Virus record (IMG/VR): IMGVR_UViG_2737471845_000027
Reading direction: 5' to 3' (one strand)
DNA from: a virus
Taxonomy: Duplodnaviria > Heunggongvirae > Uroviricota > Caudoviricetes
Length of the DNA stretch: 9,631 nucleotides
The position numbers were made by a program, and so were the translations under genes. Below, one piece after another: positions 1 through 9,631 of the stretch. Below the pieces are notes generated by a model. The model was not told where the DNA came from, did not search any database, and worked only from the letters and a program-made list of their open reading frames with translations. Positions within the stretch are counted from its first letter, which is position 1; each line of letters opens with the position of its first letter.

Positions 1-234
1 CAGAACCGCAGGGATCAGTTTCTGAATTTTTTCCCTTTGCGCTTTCGTTTCACCTTTCAACCAACGGTGATAGATATTCTGCTGATTGTTCCAGTCCTTG
101 CCTGGTACAAGGGGCAATTCGCCGCCCCCCTGGCGCAGATATTCTTCAGTAATTGCGTTAGCGACCCACGCCTGCCCTTTTTCGGCTGCCAGGGCTAACA
201 ACACTGATTCGATGTGCTCATGCCTGATTTTCAT
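1..234 (-). CDS. ydaT: YdaT-like protein (cII-analogue of Rac-type prophages), N-terminal 78 codons; gene continues off the left edge
   Basis: Reverse strand from ATG at 234..232 translates MKIRHEHIESVLLALAAEKGQAWVANAITEEYLRQGGGELPLVPGKDWNNQQNIYHRWLKGETKAQREKIQKLIPAVL, which I recognise as the YdaT N-terminus. AGGAG lies about 9 nt upstream on the minus strand. Not in the ORF track because it is truncated. Confidence 0.75.
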   Translation of the reverse strand, partial: MKIRHEHIESVLLALAAEKGQAWVANAITEEYLRQGGGELPLVPGKDWNNQQNIYHRWLKGETKAQREKIQKLIPAVL

Positions 235-267
235 GAATCAACCGCTCCTATGCTGTTTTCGCTATGC

Positions 268-477
268 TTACCGTCTGGGGGGGAATACATCGTCAAGTCC
301 ACAATGAGCGCCAAGCCGATTAAGGGTAGAAACAATTTTTCTGCACTCCTCTAGCCCAGGGGTACGAAAATTTGCTTCGTAATTTGCCAGTCGGCTTTGT
401 ATCCACCCTAACTGAACAGCGAGTTGTCTTTGAGACAGCCCAAGCTGTTTTCGATATGTTGAAATTTTGTTCATCAT
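268..477 (-). CDS. ydaS: Cro-like HTH (XRE family) regulator, YdaS-like
   Basis: 69-aa track ORF with an HTH signature (LGLSQRQLAVQLGWIQSRLANYE). AGGAGG at complement 480..485 favours the second ATG (474) as start. Divergent from the repressor gene and immediately upstream of ydaT. Confidence 0.75.
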   Translation of the reverse strand: MMNKISTYRKQLGLSQRQLAVQLGWIQSRLANYEANFRTPGLEECRKIVSTLNRLGAHCGLDDVFPPRR

Positions 478-571
478 TACCTCCTGTTTCTATTATTCAC
501 ATTTCGTGAGCGAGATCAACTACAGATACGTGAGTAACACTAATTTCACACATCGTGATAAAATCGGAGCT
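478..571. promoter_or_regulatory. Divergent ydaS / racR promoter-operator region with two copies of TCAC-N5-GTGA
   Basis: tcacatttcgtga at 497..509 and tcacacatcgtga at 546..558. Minus-strand promoter candidate: TTGATC (complement 513..518), 16-bp spacer, AATAAT (complement 491..496). Plus-strand TAAAAT at 559..564 sits 7 nt before the racR ATG. Confidence 0.5.
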
Positions 572-961
572 ATGAAAACCATTGCAGAACAAATAGGCGA
601 GCGACTAAAAGCCACTCGCCTAAATCGAGGATTAAGTATGGGAAACTTGGCAAAACTATGTGGTTGGTCAGGTTCTTCTCGTATTGCTAACTACGAAGCT
701 GGCACCAGGAGTGTGGGGGCTGAGGATGCGATCATCCTCGGCCAAGCACTAGGCATTTCCCCCGCAGAATTAATGTTCGGTGAACAGGAAAACACTTACT
801 CGTGGTTAAATGATAACCAGAAAAAAATGCTAGAACTGTTTAATCAGCTCCCAGGATCGGAACAAGCACGCATGATTGATCTGTTCGAAATCCGTCTTCA
901 AGAGCTTGATGAGTATGTGGAAAAATATCTAAGAAGCAGGCAACAGAAAAAATCCTCCTAA
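572..961 (+). CDS. racR: Prophage immunity repressor, HTH XRE family, no S24 peptidase domain (RacR-like)
   Basis: Track ORF 467..961; the first 35 codons overlap the operator-rich intergenic DNA, so I place the start at ATG 572 (MKTIAEQIGERLKATRL...). HTH at about residues 20-60. Start is uncertain. Confidence 0.8.
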   Translation: MKTIAEQIGERLKATRLNRGLSMGNLAKLCGWSGSSRIANYEAGTRSVGAEDAIILGQALGISPAELMFGEQENTYSWLNDNQKKMLELFNQLPGSEQARMIDLFEIRLQELDEYVEKYLRSRQQKKSS

Positions 962-990
962 GCCTTTAATCTCCCTCGATTCCAATCAAA

Positions 991-1021
991 AGGCTCTCGC
1001 TATTAGCGAGGGCTTTTTTTT
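991..1021 (+). terminator. Rho-independent terminator downstream of racR
   Basis: GC-rich hairpin ggctctcgc-tatta-gcgagggc followed by a run of nine T (1013..1021). Confidence 0.7.
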
Positions 1022-1047
1022 GTCCATCAAAAATCCAAAAGCAACAT

Positions 1048-1090
1048 TGCTCACATATTGAGTTGACAATTCACTCACGATGTGTGAGCA
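1048..1090. promoter_or_regulatory. Operator-like inverted repeat enclosing a TTGACA -35 hexamer, upstream of ydaF-ydaG
   Basis: Perfect 8-bp inverted repeat tgctcaca (1048..1055) / tgtgagca (1083..1090). TTGACA at 1063..1068. Inner site ctcacgatgtgtgag (1074..1088) fits TCAC-N5-GTGA. Confidence 0.35.
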
Positions 1091-1272
1091 TTTGTCATAT
1101 CCAAACAACGCCCCACCAGAGAACGGCAGGACAATACCTCGAGTTATCCAGCCACTGAACAGGGCTAAGTAGCCAGCCTGAGGCATACGAACATGACGGC
1201 AGTTGTTGATTGATACAAAGCGCAGTAGATAAAACGTTCCGCCACCCGGCGTTAAGGGGAAATGAGGTCAAC

Positions 1273-1428
1273 ATGGATACTATCGATCTTGGCAACAACG
1301 AATTTCTGGTATGTGGCGTGTTTCCCAATCAGGACGGCACATTCACCGCCATGACGTATACCAAAAGCAAAACGTTTAAAACCGAAGCTGGCGCACGTCG
1401 CTGGTTGGAAAGAAATTCAGGTGAGTGA
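1273..1428 (+). CDS. ydaF: Small Rac-prophage protein, 51 aa (YdaF-like)
   Basis: Internal ATG of track ORF 1210..1428 preceded by GAGGT (1265..1269). Product MDTIDLGNNEFLVCGVFPNQDGTFTAMTYTKSKTFKTEAGARRWLERNSGE. The ydaF versus ydaG name is assigned by size and could be swapped. Confidence 0.7.
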   Translation: MDTIDLGNNEFLVCGVFPNQDGTFTAMTYTKSKTFKTEAGARRWLERNSGE

Positions 1429-1429
1429 T

Positions 1430-1558
1430 ATGGATTTCGACACAGTCATGGAAAAGGCTTACGAAGAATACTTCGAAGGCCTTGCCGAAGGCGAAGAAGC
1501 TCTCAGCTTCAGCGAATTTAAACAGGCGCTTTCCAGTTCGGCAAAAGCTAACAACTGA
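1430..1558 (+). CDS. ydaG: Small acidic Rac-prophage protein, 42 aa (YdaG-like)
   Basis: ATG at 1430 lies 1 nt after the ydaF stop, suggesting translational coupling. Product MDFDTVMEKAYEEYFEGLAEGEEALSFSEFKQALSSSAKANN. Too short for the ORF track; the overlapping 86-aa track ORF 1425..1685 is in a different frame. Confidence 0.65.
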   Translation: MDFDTVMEKAYEEYFEGLAEGEEALSFSEFKQALSSSAKANN

Positions 1559-1573
1559 GAAGTTTATGATGGA

Positions 1574-1648
1574 ATTGAGAGTTTGTTTCAAACTCTCAAT
1601 AAACCAGAGGCAGGTAAGGGGCGTTAAATTATTGCTTGAGAGCAATAA
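1574..1648. terminator. Two AT-rich hairpins between convergent ydaG and sieB; possible non-canonical terminators
   Basis: 12-bp stem at 1574..1600 (attgagagtttg / caaactctcaat, 3-nt loop) and 8-bp stem at 1629..1648 (ttattgct / agcaataa). Neither has a flanking T-run. Confidence 0.3.
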
Positions 1649-1650
1649 GA

Positions 1651-2184
1651 TCACTCAATCTCACCGCTATAGGCATTCCATCTGAGCATGAGGGCACGCC
1701 AGAAAATATCGTTTATGTGCAAAACGCAGTATGGATTTTCGTCGGGAAGGAGTTGCCCTTCCATGGGGAGCAAAATATTAGCAGATACCAGTTTTTTTAT
1801 ATCAGAATCATTGCGTACAGCATGGATCACAGGATAGTTCCTCGATAATGCCGTAATAAGAATTTTTTTCTGACCCGCAGTCAAGGAATCGATAACTGCA
1901 TTGATATGACTGATTATTTTTTGTTCTCTTGTATTGTTCCGGTGACTTCGCCAGATCTTACGAAGAAATAAAGCTAAACGTTGGAGATTTATAGCCAGCA
2001 CAAAAGAAAAGGCAAAAACGAATACCGGGTAAATATAAGGAATGCTGATTTTGTCTTGAACATACTCCGGCACAGAATCAGGCATAAAGAGCAATATCAA
2101 AACAAAGATAATAAGCATATACATAAGGCGCTCTAAGGGTTCGTTACTGAATAACTTGCTCAACAAGCCGAATACATCAGGCAT
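1651..2184 (-). CDS. sieB: Superinfection exclusion protein B (membrane protein)
   Basis: 177-aa track ORF with a hydrophobic N-terminal region (MLIIFVLILLFM...VFVFAFSFVLAINL) that I recognise as SieB. Opposite strand to the early-left operon. Start could be an internal Met (residue 21 or 23). Confidence 0.85.
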   Translation of the reverse strand: MPDVFGLLSKLFSNEPLERLMYMLIIFVLILLFMPDSVPEYVQDKISIPYIYPVFVFAFSFVLAINLQRLALFLRKIWRSHRNNTREQKIISHINAVIDSLTAGQKKILITALSRNYPVIHAVRNDSDIKKLVSANILLPMEGQLLPDENPYCVLHINDIFWRALMLRWNAYSGEIE

Positions 2185-2719
2185 ATTAATAACTCTCTAC
2201 TGTAAGGGTATTAAAATGCTATCACAAACTCTCGCTGTAGGGGTATAGCCGAGACCACCGAGCCTGAAGTGGTAAAAAGACAGGCACACAACACGAAAGC
2301 GCACGGCGAGGCTGTTAGTTCATAAATGGTCTGTCGTTAAATTTACGTCGACCGTGCGCTTCCGGTTGTGGCACTCCGCGAAATGGCGCGGTGGTAAGTA
2401 TGGCGGGGTTATTCATTCCCAGTTGAGGACACCGGGTTGTCAGGTTGACCATACGCTTAAGTGACAACCCCGCTGCAACGCCCTCTGTTATCAATTTTTT
2501 GGTGACGTTTGGCGGTATCAGTTTTACTCCGTGACTGCCCTGCCGCCCCTTTTTAAAGTGAATTTTGTGATGTGGTGAATGCGGCTAAGCGCACGCGGAA
2601 CAGTTAAAAGCATCAGTGTTATGGGTGGATTATCCGGCGTTAATTGTTAACTGGTTAACGTCACCTGGAGGCACCAGGCACCGCATCAACAAAGTTCATT
2701 TGTAAAAATGGAGATAATT
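2185..2719. promoter_or_regulatory. 535-bp non-coding region between divergent sieB and kilR (pL-equivalent position)
   Basis: No ORF longer than about 33 codons on either strand. GC-rich core at roughly 2280..2600. 9-bp inverted repeat gggttgtca (2434..2442) / tgacaaccc (2462..2470). Weak stem then ccccttttt at 2511..2554. Candidate sieB promoter on the minus strand near 2200..2240. Confidence 0.4.
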
Positions 2720-2941
2720 ATGATTGCACATCACTTCGGAACTGATGAAATACCACGTCAGTGTGTGACTCCTGGTGATTATGTTCTTCATGAAGGCCGG
2801 ACATATATCGCCTCGGCAAACAATATTAAAAAGCGAAAACTTTATATTCGTAACCTGACTACAAAAACATGCATTTCTGACTGCATGATTAAAGTCTTCC
2901 TCGGTCGTGATGGTTTACCTGTAAAGGCGGAGTCATGGTGA
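2720..2941 (+). CDS. kilR: KilR, Rac prophage killing protein (cell division inhibitor)
   Basis: Track ORF 2708..2941; GGAG at 2710..2713 is 6 nt before ATG 2720. 73-aa product [16 protein letters not shown]... recognised as KilR. Confidence 0.85.
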
Positions 2942-3111
2942 TGACTAAGAAAATAAAATGTGCTTACCACCTTTGCAATAAAGGAATTGAAGAAAGCAAA
3001 AGCATTAAAAGACCACTTCATTTCATGCGTGGAGTTATCCCAACGACGGAAATGAAAAAATATTGTAGTGAAAATTGTGCCGAAAAAGACCAGATGGCAC
3101 ACGAACTTTAA
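2941..3111 (+). CDS. ydaE: YdaE-like small Cys-rich protein, 56 aa
   Basis: ATG 2941 overlaps the kilR stop (TGATG). Product [56 protein letters not shown] with two Cys pairs. Too short for the ORF track. Confidence 0.75.
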   Translation: MTKKIKCAYHLCNKGIEESKSIKRPLHFMRGVIPTTEMKKYCSENCAEKDQMAHEL

Positions 3112-3184
3112 TTAACTGACTATGCGAAACTGAATTTATGCCAGCAATGGCAGGGATTCGCTCAACCTTAATTAAGGAGAAAAA

Positions 3185-3430
3185 ATGATTACCAATTATG
3201 AAGTCACTGTTGTAACTACCGATGACATTGTTCACGAGGTTAATCTGGAAGGAAAGCGTATTGGCTACGTGATTAAAACAGAAAATAAAGAAACCCCATT
3301 CACTGTGGTTGATATTGACGGCCCATCAGGCAACGTAAAAACACTTGATGAAGGTGTCACAAAAATGAGTCTGGTTCACATCGGAAAGAATCTGCCCGCA
3401 GAAAAAAAGCCGGATTTCTGGCAACTCTGA
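3185..3430 (+). CDS. racC: RacC-like protein
   Basis: 81-aa track ORF with AAGGAG 6 nt upstream; sequence recognised as RacC, directly upstream of recE. Confidence 0.8.
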   Translation: MITNYEVTVVTTDDIVHEVNLEGKRIGYVIKTENKETPFTVVDIDGPSGNVKTLDEGVTKMSLVHIGKNLPAEKKPDFWQL

Positions 3431-3455
3431 TTGCAATGAAATTAAAAGGTGAAAT

Positions 3456-3487
3456 CTGAAAAAAGAAAGCCTGCACAACGTGCAGGC
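3456..3487 (-). terminator. Minus-strand rho-independent terminator in the racC-recE intergenic region
   Basis: Perfect hairpin gcctgcac-aac-gtgcaggc (3469..3487). On the minus strand it is followed by TTTCTTTTTTC (complement of 3458..3468). No T-run on the plus strand. Confidence 0.45.
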
Positions 3488-3557
3488 CTGAGTGAAGAAC
3501 CTGGGACATTTATTCATCACTCGCAGTAATTTTAATCTGAGTTGAGGTTAAAAAACA

Positions 3558-6209
3558 ATGAGCACAAAACCACTCTTCCTTTTACGGAAAGCGAAAAAAT
3601 CATCCGGTGAACCTGACGTCGTCCTGTGGGCAAGCGACGATTTTGAATCAACCTGTGCCACTCTGGACTACCTGATCGTTAAGTCAGGTAAAAAACTGAG
3701 CAACTATTTTAAAGCTGTTGCCACAAATTTTCCTGTCGTTAATGACCTTCCCCCTGAAGGTGAGATCGATTTTACCTGGAGTGAACGCTATCAACTCAGC
3801 AAAGACTCCATGACCTGGGAACTAAAACCGGGAGCAGCGCCAGACGACGTTCACCATCAGGAGGATGCACCGGAAACCGAAGAACCGACGGGAGGCCAGG
3901 AAGAAAACGCGCAGGCAGACGCCCACGAGGATTGCCAGGATTGCGAAGTCTCTGTAGCCACTTTGCGGTTCACACAGCGTCTTCTGCACATTTTTACGTA
4001 TGCAGCCGGGGATCGAAAATACCTGCATCATGCCACCCGTGAACAACGCAAACACATTACTGCTCTTGAGATGGATCAGGAAAACAGCTATGTCCAGAAT
4101 CTGCTGTTGGCCATACGCAGCATGGCAGAACCGACAACTCTGGATAATGCCGCCCTGCTCCGCCTGACTGATGCAATTAAGGCAGTGTTCTCTATCACGA
4201 AAAAACATCAGCCCTATGAATTTAAGAATTTCATTTCAGCCTGGCTGGATACCGAACACATTGATCGCGGTCTTCTGACAAAGGAATGGCGAAAAGGGAA
4301 TCGTGTTTCACGCATCACTCGCACGGCTTCCGGTGCTAATGCTGGCGGCGGGAACCTCACCGATCGCGGCGAAGGTTTCGTCCACGATCTGACGTCACTG
4401 GCGCGCGATGTAGCCACTGGCGTACTGGCCCGTTCAATGGACGTGGACATCTATAACCTTCATCCGGCACACGCTAAACGCATTGAGGAAATTATCGCTG
4501 AAAATAAACCACCCTTTTCTGTTTTCCGCGACAAATTCATCACCATGCCTGGCGGGCTGGATTATTCCCGCGCCATCGTGGTTGCGTCCGTGAAAGAAGC
4601 ACCAATTGGGATCGAGGTCATCCCCGCACACGTCACTGAATATCTGAACAAAGTACTGACTGAAACCGATCATGCCAACCCTGATCCGGAAATCGTGGAT
4701 ATTGCCTGCGGTCGCTCCTCGGCCCCGATGCCGCAGCGAGTAACAGAAGAAGGAAAACAGGACGATGAAGAAAAACCACAACCATCTGGCGCAATGGCAG
4801 ATGAACAGGCAACGGCTGAAACAGTGGAACCGAATGCAACTGAACATCATCAGAACACGCAGCCGCTGGATGCTCAGTCACAGGTAAATTCTGTTGATGC
4901 GAAATATCAGGAACTGCGGGCAGAACTCCATGAAGCCCGGAAAAACATTCCATCAAAAAATCCTGTCGATGCCGATAAATTGCTTGCTGCATCACGTGGT
5001 GAATTTGTTGACGGAATTAGCGACCCGAACGATCCGAAATGGGTTAAGGGGATCCAGACTCGCGATTCTGTGTACCAGAACCAGCCAGAAACGGAAAAAA
5101 TCAGCCCGGATGCGAAACAACCTGAGCCAGTAGTGCAACAGGAACCGGAAATAGTCTGCAATGCCTGCGGTCAGACTGGCGGGGATAACTGCCCTGACTG
5201 TGGTGCGGTGATGGGCGACGCAACATACCAGGAAACATTCGGTGAAGAGAATCAGGTTGAAGCTAAGGAAAAAGATCCGGAGGAAATGGAAGGCGCTGAA
5301 CATCCGCACAATGAGAATGCTGGCAGCGATCCGCATCGCGATTGCAGTGATGAAACTGGCGAAGTCGCAGATCCCGTAATCGTAGAAGACATAGAGCCAG
5401 GTATTTATTACGGAATTTCGAATGAGAATTACCACGCGGGTCCCGGTGTCAGTAAGTCTCAGCTCGATGACATTGCTGATACTCCGGCACTGTATTTGTG
5501 GCGTAAAAATGCCCCCGTGGACACTACAAAGACAAAAACGCTCGATTTAGGAACCGCTTTCCACTGCCGGGTACTTGAACCGGAAGAATTCAGTAACCGC
5601 TTTATCGTAGCACCTGAATTTAACCGCCGTACAAACGCCGGAAAAGAAGAAGAGAAAGCGTTTCTGATGGAATGCGCAAGCACAGGAAAAACGGTTATCA
5701 CTGCGGAAGAAGGCCGGAAAATTGAACTCATGTATCAAAGCGTTATGGCTTTGCCGCTGGGGCAATGGCTTGTTGAAAGCGCCGGACACGCTGAATCATC
5801 AATTTACTGGGAAGATCCGGAAACAGGAATTTTGTGTCGGTGCCGTCCGGACAAAATTATTCCTGAATTTCACTGGATCATGGACGTGAAAACCACAGCG
5901 GATATTCAACGATTCAAAACGGCTTATTACGACTACCGCTATCACGTTCAGGATGCATTCTACAGTGACGGTTATGAAGCACAGTTTGGTGTGCAACCAA
6001 CTTTCGTTTTTCTGGTTGCCAGCACAACTGTTGAATGCGGACGTTATCCGGTTGAGATTTTCATGATGGGCGAAGAAGCAAAACTGGCAGGCCAGCAGGA
6101 ATATCACCGCAATCTGCGGACCCTGGCTGACTGCCTAAATACCGATGAATGGCCAGCTATTAAGACGTTATCACTGCCCCGCTGGGCTAAGGAGTATGCA
6201 AATGACTAA
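3558..6209 (+). CDS. recE: Exodeoxyribonuclease VIII (RecE)
   Basis: 883-aa ORF with GAGGT RBS. N-terminus [26 protein letters not shown] and C-terminal nuclease region ([13 protein letters not shown]...) recognised as RecE. Internal Cys4 motif [15 protein letters not shown]. Confidence 0.95.
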
Positions 6210-7035
6210 GCAACCACCTATCGCAAAAGCCGATCTGCAAAAAACTCAGGGAAACCGTGCACCAGCAGCAGTTAACGATAAGGATGTGCTGTGCGTGATT
6301 AACAGCCCGGCAATGAAAGCGCAACTGGCAGCAGCTCTGCCACGTCACATGACAGCGGAACGCATGATCCGCATTGCTACAACAGAAATCCGTAAAGTAC
6401 CGGAACTAAGAAACTGTGACTCGACGAGTTTTATCGGTGCCATCGTACAGTGTTCACAGCTCGGACTTGAGCCAGGTAGCGCCCTCGGTCATGCATATCT
6501 GCTACCGTTCGGCAACGGAAAAGCAAAAAACGGTAAGAAGAACGTACAGCTGATCATCGGTTATCGCGGCATGATCGACCTTGCCCGTCGATCAGGTCAA
6601 ATCATCAGTCTGTCAGCTCGTGTTGTCCGTGAATGTGATGAATTCAGCTATGAACTTGGCCTTGATGAAAAACTGGTTCATCGTCCCGGTGAAAACGAAG
6701 ATGCCCCTATAACCCATGTCTATGCTGTTGCAAAACTGAAAGACGGAGGAGTGCAGTTTGAAGTCATGACCCGCAAACAGGTAGAAAAAGTTCGCGACAC
6801 ACACAGCAAGGCGGCAAAAAACGCAGCGTCAAAAGGGGCGTCGTCCATCTGGGATGAACACTTTGAAGACATGGCCAAAAAGACAGTGATACGAAAACTG
6901 TTCAAGTATCTGCCGGTATCTATTGAAATCCAGCGTGCAGTATCGATGGATGGAAAAGAGGTGGAAACAATTAATCCAGACGACATATCGGTTATAGCCG
7001 GGGAATACAGTGTAATCGATAATCCAGAAGAATAA
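6202..7035 (+). CDS. recT: Recombinase RecT (single-strand annealing protein)
   Basis: Track ORF 6145..7035; true start taken as ATG 6202 ([23 protein letters not shown]...) with AAGGAG at 6188..6193. Overlaps the recE stop by 8 nt. Confidence 0.9.
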
Positions 7036-7079
7036 TCCAGCCTGGCGGTGTAATGCACCGCCAACGTGAGATAGTTTTT

Positions 7080-7286
7080 ATGACAAAAACTTTGAGATAT
7101 GACGATGTTAAACCATGTCCGTTTTGTGGTTGTCCATCAGTAACGGTGAAAGACATTTCAGGATATTACCGGGCAAAATGCAACGGATGCGAATCCCGAA
7201 CTGGCTATGGTGGAAGTGAAAAAGAAGCGCTCGAAAGATGGAATAAACGAACCACTGAAAATATTAATGGAGGCGTTCATGTATAA
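7080..7286 (+). CDS. ralR: RalR / Lar (restriction alleviation protein; type I toxin DNase)
   Basis: Internal ATG of track ORF 7053..7286. 68-aa product MTKTLRYDDVKPCPFCGCPSVTVKDISGYYRAKCNGCESRTGYGG... with two Cys pairs, recognised as RalR. Confidence 0.85.
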   Translation: MTKTLRYDDVKPCPFCGCPSVTVKDISGYYRAKCNGCESRTGYGGSEKEALERWNKRTTENINGGVHV

Positions 7287-7467
7287 AATTACCGCTACAA
7301 TTGAAAAGGAAGGTGGCACTCCTACTAACTGGACAAGATATTCAAAATCTAAACTAACGAAATCAGAATGCGAAAAAATGCTCTCAGGTAAAAAAGAAGC
7401 AGGCGTTTCCAGAGAGCAGAAAGTAAAACTGATAAATTTTAATTGCGAGAAACTTCTGTCCTCGTGA
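7279..7467 (+). CDS. ydaC: YdaC-like small protein
   Basis: Track ORF 7207..7467; GGAGG at 7270..7274 is 4 nt before ATG 7279 (MYKITATIEKEGGTPTNWTRYSKSK...). Overlaps the ralR stop by 8 nt. Start could instead be ATG 7267. Confidence 0.65.
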   Translation: MYKITATIEKEGGTPTNWTRYSKSKLTKSECEKMLSGKKEAGVSREQKVKLINFNCEKLLSS

Positions 7468-7573
7468 GTTGCATTATATCCAAATTAGAACTTCATAGCT
7501 GATTATTAAAAATCAATCACGTCCGCCAGTATTCTGTATATTTACTGGCGGTCATATCGTAAGAGGTATGGCA

Positions 7574-7855
7574 ATGAATCTTGTGACACTCAAAACGTGG
7601 GGGAAACTCAGATATCCGGATAATCCACCATCAATATCAACGCTGAGACGATGGGCAAGGAATGGAAACATTTATCCTGCACCTGAACTACACGGGAGGA
7701 GTTACAGGGTGGTTCCGGAGGCTTTCTATATCAACCCAAATAAGGTTGATACCGATATAACACACCATCAGCCTAATGGGCGACAAGGGAGAGACAGTCC
7801 GTTACTGGAGAAGTTAAAACATGCAGCGGAAAAAATACGATCCCAATTTGCCTAA
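7574..7855 (+). CDS. xis: Excisionase (lambda Xis-like)
   Basis: Track ORF 7568..7855; AAGAGG at 7561..7566 favours the second ATG (7574). Motif ISTLRRWARNGNIYPAPELHGRSYRVVPEAF resembles lambda Xis. The 3' end overlaps the int start, as in lambda. Confidence 0.75.
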   Translation: MNLVTLKTWGKLRYPDNPPSISTLRRWARNGNIYPAPELHGRSYRVVPEAFYINPNKVDTDITHHQPNGRQGRDSPLLEKLKHAAEKIRSQFA

Positions 7856-8897
7856 AAACTTAACATATCGAAGGAGGGACAAAGCATATTACTGGCGCAA
7901 CCCTCTGACGAAAGAAGAATTTACACTAGGTAAAATTTCAAGAAGAGATGCAGTAGCGCAGGCAATTGAAGCAAATCATTATATATACAAAAACTACTCT
8001 CCTGCTGCCTTAATTGAAAAGCTTAAAGGGTTCGACTCATTTACTATGGCAGACTGGATTGAACGTTACAAAACGATTCTTATAAGGAGAAAAGTGTCCA
8101 GAAATACTTATAAAATCCGGGTAAATCAACTGGAGACAATAAAAGAAAAATTGGGAGAGATTTTACTGACAGAAATAACCACTCGCCATATTGCCGAGTT
8201 TCTTGATTTGTGGATTGAAGGAGGGAAAAACACAATGGCAGGATCAATGCGTTCTGTGTTGTCTGATATGTTTCGCGAGGCCATTGTTGAAGGACGTATA
8301 TCTCAAAATCCAGTCACGCCAACAAGAGCACCGAAAATAGTAGTTACAAGAGAACGACTGAAACTAAAGACATACAACTGCATCAGGGAGGCAGCAGATC
8401 AACTTCCGGCATGGTTCCCATTAGCTATGGATTTAGCCCTTGTAACAGGACAACGTCGCGAAGACATAACGAATATGCGGTTCAGTGATATTTATGATGA
8501 CCGTCTCCACATCAGGCAAATTAAGACAGGAATGATGATTGCTATCCCTCTGTCACTCAGCCTTCCTGTCGCTGGTCTACGGCTTGGTACAGTAGTTGAA
8601 CGATGCCGCCTGGTAAGCCGGGGAGATTATCTAATCAGTGCCGGGATTAGAAAAAACAGCCCTGACGGCAGCATTCACCCGGATGGCCTGACAAAAAAAT
8701 TTGTCGCAGCCAGAAAATTAACAGGTATCCAGTTCAGTGAAAACCCACCAACTTTTCACGAGATCAGAAGTCTGGCTGGACGATTGTACAAAGAAACATG
8801 TGGAGAAGAATTTGCCCAGCGCCTACTTGGTCACACATCGGAGAAGACAACAAAAATGTATCTTGATGAGCGAGAAAAAACGTACTTACTGCTCTGA
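7821..8897 (+). CDS. int: Tyrosine site-specific integrase (lambda Int family)
   Basis: 358 aa. Conserved blocks [12 protein letters not shown] (Arg), [10 protein letters not shown] (His-x-x-Arg) and [13 protein letters not shown] (His and catalytic Tyr). Last gene before the host junction. Confidence 0.9.
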
Positions 8898-8962
8898 TTT
8901 TAACGTAAATGGATTGTTAAATGTATATTGGTTGTGATATAACCAAAAAAGACCGGAATACA

Positions 8963-8994
8963 GAAATTCGAGTAAATTTCGGGGAATTTCGGGG
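8963..8994 (+). repeat. Three tandem 10-11-bp direct repeats; candidate Int arm-type (P'-like) sites
   Basis: gaaattcgag (8963..8972), aatttcgggg (8975..8984), aatttcgggg (8985..8994). Located between int and the predicted core, as P'1-P'3 are in lambda attP. Confidence 0.5.
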
Positions 8995-9002
8995 AGACGC
9001 TT

Positions 9003-9015
9003 GCAACTAATTGAT
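9003..9015 (-). promoter_or_regulatory. IHF-consensus site (H'-like) between the arm repeats and the predicted core
   Basis: Minus-strand sequence aATCAAttagTTg matches WATCAANNNNTTR exactly. Confidence 0.4.
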
Positions 9016-9028
9016 TTTAAATACAATT

Positions 9029-9131
9029 AAAAAGAGACCGAATACGATTCCTGTATTCGGTCCAGGGAAATGGCTCTTGGGAGAGAGCCGTGCGCTAAAA
9101 GTTGGCATTAATGCAGGCTTAGTTGCCTTGC
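9029..9131 (-). ncRNA. sdsR: SdsR (RyeB) sigma-S-dependent small RNA
   Basis: Minus strand reads GCAAGGCAACTAAGCCTGCATTAATGCCAACTTTTAGCGCACGGCTCTCTCCCAAGAGCCATTTCCCTGGACCGAATACAGGAATCGTATTCGGTCTCTTTTT, which I recognise as SdsR. 3' terminator hairpin spans 9036..9062, followed by a T-run. Confidence 0.8.
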
Positions 9132-9134
9132 CCT

Positions 9135-9145
9135 TTAAGAATAGA
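9135..9145 (-). promoter_or_regulatory. Sigma-S-type extended -10 element for sdsR
   Basis: Minus strand TCTATTCTTAA, close to the sigma-S -10 consensus TCTATACTTAA, ending 4 nt before the SdsR 5' end. Confidence 0.55.
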
Positions 9146-9218
9146 TGACGACGCCAGGTTTTCCAGTTTGCGTGCAAAATGGTCAATAAAAAGCGTGGTG
9201 GTCATCAGCTGAAATGTT

Positions 9219-9260
9219 AAAAACCGCCCGTTCTGGTGAAAGAACTGAGGCGGTTTTTTT
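9219..9260. terminator. Bidirectional rho-independent terminator (yebY on the minus strand; plus-strand transcripts)
   Basis: Two-tier hairpin ccgcc/ggcgg plus gttct/agaac, with an A-run at 9219..9223 and a T-run at 9254..9260. Lies 30 nt beyond the yebY stop. Confidence 0.75.
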
Positions 9261-9289
9261 ATTGGAAATCAAAAGGCTATTTTAGGTAA

Positions 9290-9631
9290 TTAACAGAGTT
9301 TTTCAGCTCGTTCTATAAACGGTGCCAGACTCATTTTTTCGCCGGGATTGTTAGGATCATCAATCTGAATCACCGAAATGGGTTGGGCTTTAGTCTTCCC
9401 ACTGGCAACTTCCTTTTGTGCGATATCGTTTAAAGGATACTGCACGAGGGTACTTGGGTTAATGGCATACAAAGCATTACCCGGTCTGCAAGTCAGCATC
9501 ACCTCTTCGCGATTAAACGCCCATTTGTCTTTACCCACTTCAAAACGACTGACGGTAATCACCTGCGGTGCAGCCAGCGCCGCTGCAGAACTGGTGAGTA
9601 ACAGAAACGTCAGAATACTTTTTTTCATCAT
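9290..9631 (-). CDS. yebY: YebY-like secreted protein with Sec signal peptide (host chromosomal gene)
   Basis: 113-aa ORF. N-terminus [22 protein letters not shown] is a signal peptide with an AxA cleavage motif. Sequence recognised as YebY. Start codon sits at the window edge, so RBS and promoter are off-window. Confidence 0.85.

Follow-up and report, generated by a model that had tools for sequence, protein, structure and literature searches.

The question raised by this locus is how the recET region of a Rac-type prophage came to stand beside a lambda-type integrase at sdsR/yebY in E. coli. The DNA analysed, a stretch of 9,631 nucleotides that we call the window, comprises a single end of a mosaic E. 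coli prophage of lambdoid, Rac-like type, namely the 9 kb next to int, together with its host flank. It is 100% identical to positions 2–9632 of JUDN01000005.1 in its source, the draft assembly GCA_000798515.1, whose contig starts inside ydaT, one base before the window. We hold with high confidence that the window is a patchwork of modules in which a crossover inside rcbA/RalA joined a Rac-type block to an sdsR-type cassette. Four modules make up this patchwork, namely an immunity region of phage pPE4 type (1–1260), Qin-type ydfA/ydfB and DicF segments flanking a SieB gene (about 1232–2700), a Rac-type kilR-recET-ralR-rcbA block (2547–7516), and a lambda-family xis-int-attP cassette (7517–9059). 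The integrase swap is just one among at least four module joins within these 9 kb, a single complete genome accounts for at most 82% of the window, and such mosaicism is of the routine, textbook lambdoid kind and not peculiar to this prophage.

The Rac-type block is contiguous from 2547 to 7516, in the gene order of K-12 Rac and at 90–91% nucleotide identity to it, with the exception of the middle segment of recE (3860–4262), which is replaced; in this respect, the original prediction of a Rac-type recET region was right. On the plus strand, and with amino acid identities given against K-12, the block encodes kilR (2720–2941; 96%; 162 bits on the NCBIfam FtsZ-inhibitor family), ydaE (2935–3111; 73%), a racC-like gene (3185–3430; 91%), recE (3558–6209; 883 aa, Pfam Exonuc_VIII plus PDDEXK DUF3799; 84%), recT (6202–7035; 277 aa, Pfam RecT; 79%), the ralR toxin gene (7092–7286; 92%; NCBIfam RalR equivalog at 157 bits, cut-off 113), and rcbA/ydaC (7279–7467; 62 aa, PRK09750 at 137 bits; 98%), while the RalA antitoxin sRNA lies on the minus strand at 7285–7463 (Rfam RF02694, 217.6 bits, gathering score 170). 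K-12 Rac is arranged intR-xisR-rcbA-ralR-recT-recE-racC-ydaE-kilR-sieB-ydaF-ydaG-racR-ydaS-ydaT at ttcA, and the window shares with it the order and orientation of kilR, ydaE, racC, recE, recT, ralR/RalA, and rcbA, besides a SieB-family gene and a DUF1391 gene at corresponding positions. The synteny with K-12 Rac is the same from kilR to rcbA, but it is broken by the absence of ydaG from the window and by an extra ydfB-like gene. A closer match is found in the ttcA-resident Rac of other E. coli, where the block aligns over 4981 bp at 99.2% identity with about ten differences between 2750 and 7250, and the exact 883-aa RecE of the window is encoded beside XisR/IntR and ttcA in many assemblies. 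In the ttcA-resident loci L009–L014 and L016, which have this identical RecE and match 2547–7516 at 99.2%, the sequence runs on, unlike the window, into XisR (DUF1233), IntR (Arm-DNA-bind_2), and ttcA; they also have a different repressor and lack the DicF/SieB segment of the window.

To the left of this block, the claim of a match to Rac for all genes from ydaT through ydaC stands for ydaT, as it does for 2547–7516, but fails for 241–1108, ydaG, the SieB gene, and the Qin-type segments. Only the 5' 78 codons of ydaT are present (1–234, minus strand) before the contig end cuts the gene, and their translation matches the N-terminus of K-12 YdaT (94% nucleotide identity). The neighbouring cro-like HTH protein (268–477, minus strand; 69 aa, Pfam HTH_3) is not of YdaS type and gave no BLASTP match to K-12 YdaS or to DicC of Qin, and the XRE/DicA-like prophage repressor (572–961, plus strand; 129 aa, Pfam HTH_31/HTH_3) is not of RacR type and gave none to K-12 RacR. 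This repressor is only distantly DicA-like, with 28% identity to Qin DicA and 51 bits on the NCBIfam DicA profile, under the 101 cut-off. No nucleotide similarity to K-12 Rac was found over 241–1108 either, and with these nucleotide and BLASTP comparisons against K-12 Rac, the proposed RacR/YdaS-type immunity was rejected. Positions 1–1260 are instead 97.5% identical to phage pPE4. Next come, on the plus strand, Qin-type alleles of a ydfA/ydaF-like gene (1273–1428; Pfam DUF1391) and of the ydfB-like gene (1430–1558), with 92% nucleotide identity to K-12 Qin ydfA-ydfB versus 84% to Rac ydaF, in a Qin-like segment spanning 1232–1562 (92%). They are followed by a SieB-family superinfection exclusion protein (1651–2184, minus strand; 177 aa, Pfam SieB, E 5e-15), which is only 35% identical to K-12 SieB; this exact allele is found in prophages at yebY, at ttcA, and at the Qin locus, three chromosomal sites in all. 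The DicF sRNA (2497–2548, plus strand; Rfam RF00039, 71.9 bits, gathering score 48) has the same predicted fold as K-12 DicF, lies within a segment (2275–2700) that is about 92% (91.5%) identical to Qin, and occupies the place where K-12 Rac has KilS. Compared with K-12 Qin (dicA-ydfA-ydfB-ydfC-dicF-dicB), the ydfA-ydfB and dicF regions are 92% identical, whereas in the window kilR follows DicF instead of dicB, and an oppositely oriented sieB replaces ydfC.

At the other end of the block, the integration genes are of lambda family, as had been predicted. The xis gene (7574–7855, plus strand; Pfam PF07825 Exc, E 6.5e-14) shares 35 nt with int, and int (7821–8897, plus strand) encodes a tyrosine integrase of 358 aa with the Pfam domains Arm-DNA-bind_1, Phage_int_M, and Phage_integrase, which has 39% identity with lambda Int across 347 aa (E 3e-84); its six catalytic residues R213, K236, H313, R316, H338, and Y347 align with R212, K235, H308, R311, H333, and Y342 of lambda Int. 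The window shares with lambda, HK022, and mEp235 the domain architecture of an arm-binding N-domain with core-binding and catalytic domains, an xis upstream of and overlapping int, and an attP beside the 3' end of int. In contrast, Int and Xis reach only 39–41% and 29% identity, respectively (the Xis value being that against lambda Xis), the core and the candidate arm sites differ, and lambda targets the gal-bio attB site whereas the target here is an sRNA terminator. Near-identity to K-12 IntR, which had been named as the contrary case, was not found: the window Int gave no BLASTP match to IntR, no similarity of Int/Xis to K-12 IntR/XisR was detectable, and the K-12 proteins belong to other Pfam families (XisR, DUF1233; IntR, Arm-DNA-bind_2).

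The host flank is that of sdsR/yebY, as first proposed, and comprises SdsR/RyeB (9029–9128, minus strand; Rfam RF00111, 116.4 bits), the body of SraC/RyeA (9025–9169, plus strand; Rfam RF00101, 178.9 bits), and the host gene yebY (9290–9631, minus strand; Pfam DUF2511/YebY), with 98.5% nucleotide identity to K-12 over 9028–9631. The placement of K-12 Rac next to ttcA was also correct (PMC4632033); ttcA is occupied by Rac, Sp10, and CP-933R, and a recE-bearing relative lies at potB (PMC4632033). Alignment of the pPE4 attP with the two R1 junctions and the unoccupied K-12 site places the att core at the int-proximal junction (9028–9059), in a single copy in the window, with T9043 phage-derived and A9055 host-derived. 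The prophage/host boundary lies within 9044–9054, and the original end coordinate of 9062 was therefore about right. The att core is the SdsR terminator, and insertion took place there instead of at ttcA. Inverted 10-mers (9036–9045 and 9053–9062) flank the 7-bp spacer GATTCCT (9046–9052), and the terminator, of 11 pairs, is put together again from one phage half and one host half. In K-12, ryeA starts 37 nt upstream of the core; in the window, phage DNA precedes 9028, and the K-12 ryeA promoter and first 37 nt are not here but displaced to the far prophage end. Two tandem AATTTCGGG repeats at 8975–8993 (plus strand), the only copies in the window, are candidate arm-type Int binding sites of the int-proximal arm; this sequence occurs just three times in the 49.9 kb R1 locus, always in the two att arms, and also in the pPE4 attP. 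Judging from these motifs, Int would act as a heterobivalent tyrosine recombinase on attP and the last ~31 nt of sdsR, with the two terminator stem arms serving as putative inverted core sites. Strand exchange would fall in ACGATTCCTGT (9044–9054), with the 7-bp terminator loop GATTCCT as its most likely place; upon integration, the phage arm would restore the SdsR terminator, and excision would regenerate TAAAAAGAGACCGAACACGATTCCTGTATTCG.

Insertion at this site is by no means new: ryeA/ryeB (sdsR) has been known as a phage insertion site since 2008, and the rcbA-to-xis join is common. As Balbontin et al. 2008 is reported in PMC7380047 and PMC3603311, the final 23 bp of ryeB contain the attachment site, and Salmonella phage PhiW104 attaches at the 3'-terminal bases of ryeB/sdsR, inside ryeA, and replaces the 5' part of ryeA on integration; the comparison covers the insertion site, and the host species differs. 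The sdsR/yebY-resident prophages (R1; O103 RM8385; O26, O111, O157, and O55) and PP818812.1 ('vB_Apl-pPE4') have a cassette 96–100% identical to that of the window, with the same sdsR junction in the prophages and, in R1, an int of 100% nucleotide identity. PP818812.1 shares the immunity region of the window (97.5%) and has the predicted attP intact between tail-fibre genes and int. The R1 prophage, unlike the window, has true racR/ydaS and a truncated recE fused to gam-bet-exo, and the O103 prophage has another repressor.

The origin of the cassette can be read from the SNP pattern. Compared with the R1 prophage, the window shows its final mismatch at 7389 and none from 7390 to at least 9100, while ttcA-resident Rac L016 first departs from the window in this stretch at 7457, which is also the first mismatch of L009 after 7221. 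The resemblance to Rac-type (IntR) prophages ceases entirely, and sequence specific to the cassette takes over, at 7516/7517, where the alignments to K-12 Rac, L009–L014, L016, and L017 all stop, as do most matches among 1920 genomes with ralR-rcbA (query position 267). Since 7457–7510 already carry sdsR-type SNPs and the R1 match runs from 7390, the parental switch lies to the left of 7457, in shared sequence. The data thus support a join made by homologous crossover inside rcbA/RalA, within 7390–7456, with a ttcA-type Rac parent to the left and an sdsR-type parent to the right. A Rac prophage of ttcA/IntR type and a phage of sdsR/lambda-Int type would have recombined in their common rcbA/RalA, a parental assignment drawn from a handful of comparators that do not fix the direction or number of exchanges. 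The exchange of the integration cassette that had been suggested is hence upheld by the same RecE at ttcA, the 99.2% block ending at 7516, and the unbroken R1 match.

Other explanations fit these data less well. The abrupt loss of similarity to all IntR-type Rac at 7516 could reflect an illegitimate (non-homologous) recombination event that fell precisely on 7516/7517 in the lineage of the window, without any crossover in rcbA, but we regard this as improbable: six bases to the left of that point (7457, 7468, 7476, 7480, 7488, and 7510) differ from the otherwise identical L016, the match to R1 is already perfect from 7390, and the boundary is common to hundreds of genomes and older. A K-12-type Rac with RacR/YdaS immunity that differs solely in its integrase cassette would explain why repressor, cro, and ydaT lie on one side and kilR to rcbA on the other, as in K-12 Rac; it is very improbable given the unrelated 241–1108 segment, regulators of different Pfam families, the missing ydaG, and the Qin-type ydfA/ydfB and DicF, and a true RacR/YdaS form with the same int exists in R1 for comparison. 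As the source is a draft assembly whose contig ends inside the prophage, two prophages might have been mis-joined, yet 228 of 5426 complete E. coli genomes, among them the closed chromosomes inspected, carry the very same rcbA-to-xis junction, as does a phage genome record; therefore, it is not an assembly artefact, and the probability of a chimera is practically negligible.

The cassette may still be active at present. That the element has instead decayed, as K-12 Rac has, and lost its mobility, leaving the cassette a mere fossil, is a possibility we consider somewhat unlikely, keeping in mind that the remaining prophage lies outside the window and that a defective state is described for many Rac-like elements (PMC4632033, PMC6379469). 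Speaking against decay, the ~15 genes of the window, Xis included, are all intact, as are the arm repeats and the core, Int keeps all of its catalytic residues, and full-length close relatives exist, one of 41.5 kb in R1 and one of 47.5 kb in a genome deposited as a phage.

The window, which matches positions 2-9632 of contig JUDN01000005.1 (E. coli draft assembly GCA_000798515.1) at 100% identity, opens inside ydaT, where the contig begins, and holds only the int-proximal portion of the prophage, whose early-left operon keeps the K-12 Rac order kilR-ydaE-racC-recE-recT-ralR/RalA-rcbA at 90–91% nucleotide and 73–98% amino acid identity. Nucleotide similarity to the annotated K-12 Rac region is limited to five segments, namely ydaT (1-240, 94% identity), the ydaF region (1109-1409, 76–84%), the 5′ end of sieB (2103-2303, 78%), and the segments 2547-3859 (90%) and 4263-7516 (91%). 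The kilR, ydaE, and racC-like genes lie between DicF and recE, followed by recE itself (3558-6209, 883 aa), recT (6202-7035), and then ralR and rcbA between recT and xis, with the RalA RNA at 7285-7463 antisense to ralR (Rfam, 217.6 bits). At the protein level, identity to the K-12 counterparts is 96% for KilR, 73% for YdaE, 91% for RacC, 84% for RecE, 79% for RecT, 92% for RalR, and 98% for RcbA, besides 86% for YdaF and 35% for SieB. These nucleotide segments and protein identities confirm the original prediction that the recET side is of Rac type. In the middle of recE, the stretch 3860-4262 has no similarity to K-12 recE and is common to the O103, pPE4 (phage record PP818812.1, “vB_Apl-pPE4”), and ttcA-resident L009 prophages, and it is therefore a replaceable internal segment within the dispensable N-terminal part of RecE. 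Another small difference is the rcbA stop, a TGA at 7465-7467 where K-12 has CGA, which gives 62 aa vs. 69 aa in K-12; this short form is likewise called in ttcA-resident and O103 prophages.

The integration genes to the right of this block are of a different family. The 358-aa Int (7821-8897) shares 39% identity with lambda Int across 347 residues (E 3e-84), its six catalytic residues R213, K236, H313, R316, H338, and Y347 line up with lambda R212, K235, H308, R311, H333, and Y342, and its Pfam matches (PF09003 with 28.1 bits against a cut-off of 22, PF22022 with 41.3, and PF00589 with 61.8) make up the lambda-type N-terminal arm-binding, core-binding, and catalytic domains. Upstream of int, and overlapping it by 35 nt, xis (7574-7855) encodes a member of the lambda Xis family (PF07825, 52.1 bits against a cut-off of 23) with 29% identity to lambda Xis. 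In contrast to this Arm-DNA-bind_1 Int with an Exc-type Xis, K-12 Rac carries an Arm-DNA-bind_2 IntR and a DUF1233 XisR, and BLASTP of Int and Xis against K-12 IntR and XisR found no similarity. The proposal of a lambda-type xis-int thus holds, and the possibility raised along with it, that K-12 IntR is essentially identical to this integrase, is contradicted by the lack of BLASTP similarity and by the different Pfam families. Just upstream of xis, 7 nt past the module boundary, two inverted 9-bp arms, CCGCCAGTA...TACTGGCGG, enclose a loop of 11 nt (7523-7551); at the corresponding place, K-12 Rac carries another, imperfect inverted repeat.

How these two modules came together can be read from the closest relatives of each. 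Many assemblies encode an 883-aa RecE identical to that of the window, and in all six contexts inspected it was followed by RecT, DUF1187 (RcbA), DUF1233 (XisR), an Arm-DNA-bind_2 integrase, and TtcA. Against such ttcA-resident Rac prophages with the exact RecE, window 2547-7516 is 99.2% identical (about ten positions differ over 2750-7250), and the similarity stops sharply at 7516. The prophage of R1, an E. coli strain with a resident at sdsR/yebY, shows 26 mismatches to the window over 7107-7389 and none from 7390 to at least 9100, while the ttcA-type prophage L016 is identical over 6900-7456 and then mismatches at 7457, 7468, 7476, 7480, 7488, and 7510. Identity to R1 from 7390 together with identity to L016 up to 7456 therefore places the parental switch within 7390-7456, inside rcbA/RalA, and since this interval is common to both parents, the alignments point to a homologous crossover, with 7516/7517 being the older point at which shared DNA gives way to cassette-specific DNA. 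An assembly chimera was rejected given that the same ralR-rcbA-to-xis continuation is present in 228 of the 5426 complete E. coli genomes sampled for prevalence. In that sample, ralR-rcbA occurs in 1920 genomes, the K-12 xisR-intR cassette, covered to at least 80%, in 1824, and the xis-int cassette of the window in 233. A prophage occupies the sdsR terminator in about 4% of the complete genomes, O26, O103, O111, O157:H7, and O55:H7 strains among them. In R1 itself, a shortened RecE-family gene is succeeded by gam-bet-exo (lambda Red), which stand where the recE 3′ end and recT would otherwise be (43892-47631 of its locus L006), an arrangement that is a recombination-module hybrid within the same prophage family.

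On the left side, the expectation of a Rac-type immunity was not borne out. Although ydaT is present (5′ part, 1-234, minus strand), the RacR or YdaS-YdaT immunity pair of K-12 Rac is not, ydaG is missing from the window, and the nucleotide comparison of 241-1108 with K-12 Rac gave no similarity. A true Rac immunity, with which the gene order would agree, was rejected because neither the HTH repressor (572-961) nor the cro-like HTH protein (268-477, minus strand) had a BLASTP match to RacR or YdaS; moreover, K-12 YdaS is a YdaS_toxin/P22_Cro protein, a family not matched by Pfam on the window proteins, whereas the cro-like protein is a plain HTH_3. This cro-like gene was also considered as a DicC relative, which was ruled out since the two do not align. 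The repressor shares 28% identity with DicA of the K-12 cryptic prophage Qin and scores 51.2 bits against the NCBIfam DicA family PRK09706, below its cut-off of 101, and it works like a cI/DicA-type HTH repressor without belonging to the DicA subfamily.

Two further stretches resemble K-12 Qin and not Rac, both at 92% identity: 1232-1562, with the DUF1391 gene (1273-1428) and the ydfB-like gene (1430-1558), and 2275-2700, with the DicF sRNA inside (2497-2548; 71.9 bits in Rfam vs. a gathering score of 48 and 76.7 for K-12 DicF). DicF lies directly upstream of kilR, the position in which K-12 Rac is annotated with KilS, and therefore the ftsZ-targeting sRNA of Qin and the FtsZ-inhibitor protein of Rac stand in one operon, replacing dicB. 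Window 1-1260 is 97.5% identical to pPE4, and 1116-2700 is 94–97% identical to prophages from three different chromosomal loci; the left part of the window is as composite as the right part.

The host flank of the window is sdsR (SraC/RyeA-SdsR, 9025-9169) and yebY (9290-9631, minus strand), whereas K-12 Rac adjoins ttcA (PMC4632033), as the proposal of a non-ttcA site had assumed; the window has neither the IntR/XisR cassette nor the attachment in the ttcA 5′ end of K-12 Rac. The attachment site was mapped by aligning the window with two lysogens and with the unoccupied locus of K-12 (pphA, ryeA/sdsR, yebY). The xis-int cassette of R1 is 100% identical to that of the window, and the 41.5 kb prophage of this strain lies between pphA and sdsR. 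Homology to the host begins at 9028, and a 32-bp core (9028-9059, equivalent to 2604-2635 of the empty K-12 locus L005) made of the 3′-terminal 31 nt of sdsR and one further base is common to the window and both R1 junctions. The K-12 attB is TAAAAAGAGACCGAACACGATTCCTGTATTCG, the R1 pphA-side junction reads ...GAACACGATTCCTGTTTTCG, and the R1 int-side junction reads ...GAATACGATTCCTGTATTCG, so that the exchange falls between two SNPs, within ACGATTCCTGT (window 9044-9054). An intact attP is found in pPE4 between the tail-fibre genes and int, with the core at 46270-46301, and the core thus lies in the sdsR 3′ end, at both R1 prophage ends, and in this attP, as for a ryeB/sdsR phage. The predicted attP order is the int-proximal arm, the core with both phage alleles, and the distal arm, and at the far, pphA-side end of the prophage the core is expected to read TAAAAAGAGACCGAACACGATTCCTGTTTTCG and to lead into the distal arm, which should carry AAAATTTCGGGAC.

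This core is the SdsR terminator, in which two inverted arms of 10 nt each (9036-9045 and 9053-9062) enclose the 7-nt loop GATTCCT. The candidate Int half-sites would be GACCGAATAC and GTATTCGGTC around this 7-bp spacer, an inverted layout that has the lambda-type core geometry, with the terminator loop as the probable overlap region. In the lysogen, the terminator is rebuilt with 11 pairs, one U.G pair becoming U-A, and SdsR gives a full-length Rfam match with a functional-looking 3′ end regenerated. A candidate arm-type Int binding site, AATTTCGGG, has two tandem copies in the int-proximal arm (8975-8993), and the whole 49.9 kb R1 locus has just three copies, two of them in the int-proximal att arm and one in the distal arm. 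According to PMC7380047 (citing Balbontin 2008) and PMC3603311, ryeA/ryeB is an insertion hot spot and PhiW104 attaches in the last 23 bp of ryeB; a literature search on whether sdsR/yebY serves Rac-like prophages of E. coli or O157 as an attachment site found nothing specific. At L019, one of the loci retrieved with the SieB-like protein, the region of about 2271-4363 has tail-fibre-assembly and invertase genes, and not sdsR-yebY, next to the lambda-type int and the att core, which points to either a tandem arrangement of prophages at one site or the use of a secondary site.

In the standard model, lambdoid mosaicism arises by homologous recombination within conserved segments. What the alignments show are the modules and the interval of the crossover; the exchange itself would have taken place by such recombination between co-resident or superinfecting lambdoid elements, and the moved block itself encodes the RecET recombinase pair. 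Int would then act as lambda Int does, with Xis aiding excision, its N-domain binding the arm repeats and its C-terminal domains the two terminator half-sites, with strand exchange across the 7-bp spacer. Integration would keep the sRNA gene sdsR intact, as its 3′ end is also present on the phage.

A prophage in the sdsR terminator may alter SdsR/RyeA/pphA regulation. In K-12, ryeA starts 37 nt upstream of the core, with pphA beyond (L005 2567-2838 vs. window 9028-9169); at the window junction, phage sequence stands in place of the ryeA promoter and of the initial 37 nt of RyeA, and the whole prophage separates pphA from sdsR. Inserted at the sdsR terminator, 37 nt from the ryeA start, the prophage therefore shifts the sigma-70 ryeA promoter and pphA to its far end, more than 40 kb from sdsR. 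A consensus scan for a phage sigma-70 promoter upstream of 9028 that could replace that of ryeA found none rightly placed, and a TTGCAA-15 nt-TACAAT seen by eye in the phage arm is sub-optimal and not convincing as a replacement. In K-12, sdsR transcription is subject to interference from ryeA transcription, and pphA is expressed via read-through from the sdsR promoter (PMC6610125); therefore, lysogens may make more of the toxic sRNA SdsR and lack normal RyeA, with pphA disconnected from its main promoter. A rewiring of the host circuit in E. coli through lysogeny by phages of this family is a tentative proposal, to which we give slightly less than even chances; if true, lysogens also acquire the prophage DicF and KilR pair acting on FtsZ. 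For Salmonella PhiW104, PMC7380047 reports that attachment alters the 5′ part of ryeA, and the RyeA/RyeB part of the rewiring as well, and no test of it in E. coli was found in the literature.

Coverage of the window by a complete genome does not exceed 82%, and the repressor allele was seen on this single contig sequence only, recorded for three samples; therefore, this combination of modules is new, but its kind is already known, recE-bearing Rac-like prophages away from ttcA having been noted before, e.g., at potB in CFT073 (PMC4632033). The identical 177-aa SieB allele (1651-2184, minus strand) occurs in prophages at three sites with three different integrases, the 358-aa lambda-type Int at yebY/sdsR, IntR at ttcA, and a 426-aa Arm-DNA-bind_2 integrase at the Qin locus, and with at least four kinds of repressor. 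“Rac” or “Rac-like” is then a set of shuffled modules and not a ttcA-bound lineage, and annotation pipelines should infer neither the attachment site nor the immunity type from the recET block. Beyond such bookkeeping the significance is small, the window being a clean worked example of a lambdoid cassette swap via homologous recombination in conserved flanking genes. The pPE4 record is labeled as an Actinobacillus pleuropneumoniae phage, yet it is a Rac-like genome of E. coli type with 94–98% identity to the window and an attP core that is the E. coli sdsR terminator, and its host label looks doubtful.

Follow-up and report, generated by a model that had tools for sequence, protein, structure and literature searches.

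The window—the whole stretch of DNA that was analysed, 9,631 bp in length—belongs to a Rac-like lambdoid prophage beside yebY. Its genes follow the order ydaT, a gene in the Cro position, a gene in the repressor position, DUF1391, kilR, ydaE, racC, recE, recT, ralR, xis, and int. The features of the switch region around the Cro-like and the repressor gene are collected in Table 1. Within the Cro-like gene, a second ATG at position 474 would yield the MNK... N-terminus that is found in homologues and a better Shine-Dalgarno spacing (68 aa). The repressor bears no S24 (LexA-like) peptidase domain and ends in a 55-aa helical tail.

Table 1 Genes, putative operators, and expression signals of the switch region (positions in the window; +/-, strand;., no strand assigned)
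Feature	Position	Strand	Remarks
Cro-like gene ('ydaS' of the original prediction)	268..477	-	69 aa from ATG 477; Pfam HTH_3 at 4e-10
PR-like promoter of the Cro-like/ydaT operon	492..519	-	consensus scan; inferred start near 485; homologues arranged alike
OR1-like putative operator TCACATTTCGTGA	497..509	.	within PR spacer; centre -69 from repressor ATG
OR2-like degenerate middle site	521..533	.	good right half ACGTGA; left half TAC only, TAC-AGATAC-GTG (521-532)
OR3-like putative operator TCACACATCGTGA	546..558	.	overlaps PRM-like promoter; centre -20 from ATG; top PWM score in the window
PRM-like extended -10 TGaTAAAAT	556..564	+	TG belongs to operator arm; inferred start at or next to A572
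Repressor gene ('racR' of the original prediction)	572..961	+	129 aa; N-terminal HTH_3/HTH_31, short C-terminal DicA-type helical domain
Rho-independent terminator after the repressor gene	988..1021	+	14-bp stem, then U run; minimum free energy -20.6 kcal/mol, z = -4.8
OL2-like degenerate site TCACATATTGAGT	1051..1063	.	core 5/6; adjoins PL-like -35; fourth best PWM match in the window
PL-like -35 TTGACA	1063..1068	+	reads into DUF1391-kilR-recET-xis-int; aligns with the K-12 Rac TTGACA upstream of ydaG/ydaF
OL1-like putative operator TCACGATGTGTGA	1075..1087	.	within PL spacer; exact reverse complement of 546-558

The two switch genes had originally been taken for racR and ydaS, an assignment that does not hold. 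In BLASTP, the repressor gives no alignment with K-12 RacR (b1356) at E <= 100, and the Pfam profiles of the two proteins differ as well. The Cro-like protein gives no BLASTP alignment with K-12 YdaS; in Pfam, it matches only HTH_3, HTH_19, and HTH_31 and not PF15943 (YdaS_toxin), which K-12 YdaS matches at 2.6e-31. By these sequence comparisons, the switch genes of the window are positional analogues of racR and ydaS in a Rac-like prophage of a different immunity type. Since orthology to racR/ydaS is absent, data on K-12 RacR cannot be transferred to this switch.

In BLASTP, however, the repressor is homologous to Qin DicA over its full length, down to the C-terminal LELFNxLPxSEQ helical domain, with 28% identity over 132 aa (E = 3e-14). 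Its best NCBIfam match is DicA NF007257, covering profile positions 4-133 of 135 with 51.2 bits versus a cut-off of 101. Judged from its sequence, it is hence a DicA homologue that stands outside the DicA family by the curated threshold. The Cro-like protein shows no similarity to Qin DicC. A different kinship appears at the N-terminus of the repressor, whose first 74 residues share 59.5% identity with the cI proteins of VT1-Sakai and mEpX1; across VT1-Sakai, pAEv1818, and Chris1, identities amount to 57-61% for the repressor HTH and 57-60% for Cro. A sequence search of the PDB returned no close solved structure for the repressor. The Cro-like protein matches PDB entry 28tn_A, an uncharacterised 'lambda repressor-like protein' that comes without operator information.

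The original prediction placed two 13-bp TCAC-N5-GTGA sites with the same arms between the two genes, their centres 49 bp apart, and both the coordinates and the sequences of 497-509 and 546-558 could be verified. On both strands of the window, there is one further exact match at 1075-1087, which is the reverse complement of 546-558 with the 5-nt spacer included. These three exact copies compare with an expectation of 0.14, and at least three were reached in none of 200 dinucleotide-preserving shuffles. With one mismatch tolerated, the window holds nine matches versus 3.6 expected; hence, the signal resides in the exact copies. All three are found within the two non-coding stretches that border the repressor gene. 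The third copy, its degenerate partner on the PL side, and the degenerate middle OR site are additions to what had been predicted. The middle site reaches five of the six core positions only with an N6 spacer, centred at -45.5, whereas most homologues reach five of six with N5, centred at -43. It is the least secure part of the operator map.

For a comparison across homologous loci, an HTH-domain alignment was scanned against one genome per species, which returned 55 loci. The 20 closest of these and three phages were combined into a set of 23, ranging from Enterobacterales to Vibrio and Aeromonas; many of them are closely related, so that the independent lineages number nearer a dozen. The repressor HTH and its Cro partner are co-inherited throughout, with both present and divergent at all 23 loci. 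Counted over the 131 bp that precede the repressor start (3,013 bp in all), CAC-N5-GTG is present in 52 copies (17.3 per kb), as compared with 29 copies in 69,860 bp outside (0.42 per kb)—a 40-fold enrichment in the switch region. Of the outside matches, most belong to pairs or triplets that are spaced at 23-27 bp and grouped around a TTGAC promoter beyond the repressor operon, on its downstream side. A gapless alignment anchored at the ATG shows exact sites at -19 and -67 and, in most loci, a five-of-six site at -43. The centres in the window (-20, -45.5, and -69) can be compared with lambda, where the annotated OR3, OR2, and OR1 have their centres at -19, -42, and -66 relative to the cI ATG. 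K-12 Rac and Qin, whose repressors are unrelated or distantly related, likewise have palindromes in exactly these promoter spacers, with sequences of their own. The original reading of the palindromes as candidate operators is supported by their enrichment, by their conserved position beside a homologous repressor/Cro pair in many genera, and by their overlap with both divergent promoters.

A symmetrised PWM built from the other loci places the putative operators first in the window, its top four matches being 544-560 (OR3), 495-511 (OR1), 1073-1089 (OL1), and 1049-1065 (OL2). This ranking is partly circular, as the training sites were picked by their core; single sites score 12-16 bits, a range that runs into the upper tail of the maxima from shuffled sequence (95th percentile 14.7). 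The matrix adds a CAC-R-N3-Y-GTG feature that is present in all three exact sites of the window; the extended operator consensus reads (A/T)CAC-R-N3-Y-GTG(T/A).

How do these sites relate to the promoters? A consensus scan of positions 200-1400 finds a sole sigma-70-like promoter, which lies on the minus strand and consists of TTGATC at 519-514 and AATAAT at 497-492, separated by a 16-nt spacer. With these hexamers, 497-509 fills the spacer of the PR-like promoter, in agreement with the original placement of one site inside the spacer of the cro-side ('ydaS') promoter. Window and homologues share one geometry: at the distal site, the CAC arm touches the -10 of the Cro promoter, with the -35 placed just past the palindrome. 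The second site had been described as adjoining a TAAAAT that ends 7 nt before the repressor ATG at 572; this hexamer is present at 559-564 and is, in addition, extended by a TG at 556-557.

On the far side of the repressor gene, the OL2-like and OL1-like sites are spaced by 24 bp around the PL-like promoter, a layout also found in seven homologues (L003, L007, L015, L016, L019, L024, and L026). Candidates for the -10 of this promoter are TGtGAGCAT at 1083-1091 or CATTTG at 1089-1094; its transcripts would be expected to start at about 1097-1101. Homology of the window to K-12 Rac resumes only downstream of about position 1100. A terminator scan also flagged 1074-1088, where a short hairpin precedes a T-rich stretch. 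This candidate was rejected: it is the OL1 palindrome, and the actual terminator lies at 988-1021.

With its -10 ending 7 nt before the ATG, the transcript of the PRM-like promoter would begin at or next to the start codon. The repressor mRNA from this promoter would thus be leaderless, with its start at or within a nucleotide of the ATG. The likeness to lambda PRM, which had been pointed out for this -10-to-ATG geometry, extends well beyond the window: GTG-n-TAnnnT-N6/7-ATG is kept in 22 of the 25 sequences compared, with 6 or 7 nt between -10 and ATG versus 6 nt in lambda (GTG-A-TAGATT-TAACGT-ATG). In lambda, transcription from PRM sets in on the A of the cI start codon. Across the homologues, the 6-7 nt themselves vary, and a spacing that is kept over variable bases is predicted by a fixed start at the ATG, not by a Shine-Dalgarno sequence. 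No conserved purine-rich element is found in the homologues at -12 to -5, a stretch that is taken up by the A/T-rich -10. The spacing is broken in two homologues, with 9 nt from -10 to ATG in L003 and a 38-nt leader with AGGAG in L024. Among characterised Rac-like prophages, the transcript of the strongest (P3) promoter of K-12 racR is leaderless according to primer extension and -10 mutagenesis (PMC9638921), and so is the dominant paaR2 mRNA according to 5' RACE, N-terminal sequencing, and mass spectrometry (PMC8630535). The comparison hence lends support to leaderless repressor mRNAs as a rule at lambdoid maintenance promoters.

The alternative that fares best accepts the sites as operators and holds the repressor mRNA to be leadered, either from a promoter within the intergenic region or further upstream, or from a YdaT-activated PRE at the cro/ydaT junction, with translation via a GGAG at 566-569 that had not been part of the original prediction. 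We regard this as rather unlikely. The GGAG lies 2 nt before the repressor ATG. Such a Shine-Dalgarno-to-ATG spacing is far below the functional optimum and too short for a normal Shine-Dalgarno sequence; moreover, the consensus scan finds no + strand promoter in 200-1400, and the TGn-TAnnnT-N6/7-ATG arrangement with its variable intervening bases matches lambda PRM. What speaks for a leader, besides the GGAG itself and the two homologues with deviating spacing, is that K-12 racR has three promoters, two of them with leaders (PMC9638921), and that the window carries a YdaT-type site, CTGATTTTCATGAATCAA, at 224-241. Located at the cro/ydaT junction, the expected place for a PRE analogue, this site is one mismatch away from TTGATT-N6-AATCAA, which makes a leadered PRE-type repressor transcript plausible. 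However, this alternative is only partly exclusive, as both kinds of transcript can coexist—like they do in lambda. The GGAG may then serve longer upstream or PRE-type transcripts, with a leadered mRNA existing next to the leaderless one that we favour.

For the proteins that would read the operators, the original prediction had noticed a helix motif, GW..SR.ANYEA, common to both. It is recovered in BLASTP, where repressor and Cro-like protein align across the HTH with 17/34 identities (E = 7e-07). Comparable is phage 434: its Cro and the DNA-binding domain of its repressor are clearly homologous as HTH domains, and both read the same short palindromes of 14 bp, ACAA-N6-TTGT, in which the central spacer varies. 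The window differs from it in half-site sequence and in the length of the spacer, and the 434 repressor has an S24 domain. It is nonetheless conceivable that only the repressor reads CAC-N5-GTG and that the Cro-like protein recognises a different or partly overlapping sequence, given that a one-residue indel and several residue differences separate the recognition helices (GWSGSSRIANYE versus GWI-QSRLANYE), and that for CP-933P it was left open which exact sequences PaaR2 and YdaS each bind (PMC8630535). We hold this to be improbable, since the 17/34 identities are centred on the recognition helix and the ATG-anchored alignment contains no second conserved repeat. A natural experiment points in the same direction. 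Among 5,426 complete E. coli genomes, 10 contain the whole switch region of the window, and a further 152 contain just the Cro-like gene, with different sequence beyond. L063, the one of these 152 that was examined in detail, combines an identical Cro-like protein (66/66) with a repressor of 65% identity and a diverged intergenic region, which keeps the CAC/GTG arms with different spacers (ACAC-ACCTT-GTGT and TCAC-GATTC-GTGA). This pattern is expected if the arms, and not the spacer, carry the specificity. From the arms they have in common, one would predict at least partial cross-repression among the repressor of the window, the 139-aa E. coli variant (WP_000410105.1), and VT1-Sakai cI.

That the palindromes reflect chance, generic promoter sequence, sites of a host factor (e.g., CRP-like), or RNA/terminator hairpins—for which the flagged hairpin at 1074-1088 and the single-site PWM scores within reach of the shuffled maxima might be quoted—is a reading with hardly any probability left to it in view of the three exact copies versus 0.14 expected, the 40-fold enrichment at fixed positions across genera and only beside the homologous repressor/Cro pair, the other palindromes of K-12 Rac and Qin at the same positions, an arm orientation opposite to that of CRP sites with no CRP-like match in the switch region, and the actual terminator with its 14-bp stem. 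The palindromes almost certainly bind the prophage's own repressor and Cro-like protein.

With high probability, positions 478-571 contain the right operators of an immunity switch of the lambda type, which belongs to this Rac-like lambdoid prophage next to yebY. The lambdoid layout is present: a divergent repressor and cro, sites overlapping both promoters, and a distal cluster at PL. In the switch that we propose, dimers of the repressor and of the Cro-like protein would bind the same palindromes with the core CAC-N5-GTG via their related HTH_3 recognition helices (GW..SR.xNYE). An occupant of 497-509 would block the PR-like promoter and, with it, expression of the replication genes and of cro/ydaT. 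With dimers of the repressor on both 497-509 and 1075-1087, and with help from the degenerate neighbouring sites, the two lytic promoters would be silent; 1075-1087 and 1051-1063 at the TTGACA promoter would correspond to OL/PL. As 546-558 supplies the TG of the extended -10, its occupant—the Cro-like protein, or the repressor at high concentration—would stop repressor synthesis, whose message from its own extended -10 promoter would begin at the AUG. The degenerate half-site between the OR1-like and OR3-like sites sits where lambda has OR2. Given the poor quality of this middle site, it is uncertain whether binding to it would be cooperative or activating. Also, the OR3-like and OL1-like sites share an identical 13-mer, so that a weak OR3 as in lambda cannot be assumed.

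The design of this switch is well known throughout: a divergent repressor/Cro pair, a tripartite OR, a distal OL, a predicted leaderless repressor mRNA, and a YdaT/cII analogue are all precedented, and no new kind of mechanism is revealed. What is gained is a well-supported operator map for this immunity type, with OR1, OR3, OL1, and two degenerate sites, together with the promoter assignment. The immunity type itself occurs in Rac-like prophages of E. coli, in about 10 of the complete genomes as such and in about 160 in variant form, and in phages of several other genera; E. coli CM2010-0578/1, PEC178, and U90 are examples of strains with this module.

In comparison to lambda, the window shows the same divergent repressor and cro, three sites at matching distances, and a second cluster at a PL-type promoter beyond the repressor gene. 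The half-sites are, however, 7 bp apart in lambda and 5 bp in the window. Repressor and Cro of the window share one HTH type, and the repressor lacks the S24 autocleavage domain. Furthermore, the middle site is degenerate, and the affinity hierarchy may differ because OR3 and OL1 are the same 13-mer.

Closer to the window is VT1-Sakai—and likewise mEpX1 and phiSTEC801-Stx1a—with a homologous repressor HTH and Cro (about 60% identity). Its GenBank record contains three 17-bp 'putative operator' features, whose cores read CAC-N5-GTG or CTC-N5-GTG and which match the window position for position; these annotations are the nearest described relatives of the sites in the window. The VT1-Sakai repressor begins ATGAAAAC (MKT), and a TGtTACATT -10 ends 6 nt before this start. 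On the contrary, its cI comprises 215 aa with a C-terminal S24 LexA-like peptidase domain, where the repressor of the window bears the 55-aa DicA-type tail. A literature search for VT1-Sakai and mEpX1 found no experimental operator mapping, only the 'putative' annotations. The VT1-Sakai record does not call its cI H-19B-like, and H-19B was set aside as a source of experimental operator data.

K-12 Rac shares its backbone and gene order with the window (ydaT, cro position, repressor position, DUF1391, kilR, recET, and int) and has its operators distributed alike, some in the intergenic region and others inside the spacer of a TTGACA promoter further downstream. Whether RacR sites had been mapped was an open question in the original prediction; they have been footprinted as (T/A)TAGGC-n3-GCCTA(T/A) (PMC9638921). 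At up to two mismatches, this motif is not found in 440-1110, and the single match in the window, 1476-1488, is at chance level. Hence, K-12 Rac differs in that its operator motif is absent from the switch region of the window and its switch proteins show no detectable similarity. As RacR is a different protein, its different operators do not refute the sites in the window.

For CP-933P, repressor and Cro analogue protect overlapping stretches that cover both promoters, an additional PL/OL-type promoter has been described, and the ydaS/ydaT junction carries a YdaT site, TTGATT-N6-AATCAA (PMC8630535, PMC9986795). By its published description, the PaaR2/YdaS/YdaT system hence has in common with the window a Rac-like immunity region, a YdaT-type site at the junction, and a repressor mRNA that is leaderless, as is predicted for the window. 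It differs by its GTTTAGTAA-type repeats and by the toxin-antitoxin genes attached to its repressor operon. Qin has, besides the DicA homology, a downstream promoter with a repressor palindrome in its spacer that reads into a near-identical DUF1391 leader, although its DicA palindromes are of the TGTTAG-N6-CTAACA type.

The C-terminal half of the repressor is a modular element. The HTH/Cro/operator module is combined with an S24 LexA-like peptidase tail in VT1-Sakai and 11 genomic loci (L005 and L008-L018), and with the short DicA-type helical tail in the window and six loci. Since the S24 domain is absent from the repressor of the window, RecA-stimulated self-cleavage is not expected. Both this modularity, with a cleavable S24 or a non-cleavable DicA-type tail, and the GTG-n-TAnnnT-6 nt-ATG arrangement, which is the same in lambda and in the VT1-Sakai-type family of unrelated specificity, form the basis of a more speculative thought. 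Possibly, though we would not rate it as probable, the OR3-PRM-leaderless-start cassette is an ancestral exchangeable block of lambdoid switches rather than a product of convergence, and the VT1-Sakai-type module family might mark a natural domain-swap series that uncouples operator specificity from the mode of induction. In this reading, the 13-mer that OR3 and OL1 have in common would point to tight autorepression or to OL-OR looping. Klebsiella phage Kp4865-4 was discarded as an operator comparison, as it shares the C-terminal domain only and differs in its HTH and repeats. The DicA-type tail is thus also found on the repressor of a heteroimmune Klebsiella phage with a different HTH.

The window repressor (572–961) is a modular protein: a single combination of HTH domain, Cro partner and operator set occurs with two alternative repressor C-termini—either an S24 LexA-like peptidase or a DicA-type tail (see the table). 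The latter is also carried by a Klebsiella phage repressor (L006) whose HTH differs. Comparison of window 268–484 with the E. coli loci L063 and L064 places a recombination junction at the 5' end of cro. In 152 complete E. coli genomes, the Cro-like gene is present at 98–99% nucleotide identity, the intergenic region past this gene differs from that of the window, and the repressor is the 139-aa WP_000410105.1, which is 65% identical to the window repressor. The window's own version of the switch is found in only 10 complete E. coli genomes. Downstream of the PL-like promoter, the window prophage, K-12 Rac and K-12 Qin share a conserved leader that runs up to the DUF1391 gene (window 1100–1272; Qin/dicA locus L065, 2440–2510; e.g., GTTCCGCCACCCGGCGTTAAGGGGAAATGAGGTCA), and this conservation persists despite the different immunity regions of the three prophages. 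The conserved leader may represent a regulatory RNA element, nut-like or of another kind.

Also at other DicA-type repressor genes, namely those of Klebsiella phage Kp4865-4 and K-12 dicA, a -10-like hexamer lies a few nucleotides ahead of the ATG, which suggests that repressor mRNAs of this group are commonly leaderless or nearly so. In the window, the repressor frame is without a stop across the entire intergenic region, back to a TTG at 467 (467–571), and holds in-frame GTGs at 506 and 530—both of them operator half-sites. This upstream opening is probably accidental, since ATG 572 is the start codon both in the homologues and in the RefSeq annotation.

Within window 472–497 (minus strand), the -10 hexamer of the Cro-like gene places the predicted transcription start at about A485, the first base of the Shine–Dalgarno sequence AGGAGG (485–480, minus strand). 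The mRNA leader would thus be very short; homologues have a cro 5' UTR ~15 nt longer than that of the window. The second ATG (474) gives an MNK N-terminus as in homologues and is better spaced from the Shine–Dalgarno sequence than the first ATG (477).

Features of the switch region and distribution of the repressor C-termini
Feature	Locus	Coordinates	Strand or position
S24 LexA-like peptidase C-terminus	VT1-Sakai phage, L008–L018		
55-aa DicA-type helical tail	window, L003, L004, L007, L019, L022, L023		
-10 of Cro-like gene	window	497–492	minus
TACAAT-N6-ATG, repressor gene	Klebsiella phage Kp4865-4 (L006)	1420–1445	
TAGCAT-N9-ATG, dicA	K-12 (L065)	1915–1937	
Putative YdaT-type site CTGATTTTCATGAATCAA	window	224–241	junction of Cro-like gene and ydaT, covering ydaT start codon
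ydaT start codon	window	232–234	minus

The putative YdaT-type site has one mismatch to TTGATT-N6-AATCAA, the footprinted YdaT site of prophage CP-933P (PMC8630535, PMC9986795). An establishment promoter of the PRE/cII type would be expected at just this location.

The Cro-like protein is matched over 67 residues by PDB entry 28tn_A (E = 1.3e-14), which could serve as its structural template. This entry is an 82-aa 'lambda repressor-like protein'—solved in structure, uncharacterised as a protein.

Follow-up and report, generated by a model that had tools for sequence, protein, structure and literature searches.

The stretch of DNA that we analyzed (9,631 nucleotides; hereafter, the window) is, as judged by its sequence, a Rac/Qin-type lambdoid prophage of E. 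coli, and its right flank matches the yebY/ryeA region of E. coli at 99.9% identity. K-12 Rac was considered as the identity of the window and rejected; none of the complete E. coli genomes covers 80% of positions 400-1700, and the immunity type is found in 10 of 5426 complete E. coli genomes. Our analysis concerns positions 1048-1091, which lie 3' of the immunity repressor gene, on the same strand as that gene and facing the early-left genes. The features in and around this site are as follows:

268-477, minus strand: cro-like gene, encoding a 69-aa HTH protein, divergent from the repressor gene
497-558, no strand: OR region: two perfect sites (497-509, 546-558) with a central half-site GTGA (530-533) between them
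519-492, minus strand: PR-like promoter, with TTGATC at 519-514 and AATAAT at 497-492
572-961, plus strand: immunity repressor gene, encoding 129 aa with an N-terminal HTH_3/HTH_31 domain
988-1021, plus strand: intrinsic terminator of the repressor gene (14-bp stem, 3-nt loop, 8 U)
1048-1062, no strand: OL2 half-site, tgCTCACa, with TCAC at 1051-1054 and CTCAC at 1050-1054
1063-1068, plus strand: TTGACA, the -35 element of a predicted early-left promoter (PL or dicBp equivalent)
1074-1088, no strand: OL1, the perfect palindrome CTCAC-gatgt-GTGAG
1083-1091, plus strand: extended -10 element, with TG at 1083-1084 (-15/-14) and GAGCAT at 1086-1091, following a 17-bp spacer
1097-1099, plus strand: predicted transcription start, placed 6-8 nt past T-7
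1097-1272, plus strand: leader of the predicted transcript, conserved in sequence
1273-1428, plus strand: ydfA-like gene (DUF1391), first gene of the proposed operon
1430-1558, plus strand: ydfB-like gene, 93% identical to Qin YdfB
1651-2184, minus strand: sieB, antisense inside the proposed operon, between ydfB and DicF
2497-2548, plus strand: DicF sRNA (Rfam score of 71.9 bits, gathering score 48)

A first-pass annotation, made from the letters alone, had called the repressor gene racR and the two small genes downstream ydaF and ydaG, but these names must be changed. The 129-aa repressor gave no alignment and has no similarity to K-12 RacR (158 aa); instead, it shares 28% identity with DicA along the full length. 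The two small genes are a ydfA-like gene and a homologue of Qin YdfB, and the product of the second has no similarity to YdaG. The repressor also has no detectable sequence similarity to lambda CI, a domain search found no S24 peptidase domain in it, and a search of PDB sequences returned generic HTH matches only, with E values of at least 7e-4. We ruled out a DicA equivalent as the repressor, based on the 28% identity, a score of 51.2 bits against the NCBIfam DicA model (cutoff 101), and the absence from the window of the DicA Oc-type motif (TTAGTCATAACTAA). The divergent cro-like protein is 50% identical to the repressor across the HTH domain and recognition helix, and is therefore expected at the same operators; it probably uses the same sites, OL1 included.

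The operator motif TCAC-N5-GTGA occurs three times in the window (at 497, 546 and 1075), compared to 0.14 occurrences expected from dinucleotide-preserving shuffles, none of 200 of which reached three. All three sites are in the immunity region, two in the interval that separates the repressor gene from the divergent cro-like gene and one at 1075-1087, which agrees with the earlier description of this last sequence as a third site of its type. When up to two mismatches were allowed, we observed no enrichment in the window (49 sites compared to 39 expected); thus, the significance obtained from the window alone is limited to the perfect sites. The operator sequence of the unit at 1048-1091 is that of the repressor/cro intergenic region, and the two regions also share a layout. 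In the PR-like promoter, as in 1063-1091, a perfect site (497-509) sits in the spacer, and 24 bp away, beside the -35 element, is a half-site CTCAC (plus-strand GTGAG, 530-534). The spacings between successive OR sites are 24 and 25 bp.

The repressor gene ends in a strong intrinsic terminator (988-1018, dG -19 kcal/mol, z -6.2), which separates the repressor transcript from the predicted promoter and confirms that the site lies downstream of a repressor terminator, as the first-pass annotation had it. The 8-bp inverted repeat, the TTGACA, the TCAC-N5-GTGA and the gagcat at 17-bp spacing described there were all recovered at the positions given for them. OL1 (ctcacgatgtgtgag, spanning 1074-1088, with its TCAC-N5-GTGA core at 1075-1087) covers the promoter from spacer position 7 through -11, and its right half-site TGTGA therefore supplies the TG of the extended -10 as well as G-12 and A-11. 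The TCAC of OL2 is 24 bp upstream of that of OL1, and the degenerate right half of OL2 adjoins the -35 element, its last base being the first T of TTGACA. Thus, operator sequence overlaps the core promoter elements, with OL1 in the spacer through -11 and OL2 against the -35; OL2, with two mismatches to the full motif, has no statistical support in the window alone. The inverted repeat itself is perfect (tgctcaca at 1048-1055, the left arm, and tgtgagca at 1083-1090 are exact reverse complements), but it is no independent structure, because it consists of the OL2 half-site and the right half of OL1.

The first-pass annotation had also regarded the promoter as weak for want of a good -10. In fact, GAGCAT, while it fits the consensus at only three of six positions, keeps A-11 and T-7, is preceded by the extended TG, and stands in the register of lambda PL (GGTGATACT). 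A simple consensus scan called no promoter at 1063-1091, as expected from the three-of-six fit, so that the case for promoter strength rests on the perfect -35 element, the extended -10 TG and analogy. The composite pattern TTGACA-N14-TGnGAnnnT has one match in the window, compared to 0.00 expected. On the minus strand, neither inspection by eye nor the scan found an acceptable hexamer pair at 1048-1091.

To place these elements in a comparative frame, we scanned viral contigs with the repressor and obtained 57 loci, whose repressors have protein identities of 99, 97, 83-84 and 59-63% (the same kind of scan of species-representative genomes yielded one irrelevant locus, at 27% identity). Across about 5 kb at each locus, TCAC-N5-GTGA occurs solely upstream of the repressor gene and at the promoter in about 50 of the 57. 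The upstream pair lies at about -75 and about -26 from the repressor gene, and the central GTGA of OR is retained in every distinct upstream sequence among the relatives listed. Downstream, relatives with repressor identities of 99, 97, 83 and about 60% all have OL1 at this position; the 99% and 83% groups have one site, about 113 bp past the end of the gene, and the 60% group has two, 47 bp apart.

Anchoring on OL1 gave 35 distinct downstream sequences. Invariant in all 35 are the TCAC at -24, TTGAC at -12, TCACG...TGTGA, and G-12, A-11 and T-7. Among the relatives, the -10 hexamers vary (GAGCAT, GAAACT or GACTAT), while the preceding TGT and G-12, A-11 and T-7 are constant; in the 35 sequences, the palindrome center takes seven forms (GATGT, GATAT, ATTGT, GCCAT, GCCGT, GTCAT and GTCGT); the right half of OL2 is not conserved although its TCAC at -24 is; and the flanks of the OL1 unit are largely unalignable between identity groups. 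This pattern is the footprint to be expected if an operator for a dimeric HTH protein were embedded in a promoter.

Three of the loci (L037, L038 and L040) have a changed recognition helix, SRVGNYE compared to SRIANYE, and their operators have changed as well. Their OR sites read ACAC...GTGA and CCAC...GTGG, and their promoter-operator unit, CCACATATTGTGt-TTGACA-taccag-ACACAATATGTGActat, is located 800-1100 bp further downstream of the repressor gene, behind extra genes. Register and extended -10 are unchanged, and the first base of the half-site has gone from T to A or C at OR and OL together. The loci at about 60% identity (L039-L057) have a third perfect operator, OL3, which is 47 bp upstream of OL1 and about 100-115 bp past the repressor gene, and which gives them a lambda-like three-site OL. 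There is no counterpart of OL3 at the equivalent position (about 1026-1040) in the type represented by the window.

Two further observations were made on individual relatives. In L014, a tandem duplication of the repressor terminator and adjacent bases (at about 2920-3000) shifts OL1 to +154 from the end of the gene and leaves the promoter-operator unit unaltered. The record PP818812.1 (H56, Actinobacillus phage vB_Apl-pPE4) has, at 6442-7081, an immunity region that is 97.8% identical to that of the window, and covers about half of the window at 95.6%; its host assignment looks odd for an E. coli Rac-like element.

We also compared the site with prophages of other immunity types, and found that the operator changes with the type of repressor while the position of the promoter is kept; this holds for K-12 Rac, Qin and the altered-helix loci compared to the window. 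In an alignment of five regions, TTGAC and the downstream leader are conserved and the operator bases are swapped. The -10 elements of K-12 Rac (TATAGT), Qin (TAATCT) and lambda (GATACT), compared here, have in common the register at 17 bp.

K-12 Rac resembles the window in prophage family and gene order, and differs in that its repressor, RacR, is unrelated to the one described here and its small genes are ydaG then ydaF, the other order and with a different second gene. RacR recognizes the consensus (T/A)TAGGC-n3-GCCTA(T/A) (PMC9638921). In 8 kb of K-12 Rac we found five matches to this consensus with at most one mismatch, compared to 0.14 expected; three are in the racR-ydaS intergenic region and two flank a TTGACA-17-TATAGT promoter that follows racR and is homologous in position to 1048-1091 (TTAGGCATAGCCTA-TTGACA-atcaat-TAGGCATTACCTA-TAGT). 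From its sequence, this pair of palindromes around a near-consensus promoter is an OL/PL unit. Its location is L002 4631-4668, corresponding to MG1655 1,419,630-1,419,667, on the minus strand relative to the record, between racR and ydaG. In the RacR literature that we searched, operators are described in the racR-ydaS intergenic region only, two of the papers make no mention of ydaG or ydaF, and the RacR regulon is said not to have been characterized in detail (PMC11014345); this second pair of sites thus appears to be undescribed. Lowering of RacR derepresses ydaG, ydaF, kilR, ydaE, racC, recE, recT, ralR, xisR and intR (bioRxiv 10.64898/2026.09.06.749655; PMC11014345). The window itself does not belong to the RacR regulon, as there is no alignment to RacR and the RacR motif has no match in the window at up to one mismatch.

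The downstream genes of the window correspond to those of Qin, in which ydfA (DUF1391), ydfB (93%) and DicF likewise follow the promoter in a homologous operon. Moreover, the repressor is a distant homologue of DicA, and both prophages have two perfect OR sites about 49-50 bp apart and one site in the spacer of the early-left promoter. The DicA Oc sequence is TTGTTAGTCATAACTAACAA (PMC3441716); in Qin, an Oc-type palindrome occupies the 17-bp spacer of TTGACC/TAATCT (TTGACC-gatatg-TTAGTCATGGCTAA-tct), and two further Oc-type copies are in the dicA-dicC intergenic region. The dicBp promoter, upstream of ydfA, is described as PL-like, with operators between dicA and dicBp; deletion of dicA derepresses it 22-fold, and DicF is processed from its transcript, the 5' end of the 190-nt form being at +813/814 (PMC10448788). 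By arithmetic on L061 from these published processing coordinates, we infer that the Qin transcript starts just past the homologous TAATCT. The window differs from Qin in its operator (TCAC-N5-GTGA compared to TTAGTCAT..CTAA), in a leader that is about 100 nt longer, and in having the antisense sieB insert, followed by kilR and recET as in Rac.

According to the published description, the Rac-like prophage CP-933P of O157:H7 likewise has a second promoter with operators that resemble those between its repressor and cro genes. Either PaaR2, which is CI-like, or YdaS, which is Cro-like, represses this promoter, PL933P (with OL1-3), about 100-fold (PMC8630535). As described, its operators, unlike those of the window, are 18-bp palindromes built on GTTTAGTAA, and a toxin-antitoxin pair follows the repressor gene. 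None of the papers cited here on Qin, CP-933P or Rac has the TCAC-N5-GTGA immunity type as its subject.

The correspondence with lambda extends to the placement of individual bases. All six annotated lambda operators fit the TCAC-N5-GTGA skeleton with one or two mismatches (L062 92-152 and 2452-2515), and lambda PL reads TTGACA-taaataccactggcggt-GATACT. In both systems OL1 extends over spacer position 7 through -11, and its GA thus provides the first two bases of the -10 (GGTGATACT in lambda compared to TGTGAGCAT in the window); O1 has the skeleton xCAC-N5-GTGA and the promoter TTGACA-17-GAnnnT; O2, 24 bp upstream, reaches as far as the first T of TTGACA; and the unit stands behind the repressor operon, directed into recombination, kil, xis and int genes. 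The lambda consensus half-site is TATCAC, which is also how the right half of the 546-558 site reads when taken on the complementary strand. There are also clear differences. The repressor, unlike lambda CI, has 129 aa and is without the S24 autocleavage domain, and induction is therefore probably not by RecA-stimulated self-cleavage. The window has one perfect site and one half-site compared to the three full sites of lambda, no N gene or recognizable nutL follows its promoter, and the distance between OL and OR is about 580 bp, as opposed to 2.4 kb in lambda. Since the repressor has no similarity to CI, the resemblance to lambda is one of design, not of demonstrable protein homology.

We considered that 1075-1087 might be an auxiliary operator only, from which repressor loops to OR about 580 bp away and thereby tightens repression of PR and autoregulation, with no functional promoter there and ydfA-ydfB transcribed from elsewhere. 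The -10 hexamer that matches at only half of the consensus positions and the lack of a promoter call in the scan would fit such a role. Long-range looping between OL and OR is known for lambda CI and provides a precedent. Moreover, PaaR2 forms octamers (PMC8630535). We nevertheless think this explanation improbable. TTGAC, TG, G-12, A-11 and T-7, all invariant at the 17-bp register in the 35 relatives, would be needless for looping; K-12 Rac, Qin and lambda each have a promoter of this register at the homologous position, and the one in Qin, dicBp, is active by experiment (PMC10448788); and, because of the strong terminator upstream, there is no other source of transcription for ydfA.

Two other explanations dispense with the operator altogether. 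The 8-bp inverted repeat could form a hairpin in RNA or DNA, acting as a second terminator or processing signal on transcripts that read through from the repressor gene, or as a cruciform; indeed, RNA from 1044-1094 folds at -20.5 kcal/mol (z -4.7), and a terminator scan flagged 1074-1088. However, the fold energy weakens with divergence (83% group, -13.2 kcal/mol; 60% group, -6.5, z -0.6), the half-sites alone staying conserved, and because it is not conserved across relatives we reject the hairpin or terminator reading as very unlikely. The inner 1074-1088 sequence folds at -5.7 kcal/mol (z -0.7), no better than shuffles, and its tail, CATTTGTCAT, is not a U-run; with neither a stable stem nor a U-tract, an intrinsic terminator at 1074-1088 was rejected, the true terminator being that of the repressor gene. 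Furthermore, 1048-1091, which is past that strong terminator and before the predicted start, is probably hardly transcribed, and the outer repeat is self-complementary because it comprises two adjacent copies of a palindromic operator half-site. It could also be argued that a chance palindrome without function lies beside a chance TTGACA, since the motif, with 8 specified bases, is short and its degenerate versions are not enriched. This idea is close to untenable, given three perfect matches against 0.14 and a composite pattern with 0.00 expected. The motif keeps its position and register in relatives whose repressors range from 99% to 60% identity, which effectively refutes the idea, as the relatives are not near-identical copies (their flanks differ and their palindrome centers vary). 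Two known types of site were also rejected as identities for the sequence: a CRP site (TGTGA-N6-TCACA), judged by eye, would have the half-sites in the opposite order, and the sole TGTGA-N6 candidate, at 1083-1098, has a mismatched right half; a YdaT/CII-type box (TTGATT-N6-AATCAA) is absent from 1048-1091.

Thus, 1048-1091 is very probably the early-left promoter-operator unit (PL/OL or dicBp equivalent) of a Rac/Qin-like prophage, controlled by its repressor, and the comparative evidence from relatives, Rac, Qin and lambda, together with the repression measured at this promoter in Qin and CP-933P, supports the earlier suggestion that the small-gene pair has its own promoter, carrying an operator of the immunity repressor in an OL/PL-like arrangement. 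According to this proposal, a sigma-70 promoter (TTGACA, 17-bp spacer, extended TG, GAGCAT) would drive transcription to the right, from about 1097, into ydfA-ydfB. A dimer of the 129-aa HTH repressor would bind the TCAC-N5-GTGA of OL1, which we propose as its primary binding site, and, because OL1 fills the spacer and supplies TG, G-12 and A-11, the bound repressor would exclude RNA polymerase. The OL2 half-site beside the -35 would be weaker and may be bound cooperatively, as with OL1-OL2 of lambda; the cro-like protein, with the repressor's recognition helix, would probably act on the same sites, and OL-OR looping across about 580 bp may occur.

A unit of the PL/OL type is itself already well understood; what is new is the operator specificity. 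The analysis challenges no current concept, but it defines the specificity TCAC-N5-GTGA and the full OR/OL layout for an uncharacterized Rac/Qin-like immunity type, and it offers a natural example of operator swapping on a fixed promoter scaffold. It also predicts that the repressor controls the promoter driving DicF, kil-type division inhibitors and the RecET recombinase; these genes influence the physiology of the host, and their derepression is toxic. More tentatively, the promoter-operator cassette of these prophages might be a conserved scaffold, common to lambda, Rac, Qin and the window, into which unrelated repressors slot their own half-sites, with O1 centered at spacer position 13 and its last bases starting the -10, and O2 24 bp upstream touching the -35; the DicA-like repressor would then have reached the lambda skeleton. 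We consider this generalization rather unlikely, although if it were true, repressor specificity and promoter strength would be coupled through the same bases (TGTGA). Partial cross-recognition with lambda CI or Cro, for instance at the TATCAC half of 546-558, is conceivable.

The operon probably runs on from ydfA-ydfB through DicF, kilR, recET and xis to int. Past DicF, kilR/ydaE-like ORFs, recE (3558-6209), recT and the int-side genes are all on the plus strand. The sieB gene is a superinfection-exclusion gene, and an early transcript of this extent would cross it, in convergent transcription, which makes the reach of the operon less certain. The leader (1097-1272) is conserved across prophages that have unrelated immunity modules and different first downstream genes, in the blocks CAATACCnnGAGTTA, GGCTAAGTAGCCAGCCTGAGGCrTAnGAACATGACGGCAG, GCGCAGCAG and CGTTCCGCC..GGCG. 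The fold of the single sequence does not surpass that of shuffles (z +0.8), and no covarying helix came out of an RNAalifold run on 10 leaders. Rfam gave no family match between 960 and 2490 at E<=1, so that neither the site nor the leader holds a known RNA element. We speculate that the leader has a nut- or put-like role or a role in processing.

Several other elements were noted elsewhere in the window. The sequence CTGATT-ttcatg-AATCAA at 224-241 spans the start codon of a ydaT-like gene (ATG at 234-232, minus strand) and matches the published YdaT box TTGATT-N6-AATCAA (PMC9986795, PMC11879457). The Rfam search also placed STnc100 at 2538-2727 (45 bits, just under the gathering score of 47), the RalA antitoxin sRNA at 7285-7463 on the minus strand (217.6 bits), and the host SraC/RyeA-SdsR/RyeB pair at 9025-9169, at the prophage-chromosome junction by yebY.

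Follow-up and report, generated by a model that had tools for sequence, protein, structure and literature searches.

DicF is among the first bacterial small RNAs (sRNAs) described, and the put RNAs of phage HK022 promote terminator read-through by binding the zinc-binding domain of the RNA polymerase beta' subunit. In the dicBF operon of the Qin prophage of E. coli K-12, both termination and read-through take place, a 72-nt form of DicF arises through RNase III cleavage (PMC5069750), and DicF is bound by Hfq (PMC5069750, PMC9438474). The 5' end of DicF is described as RNase E-dependent (Faubladier 1990, as cited in PMC5069750 and PMC9438474). In the Rac prophage of K-12, KilS (b4833) comes from the kilR 5' UTR and can be expressed from a promoter of its own (Bar et al. 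2021, PMC8175672).

The window analyzed here is a 9,631-nt stretch of a Caudoviricetes virus (IMG/VR record IMGVR_UViG_2737471845_000027), in which an initial annotation had drawn attention to a non-coding block (2185-2719) upstream of kilR. Positions 2275-2700 share 91.5% identity with the ydfC-dicB "long untranslated region" in K-12 Qin, and by this homology the block is the counterpart of that internal region of the Qin dicBF operon. We read the block as a recombinant copy of the dicF untranslated region, flanked by antisense sieB and by kilR within the early-left operon of a Rac-like prophage, and we assign a probability of roughly 85% to this account as a whole, including its DicF module, its termination and read-through routes, and a conserved four-way-junction RNA (4WJ). 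Most of the block is already explained by the prophage sRNA DicF and a long structured leader before kilR. Neither the identity of DicF nor the fact that a 9-bp inverted repeat forms one arm of a conserved four-way junction was part of the initial annotation.

Table. Features of the non-coding block and the adjoining gene (positions in the window; paired strands are separated by a slash).
Feature	Position	Strand	Basis or remark
sieB-proximal segment	2185-2290		shared with K-12 Rac (alignment), outside the DicF module
Upstream hairpin, 13-nt arms CGAAAGCGCACGG / CCGTGCGCTTCCG	2294-2364	+	92% complementary inverted repeat; MFE fold
Conserved four-way-junction RNA (4WJ), 119 nt	2363-2481	+	RNAalifold, covariation, covariance model R1
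4WJ helix P1	2365-2372 / 2472-2479	+	
4WJ helix P2	2376-2380 / 2387-2391	+	
4WJ helix P3	2393-2395 / 2431-2433	+	encloses P3a
4WJ hairpin P3a	2405-2408 / 2418-2421	+	
4WJ helix P4	2434-2442 / 2462-2470	+	the 9-bp inverted repeat
A/U-rich single-stranded linker CCCUCUGUUAUCAA	2482-2495	+	runs on into the U-run at the DicF 5' end
DicF sRNA including Rho-independent terminator	2496-2554	+	Rfam RF00039, terminator fold
kilR leader	2548-2719	+	MFE and centroid folds
kilR (Kil, FtsZ inhibitor, 73 aa)	2720-2941	+	phrog_294, E=2.1e-36

The general character of the block was described correctly in the initial annotation. Its core is GC-rich, with a GC fraction of 0.505-0.52 per 200-nt interval at 2201-2600 compared to 0.365-0.375 in the flanks, and the block is rich in structure, the segment 2270-2720 having a fold z-score of -4.98 with none of 100 shuffles folding as well. 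It contains no credible ORF: no more than four, of 30-59 aa, are fully internal, three of which were scanned against Pfam without a match, and two further ORFs of 30-31 aa straddle its edges. The ORF lister begins kilR at an upstream ATG (2708), but the start of K-12 type is the ATG at 2720, and the block therefore ends exactly at the start codon. The product matches phrog_294, 'Kil protein for bacterial septation inhibition', and kilR is the first protein gene 3' of the block, in agreement with the RefSeq annotation of a near-identical locus in strain MS 119-7. The block around the 4WJ finds matches in 4634 of 5426 complete E. coli genomes, with at least 80% of the block matched in 1429; both counts refer to the whole block and not to the 4WJ by itself. 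RefSeq usually shows no feature at such loci, or else a spurious "DicB fragment" or hypothetical protein.

The block had been placed at the pL-equivalent position, with the remark that it is larger than a promoter requires. The remark about size holds, but the placement does not. As had been noted, TCAC-N5-GTGA is absent from the block; the window's three sites (0.14 expected) lie at 497-509, 546-558 and 1075-1087, a DicA/RacR-like repressor gene is at 467-961, and a DUF1391 (ydfA/ydaF-like) gene follows the third site. Because the operator adjoins the repressor gene approximately 1.1 kb upstream, the block is not equivalent to pL, and the reading of the block as a pL or operator region was discarded. 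Nothing in the block points to operators for a different regulator, which had also been suggested. No match to the boxA consensus GCTCTT(T)A with at most one mismatch was found on the + strand of 2185-2719, as a lambda-type nut site would have, and a simple promoter scan reported no + strand promoter in the block.

The 5' end of the block, from approximately 2199 to 2290, is common to lambda, 434 and P22, where it lies directly upstream of the sieB genes (phage BLAST, query positions 15-105 and 46-104; sieB contexts were checked in the annotated P22 and lambda-imm434 records). The segment 2185-2290 is probably the promoter or regulatory region of sieB on the minus strand, a reading suggested by a minus-strand TTGTGA-17-TACAGT that was spotted by eye and lies below the threshold of the promoter scan. 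The hairpin that follows retains its stem in K-12 Rac through an A>G / T>C double change in the alignment. Its loop contains a weak -10-like TAAATT (2338-2343), and the 5' end of KilS in K-12 Rac maps to approximately 2348 of the window, just 5' of the hairpin's 3' arm. By analogy with KilS, an internal promoter may possibly lie near 2348, one of weak consensus that the promoter scan missed.

The suggestion that the block might hold an sRNA proved right, and the sRNA is DicF. Rfam RF00039 matches 2497-2548 on the + strand over its full length (model positions 1-52 of 52) with 71.9 bits, well above the gathering score of 48 and close to the 76.7 bits of the K-12 sequence, establishing membership in the DicF family. 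The annotated ends of K-12 DicF (5' end at NC_000913.3 1649382) map to window positions 2496 and 2549, and the two copies differ at three places: a C>U change near the 5' end, a U>C change in the 3' stem region and one extra C. The location is also that of DicF, in an untranslated region between the DUF1391/sieB region and kilR that is homologous to ydfC-dicB. The weak stem reported at 2511-2547, followed by CCCCTTTTT, is indeed present, and because it is the Rho-independent DicF terminator, the proposed attenuation or termination element is real as well. In both MFE and centroid folds the terminator stem pairs 2511-2517 and 2519-2523 with 2533-2537 and 2541-2547 and is followed by the U-tract 2550-2554; a simple terminator scan missed it because of its interior loops.

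The duplex that window DicF forms with the ftsZ translation-initiation region in RNAduplex (-39.2 kcal/mol) is as stable as that of K-12 DicF (-38.5 kcal/mol), the target segment being the same for both copies and spanning the Shine-Dalgarno sequence. In the same run, KilS, which is longer and has no DicF match in Rfam, gave -40.2 kcal/mol on a longer ftsZ segment, so duplex energy discriminates DicF poorly. By homology, the linker at 2482-2495 would be the RNase E cleavage region that generates the DicF 5' end.

Beyond the terminator, the kilR leader is predicted to fold into a long-range duplex of roughly 30 bp between 2548-2577 and 2679-2711, with smaller hairpins inside it, among them CCUGGAGGCACCAGG (2663-2677). 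The 3' strand of this duplex reaches the kilR Shine-Dalgarno sequence (GGAG, 2710-2713), an arrangement that fits the published RNase III route to 72-nt DicF. By analogy, the duplex may be an RNase III substrate, in which case the 3' end of the 72-nt form would be expected near 2567-2568. A duplex of the same kind, though unrelated in sequence, comes immediately after the terminator in loci of the cdtI type (ACAAAACAGAGAAGA...UCUUCUCUGUUUUGU). Across variants, the complementarity of the 5' part of the sRNA to its own downstream leader was no better than in shuffled controls, a comparison that involves few values and ill-set boundaries.

The new part of the block is the 4WJ, a covarying RNA structure without an Rfam family. 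The perfect 9-bp inverted repeat of the initial annotation (GGGTTGTCA at 2434-2442, TGACAACCC at 2462-2470, spacer of 19 nt) is present, but its occurrence is close to chance: by a rough estimate, approximately 0.7 such repeats within 250 nt are expected in a 700-nt stretch, and three were found. It is covariation in relatives, and not mere occurrence, that makes the repeat real. The covariation check that had been called for identified it as helix P4 of a larger RNA supported by compensatory changes. RNAalifold predicts the four-way junction unaided, and it is also the single-sequence MFE structure of isolated 2363-2481. In the MAFFT alignment 96.8% of cells are paired, compared to 38-64% in slid controls, and seven pairs are changed on both sides, a result that none of 500 shuffles equaled. 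An alignment of 56 distinct sequences fitted to the covariance model (R1, which scores the window at 136.9 bits) shows double, compensatory changes in 12 of 29 pairs; P2 and most of P3 are uninformative because they never vary. The G-U pairs in P1 place the RNA on the + strand. The P4 loop GGUUGACCAUACGCUUAAG, 19 nt long, is almost invariant; among 137 elements collected with an independent search anchor, 130 carry it exactly. Sequence diversity is modest, with a mean identity of 86%, mostly among Enterobacterales prophages.

Thermodynamics alone leaves the structure of the longer RNA unfixed, since the MFE of the full 192-nt RNA from 4WJ to DicF is an alternative fold approximately 5 kcal/mol more stable than the 4WJ combined with the terminator. 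Such a fold, modeled as 5-10 kcal/mol more stable in both the window and Qin, is suggestive only. A cmscan of 2100-2800 against Rfam 15 (E<=5) had no matches other than DicF, STnc100 and tsr32, the last by chance, and left 2363-2481 uncovered. Our literature search found no account of the element, and the original dicF papers may contain a structure drawing for the upstream region.

The conserved core could be thought to encode protein, whether a small phrog_8854-type product from the + strand or the product of a 59-aa minus-strand ORF. The phrog_8854 profile (function not annotated) does match the + strand ORF 2354-2464 with E=1.9e-13, hypothetical proteins are annotated over the region in several phage records, and one minus-strand frame is free of stops in 38 of 56 variants. 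The match covers only 25 profile residues, though, and the window ORF has no start before 2354; stops occur in the + frames of 54-56 of the 56 variants, and Pfam gives no match. Element lengths range from 111 to 124 nt, with indels whose sizes are not divisible by three and with the nucleotide sequence conserved on either side of them, and the substitutions in the helices are compensatory. On the basis of the frame-breaking indels, stop codons and compensatory substitutions, we rejected the protein-coding reading, which we regard as extremely improbable; we judge phrog_8854 to consist of ORF calls laid over the RNA element.

The 4WJ occurs in three unrelated contexts: in Qin and the window; in cdtI/Stx2c phages after pL, without DicF; and at the start of the ban operon of phage P1, also without DicF. 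It was detected in K-12 Qin itself and in P1-type plasmids, and the R1 search gave no match in K-12 Rac. An intrinsic terminator lies approximately 25-100 nt 3' of the 4WJ in every lineage examined, at a distance and with an intervening sequence that vary widely across variants. In P1, the 4WJ begins approximately 26 nt after the predicted C1-controlled Pban start, and the terminator lies 20 nt past its end; in cdtI-type phages it lies approximately 280 nt from the pL start and has no obvious promoter of its own.

The constant presence of a terminator 3' of the 4WJ would suit a put-like, cis-acting processive antiterminator that stays on RNA polymerase, so that polymerases from the early promoter pass DicF and later terminators into kilR-recET, or, in P1, into the tRNA genes, tciABC and ban. 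The operons concerned are early operons under phage repressors (DicA, cI, P1 C1) and have no annotated N-like antiterminator, as in the cdtI phage, Qin and the window, and P1 has a strong terminator approximately 150 nt after the Pban start with ban 2.5 kb beyond. The loops and junctions of the 4WJ are conserved far beyond what a simple hairpin needs, suggesting a conserved host partner. K-12 Rac has lost the 4WJ, which may be compared with its kilR gene reportedly being silent unless Rho is inhibited. On the other hand, Qin shows termination as well as read-through (PMC5069750), and the put architecture differs, being two stem-loops of approximately 70 nt (PMC9378689), present in both early operons, compared to one 119-nt four-helix junction per phage. 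A search of HK022, which carries putL and putR, yielded no R1 similarity (best 8.5 bits, E=2.9, filters off), and a relationship of the four-helix 4WJ to put was rejected. Copies after both early promoters, as for put, were likewise not found: no second copy is present in the whole cdtI phage genome, rightward operon included, or in the window. We regard antitermination as possible, with odds clearly below even.

The short distances in P1 would also suit a discrete RNA of approximately 200 nt (promoter, 4WJ, linker and terminator) that acts in trans, for instance by mimicking a tRNA or by serving a host protein as decoy or platform, with the 4WJ as its functional 5' domain and DicF as only its 3', Hfq-binding part. 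In the window such a unit would measure approximately 207 nt, from the KilS-equivalent 5' end at 2348 (15 nt before the 4WJ) to the terminator end at 2554. The helix order is cloverleaf-like in that P1 closes off three arms, the junctions measuring 3, 1, 0 and 1 nt, and the P1 phage copy adjoins tRNA genes. ARAGORN, however, found no tRNA or tmRNA gene in the window and Rfam no tRNA at E<5 in 2100-2800, the cdtI-type 4WJ is far from pL and lacks an obvious promoter, and a stable 4WJ-containing species was not found in the literature examined. These points leave a trans-acting role doubtful.

The competition between folds bears on two further readings. The 4WJ may be a processing or folding scaffold only, holding the G-rich upstream sequence off the C-rich 3' half of the terminator and keeping the A/U-rich linker single-stranded for a precise RNase E cut. 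If the 4WJ fails to form, the terminator is destroyed in the predicted MFE structure, its 3' half being taken up by GGCGGGG (2402-2408), and stable structures flank the linker as for other 3'-derived sRNAs (PMC9438474). This reading leaves unexplained the near-invariant P4 loop and junction strands and the retention of the 4WJ in P1, which has a non-DicF hairpin downstream without a GGCGG/CCGCC base; we consider it unlikely. That the alternative fold competes with the terminator could also recall a riboswitch-like aptamer with the DicF terminator as its expression platform, as could the layout, in which an intrinsic terminator comes after a multi-helix junction whose unpaired nucleotides are highly conserved. 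Against this, no covariance model of a known riboswitch or ribozyme class in Rfam 15 matches 2363-2481, the competing pairing uses P3a, whose sequence is not conserved among variants, the spacing and sequence between junction and terminator vary, and the context hints at no ligand. A riboswitch is very unlikely.

If the block is a recombinant dicF untranslated region, as we favor, transcripts would arrive from the repressor-controlled promoter approximately 1.1 kb upstream, or possibly from the weak internal promoter near 2348. Each transcript would first fold into the 4WJ and then meet the DicF terminator. Termination would yield a precursor of approximately 200 nt, which RNase E would trim in the A/U-rich linker to the 54-nt, Hfq-dependent DicF, and this sRNA would pair with the ftsZ ribosome-binding site and other mRNAs. 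Upon read-through, the U-tract and the sequence after it would pair with the region just 5' of the kilR Shine-Dalgarno sequence, and RNase III would cut the long duplex, giving 72-nt DicF on the one hand and a kilR mRNA on the other. The steps that involve RNase E, RNase III or Hfq are carried over from the Qin literature by analogy. Through these two routes, one transcript would deliver two inhibitors of FtsZ, an RNA (DicF) and a protein (KilR). We infer that the 4WJ may influence the choice between termination and read-through, or the processing of DicF.

The feature that was flagged brings little that is new in itself, being DicF and a leader coupled to kilR in place of dicB. If the 4WJ controls termination or processing, it would explain how early operons without N pass a promoter-proximal terminator and how DicF is balanced against the toxic Kil and DicB proteins. 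We tentatively suggest, as a proposal more apt to fail than to hold, that the 4WJ is an undescribed functional RNA motif heading the repressor-controlled early operons of N-less lambdoid prophages (Qin, the cdtI/Stx2c type and the Rac-like element here) and the ban operon of P1/P7, where it would decide between a stop at the following terminator, giving a DicF-type sRNA, and read-through into toxic and recombination genes. If so, the 4WJ would be a second class of RNA-based antitermination or attenuation, unrelated to put, and the hypervariable hairpins behind it would be a family of exchangeable DicF-like sRNA cassettes.

Among known systems, Qin dicBF has the same order of elements (upstream hairpin, 4WJ, linker, DicF with terminator, long-duplex leader and a gene for a cell-division inhibitor) and the same ftsZ complementarity. 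It differs in having dicB downstream where the window has kilR and ydfC upstream where the window has antisense sieB, and the window's block ends in approximately 20 nt of Rac type that take in the ribosome-binding site. KilS (98 nt) likewise lies between sieB and kilR, at the same genomic position, and its ends map to 2348 and 2554. It shares the terminator base, the U-tract and the downstream leader, but its linker and hairpin interior differ and Rfam does not call it DicF; relative to K-12 Rac, the window has the 4WJ and DicF inserted, and its DicF is a true one.

Within the P1 'dicF-like region' (GenBank AF234173, misc_feature 68472-68573), model R1 detects a homologue of the 4WJ at 70.6 bits (E about 1e-16). 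P3 and P4 of this copy show compensatory changes, a phage repressor controls the promoter, and an intrinsic terminator comes directly after the junction. The terminator hairpin is unrelated to DicF, with no Rfam DicF match, the pairing register of P1 differs, and the genes downstream are tRNA genes, tciABC and ban. STnc100 (RF02076), for which we know of no function, aligns over its full model to 2538-2727 of the kilR leader, with the outer duplex and inner hairpins. At 45.0 bits (E=1.8e-8) compared to a gathering score of 47, the leader was not accepted as a member, and STnc100 is not reported at threshold in the K-12 Qin leader either. HK022 putL and putR are likewise cis-encoded structured RNAs in the early operons of N-less lambdoid phages upstream of terminators, a likeness that amounts to a possible functional analogy only. 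Lastly, sRNAs derived from within operons or from 3' UTRs, such as SroC (PMC9438474), follow the same logic, in which an intrinsic terminator sets the 3' end and RNase E the 5' end. To this the DicF locus adds a conserved multi-helix domain upstream and, by analogy with Qin, would add an RNase III-dependent read-through route.

The stretch is a Rac-like lambdoid prophage whose end adjoins the host ryeA/ryeB locus rather than the K-12 Rac site, since the SraC/RyeA and SdsR/RyeB sRNAs were found there. The start of sieB is separated from the start of kilR by 535 nt (2185-2719), flagged in the initial annotation as a GC-rich, structure-rich block with no credible ORF. The feature is genuine, and it is essentially a known one, a DicF sRNA locus with a structured leader, recombined ahead of kilR. 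The lead worth pursuing at this locus is a four-way-junction RNA upstream of DicF that is unnamed in databases.

Features of the window, with positions, strands and basis
Feature	Position	Strand	Basis or remark
DicA/RacR-like HTH repressor gene	467-961	+	
TCAC-N5-GTGA sites 1 and 2	497-509, 546-558		repressor/cro side
TCAC-N5-GTGA site 3	1075-1087		between repressor and DUF1391 genes
DUF1391 gene, ydfA/ydaF type	inside ORF 1210-1428	+	
sieB	1651-2184	minus	Pfam SieB, phrog_6399
Four-way junction	2363-2481	+	
Helix P1	2365-2372 / 2472-2479		RNAalifold
Helix P2	2376-2380 / 2387-2391		RNAalifold
Helix P3	2393-2395 / 2431-2433		RNAalifold; encloses P3a
Helix P3a	2405-2408 / 2418-2421		RNAalifold
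Helix P4	2434-2442 / 2462-2470		RNAalifold; the 9-bp inverted repeat
DicF	2497-2548	+	Rfam, full-length, 71.9 bits (gathering score 48)
kilR	2720-2941	+	phrog_294 Kil, E=2e-36
ydaE and racC	downstream of kilR	+	
recE and recT	3558-6209 and 6145-7035, after racC	+	long ORFs, named from size and gene order
RalA antitoxin sRNA	7285-7463	minus	Rfam, 217.6 bits
SraC/RyeA-SdsR/RyeB overlapping sRNA pair	9025-9169		Rfam

The physical description of the block held. GC content is 0.505-0.52 within 2201-2600 and 0.365-0.375 in the flanks, RNA from 2270-2720 has a folding z-score of -4.98 relative to shuffled sequence, and just four ORFs of 30-59 aa lie fully within the block, with two of 30-31 aa at its edges; the three block-internal ORFs scanned had no Pfam match. 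The perfect 9-bp inverted repeat is present, as is the stem followed by CCCCTTTTT (2511-2554). About 0.7 such repeats are expected by chance in 700 nt by our estimate, and the repeat alone is near chance level; its weight comes from the comparative data, in which it forms helix P4 of the junction.

The suggestion that the block might hold an sRNA was borne out by the DicF match. The annotated ends of K-12 DicF map to 2496 and 2549, and three positions differ between the two versions. Pairing with the translation-initiation region of ftsZ has a predicted energy of -39.2 kcal/mol for the window DicF and -38.5 for that of K-12, but KilS, the sRNA of K-12 Rac, scored similarly in the same run, and this pairing test is weak on its own. 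In the literature, the DicF 5' end is an RNase E product, the 3' end of the 53-nt form arises from Rho-independent termination, and a 72-nt form is an RNase III product of read-through transcripts (PMC5069750, PMC9438474). The terminator of DicF is therefore what the initial annotation saw as a weak stem with a T-run. Cleavage by RNase E and by RNase III and the Hfq step are carried over from Qin and would operate here by analogy. The DicF 5' seed GGUGACGUU (2501-2509) has a perfect complement, AACGUCACC, within the leader of kilR (2657-2665), and this is preserved in Qin; K-12 Rac, without the DicF seed, has GCAGUCACC at the latter position. The complementarity could reflect cis pairing, self-targeting or chance.

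Of the 5426 complete E. coli genomes searched by Megablast, 4634 match the block, and window 2275-2700 is 91.5% identical to K-12 within the 567-bp ydfC-dicB gap of Qin. A three-way alignment of the window, K-12 Qin and K-12 Rac shows the block to be a mosaic, Rac type from 2185 to ~2275 and over the last ~20 nt (the kilR ribosome-binding site), with a Qin-type core. Its first ~100 nt (2185-2290) belong with sieB and are separate from the DicF module; K-12 Rac, lambda, 434 and P22 have them conserved ahead of their sieB genes. Positions 2199-2290 are 78-91% conserved immediately before sieB in lambda, 434, HK630 and P22, and presumably serve as its promoter or regulatory region.

The initial annotation had placed the block at the pL-equivalent position while noting, correctly, that it contains no TCAC-N5-GTGA. 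The window has three such sites against 0.14 expected by chance, and the third is likely the early-left (pL-equivalent) operator because it is flanked by the genes for the repressor and the DUF1391 protein. We therefore reject the block as the pL region; it lies ~1.1 kb further down the operon, as ydfC-dicB does in Qin.

Between DicF and kilR, minimum-free-energy and centroid folds agree that 2548-2577 (the terminator U-tract and the sequence after it) pairs with 2679-2711 in a duplex of ~30 bp that encloses small hairpins and whose 3' strand extends into the kilR Shine-Dalgarno sequence (GGAG, 2710-2713). The end of a 72-nt DicF would be expected at ~2567-2568, inside this predicted duplex, which would fit RNase III cleavage. 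Rfam STnc100 aligns at 2538-2727 with the same outer helix, but at 45 bits against a threshold of 47, and the leader was rejected as a member on that score; the K-12 leader does not pass the threshold either. Since a comparable long duplex, unrelated in sequence, follows the terminator in cdtI-type phages, it is the architecture rather than the sequence of the leader that is conserved. In strain MS 119-7, a RefSeq pseudogene call ('DicB, incomplete') lies over the kilR leader (L002 4435-4518).

BLAST against phages found the ~120 nt upstream of DicF, without DicF, in Stx2c, cdtI and P1-like phages, and the element also occurs in 505 plasmid records, mostly P1-type. Viral contigs and one genome per species were searched with a loop pattern; the copies obtained, from Escherichia, Shigella, Citrobacter, Trabulsiella, Erwinia and Izhakiella, were cut to 27 representatives and aligned (alignments A3 and A4). 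Unguided, RNAalifold predicted the four-way junction, and the window element alone has the same junction as its minimum-free-energy fold (-41.4 kcal/mol). Pairing is kept in 96.8% of the cells of the MAFFT alignment, compared with 38-64% when partners are slid, and both-sided changes occur in 7 pairs, a result reached by 0 of 500 shuffles. A model-fitted alignment of 56 distinct sequences, which is biased towards the structure, has double changes in 12 of 29 pairs. The covariation check proposed in the initial annotation thus yielded compensatory pairs, including in the 9-bp repeat: P4 changes from GGGUUGUCA/UGACAACCC to GAGUUGCCA/UGGCAACUC in P1-like phages and to GGGUAACCA/UGGUUACCC in Izhakiella. 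P3a occurs as GGGG/CCCC, CAGGUG/CACCUG, UGGG/CCCA and GGGU/ACCC, P3 changes U-A to C-G, and P1 alternates G-U/U-G with G-C/U-A; the G-U pairs assign the junction to the + strand, that of DicF. The 19-nt P4 loop is exact in 130 of 137 true elements and one base off in 7, and because this search was anchored independently in P2/P3, its conservation is not an artefact of the search pattern. A model of the junction (R1) scored 136.9 bits for the window and 70.6 for the phage P1 copy.

A protein-coding reading was rejected because the elements, 111-124 nt long, carry indels whose lengths are not divisible by three, + frames have stops in nearly all variants, and conservation carries on across frame shifts. 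The family phrog_8854 (unknown function), which matches a 36-aa ORF at 2354-2464 (+; E=1.9e-13), probably consists of spurious ORF calls over this RNA, and scattered 'hypothetical protein' annotations are best read likewise. No Rfam family, tRNA model or boxA matched the junction; the original dicF papers of 1990 and 1994 lay outside the comparison and may contain an earlier description.

Several roles can be proposed for the junction. At a probability of about 0.3, it would be an antiterminator resembling put (the antiterminator RNA of HK022; R1 matched neither HK022 nor K-12 Rac) or another determinant of termination versus read-through. For the full junction-DicF RNA, an alternative fold that pairs the G-rich junction strands with the 3' half of the terminator is predicted to be ~5 kcal/mol more stable than the junction with the terminator, which lends plausibility to, but does not prove, a coupling of termination to the folding of the junction. 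Slightly less probable is a 5' domain of a ~200-nt trans-acting RNA, a folding and processing scaffold is a somewhat weaker candidate again, and a riboswitch-like attenuator seems improbable.

In all contexts where the surroundings were read, the junction lies within an early operon under a phage repressor, one per phage, and in all lineages examined it is succeeded within ~25-100 nt by an intrinsic terminator, which is DicF in Qin and the window. Lambdoid versions keep the terminator base (UUGGCGG...CCGCCCUUUUU), but at least 14 sequence classes can be told apart in the interior of the hairpin (loci L005-L164, 20-110 nt after the junction). Of these, the Rfam DicF model recognises the Qin class only, and the hairpins resemble a set of interchangeable sRNA cassettes of the DicF kind. 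In Erwinia, Izhakiella, Trabulsiella and one viral-contig variant (downstream of the junctions in L161 4640-4720, L164 2480-2570, L141/L157 and L052), the hairpin contains an internal AGGAG...AUG, so a small ORF would begin within the terminator stem, and translation and termination could thereby be coupled.

In K-12 Rac, the corresponding place between sieB and kilR is taken by the annotated sRNA KilS (b4833, 98 nt), whose ends map to window 2348 (5') and 2554 (3'); it has been confirmed by northern blot and can be transcribed from its own promoter (Bar et al. 2021, PMC8175672). K-12 Rac (NC_000913.3 1418230-1418670) is without the entire junction: after CCGGTTG, where the 5' strand of helix P1 begins, its sequence skips to the linker ACGACATTGCTGTGTGTAG, which stands after the junction in other loci, and KilS is left over.

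Phage cdtI has no annotated N gene. Its cI gene is followed in turn by a terminator, a consensus pL (TTGACA-17-ATAAT), a ~280-nt leader, the junction, a terminator hairpin, the long duplex and the first ORF. Rfam also matches a C4 antisense RNA and isrK adjacently, right of cro (L166 540-728, minus). A weak R1 match in phage P1 (L165 3838-3965, 10.9 bits) has the sequence GGUGAAUGCGGCUAAGCGCACGCGG just upstream of tciA, the same motif as window 2575-2600 of the kilR leader; because of this shared motif, a kil/dicB-type leader may precede tciA also. The P1 junction itself begins ~26 nt past the point where transcription from the C1-controlled Pban promoters is predicted to start. After it come GCCCAUCUUCGGGUGGGCG-U7 and then the tRNA genes, tciABC and ban, and the P1 GenBank record labels this site a 'dicF-like region'.

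Follow-up and report, generated by a model that had tools for sequence, protein, structure and literature searches.

Recurrent natural fusions strengthen the suggestion that the overlapping prophage genes kilR and ydaE form a functional pair, and a toxin/antidote relationship fits poorly

The closest characterised precedent for a division inhibitor gene that is followed by a small overlapping gene is dicB-ydfD of the Qin prophage. In Qin, ydfD overlaps dicB by 4 nt, and the surroundings are like those of kilR-ydaE, with a DUF1391 gene (ydfA), ydfB, ydfC, dicF, the division inhibitor, the small overlapping gene and a RecE-type exonuclease. YdfD-induced lysis is prevented by DicB, so the two products interact functionally (PMC8835842). 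Qin thus shows that a division inhibitor and a small overlapping gene can form a functional unit without the usual toxin-antitoxin role. It should be noted that DicB and YdfD (DUF1482) have no sequence relation to KilR and YdaE, and that YdfD, unlike YdaE, is itself the lytic toxin, with IspG as its target.

KilR inhibits FtsZ- and MreB-dependent processes and is toxic on its own when expressed from a plasmid; its effect depends on the dose, low levels disrupting Z-rings and high levels disrupting MreB, and a disordered C-terminal tail of 12 residues is the essential active region, which acts in a length-dependent manner (PMC12482147). The growth-arrest checkpoint formed by OxyS and NusG acts through kilR (PMC5793797). 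The Kil protein of phage lambda resembles KilR-type inhibitors in being a small early-left protein that blocks FtsZ and is encoded in the same slot before the recombination genes, but it is unrelated in sequence and needs ZipA, whereas KilR also affects MreB. To our knowledge, neither lambda Kil nor KilR has a described zinc-finger partner. Toxin-antitoxin pairs of cryptic prophages, such as CbtA/CbeA and RalR/RalA, share with kilR/ydaE the combination of a toxic product and an adjacent small gene in one transcription unit; cognate pairs are, however, defined by co-occurrence and co-evolution of the two partners, against which the present gene pair can be compared.

The stretch of DNA analysed here (the window, 9,631 nucleotides) belongs to a Rac-type lambdoid prophage, of which it forms the early-left arm, on the plus strand, with the gene order racR, ydaG, ydaF, sieB (minus strand), kilR, ydaE, racC, recE, recT, ralR, rcbA, xisR, intR. 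The features that are important for the following are:

2497-2548, plus strand: DicF-type small RNA and terminator (Rfam RF00039)
2720-2941, plus strand: kilR, 73 residues, TGA stop; Kil family (NF008465, PHROG 294)
2923-2932, plus strand: Shine-Dalgarno-like stretch AAAGGCGGAG for ydaE, inside the tail codons of kilR (VKAE)
2935-2940, plus strand: alternative in-frame ydaE starts from the list of open reading frames, ATG at 2935 and GTG at 2938
2939-2943, plus strand: TGATG stop/start overlap with one shared base, from the sequence and the list of open reading frames
2941-3111, plus strand: ydaE, encoding a Cys4 mini-protein of 56 residues (NF041288, PHROG 1520)
2959-2976, plus strand: first ligand pair of YdaE, Cys7-x4-Cys12 (CAYHLC), from alignments A3 and A7
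3064-3108, plus strand: second ligand pair, Cys42-x3-Cys46, and the tail CAxxDQMAHE(L), columns invariant in alignment A3 and near-invariant in A7
3185-3430, plus strand: racC, the cistron after ydaE (NF007306, PHROG 4778)
3558-6209, plus strand: recE (exonuclease VIII), from the list of open reading frames

The region around kilR and ydaE is 96% identical to its top match in E. coli and about 91% identical to K-12-type Rac. The Rac prophage of K-12 (kilR-ydaE, b1352/b1351) has the same genes in the same order with the same 1-nt overlap, and its KilR is nearly the same, differing from that of the window at 3 of 73 residues, but its ydaE allele shows only 73% protein identity and 84.5% DNA identity to ydaE of the window. 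The prophage of the window adjoins ryeA/sdsR, not ttcA as in K-12 Rac, and it contains, about 170 nt 5' of kilR, a DicF small RNA (71.9 bits versus a gathering score of 48) that is absent from the K-12-type Rac locus with which the window was compared (L001). A 231-nt stretch that includes DicF is present in 4633 of 5426 E. coli genomes. DicF is an antisense inhibitor of ftsZ mRNA, and its position beside kilR is context for a division-inhibition cassette. Loss of RacR control leads to the joint induction of kilR, ydaE and racC (PMC11014345; 2026 bioRxiv preprint), and ydaE directly follows kilR in the early-left operon of the Rac-type prophage, which RacR represses.

The original prediction held that the ydaE start codon overlaps the kilR stop codon, and this was borne out, the A being common to the TGA at 2939-2941 and the ATG at 2941-2943. 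The overlap is not new, because the identical 1-nt overlap is already annotated in RefSeq for K-12-type Rac, and about 85 Rac-type loci share it, with TGATG in about 55 and TAATG in about 28. Nor is it special for this operon. Overlaps are found at 5 of the 11 same-strand junctions in the window (ydaG/ydaF, 8 nt; kilR/ydaE, 1 nt; recE/recT, 8 nt; ralR/rcbA, 8 nt; xisR/intR, 35 nt), and thus the presence of an overlap alone says little. A coupled gene pair is expected to combine an overlap with a downstream Shine-Dalgarno motif within the upstream open reading frame, and kilR/ydaE has both, so that the layout is, as had been proposed, suited to coupled translation.

The Shine-Dalgarno-like stretch of ydaE is conserved across Rac-type junctions, and its spacing, 8 nt to the ATG at 2941 versus only 2 nt to the ATG at 2935, favours the annotated product of 56 residues. 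In a few relatives (L079, L081, L116, L122) the main ATG is replaced by AAG or ATA, and therefore the upstream in-frame starts must serve there. The junction between KilR and YdaE ranges from the 1-nt overlap of Rac to a 4-nt overlap in L004, which reads GTGA, and in L180-182, and to spacers of 10-33 nt with strong Shine-Dalgarno sequences in HK225-type loci. An RNA structure that sequesters the ydaE start was considered and rejected, because the local fold at the junction (-16.6 kcal/mol, z = -0.12) is no more stable than that of shuffled controls; any coupling would thus be a simple termination and re-initiation. In such a scheme, ribosomes that end translation of kilR would re-initiate on ydaE and both proteins would be made together, and ydaE may also be able to initiate independently.

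Both proteins are real members of their families and score well above the cut-offs: KilR matches NF008465 with 162.2 bits (cut-off 92) over residues 1-73 of 73 and PHROG 294 with an E-value of 2e-36, and YdaE, a basic protein (pI 9.0), matches NF041288 with 88.1 bits (cut-off 35) and has the four cysteines and the YCSxxCAxxDQMAHE tail of its family. The two cysteine pairs that had been described for YdaE, Cx4C and Cx3C, are indeed present as Cys7/12 (CAYHLC) and Cys42/46 (CSENC), encoded at 2959-61, 2974-76, 3064-66 and 3076-78. All four cysteines are at least 90% conserved in an alignment of 101 sequences, alignments of 12 and 101 members show these cysteines and the YCSxxCAxxDQMAHE tail to be invariant or nearly so, and across the family conservation is highest on the surface made up of the second pair and the tail that follows it; relatives of the Gifsy/HK225 type have Cx2C at the first pair. 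At 50% identity the family comprises no more than 31 representative clusters, so that it is a small one, and all its named sources are Enterobacteriaceae or their phages. Three papers (PMC6892955, PMC7012810, PMC5821084) list YdaE as zinc-binding with reference to EcoCyc and Blindauer 2002, and the zinc-binding label is thus not new.

The earlier description of YdaE as a likely zinc ribbon holds insofar as the protein is a Cys4 metal-binding mini-protein, listed as zinc-binding in the papers cited above, but the word ribbon is imprecise. The finger of RTR1/RPAP2 proteins (PF04181) resembles the signature of YdaE, C-[AG]-Y-x-L-C ... Y-C-S-x-x-C, and yeast Rtr1 weakly matches the YdaE family on KCGYPLC. 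YdaE of the window misses the Pfam model RPAP2_Rtr1 by a narrow margin (32.1 bits, cut-off 33), and 48 of 101 YdaE relatives match it at E <= 1e-3, the best at 7e-9; a few relatives touch FCS-type, DUF7576 or bacterial metallothionein models. RTR1/RPAP2 proteins are defined by C-x4-C ... C-x3-H ligands within a CTD-phosphatase body of about 200 residues. YdaE differs in that its fourth ligand is Cys46 and not His, it is only 56 residues long, the phosphatase body is absent, and many of its relatives have Cx2C. The database names that call family members protein phosphatases are an over-annotation, because the Rtr1 body of about 200 residues is absent. Another resemblance serves as a lead: YacG-like Cys4 mini-proteins of about 60 residues have a single-zinc finger with the motif [FY]CSxxC and a conserved C-terminal tail, and bind and inhibit a host enzyme. 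They are like YdaE in size, Cys4 finger, motif and tail; sequence and fold searches with YdaE gave no significant match.

An AlphaFold2 model of YdaE alone, based on 11 close homologues, was unusable (pLDDT 59), and a Foldseek search with it returned noise. A natural fusion protein with a deep alignment gave a finger unit that consists of an N-terminal knuckle, a beta-hairpin and a C-terminal helix, with the second cysteine pair (Cys110 and Cys114 in the fusion) at the start of this helix. This pattern is treble-clef-like, as opposed to the two hairpins of a classic ribbon, at a pLDDT of only 66-82 and without a fold match, a Foldseek search of the fusion model against the PDB yielding nothing below E = 0.2. 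A sequence search of the PDB with the family profile retrieved a designed repeat protein, which is spurious, and a non-significant stretch of Rtr1. Taken as predictions, both the sequence and the model suggest that the finger of YdaE is RTR1/FCS-like and of the treble-clef type rather than a classic zinc ribbon.

The genomic neighbourhood of YdaE was analysed in 22 phage records, 44 loci from species-representative genomes and 128 viral contigs. Nearly every locus with enough DNA encodes an exonuclease domain of the RecE type 1.6-2.6 kb 3' of YdaE, and the gene directly upstream varies. Among the 44 species-level loci, this upstream neighbour is a KilR-type protein in 15, a 38-residue peptide of PHROG 22279 (for example, STM1010.2n of Gifsy-2) in 17 and a DUF1482/YdfD-type protein in about nine. 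The peptide, with the sequence MIDFARKPxRQQAV...RRLCYLLAQKGNPDV, overlaps YdaE by 8 nt at most loci and by 5 or 11 nt at three. In some phages DUF1482 and YdaE are encoded in series, and four viral contigs have the order lambda-type Kil, DUF1482, YdaE. Homology between KilR and the 38-residue peptide was considered and rejected, because hhalign aligned only nine tail columns (LxxxGxP) at a probability of 11%; the tail that they have in common is explained, at least partly, by the Shine-Dalgarno motif of ydaE that is encoded there.

At a considerable number of loci the two genes are not separate. KilR and YdaE form a single uninterrupted in-frame open reading frame at 44 loci (43 viral contigs and one Phytobacter genome); they were found with a 124-residue protein from a representative library as query, which matches the Kil PHROG with its first 68 residues and the YdaE PHROG with its last 50. 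The protein database contains such KilR::YdaE fusions in six clusters at 90% identity with 308 sequences, which are 56-72% identical to the query fusion (P0151), and one of them, P0162, is a separate, independent fusion of an HK225-type Kil. In-frame fusions of the 38-residue peptide with YdaE occur in several diverged clusters and constitute PHROG 6751, and fusions of YdaE to downstream genes were not seen among the loci examined. In a neighbour-joining tree of the YdaE domain, the resolution of which is low because the domain comprises only about 50 residues, fused and split forms and different partners are interleaved; the Cx4C and Cx2C labels on this tree, which are not reliable for sequences with an additional N-terminal Cys, were left out of account. 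KilR and YdaE are thus found elsewhere as one polypeptide, and more than once, which is the Rosetta-stone pattern, and the functional tie between them gains real support from these natural fusions.

The AlphaFold2 model of the natural fusion comprises a beta-rich Kil domain (pLDDT 77-87), a disordered stretch (residues 61-72) that extends the Kil tail as a linker, and the finger (66-82), and confident packing between the domains was not predicted (pTM 0.42); the Kil half of the model rests on five sequences. Foldseek against the PDB found only vague resemblances of this half to SH3/KOW-like barrels. The fused open reading frames keep a Shine-Dalgarno-like stretch, AAAGGGGA, followed by an in-frame ATG or GTG before the finger. 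Therefore, free YdaE may still be made from fused genes, and the fusion may be tolerated and not selected for joint action.

The original prediction had also likened the pair to a toxin and its modulator, and of this idea the functional tie is supported by the 44 fusion loci, but the antidote form is not supported. If YdaE were an antitoxin or negative modulator, it would bind or counteract KilR, and coupling would guarantee that the antidote is made together with the toxin. The genes are adjacent, overlapping and co-induced, as would be expected, and in a TraDIS study ydaE was among the low-insertion genes, listed together with the antitoxins higA, hipB and relB. In addition, Rac-type kilR and ydaE nearly always occur together in complete E. 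coli genomes (1878 and 1820, respectively, of 5426), but this co-occurrence is explained by linkage within one prophage lineage. Beyond this lineage, the regular accompaniment of a cognate toxin-antitoxin pair is missing: by tblastn, 155 phage records have a KilR homologue, as against only 22 with YdaE, and 11 of these 22 have no KilR. An inducible Stx phage of Shigella, 75/02, has a 92% identical kilR that is followed by a hypothetical open reading frame and exonuclease VIII, without ydaE, and its homology with ydaE-bearing relatives ends exactly at the kilR stop codon; kilR is likewise without ydaE in phage 4A7 (kil-gam-recT-exo) and in E. coli 20Ec-P-124 (dicF-dicB'-kilR-exonuclease). Co-evolution of the partners is also absent. 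YdaE domains that are 96% identical follow KilR in one genome and the unrelated peptide in another. Between the window and K-12, dS is 0.084 for kilR and 0.42 for ydaE (dN/dS of ydaE 0.42), and from this disparity it follows that the genes differ in history, with a mosaic boundary at their junction. Covalent fusion would be odd for an antitoxin, cells with the Keio deletion of ydaE survive, and chemical stress enriches for insertions in this gene. The TraDIS signal is ambiguous, because the same list contains many AT-rich prophage genes, and the screen data on ydaE are thus contradictory; experiments on the function of YdaE or on its effect on KilR were not found in the searchable literature. 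The way in which the genes are distributed and have evolved therefore agrees poorly with the toxin/antidote form, which we regard as improbable; YdaE does not behave like a dedicated antidote.

The same breakpoint and the same difference in dS would be expected if kilR and ydaE were independent neighbours, YdaE being self-standing with a host target of its own outside division, its place beside kilR being due only to the dense packing and mosaic make-up of lambdoid early-left operons, and overlaps and fusions being by-products of operon compaction. That nearly half of the junctions in the operon overlap is in line with this possibility, as are the exchange of the upstream partner (KilR, the PHROG 22279 peptide, DUF1482, or lambda-type Kil plus DUF1482), the ydaE-specific phenotypes in screens in which kilR is not involved, and two Kluyvera genomes in which 96% identical YdaE domains follow KilR in one case (L025) and an unrelated peptide in the other (L020). 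However, compaction does not easily account for fusions to the immediate upstream protein that recur in a number of diverged lineages, that involve two unrelated partners, that are maintained across 56-72% identity, and that spare the downstream genes, so that independence is possible but, in our view, rather doubtful. The downstream side is the focus of another explanation, in which YdaE would serve RecE/RecT from the slot of lambda gam, for example, by inhibiting a host nuclease or as a cofactor of RecE. The RecE domain after YdaE, present as well at all the inspected loci of YdaE-positive phage records, would agree with this, and KilR phages that use gam-bet-exo have no YdaE. Nevertheless, phage records with a RecE domain (564) far outnumber those with YdaE (22), phages with exonuclease VIII and kilR exist that lack ydaE, phiSTEC1589 has ydaE and gam together, all fusions join YdaE to the upstream protein and never to RecE, and a protein as basic as YdaE is no DNA mimic. 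A role as a recombination accessory is thus very improbable.

The reading that we prefer, with a probability of roughly 0.45, sees YdaE as a zinc-finger module that is portable and is co-produced with, or attached to, whichever small host-directed protein is encoded upstream of the RecE module. YdaE would then be a small autonomous RTR1/FCS-like finger and a detachable accessory of its upstream partner, which would be KilR in Rac and the 38-residue peptide or a DUF1482/YdfD-type protein in other lambdoid prophages, and in several lineages the finger would be joined to it covalently via the disordered linker that continues the Kil tail. The C-terminal surface YCSxxCAxxDQMAHE would most likely contact a conserved host component and not the variable phage partner. 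YdaE may thus add a second binding function to the block of division and elongation without neutralising this block, and it would be dispensable for KilR toxicity and not a cognate antitoxin. It should be noted that tight lambdoid early operons ease the accidental fusion of neighbours, which counts against the module reading, as do the toxicity of KilR alone, the many KilR phages (the majority) without YdaE, the lack of a confident inter-domain contact and the uninformative fold search. On balance, KilR and YdaE probably work together.

A more far-reaching proposal, which is offered only tentatively, is that a two-domain host-takeover protein has been split, with KilR as one half and YdaE as the other. 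The finger would be a portable C-terminal head on the functionally critical Kil tail, connected either covalently or by coupled translation, that tunes or redirects the target of the inhibitor, for example, between the division and the elongation machinery, and this head would have been plugged repeatedly onto unrelated small phage effectors. If this were true, the 38-residue peptides of PHROG 22279 would be an unrecognised class of Kil-like effectors.

The sequence facts at this junction are correct but already known, and it is the suggestion of a functional pair that is strengthened by the recurrent natural fusions. Current work views KilR as an inhibitor that acts by itself on both FtsZ and MreB, and as effector in the OxyS-NusG stress checkpoint, and takes no account of ydaE. 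If YdaE is a physical or functional partner, experiments with plasmid-borne kilR only would miss part of the native module, and deletion or replacement of kilR on the chromosome, at the overlapping junction, may disturb the expression of ydaE; if YdaE is independent, the overlap of the two genes would be nothing out of the ordinary. Whether there is a partnership can be tested directly with the natural fusions, which also draw attention to a small family of phage zinc fingers and to the peptides encoded before them, both being candidates for host-directed effectors.

Two features were recognised ahead of kilR:

Window 2497-2548, + strand: DicF sRNA with its terminator, a full-length match (71.9 bits).
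Window ~2618-2701, + strand: apparent 5' remnant of dicB, from comparison with locus L183 (E. coli 20Ec-P-124).

Because DicF lies ~170 nt upstream of kilR, two FtsZ inhibitors, one an RNA and one a protein, are arranged in tandem. The Rac prophage of K-12 is devoid of DicF. Of 5426 E. coli genomes, 4633 contain the 231-nt stretch around DicF, with up to nine copies per genome, and these copies mostly lack annotation. The segment between DicF and kilR appears to retain the 5' end of dicB; the corresponding part of L183 carries a RefSeq entry for an incomplete DicB. This apparent remnant suggests that dicB was replaced by kilR within a leader resembling that of the Qin prophage.

At the other end of kilR, at least two alleles of ydaE, with 73% protein identity, follow nearly identical kilR genes (window 2941-3111 versus 4408-4578 in L001, the K-12-type Rac). 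In this comparison dS is five-fold greater for ydaE than for kilR, an excess that indicates recombination at the gene boundary.

Further RNAs were matched in the window and in related prophages:

Window 7285-7463, - strand: RalA antitoxin sRNA (217.6 bits), antisense to the ralR/rcbA region.
Window 9025-9169 and 9290-9631, - strand: SraC/RyeA and SdsR/RyeB sRNAs and a presumably YebY-like lipoprotein ORF, flanking the integrase end.
L003 3473-3560 and L135 4372-4459, also L139, L169, L002 and L016, all - strand: isrB-type sRNA matches.

The antisense placement of RalA is the same in K-12. In several of the related prophages, the matches to isrB-type Hfq-binding sRNAs lie antisense, directly 3' of YdaE or of the gene next to it; in the window no isrB-type match attains the threshold. 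The integrase has 358 aa. The two sRNAs and the presumed YebY-like ORF that flank its end place the insertion of this Rac-type prophage beside ryeA/ryeB, and not at ttcA as in K-12.

Some circulating database names are misleading, for example those for YdaE ('Rtr1/RPAP2 family protein phosphatase', 'DNA breaking-rejoining protein'), for Kil ('cell division protein FtsZ', 'membrane carboxypeptidase') and for one YdaE-containing ORF ('DNA gyrase subunit A'). Sequences of kil/ydaE of the Rac or Enterobacter type occur on contigs labelled as a Proteobacteria MAG, a Candidatus Nanosynbacter MAG and Geodermatophilus sabuli (L012, L013, L048), labels that probably stem from contamination or mis-binning.

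The YdaE domain also forms the C-terminus of larger proteins, P0153 (190 aa), P0156 (189 aa) and P0157 (135 aa); scans of the N-terminal regions of P0153 and P0157 against Pfam and PHROG gave zero family matches. In phage phi80 (L133 2492-3548), the slot after kil likewise holds a zinc-finger protein, a 279-aa zf-TFIIB-domain protein encoded 10 nt downstream. Other prophages carry different partners upstream of YdaE:

L003 2883-2999 and L006 2853-3008, also L016, L020, L022 and others: 38-aa peptide of PHROG 22279, overlapping the YdaE start.
L023 3587-3793 and L050 3599-3799: PHROG 3722 protein of 66-68 aa.

In the latter two loci, the PHROG 3722 gene shares a 1-nt overlap with a DUF1482/YdfD gene, which is followed by YdaE and RecE. 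The overlap between the PHROG 22279 peptide and the YdaE start usually measures 8 nt, and in a few loci 5 or 11 nt. The peptide's tail, QKG(N/D)P, is invariant, and its codons (CAGAAGGGGA) also serve as the Shine-Dalgarno sequence of ydaE. This 38-aa peptide may be an uncharacterised Kil-like effector.

Follow-up and report, generated by a model that had tools for sequence, protein, structure and literature searches.

The racC-recE region of a Rac-like prophage

The window, by which we mean the whole 9,631-nucleotide stretch of DNA analysed here, represents the early-left arm of a Rac-like lambdoid prophage and is read along its plus strand. It carries a DicA-like repressor gene (467-961) and, within the kilR leader, a homologue of the small RNA DicF (2497-2548, plus strand; 71.9 bits, Rfam). 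This is followed by kilR, ydaE, a racC-like gene, recE, recT and ralR with RalA (Rfam RF02694; 7285-7463, minus strand; 217.6 bits), after which come excisionase and integrase genes, the host ryeA/sdsR locus and yebY. In the kilR leader, DicF is followed by an STnc100-like match (2538-2727, plus strand) that scores 45 bits against a threshold of 47; the small RNA annotated in K-12 at the place equivalent to DicF and this match is a different one, kilS.

The racC-like gene (3185..3459, plus strand) is frameshifted in the window by a run of seven adenines at 3402-3408, where most relatives have eight (A7, A8 and A9 are each seen among relatives). Because of this frameshift, the listed open reading frame ends at 3430, whereas the true stop codon is the TGA at 3457-3459. 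The A7 run could be a sequencing error or slippage-prone variation. Next in the operon lies the exodeoxyribonuclease VIII gene recE (3558..6209, plus strand), identified by Pfam domains (Exonuc_VIII, E = 5e-67, plus DUF3799) in agreement with the RefSeq annotation at near-identical loci. The recE gene is itself a mosaic: for its first ~100 residues there are two unrelated versions, MSTKPLF... and MSTDKQV..., whose breakpoint coincides with the ATG, and the region 3860-4300 shares just 30-70% identity with K-12.

Between the racC-like stop and the recE ATG (3558) lies a spacer of 98 nt. On the sense strand, its downstream end can fold into a hairpin, UUUUAAUCU-GAGUUG-AGGUUAAAA (3530..3553, plus strand; -6.3 kcal/mol, z = -2.3), whose 3' arm covers AGG, most of the Shine-Dalgarno sequence GAGG (3544-3547). 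Viewed as DNA, the same positions form an imperfect palindrome (TTTTAATCT, 6 nt, AGGTTAAAA) located inside the spacer of the antisense promoter proposed below, and this palindrome could be a protein-binding site.

A conserved minus-strand terminator

The sequence-only reading had placed a hairpin at 3469..3487 with a T-run on the minus strand only, and both the sequence and a terminator scan bear this out. The core stem GCCTGCAC/GTGCAGGC (3469-3487) encloses the loop AAC; on the minus-strand RNA, the full terminator hairpin is AGGCCUGCAC-GUU-GUGCAGGCUU (3467..3489), with 10 pairs (6 GC, one G.U), a loop of 3 nt and a folding energy of -15.5 kcal/mol on its own (z = -6). In this orientation, the stem is followed by the T-run TCTTTTTTCA (tail TCTTTTTT), whereas the plus-strand hairpin leads into CTGAGTGAAG and has no T-run behind it. 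The resulting U-tract UCUUUUUUC (3458..3466, minus strand), where the RNA is expected to end, abuts the racC-like stop codon, given that the true stop is the TGA at 3457-3459.

With loose settings, the terminator scan returned 12 sites in the window against 10.7 expected, which amounts to no overall enrichment. With strict settings (at least 8 pairs, at least 5 GC pairs, a loop of 3-8 nt and at least 6 T in 8), three sites were found, among them 3467-3489, against a mean of 0.025 per dinucleotide shuffle (2.5% of shuffled windows). A minus-strand terminator of such quality is far beyond chance. The other two strong terminator-like sites lie just past the DicA-like gene (992-1014, plus strand) and inside it (597-619, minus strand).

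To place the spacer in a wider context, we turned to complete E. coli genomes, 1,781 of 5,426 of which contain it. The 210-211 copies collected here comprise 26 distinct spacers, and these fall into two discrete alleles, A (the window) and B (K-12). The alleles are 93-100% identical in their flanks and only 60-70% identical over the segment 3470-3529. This divergent island coincides with the predicted transcribed segment, and within the RNA the largest allele difference concerns the body (3490..3522). In both alleles, folding nevertheless yields a 5' hairpin with the terminator hairpin directly behind it, and in a manual alignment the base of the 5' stem changes from G-C to C-G between them. 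One spacer that resembled a third allele proved to be an IS1 insertion (H30).

Across an alignment of 21 distinct spacers, the nine-pair terminator helix is paired throughout, with standard pairs in 188 of 188 pair cells and compensatory changes at two pairs (AU/UA and AU/GC); slid controls are 18-46% paired, and RNAalifold predicts the same helix. The minus strand hence offers a GC-rich stem-loop with an immediate U-tract and a helix that is kept with compensatory changes. In 14 cells, the minus-strand RNA has a G.U pair where the plus strand would have an A.C mismatch, a bias that leans towards function on the minus strand, although it involves few independent changes and does not reach statistical significance. 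The loop of the terminator (3477-3479) varies and flips, reading AGT or ACT in allele A and TATGG or CCATA in allele B, which suggests repeated inversion within the palindrome. Such a loop suits a terminator rather than a sequence-specific loop. Two loci in which the racC end has diverged (L013 and L122) still have a T5 run next to the stem.

Each of the two spacer alleles is found with each of the two unrelated recE N-terminal modules, the junction falling precisely at the ATG, so the spacer behaves as an independent module. When distant racC relatives were sought at the protein level, only near-identical loci came up.

The K-12 Rac prophage holds a diverged version of the same spacer, for which an in vivo 3' end has been published. 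The curated Term-seq 3' ends in Supplementary file 1 of Adams et al. 2021 (PMC7815308) include position 1417486 (+) of NC_000913.3, which runs antisense to the racC-recE operon and is classed there as 'antisense, racC'. The printed flank shows a hairpin, with the 3' end 4 nt past the stem, in the U-tract (PMC7815308). This position is listed three times, once for each of three growth conditions, and two sheets of the file give 185,664 and 146,140 reads, compared to 66,697 for sokC and 6,222 for sgrS in the same table (PMC7815308). It was not found in the table of Rho-dependent (bicyclomycin-sensitive) regions of that study. An in vivo Rho-independent 3' end in the U-tract is therefore on record for the K-12 homologue only, as the Term-seq data describe the K-12 allele, not that of the window, and report 3' ends only. 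The claim of the sequence-only reading that the hairpin terminates transcription running against the operon gains support from this, since the homologous K-12 hairpin marks an abundant antisense 3' end. The terminator and its conservation are established, as is the abundant antisense 3' end for the K-12 allele.

Other resources gave no further trace of this RNA. The RefSeq record annotates ralA and kilS in Rac and nothing at the position of the antisense 3' end. We found no matching start site in the Cappable-seq supplements, and none in the racC-recE spacer among the gene-assigned start sites of Kim 2012. The Hfq CLASH tables contain only an unrelated CyaR-recE chimera, and a literature full-text search for the hairpin sequences gave no match. 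The searched text and supplements of the Shinhara 2011 small-RNA sequencing study hold no racC entry and no recE gene entry, a weak negative because genome coordinates there may differ. Elsewhere in K-12 Rac, the Term-seq tables list strong 3' ends in the racR-ydaG spacer and inside racR, at 1419679 (-) and 1420148 (-) (PMC7815308). The Term-seq files searched show no entry named ralA and none at the annotated end of RalA, 1413734 (PMC7815308).

Candidate antisense RNA and comparison with IsrB

What we infer is where the RNA starts, which promoter it uses and how it affects recE. As the sequence-only reading had pointed out, a minus-strand TAAAAT lies at the complement of 3529..3534; this candidate -10 element is 24-29 nt from the recE ATG. 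The weak TTGTTT that had been described 17 bp upstream of it is likewise present (complement of 3553-3558), with a spacer that measures 18 bp. As a candidate -35 element, it has 3 of 6 consensus matches and overlaps the A of the recE ATG (3558). Together, TTGTTT-18 bp-TAAAAT matches the consensus at 8 of 12 positions, below the threshold of the terminator/promoter tool, and in a rough position-weight scan the pair ranks 53rd of ~96,000 position/spacer combinations in the window. With about one equal match per 370 nt of strand, the promoter is by score alone not beyond chance. TAAAAT is invariant in 211 sequences (26 distinct spacers) while neighboring bases vary; five of its six bases were not part of the pattern used to collect the spacer copies. 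This conservation could simply reflect constraint on the overlapping recE ribosome-binding region. A second weak promoter-like site on the minus strand (3734-3706; AGGAAA, 17 bp, TAAAAT) would produce an RNA of 240 nt that runs to this terminator as well.

The antisense RNA predicted from these elements would span 3459..3522 on the minus strand (~64 nt), its 3' end taken from the K-12 homologue data and its 5' end from the candidate promoter. Of the ~65-nt transcript originally proposed, the K-12 3' end and the IsrB precedent described below speak for the RNA, against a promoter score at chance level. From 3522 to 3459, it is predicted to fold into two adjacent hairpins (-26.8 kcal/mol, z = -5.0). 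The body consists of the 5' hairpin GAGUGAUGAA...UUCUUCACUC (3490..3522, minus strand; -9.1 kcal/mol, z = -2.2), which in the K-12 allele is not significant (z = -0.75). Rfam 15 returned no family for the RNA at any threshold, in the window or in the K-12 allele.

We also considered small open reading frames in the spacer, including a possible type I toxin, but discarded them for lack of conservation between the alleles: no small frame is shared on either strand, frame and sequence differ, and candidate starts fall inside the hairpin stem. The spacer lacks the conserved small toxin frame of a type I toxin-antitoxin pair, and the known pair RalR/RalA lies 3.7 kb away. Full complementarity to the convergent mRNA is given by construction, the RNA being the reverse complement of a spacer inside one operon. 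Within the window, the span searched, no complementarity of at least 11 nt to other parts was found.

A second group of recE operons, comprising 80 viral-contig loci, was reached via a Citrobacter homologue (34% identity). Its spacers show no significant similarity to that of the window, with local alignment scores within the shuffle range. In this group, too, the upstream stop codon is directly followed by a GC hairpin with an A-run before it on the sense strand, and the stem of this hairpin undergoes compensatory changes (CCCGC/GCGGG, GCCGC/GCGGC and GCCCAC/GTGGGC). The minus strand of these spacers corresponds to the Rfam family IsrB (RF01386), with 38.2 bits at three loci (L219, L227 and L245; threshold 35) and 27-32 bits at three others. 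Its start lies 42 nt from the ATG of the Exonuc_VIII gene, and 2 nt separate the end of the match from the upstream stop. Two details of the group may be mentioned: a repeated motif, ACCAAAGTT(A/C)AC, occurs in the IsrB-type spacer ~60-110 nt upstream of recE (L214-L293), and at three loci (L216 and two of the L229 type) a weak 4-bp stem replaces the terminator hairpin.

IsrB was described in Salmonella Typhimurium, where isrB-1 and isrB-2 belong to the Gifsy-2 and Gifsy-1 prophages, respectively, and were discovered via a search for 'orphan' terminators (Padalon-Brauch et al. 2008, PMC2330248). They lie between sbcA, the recE homologue, and STM1010/STM2631, on the opposite strand to both (PMC2330248). 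Northern blots and primer extension from the cloned spacer revealed RNAs of 88 and 94 nt, for which no function was reported (PMC2330248). When the Salmonella coordinates are mapped onto the relatives, the Rfam model would correspond to the shorter species, and the 94-nt RNA would start ~7 nt past TGT-TAGAAT. This TGT-TAGAAT and the TAAAAT of the window share an offset of 24-29 nt from the ATG; in half of the loci, a TAAGAT is found one base closer.

The predicted RNA and IsrB have much in common. Both occupy the minus-strand spacer slot directly upstream of an exodeoxyribonuclease VIII gene (sbcA/recE), have an intrinsic terminator abutting the upstream stop codon, would start ~36-42 nt from the ATG behind a -10-like hexamer at 24-29 nt, are short (88/94 nt versus ~64 nt) and come to light by the same 'orphan terminator' reasoning. 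They differ in that they lack any detectable sequence or covariance-model similarity, and in that three hairpins are predicted for IsrB and two for the RNA of the window. The IsrB covariance model, run up to E = 10, gave no match in the window (3400-3620) or in the K-12 allele; the RNA of the window is not a detectable IsrB member. The most economical account is a dedicated small RNA gene of ~64 nt that would be the E. coli positional counterpart of IsrB. The RNA is unnamed in E. coli, while its kind, a short antisense RNA in a lambdoid early operon, is known.

Three further systems illustrate this kind. OOP RNA of phage lambda is a 77-nt antisense RNA to the end of cII. Like the RNA proposed here, it is short and constitutive, has its own promoter and terminator, converges with a lambdoid early operon and overlaps an intercistronic boundary, but it belongs to the early right operon, with another target and another sequence, and it covers a coding end, whereas the RNA of the window would cover only an untranslated spacer. 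P22 sar RNA (~68 nt) is antisense to the ant leader, with a promoter within the leader/intercistronic region of its target. The short antisense RNA proposed here would share this placement of the promoter in the controlled gene's leader; sar, however, covers the ribosome-binding site of its target, whereas 36 nt would remain between the RNA of the window and the recE ATG, leaving the promoter alone to overlap the recE ribosome-binding site. RalA (179 nt) is a minus-strand small RNA of the same Rac-type early-left operon; as the antitoxin of RalR, it overlaps the toxin gene, in contrast to the racC-recE spacer, where no toxin-like frame was found.

Proposed mode of action and alternative explanations

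Taken together, we think it probable, if well short of assured, that the racC-recE spacer holds a minus-strand gene for a ~64-nt antisense RNA that acts in cis on the recE operon. A sigma-70-type promoter placed on the recE ribosome-binding region (-35 at 3558-3553, -10 at 3534-3529) would start the RNA near 3522, and the intrinsic terminator (hairpin 3489-3467 and U-tract) would end it at ~3459-3463, beside the racC stop. The product would be a noncoding RNA of ~64 nt with two hairpins. Counted from the recE ATG, it would match positions -99 to -36 of the operon mRNA with full complementarity, a stretch that belongs to the untranslated spacer. Its action would most likely be in cis, by pairing with stray or leaky operon transcripts, so that the duplex is cut or destabilized and less RecE and RecT is made while the prophage is repressed. 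We favor cleavage or destabilization of the duplex over a block of translation because the RNA would leave the recE ribosome-binding site uncovered; the proposed duplex/RNase III action is modeled on OOP. Upon induction, strong transcription of the operon would cross the antisense promoter and turn the antisense RNA off. Our literature search found no experiment linking the RNA of the window or IsrB to recE expression.

Alternatively, the terminator could be real without belonging to a dedicated small gene, and might instead stop longer, possibly spurious antisense transcripts arising inside recE, for example near 3699. The K-12 3' end would then belong to an RNA of at least ~240 nt covering the recE start, or to a stable 3' fragment. 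The site at 3734-3706 on the minus strand (TAAAAT at 3711-3706) scores similarly to or slightly better than the short-RNA promoter, and Term-seq, which gives 3' ends only, is compatible with a long RNA. The -35 element of that site (AGGAAA) is poor, however, and long untranslated antisense RNAs are commonly Rho-terminated, whereas the K-12 3' end is absent from the Rho-dependent list. As the 5' ends of the IsrB precedent fall inside the spacer, and as the divergent island and the invariant -10 element coincide with the short unit, we regard the long transcript as unlikely, though worth keeping in mind. Slightly less credence still goes to an RNA that works mainly in trans, associated with Hfq or ProQ and directed at host or other prophage mRNAs, its position in the recE leader being incidental. 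A terminator hairpin with a U-tail is also what trans-acting small RNAs have, and DicF and SdsR, both encoded in the window, act in trans, which counts in favor of this option. So does the Rfam description of IsrB as an Hfq-binding RNA. Against it stands the observation that the alleles have almost no common single-stranded sequence and hence could not share a seed region. Moreover, the search for complementarity of at least 11 nt, which covered the window and not the host genome, gave nothing elsewhere, and the sense transcript of the same allele is the one target that each version is certain to have.

A different possibility is that antisense transcription itself matters, with RNA polymerase at the promoter hindering operon transcription into recE and the terminator merely protecting racC and kilR from antisense read-in. 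The overlap of the promoter with the sense leader and the very short transcription unit would fit, and the authors of the IsrB paper raised steric hindrance of transcription as an option for 5'-overlapping small RNAs (PMC2330248). A weak promoter would be a poor roadblock, however, and the high RNA level in K-12 together with the conserved fold suggests that the RNA product is selected; we consider interference of this sort improbable as the main function. Both transcriptional interference and trans action are live but less likely than the cis-acting antisense RNA. It is very improbable, finally, that the hairpin serves the plus-strand mRNA only, by stabilizing it or directing its processing, and that the minus-strand T-run is a by-product of an A-rich spacer. 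The inverted repeat does fold on the sense strand too, but this explanation is contradicted by the abundant 3' end of minus orientation exactly in the K-12 U-tract. In addition, the 14 G.U pair cells exist on the minus-strand RNA only, and the T-run stays by the stem where its surroundings change, with no T-run on the plus strand.

The Rac genes recE and recT are the basis of RecET recombineering, and why recE stays silent (the sbcA phenotype) is a long-standing question. Silencing or perturbing RacR strongly raises the expression of Rac genes, racC, recE and recT among them. As racR silencing derepresses the operon, the main cause of recE silence appears to be repression of the operon promoter by RacR. 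A link between the antisense RNA and recE silence or sbcA, as had been suggested for this element from the start, is speculative, and the RNA could at most be a second layer of recE control. If the cis-acting antisense RNA is real, an abundant and unannotated RNA on the K-12 recE leader would provide this second layer, and IsrB would gain a candidate target in the adjacent recE homologue. That unrelated sequences fill the same slot in two prophage groups speaks for selection on the slot as such. Since the retron toxin RcaT has RecE listed among its triggers and RacC among its blockers, regulation at the racC/recE boundary may also bear on phage defense.

A bolder and, in our estimation, doubtful generalization is that antisense RNAs guarding recE are a modular feature of enterobacterial lambdoid prophages, with exchangeable 'specificity' versions represented by the E. 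coli alleles, IsrB and its variants. Pairing would be confined to the leader that belongs to each version, so a resident prophage could shut down recombination genes in a phage of the same allele that enters or shares the cell. Phage-phage recombination would then be shaped by allele-matched silencing, and RecE could be kept from triggering the RcaT host defense.

One further rearrangement touches the recE leader. In E. coli HZ13 (L213), an IS1 element lies directly upstream of the leader and replaces the racC side of the spacer; it might thereby drive recE much as an sbcA mutation would.

Follow-up and report, generated by a model that had tools for sequence, protein, structure and literature searches.

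The window, a stretch of 9,631 nt, carries recE, recT, ralR, ydaC, xis, and int in this order, with the ralR-ydaC module at the int-proximal end. The ralR gene (7080..7286, plus strand) is an open reading frame of 68 aa that runs from an ATG at 7080 to a TAA at 7284-7286, and is followed on the same strand by ydaC, the rcbA homologue (DUF1187; 7279..7467, ATG at 7279, TGA at 7465-7467, 62 aa). The two genes overlap by 8 nt (7279-7286) in different frames, and the Shine-Dalgarno sequence of ydaC, GGAGG (7269..7273, plus strand), is located within the ralR coding region, 5 nt upstream of the ATG at 7279. The YdaC protein matches Pfam DUF1187 (PF06688) over model positions 1-61 of 61 with 129.5 bits against 20.7, and also matches PHROG 5753 and NCBIfam NF007283. 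Its K-12 counterpart has 69 aa and reads through the position of the TGA codon that ends the window protein at 62 aa. A preceding sequence-only reading had described a ralR toxin gene overlapped by ydaC, with an overlap of 8 nt and a strong Shine-Dalgarno sequence for ydaC; all of this is borne out by the coordinates and by the protein family matches (NF007260 for RalR, DUF1187 for YdaC). Its summary of RalR as both a restriction-alleviation protein and a type I toxin DNase countered by the sRNA RalA was likewise correct.

RalR is assigned to the NCBIfam equivalog NF007260 with 154.9 bits (cut-off 113), residues 5-68 corresponding to model positions 1-64, and to Pfam Lar_restr_allev (PF14354) with 54.3 bits against 28.6. 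The residues whose change reduced toxicity in K-12 (PMC4041452), namely positions 14, 37, 39, 49, 51, and 52 in K-12 numbering, are all the same in the window protein, and the four cysteines of the CxxC...CxxC motif are unchanged. The two proteins differ at four residues (N5D, A21D, G56E, and N58I, K-12 numbering). By these matches the window RalR would be a small zinc-ribbon protein of the Lar family, reported as a type I toxin/DNase and as a restriction-alleviation factor. The toxicity and the DNase activity of the K-12 protein were observed upon overexpression, and the toxin/DNase assignment comes from one such study (PMC4041452); subsequent studies of RalR and of restriction alleviation were sought without useful result.

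For population comparisons, we aligned 87 Rac-like loci, which included K-12, one RefSeq hit, 6 loci of a species-level genome collection, and 78 IMG/VR records. In the alignment to K-12, the position of the K-12 ralR start codon is occupied in the window by a TTG at 7092, from which the protein would have 64 aa. The TTG replaces the K-12 ATG in 27 of the 87 loci, whereas the in-frame ATG at 7080, 12 nt upstream of the K-12 start, is kept in 86, K-12 included. Thus, RalR may truly begin at the upstream ATG (68 aa), or its start may differ among alleles. Premature stops in ralR were observed in six of the 87 loci (L035-L039 and L041), at sites aligned to window positions 7161 and 7221. Two nonsense mutations of independent origin account for them, one in codon 28 (GGA to TGA) and one in codon 48 (AAA to TAA), counted in the 68-aa frame, and all six loci have the window-type allele background. 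A search of genome contigs with RalR gave 13 loci, eight of them from enterobacterial relatives, and the more distant Lar-family matches in this search (31-36% identity) were without RalA.

To look for the antitoxin, the whole window was scanned against Rfam. The 179-nt RalA family (RF02694) was matched over its full length (model positions 1-179 of 179) at 7285..7463 on the minus strand, with 217.6 bits (gathering threshold 170) and an E-value of 1.5e-52, and the sequence is identical at 176 of 179 positions (98.3%) to K-12 ralA, b4714 (L001:3557-3735). The gene sits antisense, entirely within ydaC (7279-7467), and reaches 2 nt into the stop codon of ralR. In K-12 MG1655, ralA is annotated at 1413556-1413734 inside rcbA/ydaC on the other strand with the same 2-nt overlap, and its placement relative to ralR (b1348) and ydaC is therefore that seen in the window. 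RalA was also found in all six near-identical loci of the species-level genome collection, with 220-225 bits. By alignment, a ralA homologue is unambiguously present in the window, and nothing speaks against its presence. The sequence-only reading had failed to locate RalA and had left it as absent, divergent, or not recognisable to the reader; the alignment with b4714 overturns that failure together with the first two options, and only the third stands, since the region contains no consensus promoter or terminator by which the gene could have been noticed. The lesson for annotation is that RalA is invisible to promoter and terminator consensus, yet covariance models or alignments reveal it immediately. 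The RefSeq feature tables for NZ_CP166713.1 (L002) and NZ_CP028112.1 (L100) contain ralR and the DUF1187 protein but neither the RalA ncRNA nor RyeA/SdsR; of the records that we consulted, K-12 MG1655 is the only one with an annotated RalA.

In K-12, RalA acts through a stretch of 16 nt (nt 63-78, UGCUUCUUUUUUACCU), whose pairing partner within the coding region of ralR is AAGUGAAAAAGAAGCA (PMC4041452). Single changes at RalA positions 63 or 64 weaken the antitoxin activity, four changes abolish it, and matching changes in ralR restore it; the activity requires Hfq, and the level of RalR protein falls when RalA is present (PMC4041452). The corresponding stretch in the window, 5'-UGCUUCUUUUUUACCU-3' at 7386..7401 on the minus strand, lies within ydaC codons 36-41 and is identical to that of K-12. 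Its target at the homologous site of the ralR mRNA, AAGTGAAAAAGAAGCG (7214..7229, plus strand; codons G-S-E-K-E-A), differs from K-12 only at position 7229, where the A of K-12 is replaced by G. The change is synonymous (GCA to GCG), occurs in 27 of the 87 related loci, and converts the terminal A-U pair with U63 of RalA to G.U. In a gap-free complementarity search, RalA and ralR form 10 contiguous Watson-Crick pairs (7219-7228) compared with 11 in K-12, and 14 in both when G.U pairs are counted. A complementarity of 10 nt taken alone is not statistically unusual for such A/U-rich sequence, being reached by 14 of 200 shuffles; it gains weight because it is located at the site that was validated experimentally in K-12. 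Whole-length RNAduplex predictions for ralR mRNA and RalA were dropped, as the duplexes they returned spanned the full length, were unrealistic, and did not surpass those of shuffled sequences. Two IMG/VR loci (L084 and L093) have a 12-nt deletion, aligned to window positions 7394-7405, that removes RalA nt 59-70 and thereby most of the ralR-pairing stretch, and that stays in frame for ydaC. Both carry an intact ralR copy of the K-12 type and represent natural ralR loci without the RalA seed.

The sequence that encodes RalA on one strand shows on the other strand the substitution pattern of a protein gene. Among the 13 polymorphic sites of ydaC with the minor allele in at least three loci, 11 are third codon positions, an excess with a probability of ~2e-4 under a binomial expectation of one third, and one further site is a synonymous first position. 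The pooled pN/pS ratio across the 87 loci is 0.08 for ydaC versus 0.15 for ralR. Intact ydaC frames were also found in divergent homologues with 61-69% nucleotide identity: L009 is from Citrobacter braakii, L010 from a proteobacterial MAG, L096 from a contig whose encoded protein bears the name Klebsiella oxytoca DUF1187, and L097-L099 are from Logan contigs. Their dN/dS is ~0.1, with synonymous sites saturated. In L096-L099, ydaC has no ralR upstream and is preceded by a Dam-type methyltransferase gene or by an unrelated 64-aa open reading frame. The divergent copies retain 22-25 of the 48 Rfam RalA pairs as canonical, which is the same as in slid controls, and score 24-35 bits with the Rfam RalA model; in L009 and L010 the complementarity to ralR is no greater than expected by chance. 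An AlphaFold model of YdaC built with 12 sequences has a beta-beta-alpha-beta fold with a mean pLDDT of 80. Fold searches with this model gave no significant structural neighbour: the best viral match had an E-value of 0.1, and the best PDB match, the phage p56 uracil-DNA-glycosylase inhibitor, had an E-value of 0.5 and a TM-score of ~0.5. We propose no function for YdaC on this basis.

These observations bear on the reading that the YdaC protein is the main product of 7279-7467, that the conservation of RalA is largely a by-product of coding, and that RalA is young and restricted to one lineage. We regard it as likely: the polymorphism pattern, the low pN/pS, the divergent and partly ralR-free homologues, the control-level RalA pairing and chance-level ralR complementarity in these homologues, the natural deletion that spares the ydaC frame while removing RalA nt 59-70, and the AlphaFold model all point to it. 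On the other side stands the study that described the system in 2014 (PMC4041452), which states that ydaC encodes no protein. There, no YdaC was detected from a His-tagged construct, and neither a stop codon in ydaC nor a change of its ATG to ACG affected the antitoxin activity. The neutrality of these mutations shows that the antitoxin is something other than YdaC, not that YdaC is never made. The selection on ydaC together with its presence in prophages that lack ralR indicates that ydaC behaves as a real protein gene, one that both predates and outlives its association with ralR. A structured RalA with a stretch for pairing with ralR is confined to the Escherichia/Shigella group of Rac-like loci. 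This evidence qualifies the non-coding statement of PMC4041452, without conflict with the RNA being the antitoxin, and a leading role for YdaC is compatible with, and does not exclude, a standard ralR-ydaC-ralA module.

A consensus scan of both strands between 6900 and 7700 returned zero promoter-like and zero terminator-like sites, which reproduces the earlier report that no convincing RalA promoter or terminator could be placed. K-12 RalA is likewise without consensus signals of either kind. Reading the sequence directly, we noted a candidate -10 hexamer for ralA, TATAAT, at 7473..7478 on the minus strand, which was not called by the scan. It lies 9 nt upstream of the position (G, complement of 7463) homologous to the K-12 transcription start, which was mapped by primer extension (PMC4041452), and no -35 match is recognisable upstream of it. 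The K-12 hexamer is TACAAT; at the variable position, 7476, 40 of the 87 loci have A and 47 have G. The 3' end of K-12 RalA was only predicted, from a stem of 5 bp, its loop of 14 nt, and four U (PMC4041452), in a paper where neither 'northern' nor 'RACE' appears.

RalA of the window differs from that of K-12 at three bases: U7A, A165U, and G168A. The last of these falls in the predicted Rho-independent terminator region (nt 146-171; 7293..7318, minus strand, placed by homology), which is followed by the tail GUAAUUUU at 7285-7292. It turns the C-G pair 149-168 of K-12 into C.A in the middle of the terminator stem, a position carrying the mismatch mark in the Rfam alignment. The K-12 hairpin has a predicted energy of -7.8 kcal/mol and is missing from the minimum-energy fold of window RalA, in which the expected terminator of a 5-6 bp GC stem, a 14-nt loop, and a U tract was not found. 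This mismatch weakens the predicted 3' end of RalA and does not weaken its homology. U7A falls in the 5' stem-loop region (nt 2-39; 7425..7462, minus strand, by homology to K-12), where pair 7-34 is A.A in place of U-A and the predicted energy of the stem is -3.5 kcal/mol compared with -5.5 kcal/mol in K-12; A165U lies in a loop. The alleles with mismatches at 149-168 and 7-34 occur in 28 and 38 of the 87 loci, respectively, and pairs 5-36, 7-34, and 149-168 are all broken by common alleles. The K-12 hairpins themselves are no more stable than shuffled controls (z-scores of -0.6 and -1.0). A search for covariation in support of the Rfam RalA structure, across the 87 loci and four divergent homologues, gave no convincing case; one sequence shows what may be a replacement of A-U by G-C. 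We read the stem mismatches as variation that is probably tolerated within weak predicted elements.

One could nevertheless suppose that ralA is present and that the RNA made from its window allele is weakened or terminates differently, with antitoxin activity below that of K-12. Such an effect would agree with the C149.A168 mismatch and the loss of the -7.8 kcal/mol hairpin, with the A7.A34 mismatch and the less stable 5' stem, and with a seed shorter by one Watson-Crick pair, all the more as K-12 RalA lost some of its antitoxin function when position 63, which pairs with the altered base, was changed on its own. We consider it unlikely. The change tested there, T63C, gave C.A, whereas the G.U of the window still pairs; the mismatch alleles (38/87 and 28/87) and the G at 7229 (27/87) are common and evidently tolerated; and the -10 hexamer of the window is the better one (TATAAT versus TACAAT). 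Moreover, with K-12 hairpins no better than shuffles and a 3' end that was never mapped, the structure may not matter. An orphan ralR toxin, with RalA missing or diverged beyond function, has a negligible probability, being favoured only by the missing consensus promoter and terminator signals and opposed by the full-length RF02694 match, the 98.3% identity to K-12, and the identical pairing stretch.

We thus consider it very probable that the locus is a standard ralR-ydaC(rcbA)-ralA module of a Rac-like lambdoid prophage, for which the mechanism described in K-12 is expected. Given the 8-nt overlap and the strong internal Shine-Dalgarno sequence, ralR and ydaC, arranged head to tail on the plus strand, are most probably co-transcribed and translationally coupled, and the pair may lie distally in the transcript of the recE-recT early-left operon, at its end. 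As shown for K-12, RalA nt 63-78 would pair, assisted by Hfq, inside the ralR coding region (7214-7229) and lower the synthesis of RalR, so that RalR would be kept in check by RalA pairing; with an identical RalA stretch and one synonymous change in the target, we infer the same mechanism for the window allele. By its position, RalA is also a perfect complement of the 3' half of any transcript that spans ralR and ydaC, and may additionally act on this transcript as a classical cis-antisense RNA.

Joining these elements, we lean slightly towards a broader account in which ydaC is translated, contrary to PMC4041452, and the 390-nt locus comprises RalR, a coupled YdaC, and an embedded antisense RNA that arose recently in the Escherichia Rac lineage and acts both in trans and as antisense. 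YdaC would then be a conserved, translationally coupled protein with a beta-beta-alpha-beta fold. The origin of RalA could lie in the motif G-x-(E/K)-K-E-A, which ralR and ydaC happen to share and to spell with identical codons; the RNA would act in trans on ralR and also as an antisense that matches the 3' half of the ralR-ydaC mRNA perfectly. For curators of the K-12 annotation and users of the RalR/RalA model, the useful point is the purifying selection on ydaC set against a RalA structure without covariation.

A 601-bp stretch of the locus is present in 1922 of 5426 complete E. coli genomes, where it is annotated with ralR, DUF1187, recT, and excisionase genes. The window region 7080-7467 has no identical copy among the fetched loci (87 compared). 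Compared over 7080-7516, its key alleles seem to combine two common haplotype classes, one giving way to the other between 7428 and 7457, a mosaic that suggests recombination within ydaC/ralA. The ralR-ydaC unit is flanked by two GC-rich inverted repeats, neither of which is directly followed by a T run: GGCGGTG-taatg-CACCGCC at 7044-7062, between recT and ralR, is identical in K-12, and CCGCCAGTA-11 nt-TACTGGCGG at 7524-7552, between ydaC and xis, is not conserved there. Elsewhere in the window, the Rfam scan gave a full-length match to the DicF sRNA (2497-2548, plus strand, 71.9 bits, gathering threshold 48), upstream of an open reading frame at 2708-2941 (plus strand) that is by its position a likely kilR homologue. 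An STnc100-like match after DicF (2538-2727, plus strand) is just below threshold with 45 against 47 bits, and in K-12 Rac the sRNA kilS is annotated at the place corresponding to this region.

By every sequence-based criterion except the predicted terminator hairpin, the locus belongs to the known RalR/RalA family, and its differences from K-12 are allelic: (i) the ralR start, (ii) four RalR residues, (iii) three RalA bases, (iv) the YdaC length, and (v) the -10 hexamer. It is nothing new in kind, being a textbook copy of an already described type I toxin-antitoxin pair, which over one third of the complete E. coli genomes carry. The residual point is the evidence for protein coding by ydaC while the RalA structure is not conserved.

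The closest known system is RalR/RalA from Rac, a cryptic prophage in K-12 (ralR b1348, ralA b4714, rcbA/ydaC b1347; Guo et al. 2014, PMC4041452), which has the same gene order and the same overlaps and, like the window, is flanked by recE-recT upstream and by xis-int downstream. The two prophages differ in their integration: Rac uses IntR and a site at ttcA, whereas the window encodes a 358-aa integrase (7821-8897), beyond which lie full-length matches to SraC/RyeA (9025-9169, plus strand, 178.9 bits) and SdsR/RyeB (9029-9128, minus strand, 116.4 bits). In related genomes, yebY-copD come next after RyeA/SdsR, and the prophage is therefore placed at ryeA/sdsR-yebY rather than at ttcA.

Among other type I systems, TisB/IstR-1, ShoB/OhsC, and ZorO/OrzO, whose sRNA antitoxins are encoded divergently or separately, resemble RalR/RalA in the short (16-21 nt), imperfect pairing of the sRNA with the toxin mRNA, and in an antitoxin gene that adjoins the toxin gene and is not opposite the pairing site. 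Their toxins are small hydrophobic membrane peptides, whereas RalR is a soluble, zinc-ribbon-like protein of the Lar family; in addition, and unlike in these systems, RalA pairs inside the coding region and its gene lies within a second conserved open reading frame. A further parallel is yonT/SR6 of B. subtilis (PMC5848175), a type I system with an antitoxin that overlaps the toxin transcript at its 3' end, in which SR6 is fully complementary to the 3' part of the yonT mRNA, as RalA would be if ralR and ydaC form one transcript, and in which SR6, like RalA, overlaps a second, downstream open reading frame. Compared with yonT/SR6, the demonstrated mode of RalA action is the 16-nt pairing in trans.

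Follow-up and report, generated by a model that had tools for sequence, protein, structure and literature searches.

The stretch of DNA analysed here (the window; 9,631 nucleotides of viral record IMGVR_UViG_2737471845_000027) forms the right-hand end of a Rac-like lambdoid prophage of ~41 kb that is inserted between pphA and yebY, as judged from the near-identical lysogen Escherichia coli R1, which is 99.9% identical to the window over 7800-9631. The R1 prophage encodes RacR, KilR, RecE, Bet/Exo, RalR, Xis and Int together with lysis, terminase and tail genes. Its backbone is Rac-like (RacR, KilR, RecE), yet its insertion site is sdsR and not the one that Rac occupies in K-12. Rfam searches of the window also recovered the RalA antitoxin RNA beside ralR (7285-7463, minus strand, 218 bits) and a DicF-like sRNA (2497-2548, plus strand, 72 bits), the 5' end of which is overlapped by an exact IHF consensus at 2489-2501. 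ARAGORN found no tRNA or tmRNA gene in the window.

The recombination genes are of the lambda type. The int gene (7821..8897, plus strand) encodes a lambda-family heterobivalent tyrosine integrase of 358 aa with the Pfam domains Arm-DNA-bind_1, Phage_int_M and Phage_integrase. The N-terminal arm-binding domain (PF09003, residues 3-61) scores 28.1 bits against a cut-off of 22 and matches the structure of the lambda Int N-domain (1KJK, E 3.9e-4), and the full-length protein aligns to lambda Int (PDB 5J0N/1Z1B/1Z1G) with an E-value of 1.5e-72. In the alignment to 5J0N the catalytic R, K, H-x-x-R, H and Y are all conserved; the motifs VTGQRR, IKTG, FHEIR, LLGH and KMYLD align to lambda catalytic residues, which we take to be R212, K235, H308/R311, H333 and Y342. 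Identity is ~41% to HK022 Int and ~39% to HK97-type Ints. In O26:H11 strain 11368 (L006 2330-2420), a one-base deletion just 5' of the int stop (tactactgctctg, compared with tacttactgctctga) lengthens the annotated open reading frame to 371 aa. Overlapping the int start is the gene for Xis (7568..7855, plus strand), an excisionase or recombination directionality factor that is similar to lambda Exc (PF07825 Exc, E 6.5e-14; phrog_629 excisionase) and whose homologues carry the excisionase annotation in R1 and O26.

Host DNA begins a short distance beyond int. The sRNA gene sdsR (ryeB; 9029..9128) is complete on the minus strand, where positions 9128..9029 match model positions 1-100 of 100 of Rfam SdsR_RyeB (RF00111) at 116.4 bits. 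On the plus strand, SraC/RyeA (RF00101) matches 9025-9169 at 178.9 bits; the first four bases of this match are phage DNA, and the ryeA (sraC) body is placed at 9029..9169. The host gene yebY follows at 9290..9631 (minus strand; open reading frame list, and annotation in K-12, R1 and O26). The first-pass annotation had assigned 9036..9062 to the SdsR 3' hairpin, and the inverted repeat, the Rfam SdsR match and a terminator scan agree on this Rho-independent terminator (minus strand), which has arms at 9036-9045 and 9053-9062 (10 bp, 100% complementary) around a 7-nt loop.

Position of the attachment core

From the order of motifs between int and sdsR, the first-pass annotation had predicted a lambda-like attachment junction with its integration core in the terminal stem of the sRNA, and had suggested aligning the two prophage junctions with an unoccupied locus. 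The core was mapped in this way, by comparing the empty K-12 locus, both junctions of the lysogen R1 and an intact attP from a free-phage record (PP818812.1). It should be noted that the far junction is that of R1, since the far end of the window's own genome lies outside the window. This three-way alignment places the core at 9028..9059, where attB, attP and both junctions share the block T-AAAAAGAGACCGAAYACGATTCCTGTWTTCG; the consensus across attB and the junctions is T-AAAAAGAGACCGAA[Y]ACGATTCCTGT[W]TTCG.

Several comparisons define the two edges of this block. When 5,426 complete E. coli genomes were searched with BLAST, alignments of empty loci to the window began at 9028 and ran rightwards, and alignments to the pphA-side junction ended at TTCG. 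The R1 pphA-side junction is common with the window over 9028-9059 and then diverges into phage DNA. To the left of the core the window holds phage DNA, where K-12 holds the ryeA promoter region. The free-phage record contains an uninterrupted attP that runs from the int stop through a P' arm like window 8898-9027 and the core AAAAAAAGACCGAATACGATTCCTGTTTTCG into an R1-type P arm, in a module with 96% DNA identity and 98% Int identity to that of the window. Two outcomes that would have contradicted the predicted position were looked for. A core directly after the int stop is ruled out by the uninterrupted attP of PP818812.1, and host DNA spanning 8900-9030 is ruled out because empty loci match only from 9028. 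The core covers SdsR positions ~70-100 and is present at both ends of the R1 prophage, with the SdsR model still matched in full in the window. In the arrangement that we propose, attP would read P'-AAAAA(G/A)AGACCGAATACGATTCCTGTTTTCG-P.

The record PP818812.1 (L004) is named 'Actinobacillus phage vB_Apl-pPE4' and attributed to Actinobacillus pleuropneumoniae, but its attP core corresponds to the sdsR terminator of enterobacteria. That attribution seems doubtful, and the record may derive from an induced prophage of E. coli or another enterobacterium.

Predicted arm-type repeats and IHF site

Between the int stop and the core lie three tandem repeats on the plus strand at 8963..8993: GAAATTCGAG (8963-8972), AAATTTCGGG (8974-8983) and GAATTTCGGG (8984-8993). 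These putative Int sites would be the equivalents of P'3-P'2-P'1. Although a general repeat search of the window missed this 10-nt tandem repeat, a pattern search confirmed it: RAAWTTCGRG occurs three times in the 9.6-kb window, always at 8963-8993, where 0.32 occurrences are expected, and none of 200 shuffled sequences reached three. The repeats had been noticed from the sequence alone at 8963..8994; they are present as described, one base shorter at the right end. Nearer the core, an exact match (AATCAATTAGTTG) to the IHF consensus WATCAANNNNTTR lies on the minus strand at 9004..9016, a predicted equivalent of H'. This match, too, had been recognised correctly on that strand, at coordinates one base off (9003..9015). 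The order of int, repeats, IHF site and hairpin is borne out.

To evaluate conservation, 37 distinct P' arms were compared, lying beside Int homologues of 42-100% identity in E. coli, Salmonella, Citrobacter, Enterobacter, Kluyvera, Trabulsiella, Brenneria and other genera. We would like to emphasize that these arms are interrelated, so that the counts given here are not independent events. Counted from the first base of GACC, the tandem ATTTCGxx repeats occur at -70/-59/-49. Their final two bases differ from arm to arm (CGAG, CGGG, CGGA or CGTG), and the variant is largely common to the copies within an arm. In one arm repeat of O26:H11 11368, the CGGG of the window is replaced by CGAG. Further copies are found in the P arm of 19 distinct attP sites with the strand unchanged, at +135/+145 and +156, and are counted as two sites, giving an attP layout of three P' and two P sites over ~250 bp. 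In 22 of the 37 arms the interval separating the repeats from the core contains an exact IHF consensus, compared with 0.2 after shuffling, and in 16 of those 22 its position and strand are the same as in the window. Conserved blocks stand amid poorly conserved spacers throughout the P' arm, namely TGATATAAC (8935-8943), GACCGGAATA (8951-8960), the repeats and the IHF core. The most distal of these, TGATATAAC (8935..8943, plus strand), was identified by column conservation, with 80-90% column identity against 10-50% in the spacers of 36 distinct P' arms. Conserved blocks within diverged spacers fit the prediction of functional sites, at which Int and IHF presumably bind.

An alternative explanation is that neither the repeats nor the IHF consensus serves in recombination, and that Int uses the core alone. 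The motifs would then be chance features of AT-rich DNA or signals of another kind, such as sites for Xis binding, regulatory elements in the int 3'-UTR or a promoter driving the displaced ryeA body. In its favour, the arm-site and IHF-site roles are assigned from sequence, and an exact IHF consensus is not rare in AT-rich DNA: the window contains three where 0.59 are expected, which makes one site alone weak evidence. There is also a weak promoter-like match at 8900-8929. As a phage-borne ryeA promoter this match was rejected, being at chance level (one found, 0.9 expected) and not conserved. More generally, Int has the lambda arm-binding domain, which needs arm sites, and the motif recurs at fixed distances and on the same strand in both arms across Int identities of 47-99%, with its variant common within an arm and with the blocks kept while the spacers diverge. 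We consider it very improbable, on these grounds, that Int dispenses with the arms. The analogy with lambda attP drawn in the first-pass annotation is upheld by the full-length homology to lambda Int and by the conserved arm-type and IHF sites.

Crossover interval, chimeric terminator and core-like half-site

The attB of E. coli and the phage attP have different bases at two or three positions of the core, and this natural variation provides markers for the exchange. At positions 9043 and 9055, attP has T and T, the K-12 attB has C and A, the window (int side) has T and A, and the R1 pphA side has C and T. Because the window has the phage-type T at 9043 and the host-type A at 9055, the exchange took place within 9044..9054, an interval that consists of the 7-nt loop GATTCCT (9046-9052) and two base pairs on each side. 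The crossover is thus resolved to 11 bp, within a core whose geometry is a perfect pair of 10-bp inverted repeats flanking a 7-bp spacer. The part of the core at 9028..9043, from which the U-tail of SdsR and most of the stem's 3' half are transcribed, is phage-derived by these markers, and the sequence from 9055 onward is host-derived.

The terminator of SdsR in the lysogen is therefore a phage/host chimera: its last 16-28 nt come from the phage and the hairpin is restored. A phage origin of the distal 3' end of SdsR had been suggested from the sequence alone, and the markers bear this out. Since attP carries the left arm and the A-run, the int-side product is a complete sdsR, and integration rebuilds an intact gene because attP brings its own copy of the terminator 3' half and the U-tail. 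The chimeric terminator folds at -15.8 kcal/mol, the same value as the K-12 version. The expectation that a U-A pair in place of U-G would strengthen the terminator was accordingly rejected. At the R1 pphA-side junction (L003 16071-16108), an orphan 3' half of the sdsR terminator is left that shows no fold (-4.9 kcal/mol, z = 0.59).

The marker at 9043 was followed through junctions and attP sites from loci recovered in IMG/VR and GTDB. T is found in all 22 attP sites and all 21 int-side junctions, and all 39 E. coli pphA-side junctions combine C at this position with a phage-type right half. Among empty E. coli attB sites, ~99% have C: about 3,145 loci are exact matches to the K-12 C form and no more than 57 correspond to the T form, and in one sampled locus from the common one-mismatch class the SNP lies outside the core. 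In those at most 57 of 5,192 empty attB sites (hits H102-H141), the T converts a U-G terminator pair to U-A; it could be an ordinary polymorphism or a trace of past phage recombination. T at 9043 alone is consequently not an absolute phage marker, being shared by these empty E. coli genomes.

These polymorphic sites raise the question of whether T at 9043 is simply a host polymorphism, with the crossover farther left and the phage contributing the U-tail or nothing. Besides the at most 57 empty E. coli genomes with T, this reading could draw on other enterobacterial genera, where T is in the majority at the position (84 T, 26 C). Against it, the R1 pphA-side junction has C, which indicates that the attB had C before integration; the 39 E. 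coli pphA-side junctions are uniformly C and every int-side junction and attP is T; and the int side of O26:H11 11368 carries two phage-type left markers, the second of which (A for G at window 9034) lies further left, together with the host A on the right. A crossover to the left of 9043 is very improbable given this pattern, and we retain the interval 9044-9054.

A further element of the P' arm is a core-like half-site, or pseudo-core, AAAAAAGACCGGAATACA (8945..8962, plus strand; repeats D2 and I2), whose sequence on this strand is similar to that of the left core half, AAAAGAGACCGAATAC. It has counterparts in PP818812.1 (L004 1126-1143) and in a further locus (L005 ~826-842), and its GACCG(G)AATA is conserved, together with the neighbouring TGATATAAC block, down to ~47% Int identity. 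The presence of the pseudo-core in a free-phage attP means that it is phage DNA and not a host remnant. It may represent an extra core-type site for Int. The idea that 8945-8962 is instead the true junction, with 8963-9027 left by an older element as a tandem att scar, could appeal to this resemblance and to the occurrence of tandem occupancy in two other loci (L031 and L143, two cores each), but it is scarcely credible, as the free-phage attP in PP818812.1 rules it out by holding 8898-9027 uninterrupted (pseudo-core, repeats and IHF site, then core and P arm), the same layout recurs in 19 distinct attP sites, the repeats at 8963-8993 match the P-arm repeats of the same phage, and 8898-9027 is absent from every empty locus.

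Taken together, these results make it very probable that 8898-9062 is the integrase-proximal junction (attL in lambda nomenclature, B-O-P' in the opposite orientation) of a Rac-like lambdoid prophage whose lambda-family Int used the sdsR terminator as attB. Mechanistically, Int would recombine the ~250-bp attP with this attB, the 10-bp arms of the terminator stem acting as inverted core-type Int sites (C-O-C' and B-O-B' geometry). The loop GATTCCT would be the 7-bp overlap in which strands are exchanged, as the 10-bp inverted repeats around a 7-bp spacer suggest, and the exact cleavage positions are likewise predicted from this symmetry. The ATTTCGRG repeats would serve as arm-type sites for the Int N-terminal domain, and IHF at 9004-9016 would bend the P' arm so that arm-bound Int reaches the core.

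Prevalence, the host locus and known systems

The right part of the window is matched by all 5,426 complete E. coli genomes and the match crosses int in only 228. The attB is split in 234 of the 5,426 and intact in 5,192. Int lies next to yebY in 228 genomes and the P-arm junction lies next to pphA in 228; only six of the 234 genomes with a split attB lack the int of the window. Among 85 species-representative enterobacterial loci with enough flank, an Int homologue is found beside the core in 16 and tandem arm-like repeats in 23, and Salmonella relatives with Ints 72-74% identical to that of the window have the core unchanged. Thus, an attachment site can now be given for a prophage family in ~4% of complete E. 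coli genomes, including O26:H11 11368. In many enterobacterial genera, the SdsR terminator is the target of one Int lineage whose attP is lambda-like. With the site known, prophage boundaries can be drawn exactly and attB/attP PCR assays designed. Two loci carry more than one core. L031 has two cores ~6.3 kb apart, which looks like tandem or composite elements. L143 (Citrobacter meridianamericanus) has cores at 1402 and 5716, and the ~4.3-kb segment between a pphA-side-type and an int-side-type junction suggests a small remnant or satellite at the sdsR site.

Integration would also affect the host genes on the far side of the core. SdsR and RyeA have been described as a toxin/antitoxin pair in E. 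coli. In this species the start of RyeA lies on the pphA side, ~40 nt past the 3' end of SdsR, and most pphA transcription comes from read-through that begins at the sdsR promoter (PMC6610125). The ryeA 5' region was placed on the pphA side with the K-12 sequence; the ryeA promoter and the first ~40 nt remain at the pphA-side junction and are absent left of 9028 in the window. Because RyeA starts on the pphA side, the ryeA promoter stays with pphA at the far junction after integration. Both would thereby be moved ~41 kb from sdsR, and the ryeA body would end up downstream of int, cut off from its own promoter. Between xis-int and the ryeA body, no plus-strand terminator was found. At the R1 far junction, the ryeA promoter points into the P arm of the phage, in antisense orientation to the tail-fibre region.

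In lysogens, sdsR would accordingly be chimeric, ryeA would lack its promoter and pphA would no longer be coupled to the sdsR promoter, and this altered locus could change SdsR-dependent stress and porin regulation. These regulatory effects are deduced from the arrangement of the locus. If rewiring did occur, antisense control of SdsR and sdsR-driven pphA expression would depend on prophage transcription. We regard it as rather unlikely that lysogeny rewires SdsR/RyeA in this manner, or else that the GACCGGAATA half-site is an extra functional core-type site for Int outside the lambda paradigm.

Comparison with well-studied phages shows close parallels to lambda and HK022. The attP of these phages is organised as P1-H1-P2-X-F-H2-C-O-C'-H'-P'1-P'2-P'3, with three P' and two P arm sites in lambda. 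The element described here has homologous Int and Xis, three predicted arm sites and an IHF consensus between int and core, two sites in the other arm, an attP of ~250 bp, and inverted repeats around a 7-bp core spacer. The lambda arm-site sequence differs from ATTTCGRG, and the P arm of the present prophage does not obviously follow lambda in how its IHF-like and arm sites are ordered. Its target is an sRNA terminator, unlike the intergenic gal-bio attB of lambda. A second difference is the conserved core-like half-site distal to the P' repeats, for which we know of no equivalent in lambda.

A second parallel is with elements that integrate at the 3' ends of tRNA and tmRNA genes, for example P4, P22 and HP1, and with the sublocation classes of Williams (2002), as cited in PMC3603311. 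As in those elements, which use tRNA anticodon or T-loops in this way, the site is the conserved stem-loop of an RNA gene in which the 7-nt loop forms a symmetric core, and a replacement 3' end keeps the gene intact. Unlike in those elements, the target is the Rho-independent terminator of a regulatory sRNA, and since the locus is bidirectional, the antisense ryeA is not restored. The element therefore functions like the tRNA/tmRNA-integrating class and is not a member of it.

The closest precedents concern the same terminator. Salmonella phage PhiW104 attaches in the last 23 bp of ryeB (Balbontin 2008, J Bacteriol 190:4075, as related in PMC7380047), a study by Balbontin, Figueroa-Bossi, Casadesus and Bossi according to the accounts in PMC7380047, PMC3333887 and PMC3603311, where the ryeB terminator is described as a recurrent insertion hot spot. 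In the summary of that work in PMC7380047, PhiW104 integration in Salmonella lowered RyeA and raised RyeB. As far as these accounts describe it, PhiW104 resembles the window prophage in its target, the last ~23 bp of ryeB, and in replacing the 5' part of ryeA; Salmonella-type attP sites share the core AAAAAGAGACCGAATACGATTCCTGT with the window prophage. The window prophage differs from PhiW104 in its E. coli host, in attB/attP core differences that serve as crossover markers and in a Rac-like backbone (RacR, KilR, RecE, RalR/RalA). In Citrobacter freundii, the prophage Cfr111.52.RyeB has been catalogued under the TIGER/Islander 'RyeB' site class (PMC10111431, supplementary files 5 and 6; 2023). 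The attL/attR block given for it in those files, ACAGGAATCGTATTCGGTCTCTTTTTAT, is the reverse complement of window 9027-9054 except for one flanking base, and the flank printed there shows the arm repeats gtccgaaatttgtccgaattc and a pseudo-core, aatattcggtc, as in the window. The catalogue supplies a site label, and its searchable text makes no mention of the arm architecture, the IHF site or the crossover interval. Literature searches on pphA/yebY/prophage and on sdsR/attB turned up no open paper that describes an E. coli example, this arm architecture or where the crossover lies. The site itself is not new, as integration into an sRNA terminator at sdsR was published in 2008, and the present results leave the current understanding of such integration unchanged while placing the E. 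coli prophage beside PhiW104 and Cfr111.52.RyeB as a further user of this terminator.

Follow-up and report, generated by a model that had tools for sequence, protein, structure and literature searches.

Prophage–host junction at the right end of the window

The window, i.e., the whole stretch of DNA analysed here (9,631 nt; IMG/VR record IMGVR_UViG_2737471845_000027), contained at its right end, in order, xis, int, 131 bp of non-coding DNA, the SdsR/RyeB gene overlapped by RyeA, and yebY (Table 1). The int product carried the Pfam domains PF00589 (catalytic), PF22022 (central), and PF09003 (Arm-DNA-bind_1, E = 2e-6), and it displayed about 41% identity to HK022-type Int.

The window was 100% identical to Escherichia coli 13E0780, in which a ~44-kb lambdoid prophage occupied the SdsR terminator, with pphA on one side and yebY/sdsR on the other; this prophage contained a rac-like recombination region, RalR/RalA, DicF, and lambda-like head and tail genes. 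From position 9028 rightward, the window matched E. coli in all 5426 complete genomes, while the phage arm left of 9028 was present in only 228 of them, each of which had the full 131-bp arm; the strains with this prophage family included O157, O26, O55, and O45. The junction in the window is of the attL type, belonging to the ~44-kb lambdoid prophage. According to the prophage map, the native RyeA promoter and 5′ end were displaced about 44 kb by the insertion.

Two further sRNA genes were found within the prophage part of the window: the RalA antitoxin sRNA (7285–7463, minus strand; 217.6 bits) and DicF (2497–2548, plus strand; 71.9 bits). Both adjoined rac-like recE/bet/exo/kilR genes, and modules of the rac and Qin types are combined in this mosaic prophage.

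Table 1. Features at the right end of the window (positions are those of the window)
Feature	Position	Strand	Basis
xis (excisionase)	7568..7855	+	ORF; Pfam Exc PF07825, E = 6.5e-14; excisionase annotation in NZ_CP020106
int, lambda-type tyrosine integrase, 358 aa, with N-terminal arm-DNA-binding domain	7821..8897	+	ORF and Pfam
Extended -10-like motif TGATATAAC	8935..8943	+	TGnTA... motif in relatives; promoter activity putative
r0, imperfect second copy of the terminal SdsR segment	8945..8963	+	Alignment; shuffles; presence in attP of relatives; conservation in 22 arm families
Arm-type repeat r1 GAAATTCGAGT	8963..8973	+	Direct repeat
Arm-type repeat r2 AAATTTCGGGG	8974..8984	+	Direct repeat
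Arm-type repeat r3 AATTTCGGGG	8985..8994	+	Direct repeat
IHF-consensus site AATCAATTAGTTG (H′ equivalent), between arm repeats and core	9004..9016	-	Exact match to WATCAANNNNTTR; IHF binding predicted
RyeA (SraC), conserved part, antisense to SdsR	9025..9169	+	Rfam RF00101, 178.9 bits
Common core, identity block of attP and attB except T/C polymorphism at 9043	9028..9054	.	Three-way alignment; far junction
SdsR (RyeB) sRNA gene, rebuilt across the junction	9029..9128	-	Rfam RF00111, 116.4 bits
C core half-site GACCGAATAC, phage-supplied; 3′ arm of SdsR terminator on minus strand	9036..9045	+	Inverted repeat; terminator call
GATTCCT, 7-bp hairpin loop, putative overlap (strand-exchange) region	9046..9052	.	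Bracketing polymorphisms
B′ core half-site GTATTCGGTC, host-derived	9053..9062	+	Three-way alignment; inverted repeat

Core site and crossover

In a three-way alignment, the junction in the window was compared with the empty site of strain AR_0128 and with the uninterrupted attP of PP818812 (int 98% identical); the opposite prophage end in 13E0780 (the far junction) was read as well. Position 9043 had the phage-type T in the window and the host-type C at the far junction, and position 9055 had the host-type A in the window and the phage-type T at the far junction; because these two polymorphisms bracketed the crossover, strand exchange was placed within 9044–9054. Since this interval contained the 7-bp terminator loop, we infer from the lambda paradigm that the two stem arms of the SdsR terminator, which formed a perfect inverted repeat (GACCGAATAC and GTATTCGGTC), are natural core-type half-sites, and the same paradigm would make the loop GATTCCT the overlap region. 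The resulting array GACCGAATAC–GATTCCT–GTATTCGGTC had two inverted half-sites around an overlap within the 6–8-bp range, with the crossover inside.

The terminator stem of SdsR in the lysogen carried the phage-derived T at 9043, while C was found in the far junction (L003, ~44715–44725) and in the empty-site strain, giving a U-A pair in the lysogen versus a U-G pair with the host-type C.

Lambda-like P′ arm

Going outward from the core, the int-proximal (P′) arm had first the IHF site, next the three arm-type repeats in tandem, and beyond these the second copy r0. The three repeats, of the type (A/T)ATTTCGxx, are the equivalents of P′3–P′2–P′1 (r1–r2–r3, respectively). Across the arm families (see below), the TTCG nuclei of the repeats were almost invariant, r1 sat 67–68 bp from the core in every family, and the IHF-site columns TAA....TTGA were kept; matches to the IHF consensus numbered three in the window versus 0.59 expected. 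The other attP arm also carried repeats of this type at +118 to +150, as seen in phage pPE4 (PP818812), in many relatives, and at the far junction. The system thus combined an integrase having catalytic, core-binding, and arm-binding domains with repeats on both arms and an IHF consensus site, as in the lambda type.

The arm-type repeats AATTTCGG had TTCGG in common with the B′ half-site GTATTCGGTC, and the repeats ATTCGGAC of some families were identical to GTATTCGGTC, in inverted orientation, at seven to eight of 10 positions. This likeness hints that the arm-type and core-type sites of these phages may be related via duplication.

Second copy of the SdsR 3′ end

The first-pass annotation had claimed that aaaaaagaccggaatacag, on the phage side of the junction, resembles the SdsR terminal segment aaaaagagaccgaatacg at 9029–9046. 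Both strings were found as claimed, and the former indeed lay on the phage side, with E. coli homology beginning at 9028 and int ending at 8897. The two strings formed a direct repeat with 16 matches and two single-base indels, and the alignment could be extended to 8945–8983 versus 9029–9061. The 33-bp core (both strands) was aligned locally with the 127-bp phage arm and compared with dinucleotide-preserving shuffles (n = 5000): the observed score was 26, while the shuffles gave 14.1 ± 2.3 and only four of them reached 26 (P = 0.0008); the best score among 147 tiles from the remaining window was 21. Owing to the hairpin form of the SdsR terminator (GACCGAATAC/GTATTCGGTC), r0 also matched the other hairpin arm in inverted orientation (8956–8967 versus 9047–9058, 92% complementary).

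The nucleus of r0 was GACCGGAATAC at 8951–8961, within which the family-wide motif CnGrATAY occupied 8954–8961 (CGGAATAC in the window). Compared to the true half-site, r0 of the window matched at 10 of 11 positions with one inserted G, and this extra G left CnGrATAY intact. No inverted partner half-site was found at 7-bp spacing from r0, its nearest inverted relative being r1 at a distance of 2–3 bp (10-mer to 10-mer), and the 7 bp following r0 were AGAAATT versus GATTCCT after the true C half-site. Lacking a partner at that spacing, r0 as it reads cannot be a recombination site.

Several other candidates for the nature of this segment were rejected: (i) a second sRNA copy, no SdsR/RyeA Rfam match being found in 8860–9027 even at E <= 10; (ii) a local terminator at r0, the only terminator called being that of SdsR itself; (iii) an RNA hairpin at r0, the folds of 8935–8990 being no better than those of shuffles (z = -1.1 and 0.07); and (iv) long-range pairing of r0 with the SdsR 5′ stem arm (141-nt minus-strand fold, z = -2.2), which involved an 85-nt loop and was lost in the families with 50% identical integrases. 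A mirror core-like site in the outer P arm (ATATTTCAGGTC in the window family) was likewise dismissed, its place being taken by a further arm-type repeat in other families.

Presence and conservation of r0 in relatives

A scan of genome contigs with the single Int protein gave two near-identical loci only, and diversity was instead obtained by matching the sdsR core as a DNA pattern against viral contigs, which gave 120 loci. A related int ended next to the core in 92 of these 120 loci, representing 77 distinct arms that all had the same layout; 22 arms with integrases 50–100% identical were chosen as diversity representatives (referred to as arm families), which share ancestry and are not independent samples.

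The comparison with related attP sequences that the first-pass annotation had proposed showed r0 to be present and conserved, with a match above chance. It was identical in the contiguous int–attP–tail-fibre sequence of PP818812, and it was present in the contiguous attP of OK490361 (a circular record) and OL617042, while the empty site of AR_0128 contained no copy. Salmonella phage ZC-S1_prp, a circular record with an int 74% identical, had kept r0, and its spacer between repeats and core had diverged; in Flyfo siphovirus Tbat2_3 (int 50% identical), r0 was GACCGAATAT and directly followed the int stop codon; in both, the three arm repeats lay just inside r0. r0 is accordingly built into the phage attachment site and is not a product of integration.

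Across the 22 arm families, the r0 10-mer kept C3 and G5 in 21 arms and A7, T8, and A9 in all 22, giving CnGrATAY; it ended 5–6 bp before the TTCG of the outermost repeat and lay 84–85 bp from the true C half-site, whereas the spacer columns between the arm repeats and the IHF site held nearly zero information. At this fixed register, r0 matched GACCGAATAC at 7.3 of 10 positions on average (22 families) versus 2.5 of 10 for 3270 control 10-mers, 0.5% of which reached 7; and in 16 of the 22 arms, r0 (plus strand, 84–85 bp upstream of C) was the best half-site match within the whole arm. Such a pattern indicates purifying selection, because neutral DNA should be randomised at 50% protein identity. 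r0 was hence a real, phage-borne, conserved, and core-like segment, and it is very probably a selected element of attP.

In one viral contig (L056, ~8540–8575; int 99.4% identical), CCAAAAA was joined directly to AGACCGAATACGATTCCTGT by a deletion of precisely the 84 bp between r0 and the true core, with the loss of all arm sites and the IHF site. This deletion presumably arose from short-homology recombination between the two copies; Int-mediated recombination of r0 with the core was ruled out as its cause, the 7 bp after each copy being different. No deletion of this type was found in the 5426 complete E. coli genomes. The deletion would lock the prophage in, and the contig shows that a direct repeat of the core is a liability.

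Fossil int at empty sites and the ryeA promoter

The left flank of the empty site, between pphA and sdsR, aligned with the int 3′ end of the phage families with 50% identity (AR_0128 [L002] 1420–1500; L003 ~44790–44850, minus strand; left flanks L088, L094, and L101), and it was seen in E. coli and in three other host backgrounds among the viral contigs. The alignment scores were 26–65 versus 15 ± 2.3 for shuffles, none of 1000 shuffles reaching the observed values, and the translated remnant read LDDRGAEYGMV versus LDARGAEYVMV* in the phage. The RyeA start site has been placed at sdsR +141 (PMC6610125), i.e., 6–8 nt downstream of TGTTATGGT, which matched the last int codons (V-M-V). With the RyeA start located just downstream of TGTTATGGT within the fossil, the native ryeA promoter appears to be an exapted integrase 3′ end plus P′ arm.

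In the lysogen, TGATATAAC was preceded by TTGTTA at 8914–8919 with an 18-bp spacer, and this pair faced outward through attL into ryeA. A TGnTA... motif was located 3–8 bp upstream of r0 in 19 of the 22 arm families, the TAA within TGATATAAC ended the reading frame of int in those relatives whose int was longer, and TGATATAAC was not called in a strict consensus promoter scan. An outward phage promoter may replace the ryeA promoter displaced ~44 kb by the prophage.

Other insertions and records at the sdsR core

Other arm types were found on the same sdsR core (left flanks L032, L041, L042, and L125; right flank L018): one of them had AACAGGA repeats on both sides of the core, and L018 had a (TTCCG)n microsatellite directly abutting it. 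This variety is consistent with a hot spot for insertion by multiple families.

PP818812.1 (L001), recorded as 'Actinobacillus phage vB_Apl-pPE4', was about 96% identical here to the E. coli prophage, and its attP core was the E. coli sdsR 3′ end. The stated Actinobacillus host looks doubtful, pointing to a contaminant or a misassignment.

Alternative explanations of r0

The first-pass annotation had left three explanations side by side: a relic of an earlier integration at the site, a core-type decoy site, and chance. The first and the last are both scarcely credible. Insertions are known to cluster at the sdsR 3′ end (PMC7380047, PMC3333887), and several unrelated arm types use it, which speaks for a scar of earlier integration or excision; but r0 was found in the attP of phage sequences that were not integrated (PP818812, OK490361, and OL617042) and not in the empty site, and none of the 228 arm-bearing E. 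coli genomes had less than the full arm. A chance match in AT-rich DNA is at odds with the shuffle result and with conservation in 22 arm families. A duplication of the attP core could also be ancient, with r0 persisting by descent without present function. Its homology to the core takes in the A-run (AAAAAAGACCG versus AAAAGAGACCG) and can be stretched over 8945–8983, and TTCGG is common to the arm repeats and the B′ half-site; yet five positions were kept in 21–22 of 22 families at a fixed register, with integrases down to 50% identity and with the adjacent non-coding spacers randomised, and the direct repeat is the very liability exposed by the 84-bp deletion in L056. Mere descent is therefore very unlikely.

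Two other readings give r0 a present function. r0 might be a fourth arm-type site, inverted and bound by the N-terminal domain of Int instead of its core-binding domains: its reverse complement GTATTCCGGTC contains ATTC.GG like the arm repeats AATTTCGG, the families with ATTCGGAC repeats match it at seven to eight of 10 positions and have the arm repeats themselves as the best inverted half-site matches, and in several families r0 together with r1 makes up an imperfect palindrome (CCGAAT..ATTCGG). However, the contiguous TTCG nucleus was missing from r0 in the commonest families with 50% identity (GACAGGATAT), the invariant ATA of r0 had no counterpart in the arm repeats, and r0 did not co-vary with the 3′ parts of the repeats, which differed by family (CGGGG, CGAGG, CGGAC, CGTGG, and GGTGG). 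The reverse complement of r0 matched the arm consensus of its own family at 5.8 of 10 positions at the best of eight offsets, a good match in CGGAC families and a poor one in CGAGG, CGTGG, and GGTGG families. An inverted arm site is considered unlikely. r0 might alternatively owe its conservation to an outward promoter carried by the phage, which would stand in for the displaced ryeA promoter in lysogens; r0 would then be the region of the transcription start or the 5′ leader. The -10-like motif a few base pairs upstream in 19 of the 22 families, the native RyeA start 6–8 nt downstream of the homologous TGTTATGGT in the empty site, and the reported change in the 5′ part and level of RyeA upon phiW104 lysogenization (PMC7380047) speak for such a role. 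Against it, the register of r0 was fixed to the arm repeats and the core and not to the -10-like motif (3 to 8 bp), the r0 motif had decayed to GACTATAAAG in the fossil arm of the empty site, from which ryeA is still driven, folding gave no significant local RNA structure (z = 0.07 and -1.1), and the -10-like motif was simply the last int codons in many families. This role is quite unlikely.

r0 as a proposed accessory integrase-binding site

On balance, r0 is more likely than not a fourth, accessory, core-type-like Int-binding site that ends a lambda-like P′ arm on its outer side, and among the options first listed, that of a core-type site is thereby favoured: r0 was core-like and conserved down to 50% integrase identity, while its role as a decoy is only proposed. 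r0 had the orientation of the true C half-site, and the evidence as a whole leans toward a core-like rather than an arm-like character; it is only a lean, because r0 is also a good inverted arm site in CGGAC families. No co-variation of r0 with the family-specific C′ half-site was evident by eye, C′ being too degenerate to be informative. The points that count against an accessory core-type site are the extra G in r0 of the window family relative to the true half-site, the lack of a partner half-site at 7-bp spacing, the shared ancestry of the arm families, the good inverted arm-type match where the repeats are CGGAC, and the location of r0 where the transcript of a possible phage-borne ryeA promoter would start.

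Int binding at r0 and the effect of such binding can be proposed as follows. The lambda-family integrase recombines inside the SdsR terminator hairpin, and an Int protomer with its N-domain on the outermost arm repeat could engage r0 in cis through its core-binding and catalytic domains; the 84–85-bp spacing (about eight helical turns) puts r0 on the same helical face as C. Docking might then stabilise or 'park' the protomer in the attP or attL intasome, r0 holding the Int domains until attB or another partner site is engaged. The specific notion that r0 is a cis-acting 'parking' or decoy core-type half-site, holding the Int domains until attB capture or during attL assembly, is put forward tentatively and with clear reservations.

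Comparison with known attachment sites

The arm in the window resembled the P′ arm of lambda and HK022 (C′–H′–P′1–P′2–P′3, next to the int 3′ end) in being adjacent to int, in having three tandem direct arm-type repeats at 10–11-bp spacing that are separated from the core by an IHF consensus, in the arm-binding N-domain of its Int, and in the further arm repeats on the long opposite arm. It differed in two respects: (i) it had a conserved core-half-site-like motif outside the third arm repeat, and (ii) its core lay in an sRNA terminator hairpin with the stem arms serving as half-sites. We know of no fourth site described in lambda outside the third P′ arm repeat.

Compared with the core-type half-sites (C, C′, B, and B′) of lambda-type att sites, r0 nearly equalled the true C, B, and B′ and was oriented as C, and its best-conserved bases (ATAY) were those abutting the overlap in the true site; unlike such half-sites, it had neither an overlap nor a partner at 7-bp spacing, and it had one extra base in the window family. 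As at attachment sites in tRNA and tmRNA 3′ ends, the phage carried the 3′ end of the target RNA gene (half of the terminator plus the T-run), so that sdsR stays intact after integration because the phage supplies a replacement 3′ end; the target here, unlike in those cases, was an Hfq-type sRNA, and the extra copy was not needed to rebuild the gene. The original paper on the phiW104/ryeB att site is reportedly that of Balbontin et al. 2008 (J Bacteriol 190:4075).

Both the att core within sdsR and the hot spot are already known: as summarised in PMC7380047 and PMC3333887, the att site of phiW104 in Salmonella is the last ~23 bp of sdsR (ryeB), internal to ryeA, and integration replaces the 5′ part of ryeA at a locus that is an insertion hot spot. 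The prophage in the window targeted the same sdsR 3′ end. These summaries give the common core only and mention neither the architecture of the arm nor a second copy; judged against them and as far as checked, the layout of the arm and its extra, conserved core-like half-site are undescribed.

Significance

The attL/attP layout is now defined for the prophage family inserted at sdsR/ryeA, which is carried by ~4% of complete E. coli genomes. For the reading of prophage borders, a second 'core' near a junction need not mean a tandem or a past integration. The lambda-type attP model comprises five arm sites, four core half-sites, and sites for IHF, Xis, and Fis; a conserved extra core-like half-site at the outer end of P′ would enlarge this textbook model by one element, and it would also provide a straightforward way to examine how the two DNA-binding modules of a heterobivalent integrase are distributed. 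If the parking site is true, r0 would be an as yet undescribed fourth element of lambda-type P′ arms, one that tunes how efficiently or in which direction recombination proceeds.

Follow-up and report, generated by a model that had tools for sequence, protein, structure and literature searches.

A lambdoid prophage junction in Escherichia coli at which the sdsR terminator hairpin probably serves as attachment site and ryeA lies without its native promoter

The window analysed here (9,631 nucleotides of the Caudoviricetes record IMGVR_UViG_2737471845_000027 of IMG/VR) very probably contains, at positions 8898-9262, the integrase-proximal attachment junction of a lambdoid prophage whose bacterial attachment site is the terminator hairpin of sdsR, a small RNA gene. 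The phage attachment site carries its own copy of the last ~32 bp of sdsR, and strands appear to be exchanged between 9044 and 9053, flanked by the two halves of the terminator stem, so that integration rebuilds a full-length sdsR with its sigma-S promoter and its terminator intact. The gene on the other strand, ryeA, is split by the same event: its sigma-70 promoter and first 37 nt are left beside pphA at the opposite prophage end, which in a complete lysogen is ~55 kb distant, and only the body of ryeA (K-12 +38 to +272) remains opposite sdsR. As in lambda-type junctions, an arm-binding tyrosine integrase and an excisionase adjoin the site, and a core sequence is common to four sites. The junction is the E. 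coli instance of a phenomenon published for Salmonella in 2008, and its biology is to that extent a known theme; no description of an E. coli case of insertion at sdsR was found in the literature, where the site appears as ryeB, a known phage target in Salmonella (Bobay et al., PMC3603311), and in island names such as 'Cfr111.52.RyeB'.

The window is the integrase-bearing end of a lambdoid prophage whose early region is Rac-like, together with the adjoining yebY-sdsR/ryeA locus; the closest complete E. coli genomes cover 82% of the window at 96% identity. The open reading frames on the prophage side, left of the junction, encode RecE exonuclease VIII (3558-6209), RecT (6145-7035), a Lar/RalR-type protein, a DUF1187 protein, an excisionase and an integrase, and an Rfam scan of the window identified four RNA genes (SdsR/RyeB, SraC/RyeA, RalA and DicF). 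The integrase carries the arm-DNA-binding domain of lambda Int (PF09003, 28.1 bits, cut-off 22), and the int DNA is 96% identical to the int of phage record PP818812. The protein-coding genes nearest the junction are:

7568..7855, plus strand: excisionase, 95 aa (Pfam PF07825 Exc, 52.1 bits); in strains R1 and RM8385 the homologous prophages bear the same annotation.
7821..8897, plus strand: lambda-type tyrosine integrase, 358 aa (PF00589, 61.8 bits; PF22022, 41.3 bits), pointing toward the attachment junction.
9290..9631, minus strand: yebY (DUF2511), the conserved host gene upstream of sdsR (PF10709, 151.4 bits), labelled yebY in every matching genome.

The RalA antitoxin RNA (7285-7463, minus strand; Rfam RF02694, 217.6 bits) lies opposite the Lar/RalR-type open reading frame (7053-7286, plus strand; PF14354), and RalA/RalR is a second RNA-based toxin-antitoxin module, on the prophage side, ~1.6 kb from SdsR/RyeA. 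The prophage early region also contains the DicF small RNA (2497-2548, plus strand; Rfam RF00039, 71.9 bits).

On the host side of the junction, sdsR is complete:

9029..9132, minus strand: sdsR (ryeB), full length (Rfam RF00111, 116.4 bits at 9128..9029; the K-12 annotation maps to 9132..9029).
9138..9144, minus strand: -10 region of sdsR, of sigma-S type, with C at -13 followed by TATTCT (9143..9138), identical to K-12.

The Rfam match spans model positions 1-100 (gathering score 38), and the gene differs from that of K-12 at a single base, 9043, which is T in the window and C in K-12. The fold is the same as that of K-12 SdsR, at -35.2 kcal/mol for both, and a terminator scan identified the SdsR terminator as an 11-pair stem (9063..9035) followed by CTTTTT. 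The dependence of sdsR on sigma-S and the role of the C at -13 have been described (PMC3333887, PMC6610125). The Rfam match, together with a promoter identical to that of K-12, bears out the original prediction that SdsR is intact and has a near-consensus sigma-S -10 element.

What remains of ryeA is its distal portion:

9028..9262, plus strand: host-derived body of ryeA (sraC), corresponding to K-12 RyeA +38 to +272 (RF00101, K-12 annotation and alignment).

In the K-12 sequence (L001), ryeA occupies 1567-1838 on the plus strand and sdsR 1605-1708 on the minus strand, RyeA starting 38 nt beyond the 3' end of SdsR, and the likely -10 of ryeA is TATGGT at 1554-1559, preceded by TGT. A pairwise alignment finds the window identical to K-12 from 9028 (L001 1604) to 9300, where the aligned region ends, except at 9043; left of 9028, neither this alignment nor megablast finds any similarity to K-12. 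When 8600-9631 was compared by megablast with 5426 complete E. coli genomes, nearly all matched from query base 429, which is window position 9028. The window thus agrees with the K-12 locus in sdsR, its sigma-S promoter, and the body and terminator of RyeA, but because identity to K-12 starts only at 9028 the native sigma-70 promoter of RyeA, with its three starts 38 nt past the SdsR 3' end, and nucleotides +1 to +37 are absent, replaced by the integrase-proximal phage arm, and pphA does not lie downstream of sdsR. The RyeA terminator is kept (stem of 9224-9228 with 9249-9253, T-run 9254-9260), and the annotated 3' end of K-12 RyeA maps to 9262, in agreement with the end at 9260 given beforehand from the letters of the window. 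That reading had also held that the 5' region of RyeA might be phage-derived, which the end of K-12 identity at 9028 and the location of the K-12 promoter at the far prophage end in RM8385 confirm; host identity extending upstream of 9000, which would have spoken for a native promoter, was not seen.

The limits of the attachment core were defined by comparing the empty site of K-12, the phage site of PP818812, both prophage junctions of E. coli O103 strain RM8385 and the window, with strain R1 in addition:

9028..9059: 32-bp common core TAAAAAGAGACCGAATACGATTCCTGTATTCG, the SdsR terminator hairpin, found at the bacterial and phage sites and at each of the two junctions.
9046..9052: 7-nt hairpin loop GATTCCT, between perfect 10-bp inverted repeats (9036-9045 and 9053-9062).

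On the left the core is bounded by the start of host identity at 9028 and on the right by the end of identity to the phage site at 9059; PP818812 matches the window at 96% from the start of the integrase to 9059 and diverges beyond. Three polymorphisms within the core distinguish the four sites: positions 9034/9043/9054 read G/C/A in the empty bacterial site (K-12), A/T/T in the phage site (PP818812), A/T/A in the integrase-side junction of RM8385 and G/C/T in its pphA-side junction, and they segregate reciprocally in that strain. Among 124 core-containing loci, 120 of which (L005-L124) came from a scan of IMG/VR, the base at 9043 is linked to the left flank and that at 9054 to the right flank in 104 of 105 integrase-side and 12 of 13 pphA-side junctions, the linkage being broken in one IMG/VR junction of each class. 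The three polymorphisms appear to bracket strand exchange between 9044 and 9053, within the 7-nt loop or directly adjoining it, which would make the last ~16-25 nt of SdsR, comprising the 3' half of the terminator and the U-tail, phage-supplied. This zone, 16-25 nt from the SdsR 3' end at 9029, fits the published location of attachment in the last ~23 bp of ryeB. The loop itself is the likely overlap region, with putative core-type integrase sites on either side. The original prediction had placed the beginning of prophage DNA exactly at the 3' end of SdsR; this stands for the break in identity, at 9028, but not for the recombination point, which probably lies inside SdsR.

The complete lysogen RM8385 has a prophage of ~55 kb between yebY and pphA. 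At its pphA-side junction the K-12 ryeA promoter is followed by RyeA +1 to +37, the core and then the other phage arm. The displaced promoter in RM8385 (L245 44844-45658) points into the prophage, and 814 bp downstream of it, in the same orientation, is nleG7, a type III effector gene. The record PP818812.1 is labelled 'Actinobacillus phage vB_Apl-pPE4' (Actinobacillus pleuropneumoniae), a host label that looks doubtful; its integrase and phage attachment site are 96% identical to those of the present E. coli prophage, and its core is identical to the enterobacterial sdsR terminator. The core was found in two records of isolated phage genomes only, so that most of the evidence comes from prophages. 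That the site is active in integration and excision is suggested by 228 occupied and 5191 empty sites and by one free-phage record.

The DNA between the integrase gene and the core has the organization of a phage attachment arm:

8898..9027: integrase-proximal arm of the phage attachment site, equivalent to lambda P', with a layout identical to the PP818812 arm and without similarity to K-12.
8975..8993, plus strand: two tandem AATTTCGGG repeats, 10 bp apart (2 matches in the window against 0.27 expected).
9004..9016, plus strand: IHF-consensus site CAACTAATTGATT (YAANNNNTTGATW), an exact match to the consensus, between the arm repeats and the core.

Conservation of the arm was seen across 27 related arms, of which 18 are distinct. 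The AATTTCGGG repeats are predicted to be arm-type integrase binding sites, and many unrelated arms have equivalent tandem TTTCGG/TTTCGT repeats equally far from the core; IHF would be expected to bind at 9004..9016, and several other arm families also have a TTGAT(T) element at the position of this site. Lambda Int is a heterobivalent tyrosine recombinase, and its phage attachment site contains arm sites, IHF sites and a 7-bp overlap. The present system resembles it in the arm-binding, central and catalytic domains of the integrase, in the excisionase gene upstream of int, in the abutment of int on an arm with tandem repeats and an IHF consensus, and in the inverted repeats of the core around a 7-bp spacer, and differs from it in core sequence and target, which here is the terminator of a small RNA; the contacts between protein and DNA are predicted. 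The arm also contains a degenerate second copy of the attachment core and SdsR terminator (AAAAAAGACCGGAATACAGAAATTCG...) at about 8945-8985, with a local alignment score of 26 against 14.8 +/- 2.4 in shuffled sequences (maximum 28), which may represent an additional integrase site or the remnant of an older junction, and GAATACAG(A/T)AATTCGG-like stretches occur in the arms of other families (L125, L202 and L210). The possibility that the left flank of the empty K-12 site is itself an old phage arm was considered, MAFFT having aligned the K-12 flank AAAAAACGCTGGACTCAGACAGTAGAGT with AAAAAAGACCGGAATACAGAAATTCGAGT of the arm at equal distance from the core, but the alignment was rejected as evidence of homology, as 505 of 1000 dinucleotide shuffles reached its score of 16.

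SdsR regulates porins, TolC and MutS, and RyeA is to our knowledge its only known antagonist. Overproduction of SdsR is toxic and is counteracted by RyeA (Choi et al. 2018, 2019; PMC6610125), and the earlier description of the two as a toxin/antitoxin-like RNA pair agrees with Choi et al. 2019. The K-12 ryeA gene has three adjacent start sites, used by sigma-70 RNA polymerase, and when transcribed it interferes with sdsR, whose own read-through yields an sdsR-pphA transcript; inactivation of the ryeA -10 led to earlier SdsR and raised read-through about 4-fold (PMC6610125). When the sraC promoter was deleted, SdsR rose by a factor of only about 1.5 in E. coli and Salmonella; species differ in the sraC promoter region as well as in which gene lies 3' of sdsR (PMC3333887).

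The closest precedent is phage PhiW104 and the ryeA/ryeB insertion hot spot of Salmonella enterica (Balbontin, Figueroa-Bossi, Casadesus and Bossi, J Bacteriol 2008, as summarized in PMC7380047, PMC3603311 and PMC6610125). In the passage of PMC7380047 that cites Balbontin 2008, PhiW104 is placed in the last 23 bp of ryeB with alteration of the 5' part of ryeA, and its lysogeny in strain DT104 is described as lowering ryeA and raising ryeB. By that published description the two cases are alike in attachment within the last ~23 bp of sdsR, in an sdsR that remains whole and in a ryeA 5' part made of phage DNA; many different inserts occupy the one site across genera. They differ in host, which here is E. 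coli, and in the Rac-like early region of the present prophage (recE, recT, ralR/RalA and DicF); moreover, less RyeA and more RyeB have been measured in Salmonella only, whereas the E. coli junction is known from sequence. A shift in the SdsR/RyeA balance upon lysogeny is therefore a reasonable expectation but, given the precedent in Salmonella, not a new one. By analogy with PhiW104, the lysogen would be expected to have less RyeA-type RNA, with an altered 5' end, and to show a modest increase or an earlier appearance of SdsR during growth. The E. coli junction also resembles integration at the 3' ends of tRNA and tmRNA genes, where the target is likewise the symmetric stem-loop of a small RNA gene and the 3'-end copy brought by the element restores that gene; sdsR/ryeA differs in being bidirectional, and the restoration of sdsR unavoidably beheads ryeA on the other strand.

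With the promoter of ryeA at the far end of the prophage, any plus-strand RNA across sdsR in the lysogen would have to start in phage DNA. Candidate sources would be either of two weak promoter-like sites, or read-through from int, which is considered because a scan of 8800-9400 found no plus-strand terminator between the int stop codon and the terminator of RyeA. The two sites are:

9001..9027, plus strand: candidate promoter-like element TTGCAA (9001-9006), 15-bp spacer, TACAAT (9022-9027), with a predicted start near 9034.
8900..8929, plus strand: second promoter-like site TTAACG-18-TATATT, directly behind the stop codon of int and in the variable part of the arm (listed by a consensus scan; 11.1 bits with the rough sigma-70 matrix described below).

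Transcription over sdsR might consist of xis-int read-through, with the consequence that a RyeA-like antisense RNA would be tied to integrase expression and that SdsR could pair with this read-through RNA from int to form a substrate of RNase III; this is possible but doubtful. The orientation of int (7821-8897), on the plus strand and aimed at sdsR, is as such an explanation would have it, as are the result of the terminator scan and the SdsR hairpin, which on the plus strand is without a T-run behind it. However, the scan also misses the known terminator of RyeA, which makes its negative result weak, and integrase transcription is usually low in a stable lysogen. Read-through in the opposite direction, from sdsR, would run antisense into int, and the displacement of pphA from the downstream side of sdsR precludes an sdsR-pphA transcript.

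The arm might instead supply a real replacement promoter at 9001-9027, from which a RyeA of ~229 nt would cover nearly all of SdsR, the balance between the two RNAs being either kept or placed under the control of the phage and IHF; this seems rather unlikely. The -10 element matches the consensus at 5 of 6 positions, A2 and T6 included, and the -35 element at 4 of 6, the element is kept in 15 of the 18 distinct related arms, and Salmonella lysogens are described, in the relevant passage of PMC7380047, as still making some RyeA with a changed 5' part. A rough sigma-70 matrix based on compilation frequencies assigns 9.4 bits to the element and only 7.1 bits to the K-12 ryeA promoter region, which is experimentally verified; by that score a functional replacement, perhaps even a stronger promoter, is conceivable, but within the 9.6-kb window 28 sites reach or exceed the score of the element. 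Since the matrix ranks the element above a verified promoter and yet level with the background, it cannot decide function and was rejected as a judge. A 15-bp spacer is poor for sigma-70, and it is on account of this spacer that a consensus scan, which allows 16-18 bp, does not list the element. The -35 hexamer overlaps the IHF-consensus site, which attachment function alone would conserve, and other phage families at the site are without a -10 at that position. Among the 18 distinct related arms the -10 is TGCAAT, without the key A2, in two and TAAAAT in one, a TTGTAA variant is also seen in related arms, and the 9001-9027 block is no more conserved than the block at 8946-8995, so conservation of the hexamers is uninformative as a sign of selection. 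The original prediction of a plus-strand TTGCAA-15-TACAAT element is exact as to sequence, but its score is not above chance, and as the promoter of RyeA it is disfavored by its spacer, its overlap with the IHF site, its background score and its variable -10. The simplest reading is that the function of the phage attachment site conserves 9001-9027 and that any promoter activity would be incidental.

A further reading, which we regard as improbable, is that antisense control of SdsR passes to the prophage in lysogens of phages of this family and that the stationary-phase host RNA pair and the expression of the integrase regulate each other, with RyeA-type RNA arising from the IHF-overlapped arm promoter or from int read-through and sigma-S-driven read-through of sdsR running antisense into int. 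Such an arrangement would resemble the sib retroregulation of lambda, but built from a host small RNA.

That the native promoter of RyeA is intact and the prophage merely lies beside the locus is practically excluded, as the SraC/RyeA match to Rfam RF00101 (178.9 bits, gathering score 37, at 9025..9169 on the plus strand), although it spans the full length of the model (positions 1-145), is to a model that begins at K-12 RyeA +35 and leaves out the promoter and the true 5' end, and the alignment break at 9028 and the promoter sequence at the pphA-side junction of RM8385 refute it. With the promoter and the first 34 nt outside the model, a full-length Rfam match to RyeA is no proof of an intact gene, which is a lesson for the annotation of ryeA in general. 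RefSeq records over the junction list the integrase as the sole feature under a 301-bp match and name no ncRNA.

The attachment junction at sdsR is present in 228 of the 5426 complete E. coli genomes (about 4%) and the uninterrupted K-12-type site in 5191, the two together accounting for all but 7. A junction with 100% identity occurs in 11 RefSeq genomes, 13E0780 among them. Carriers of the junction include O103:H2, O111:H8, O45:H2, O55:H7 and some O157:H7 strains, and many are Shiga-toxin-producing, enteropathogenic or enterotoxigenic. Since sdsR in these carriers faces no native ryeA promoter and is uncoupled from pphA, their stationary-phase RNA regulation may differ from that of K-12.

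Beyond E. coli, dozens of unrelated left flanks are joined to this core in IMG/VR and in genomes that represent species of many enterobacterial genera; in most of the phage-type flanks tandem TTTCGG/TTTCGT repeats lie at a distance of 45-65 nt from it, and an element containing TTGAT separates the repeats from the core. Of the 118 species representatives that could be used, a full integrase homologue lies beside the 3' end of SdsR in 12 and an integrase fragment in 10, and 8 more have two or more arm motifs, for which the background rate is 0.3%. The DNA just 3' of sdsR is hypervariable in Enterobacteriaceae, an integrase homologue, an integrase fragment or arm-type repeats being present there in at least 30 of the 118 species representatives. 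The C/T state at the base equivalent to 9043 differs between genera, and the K-12-type ryeA -10 stretch, TATGGTT, is also found in Pseudescherichia (L129 and L203), much closer to the core.
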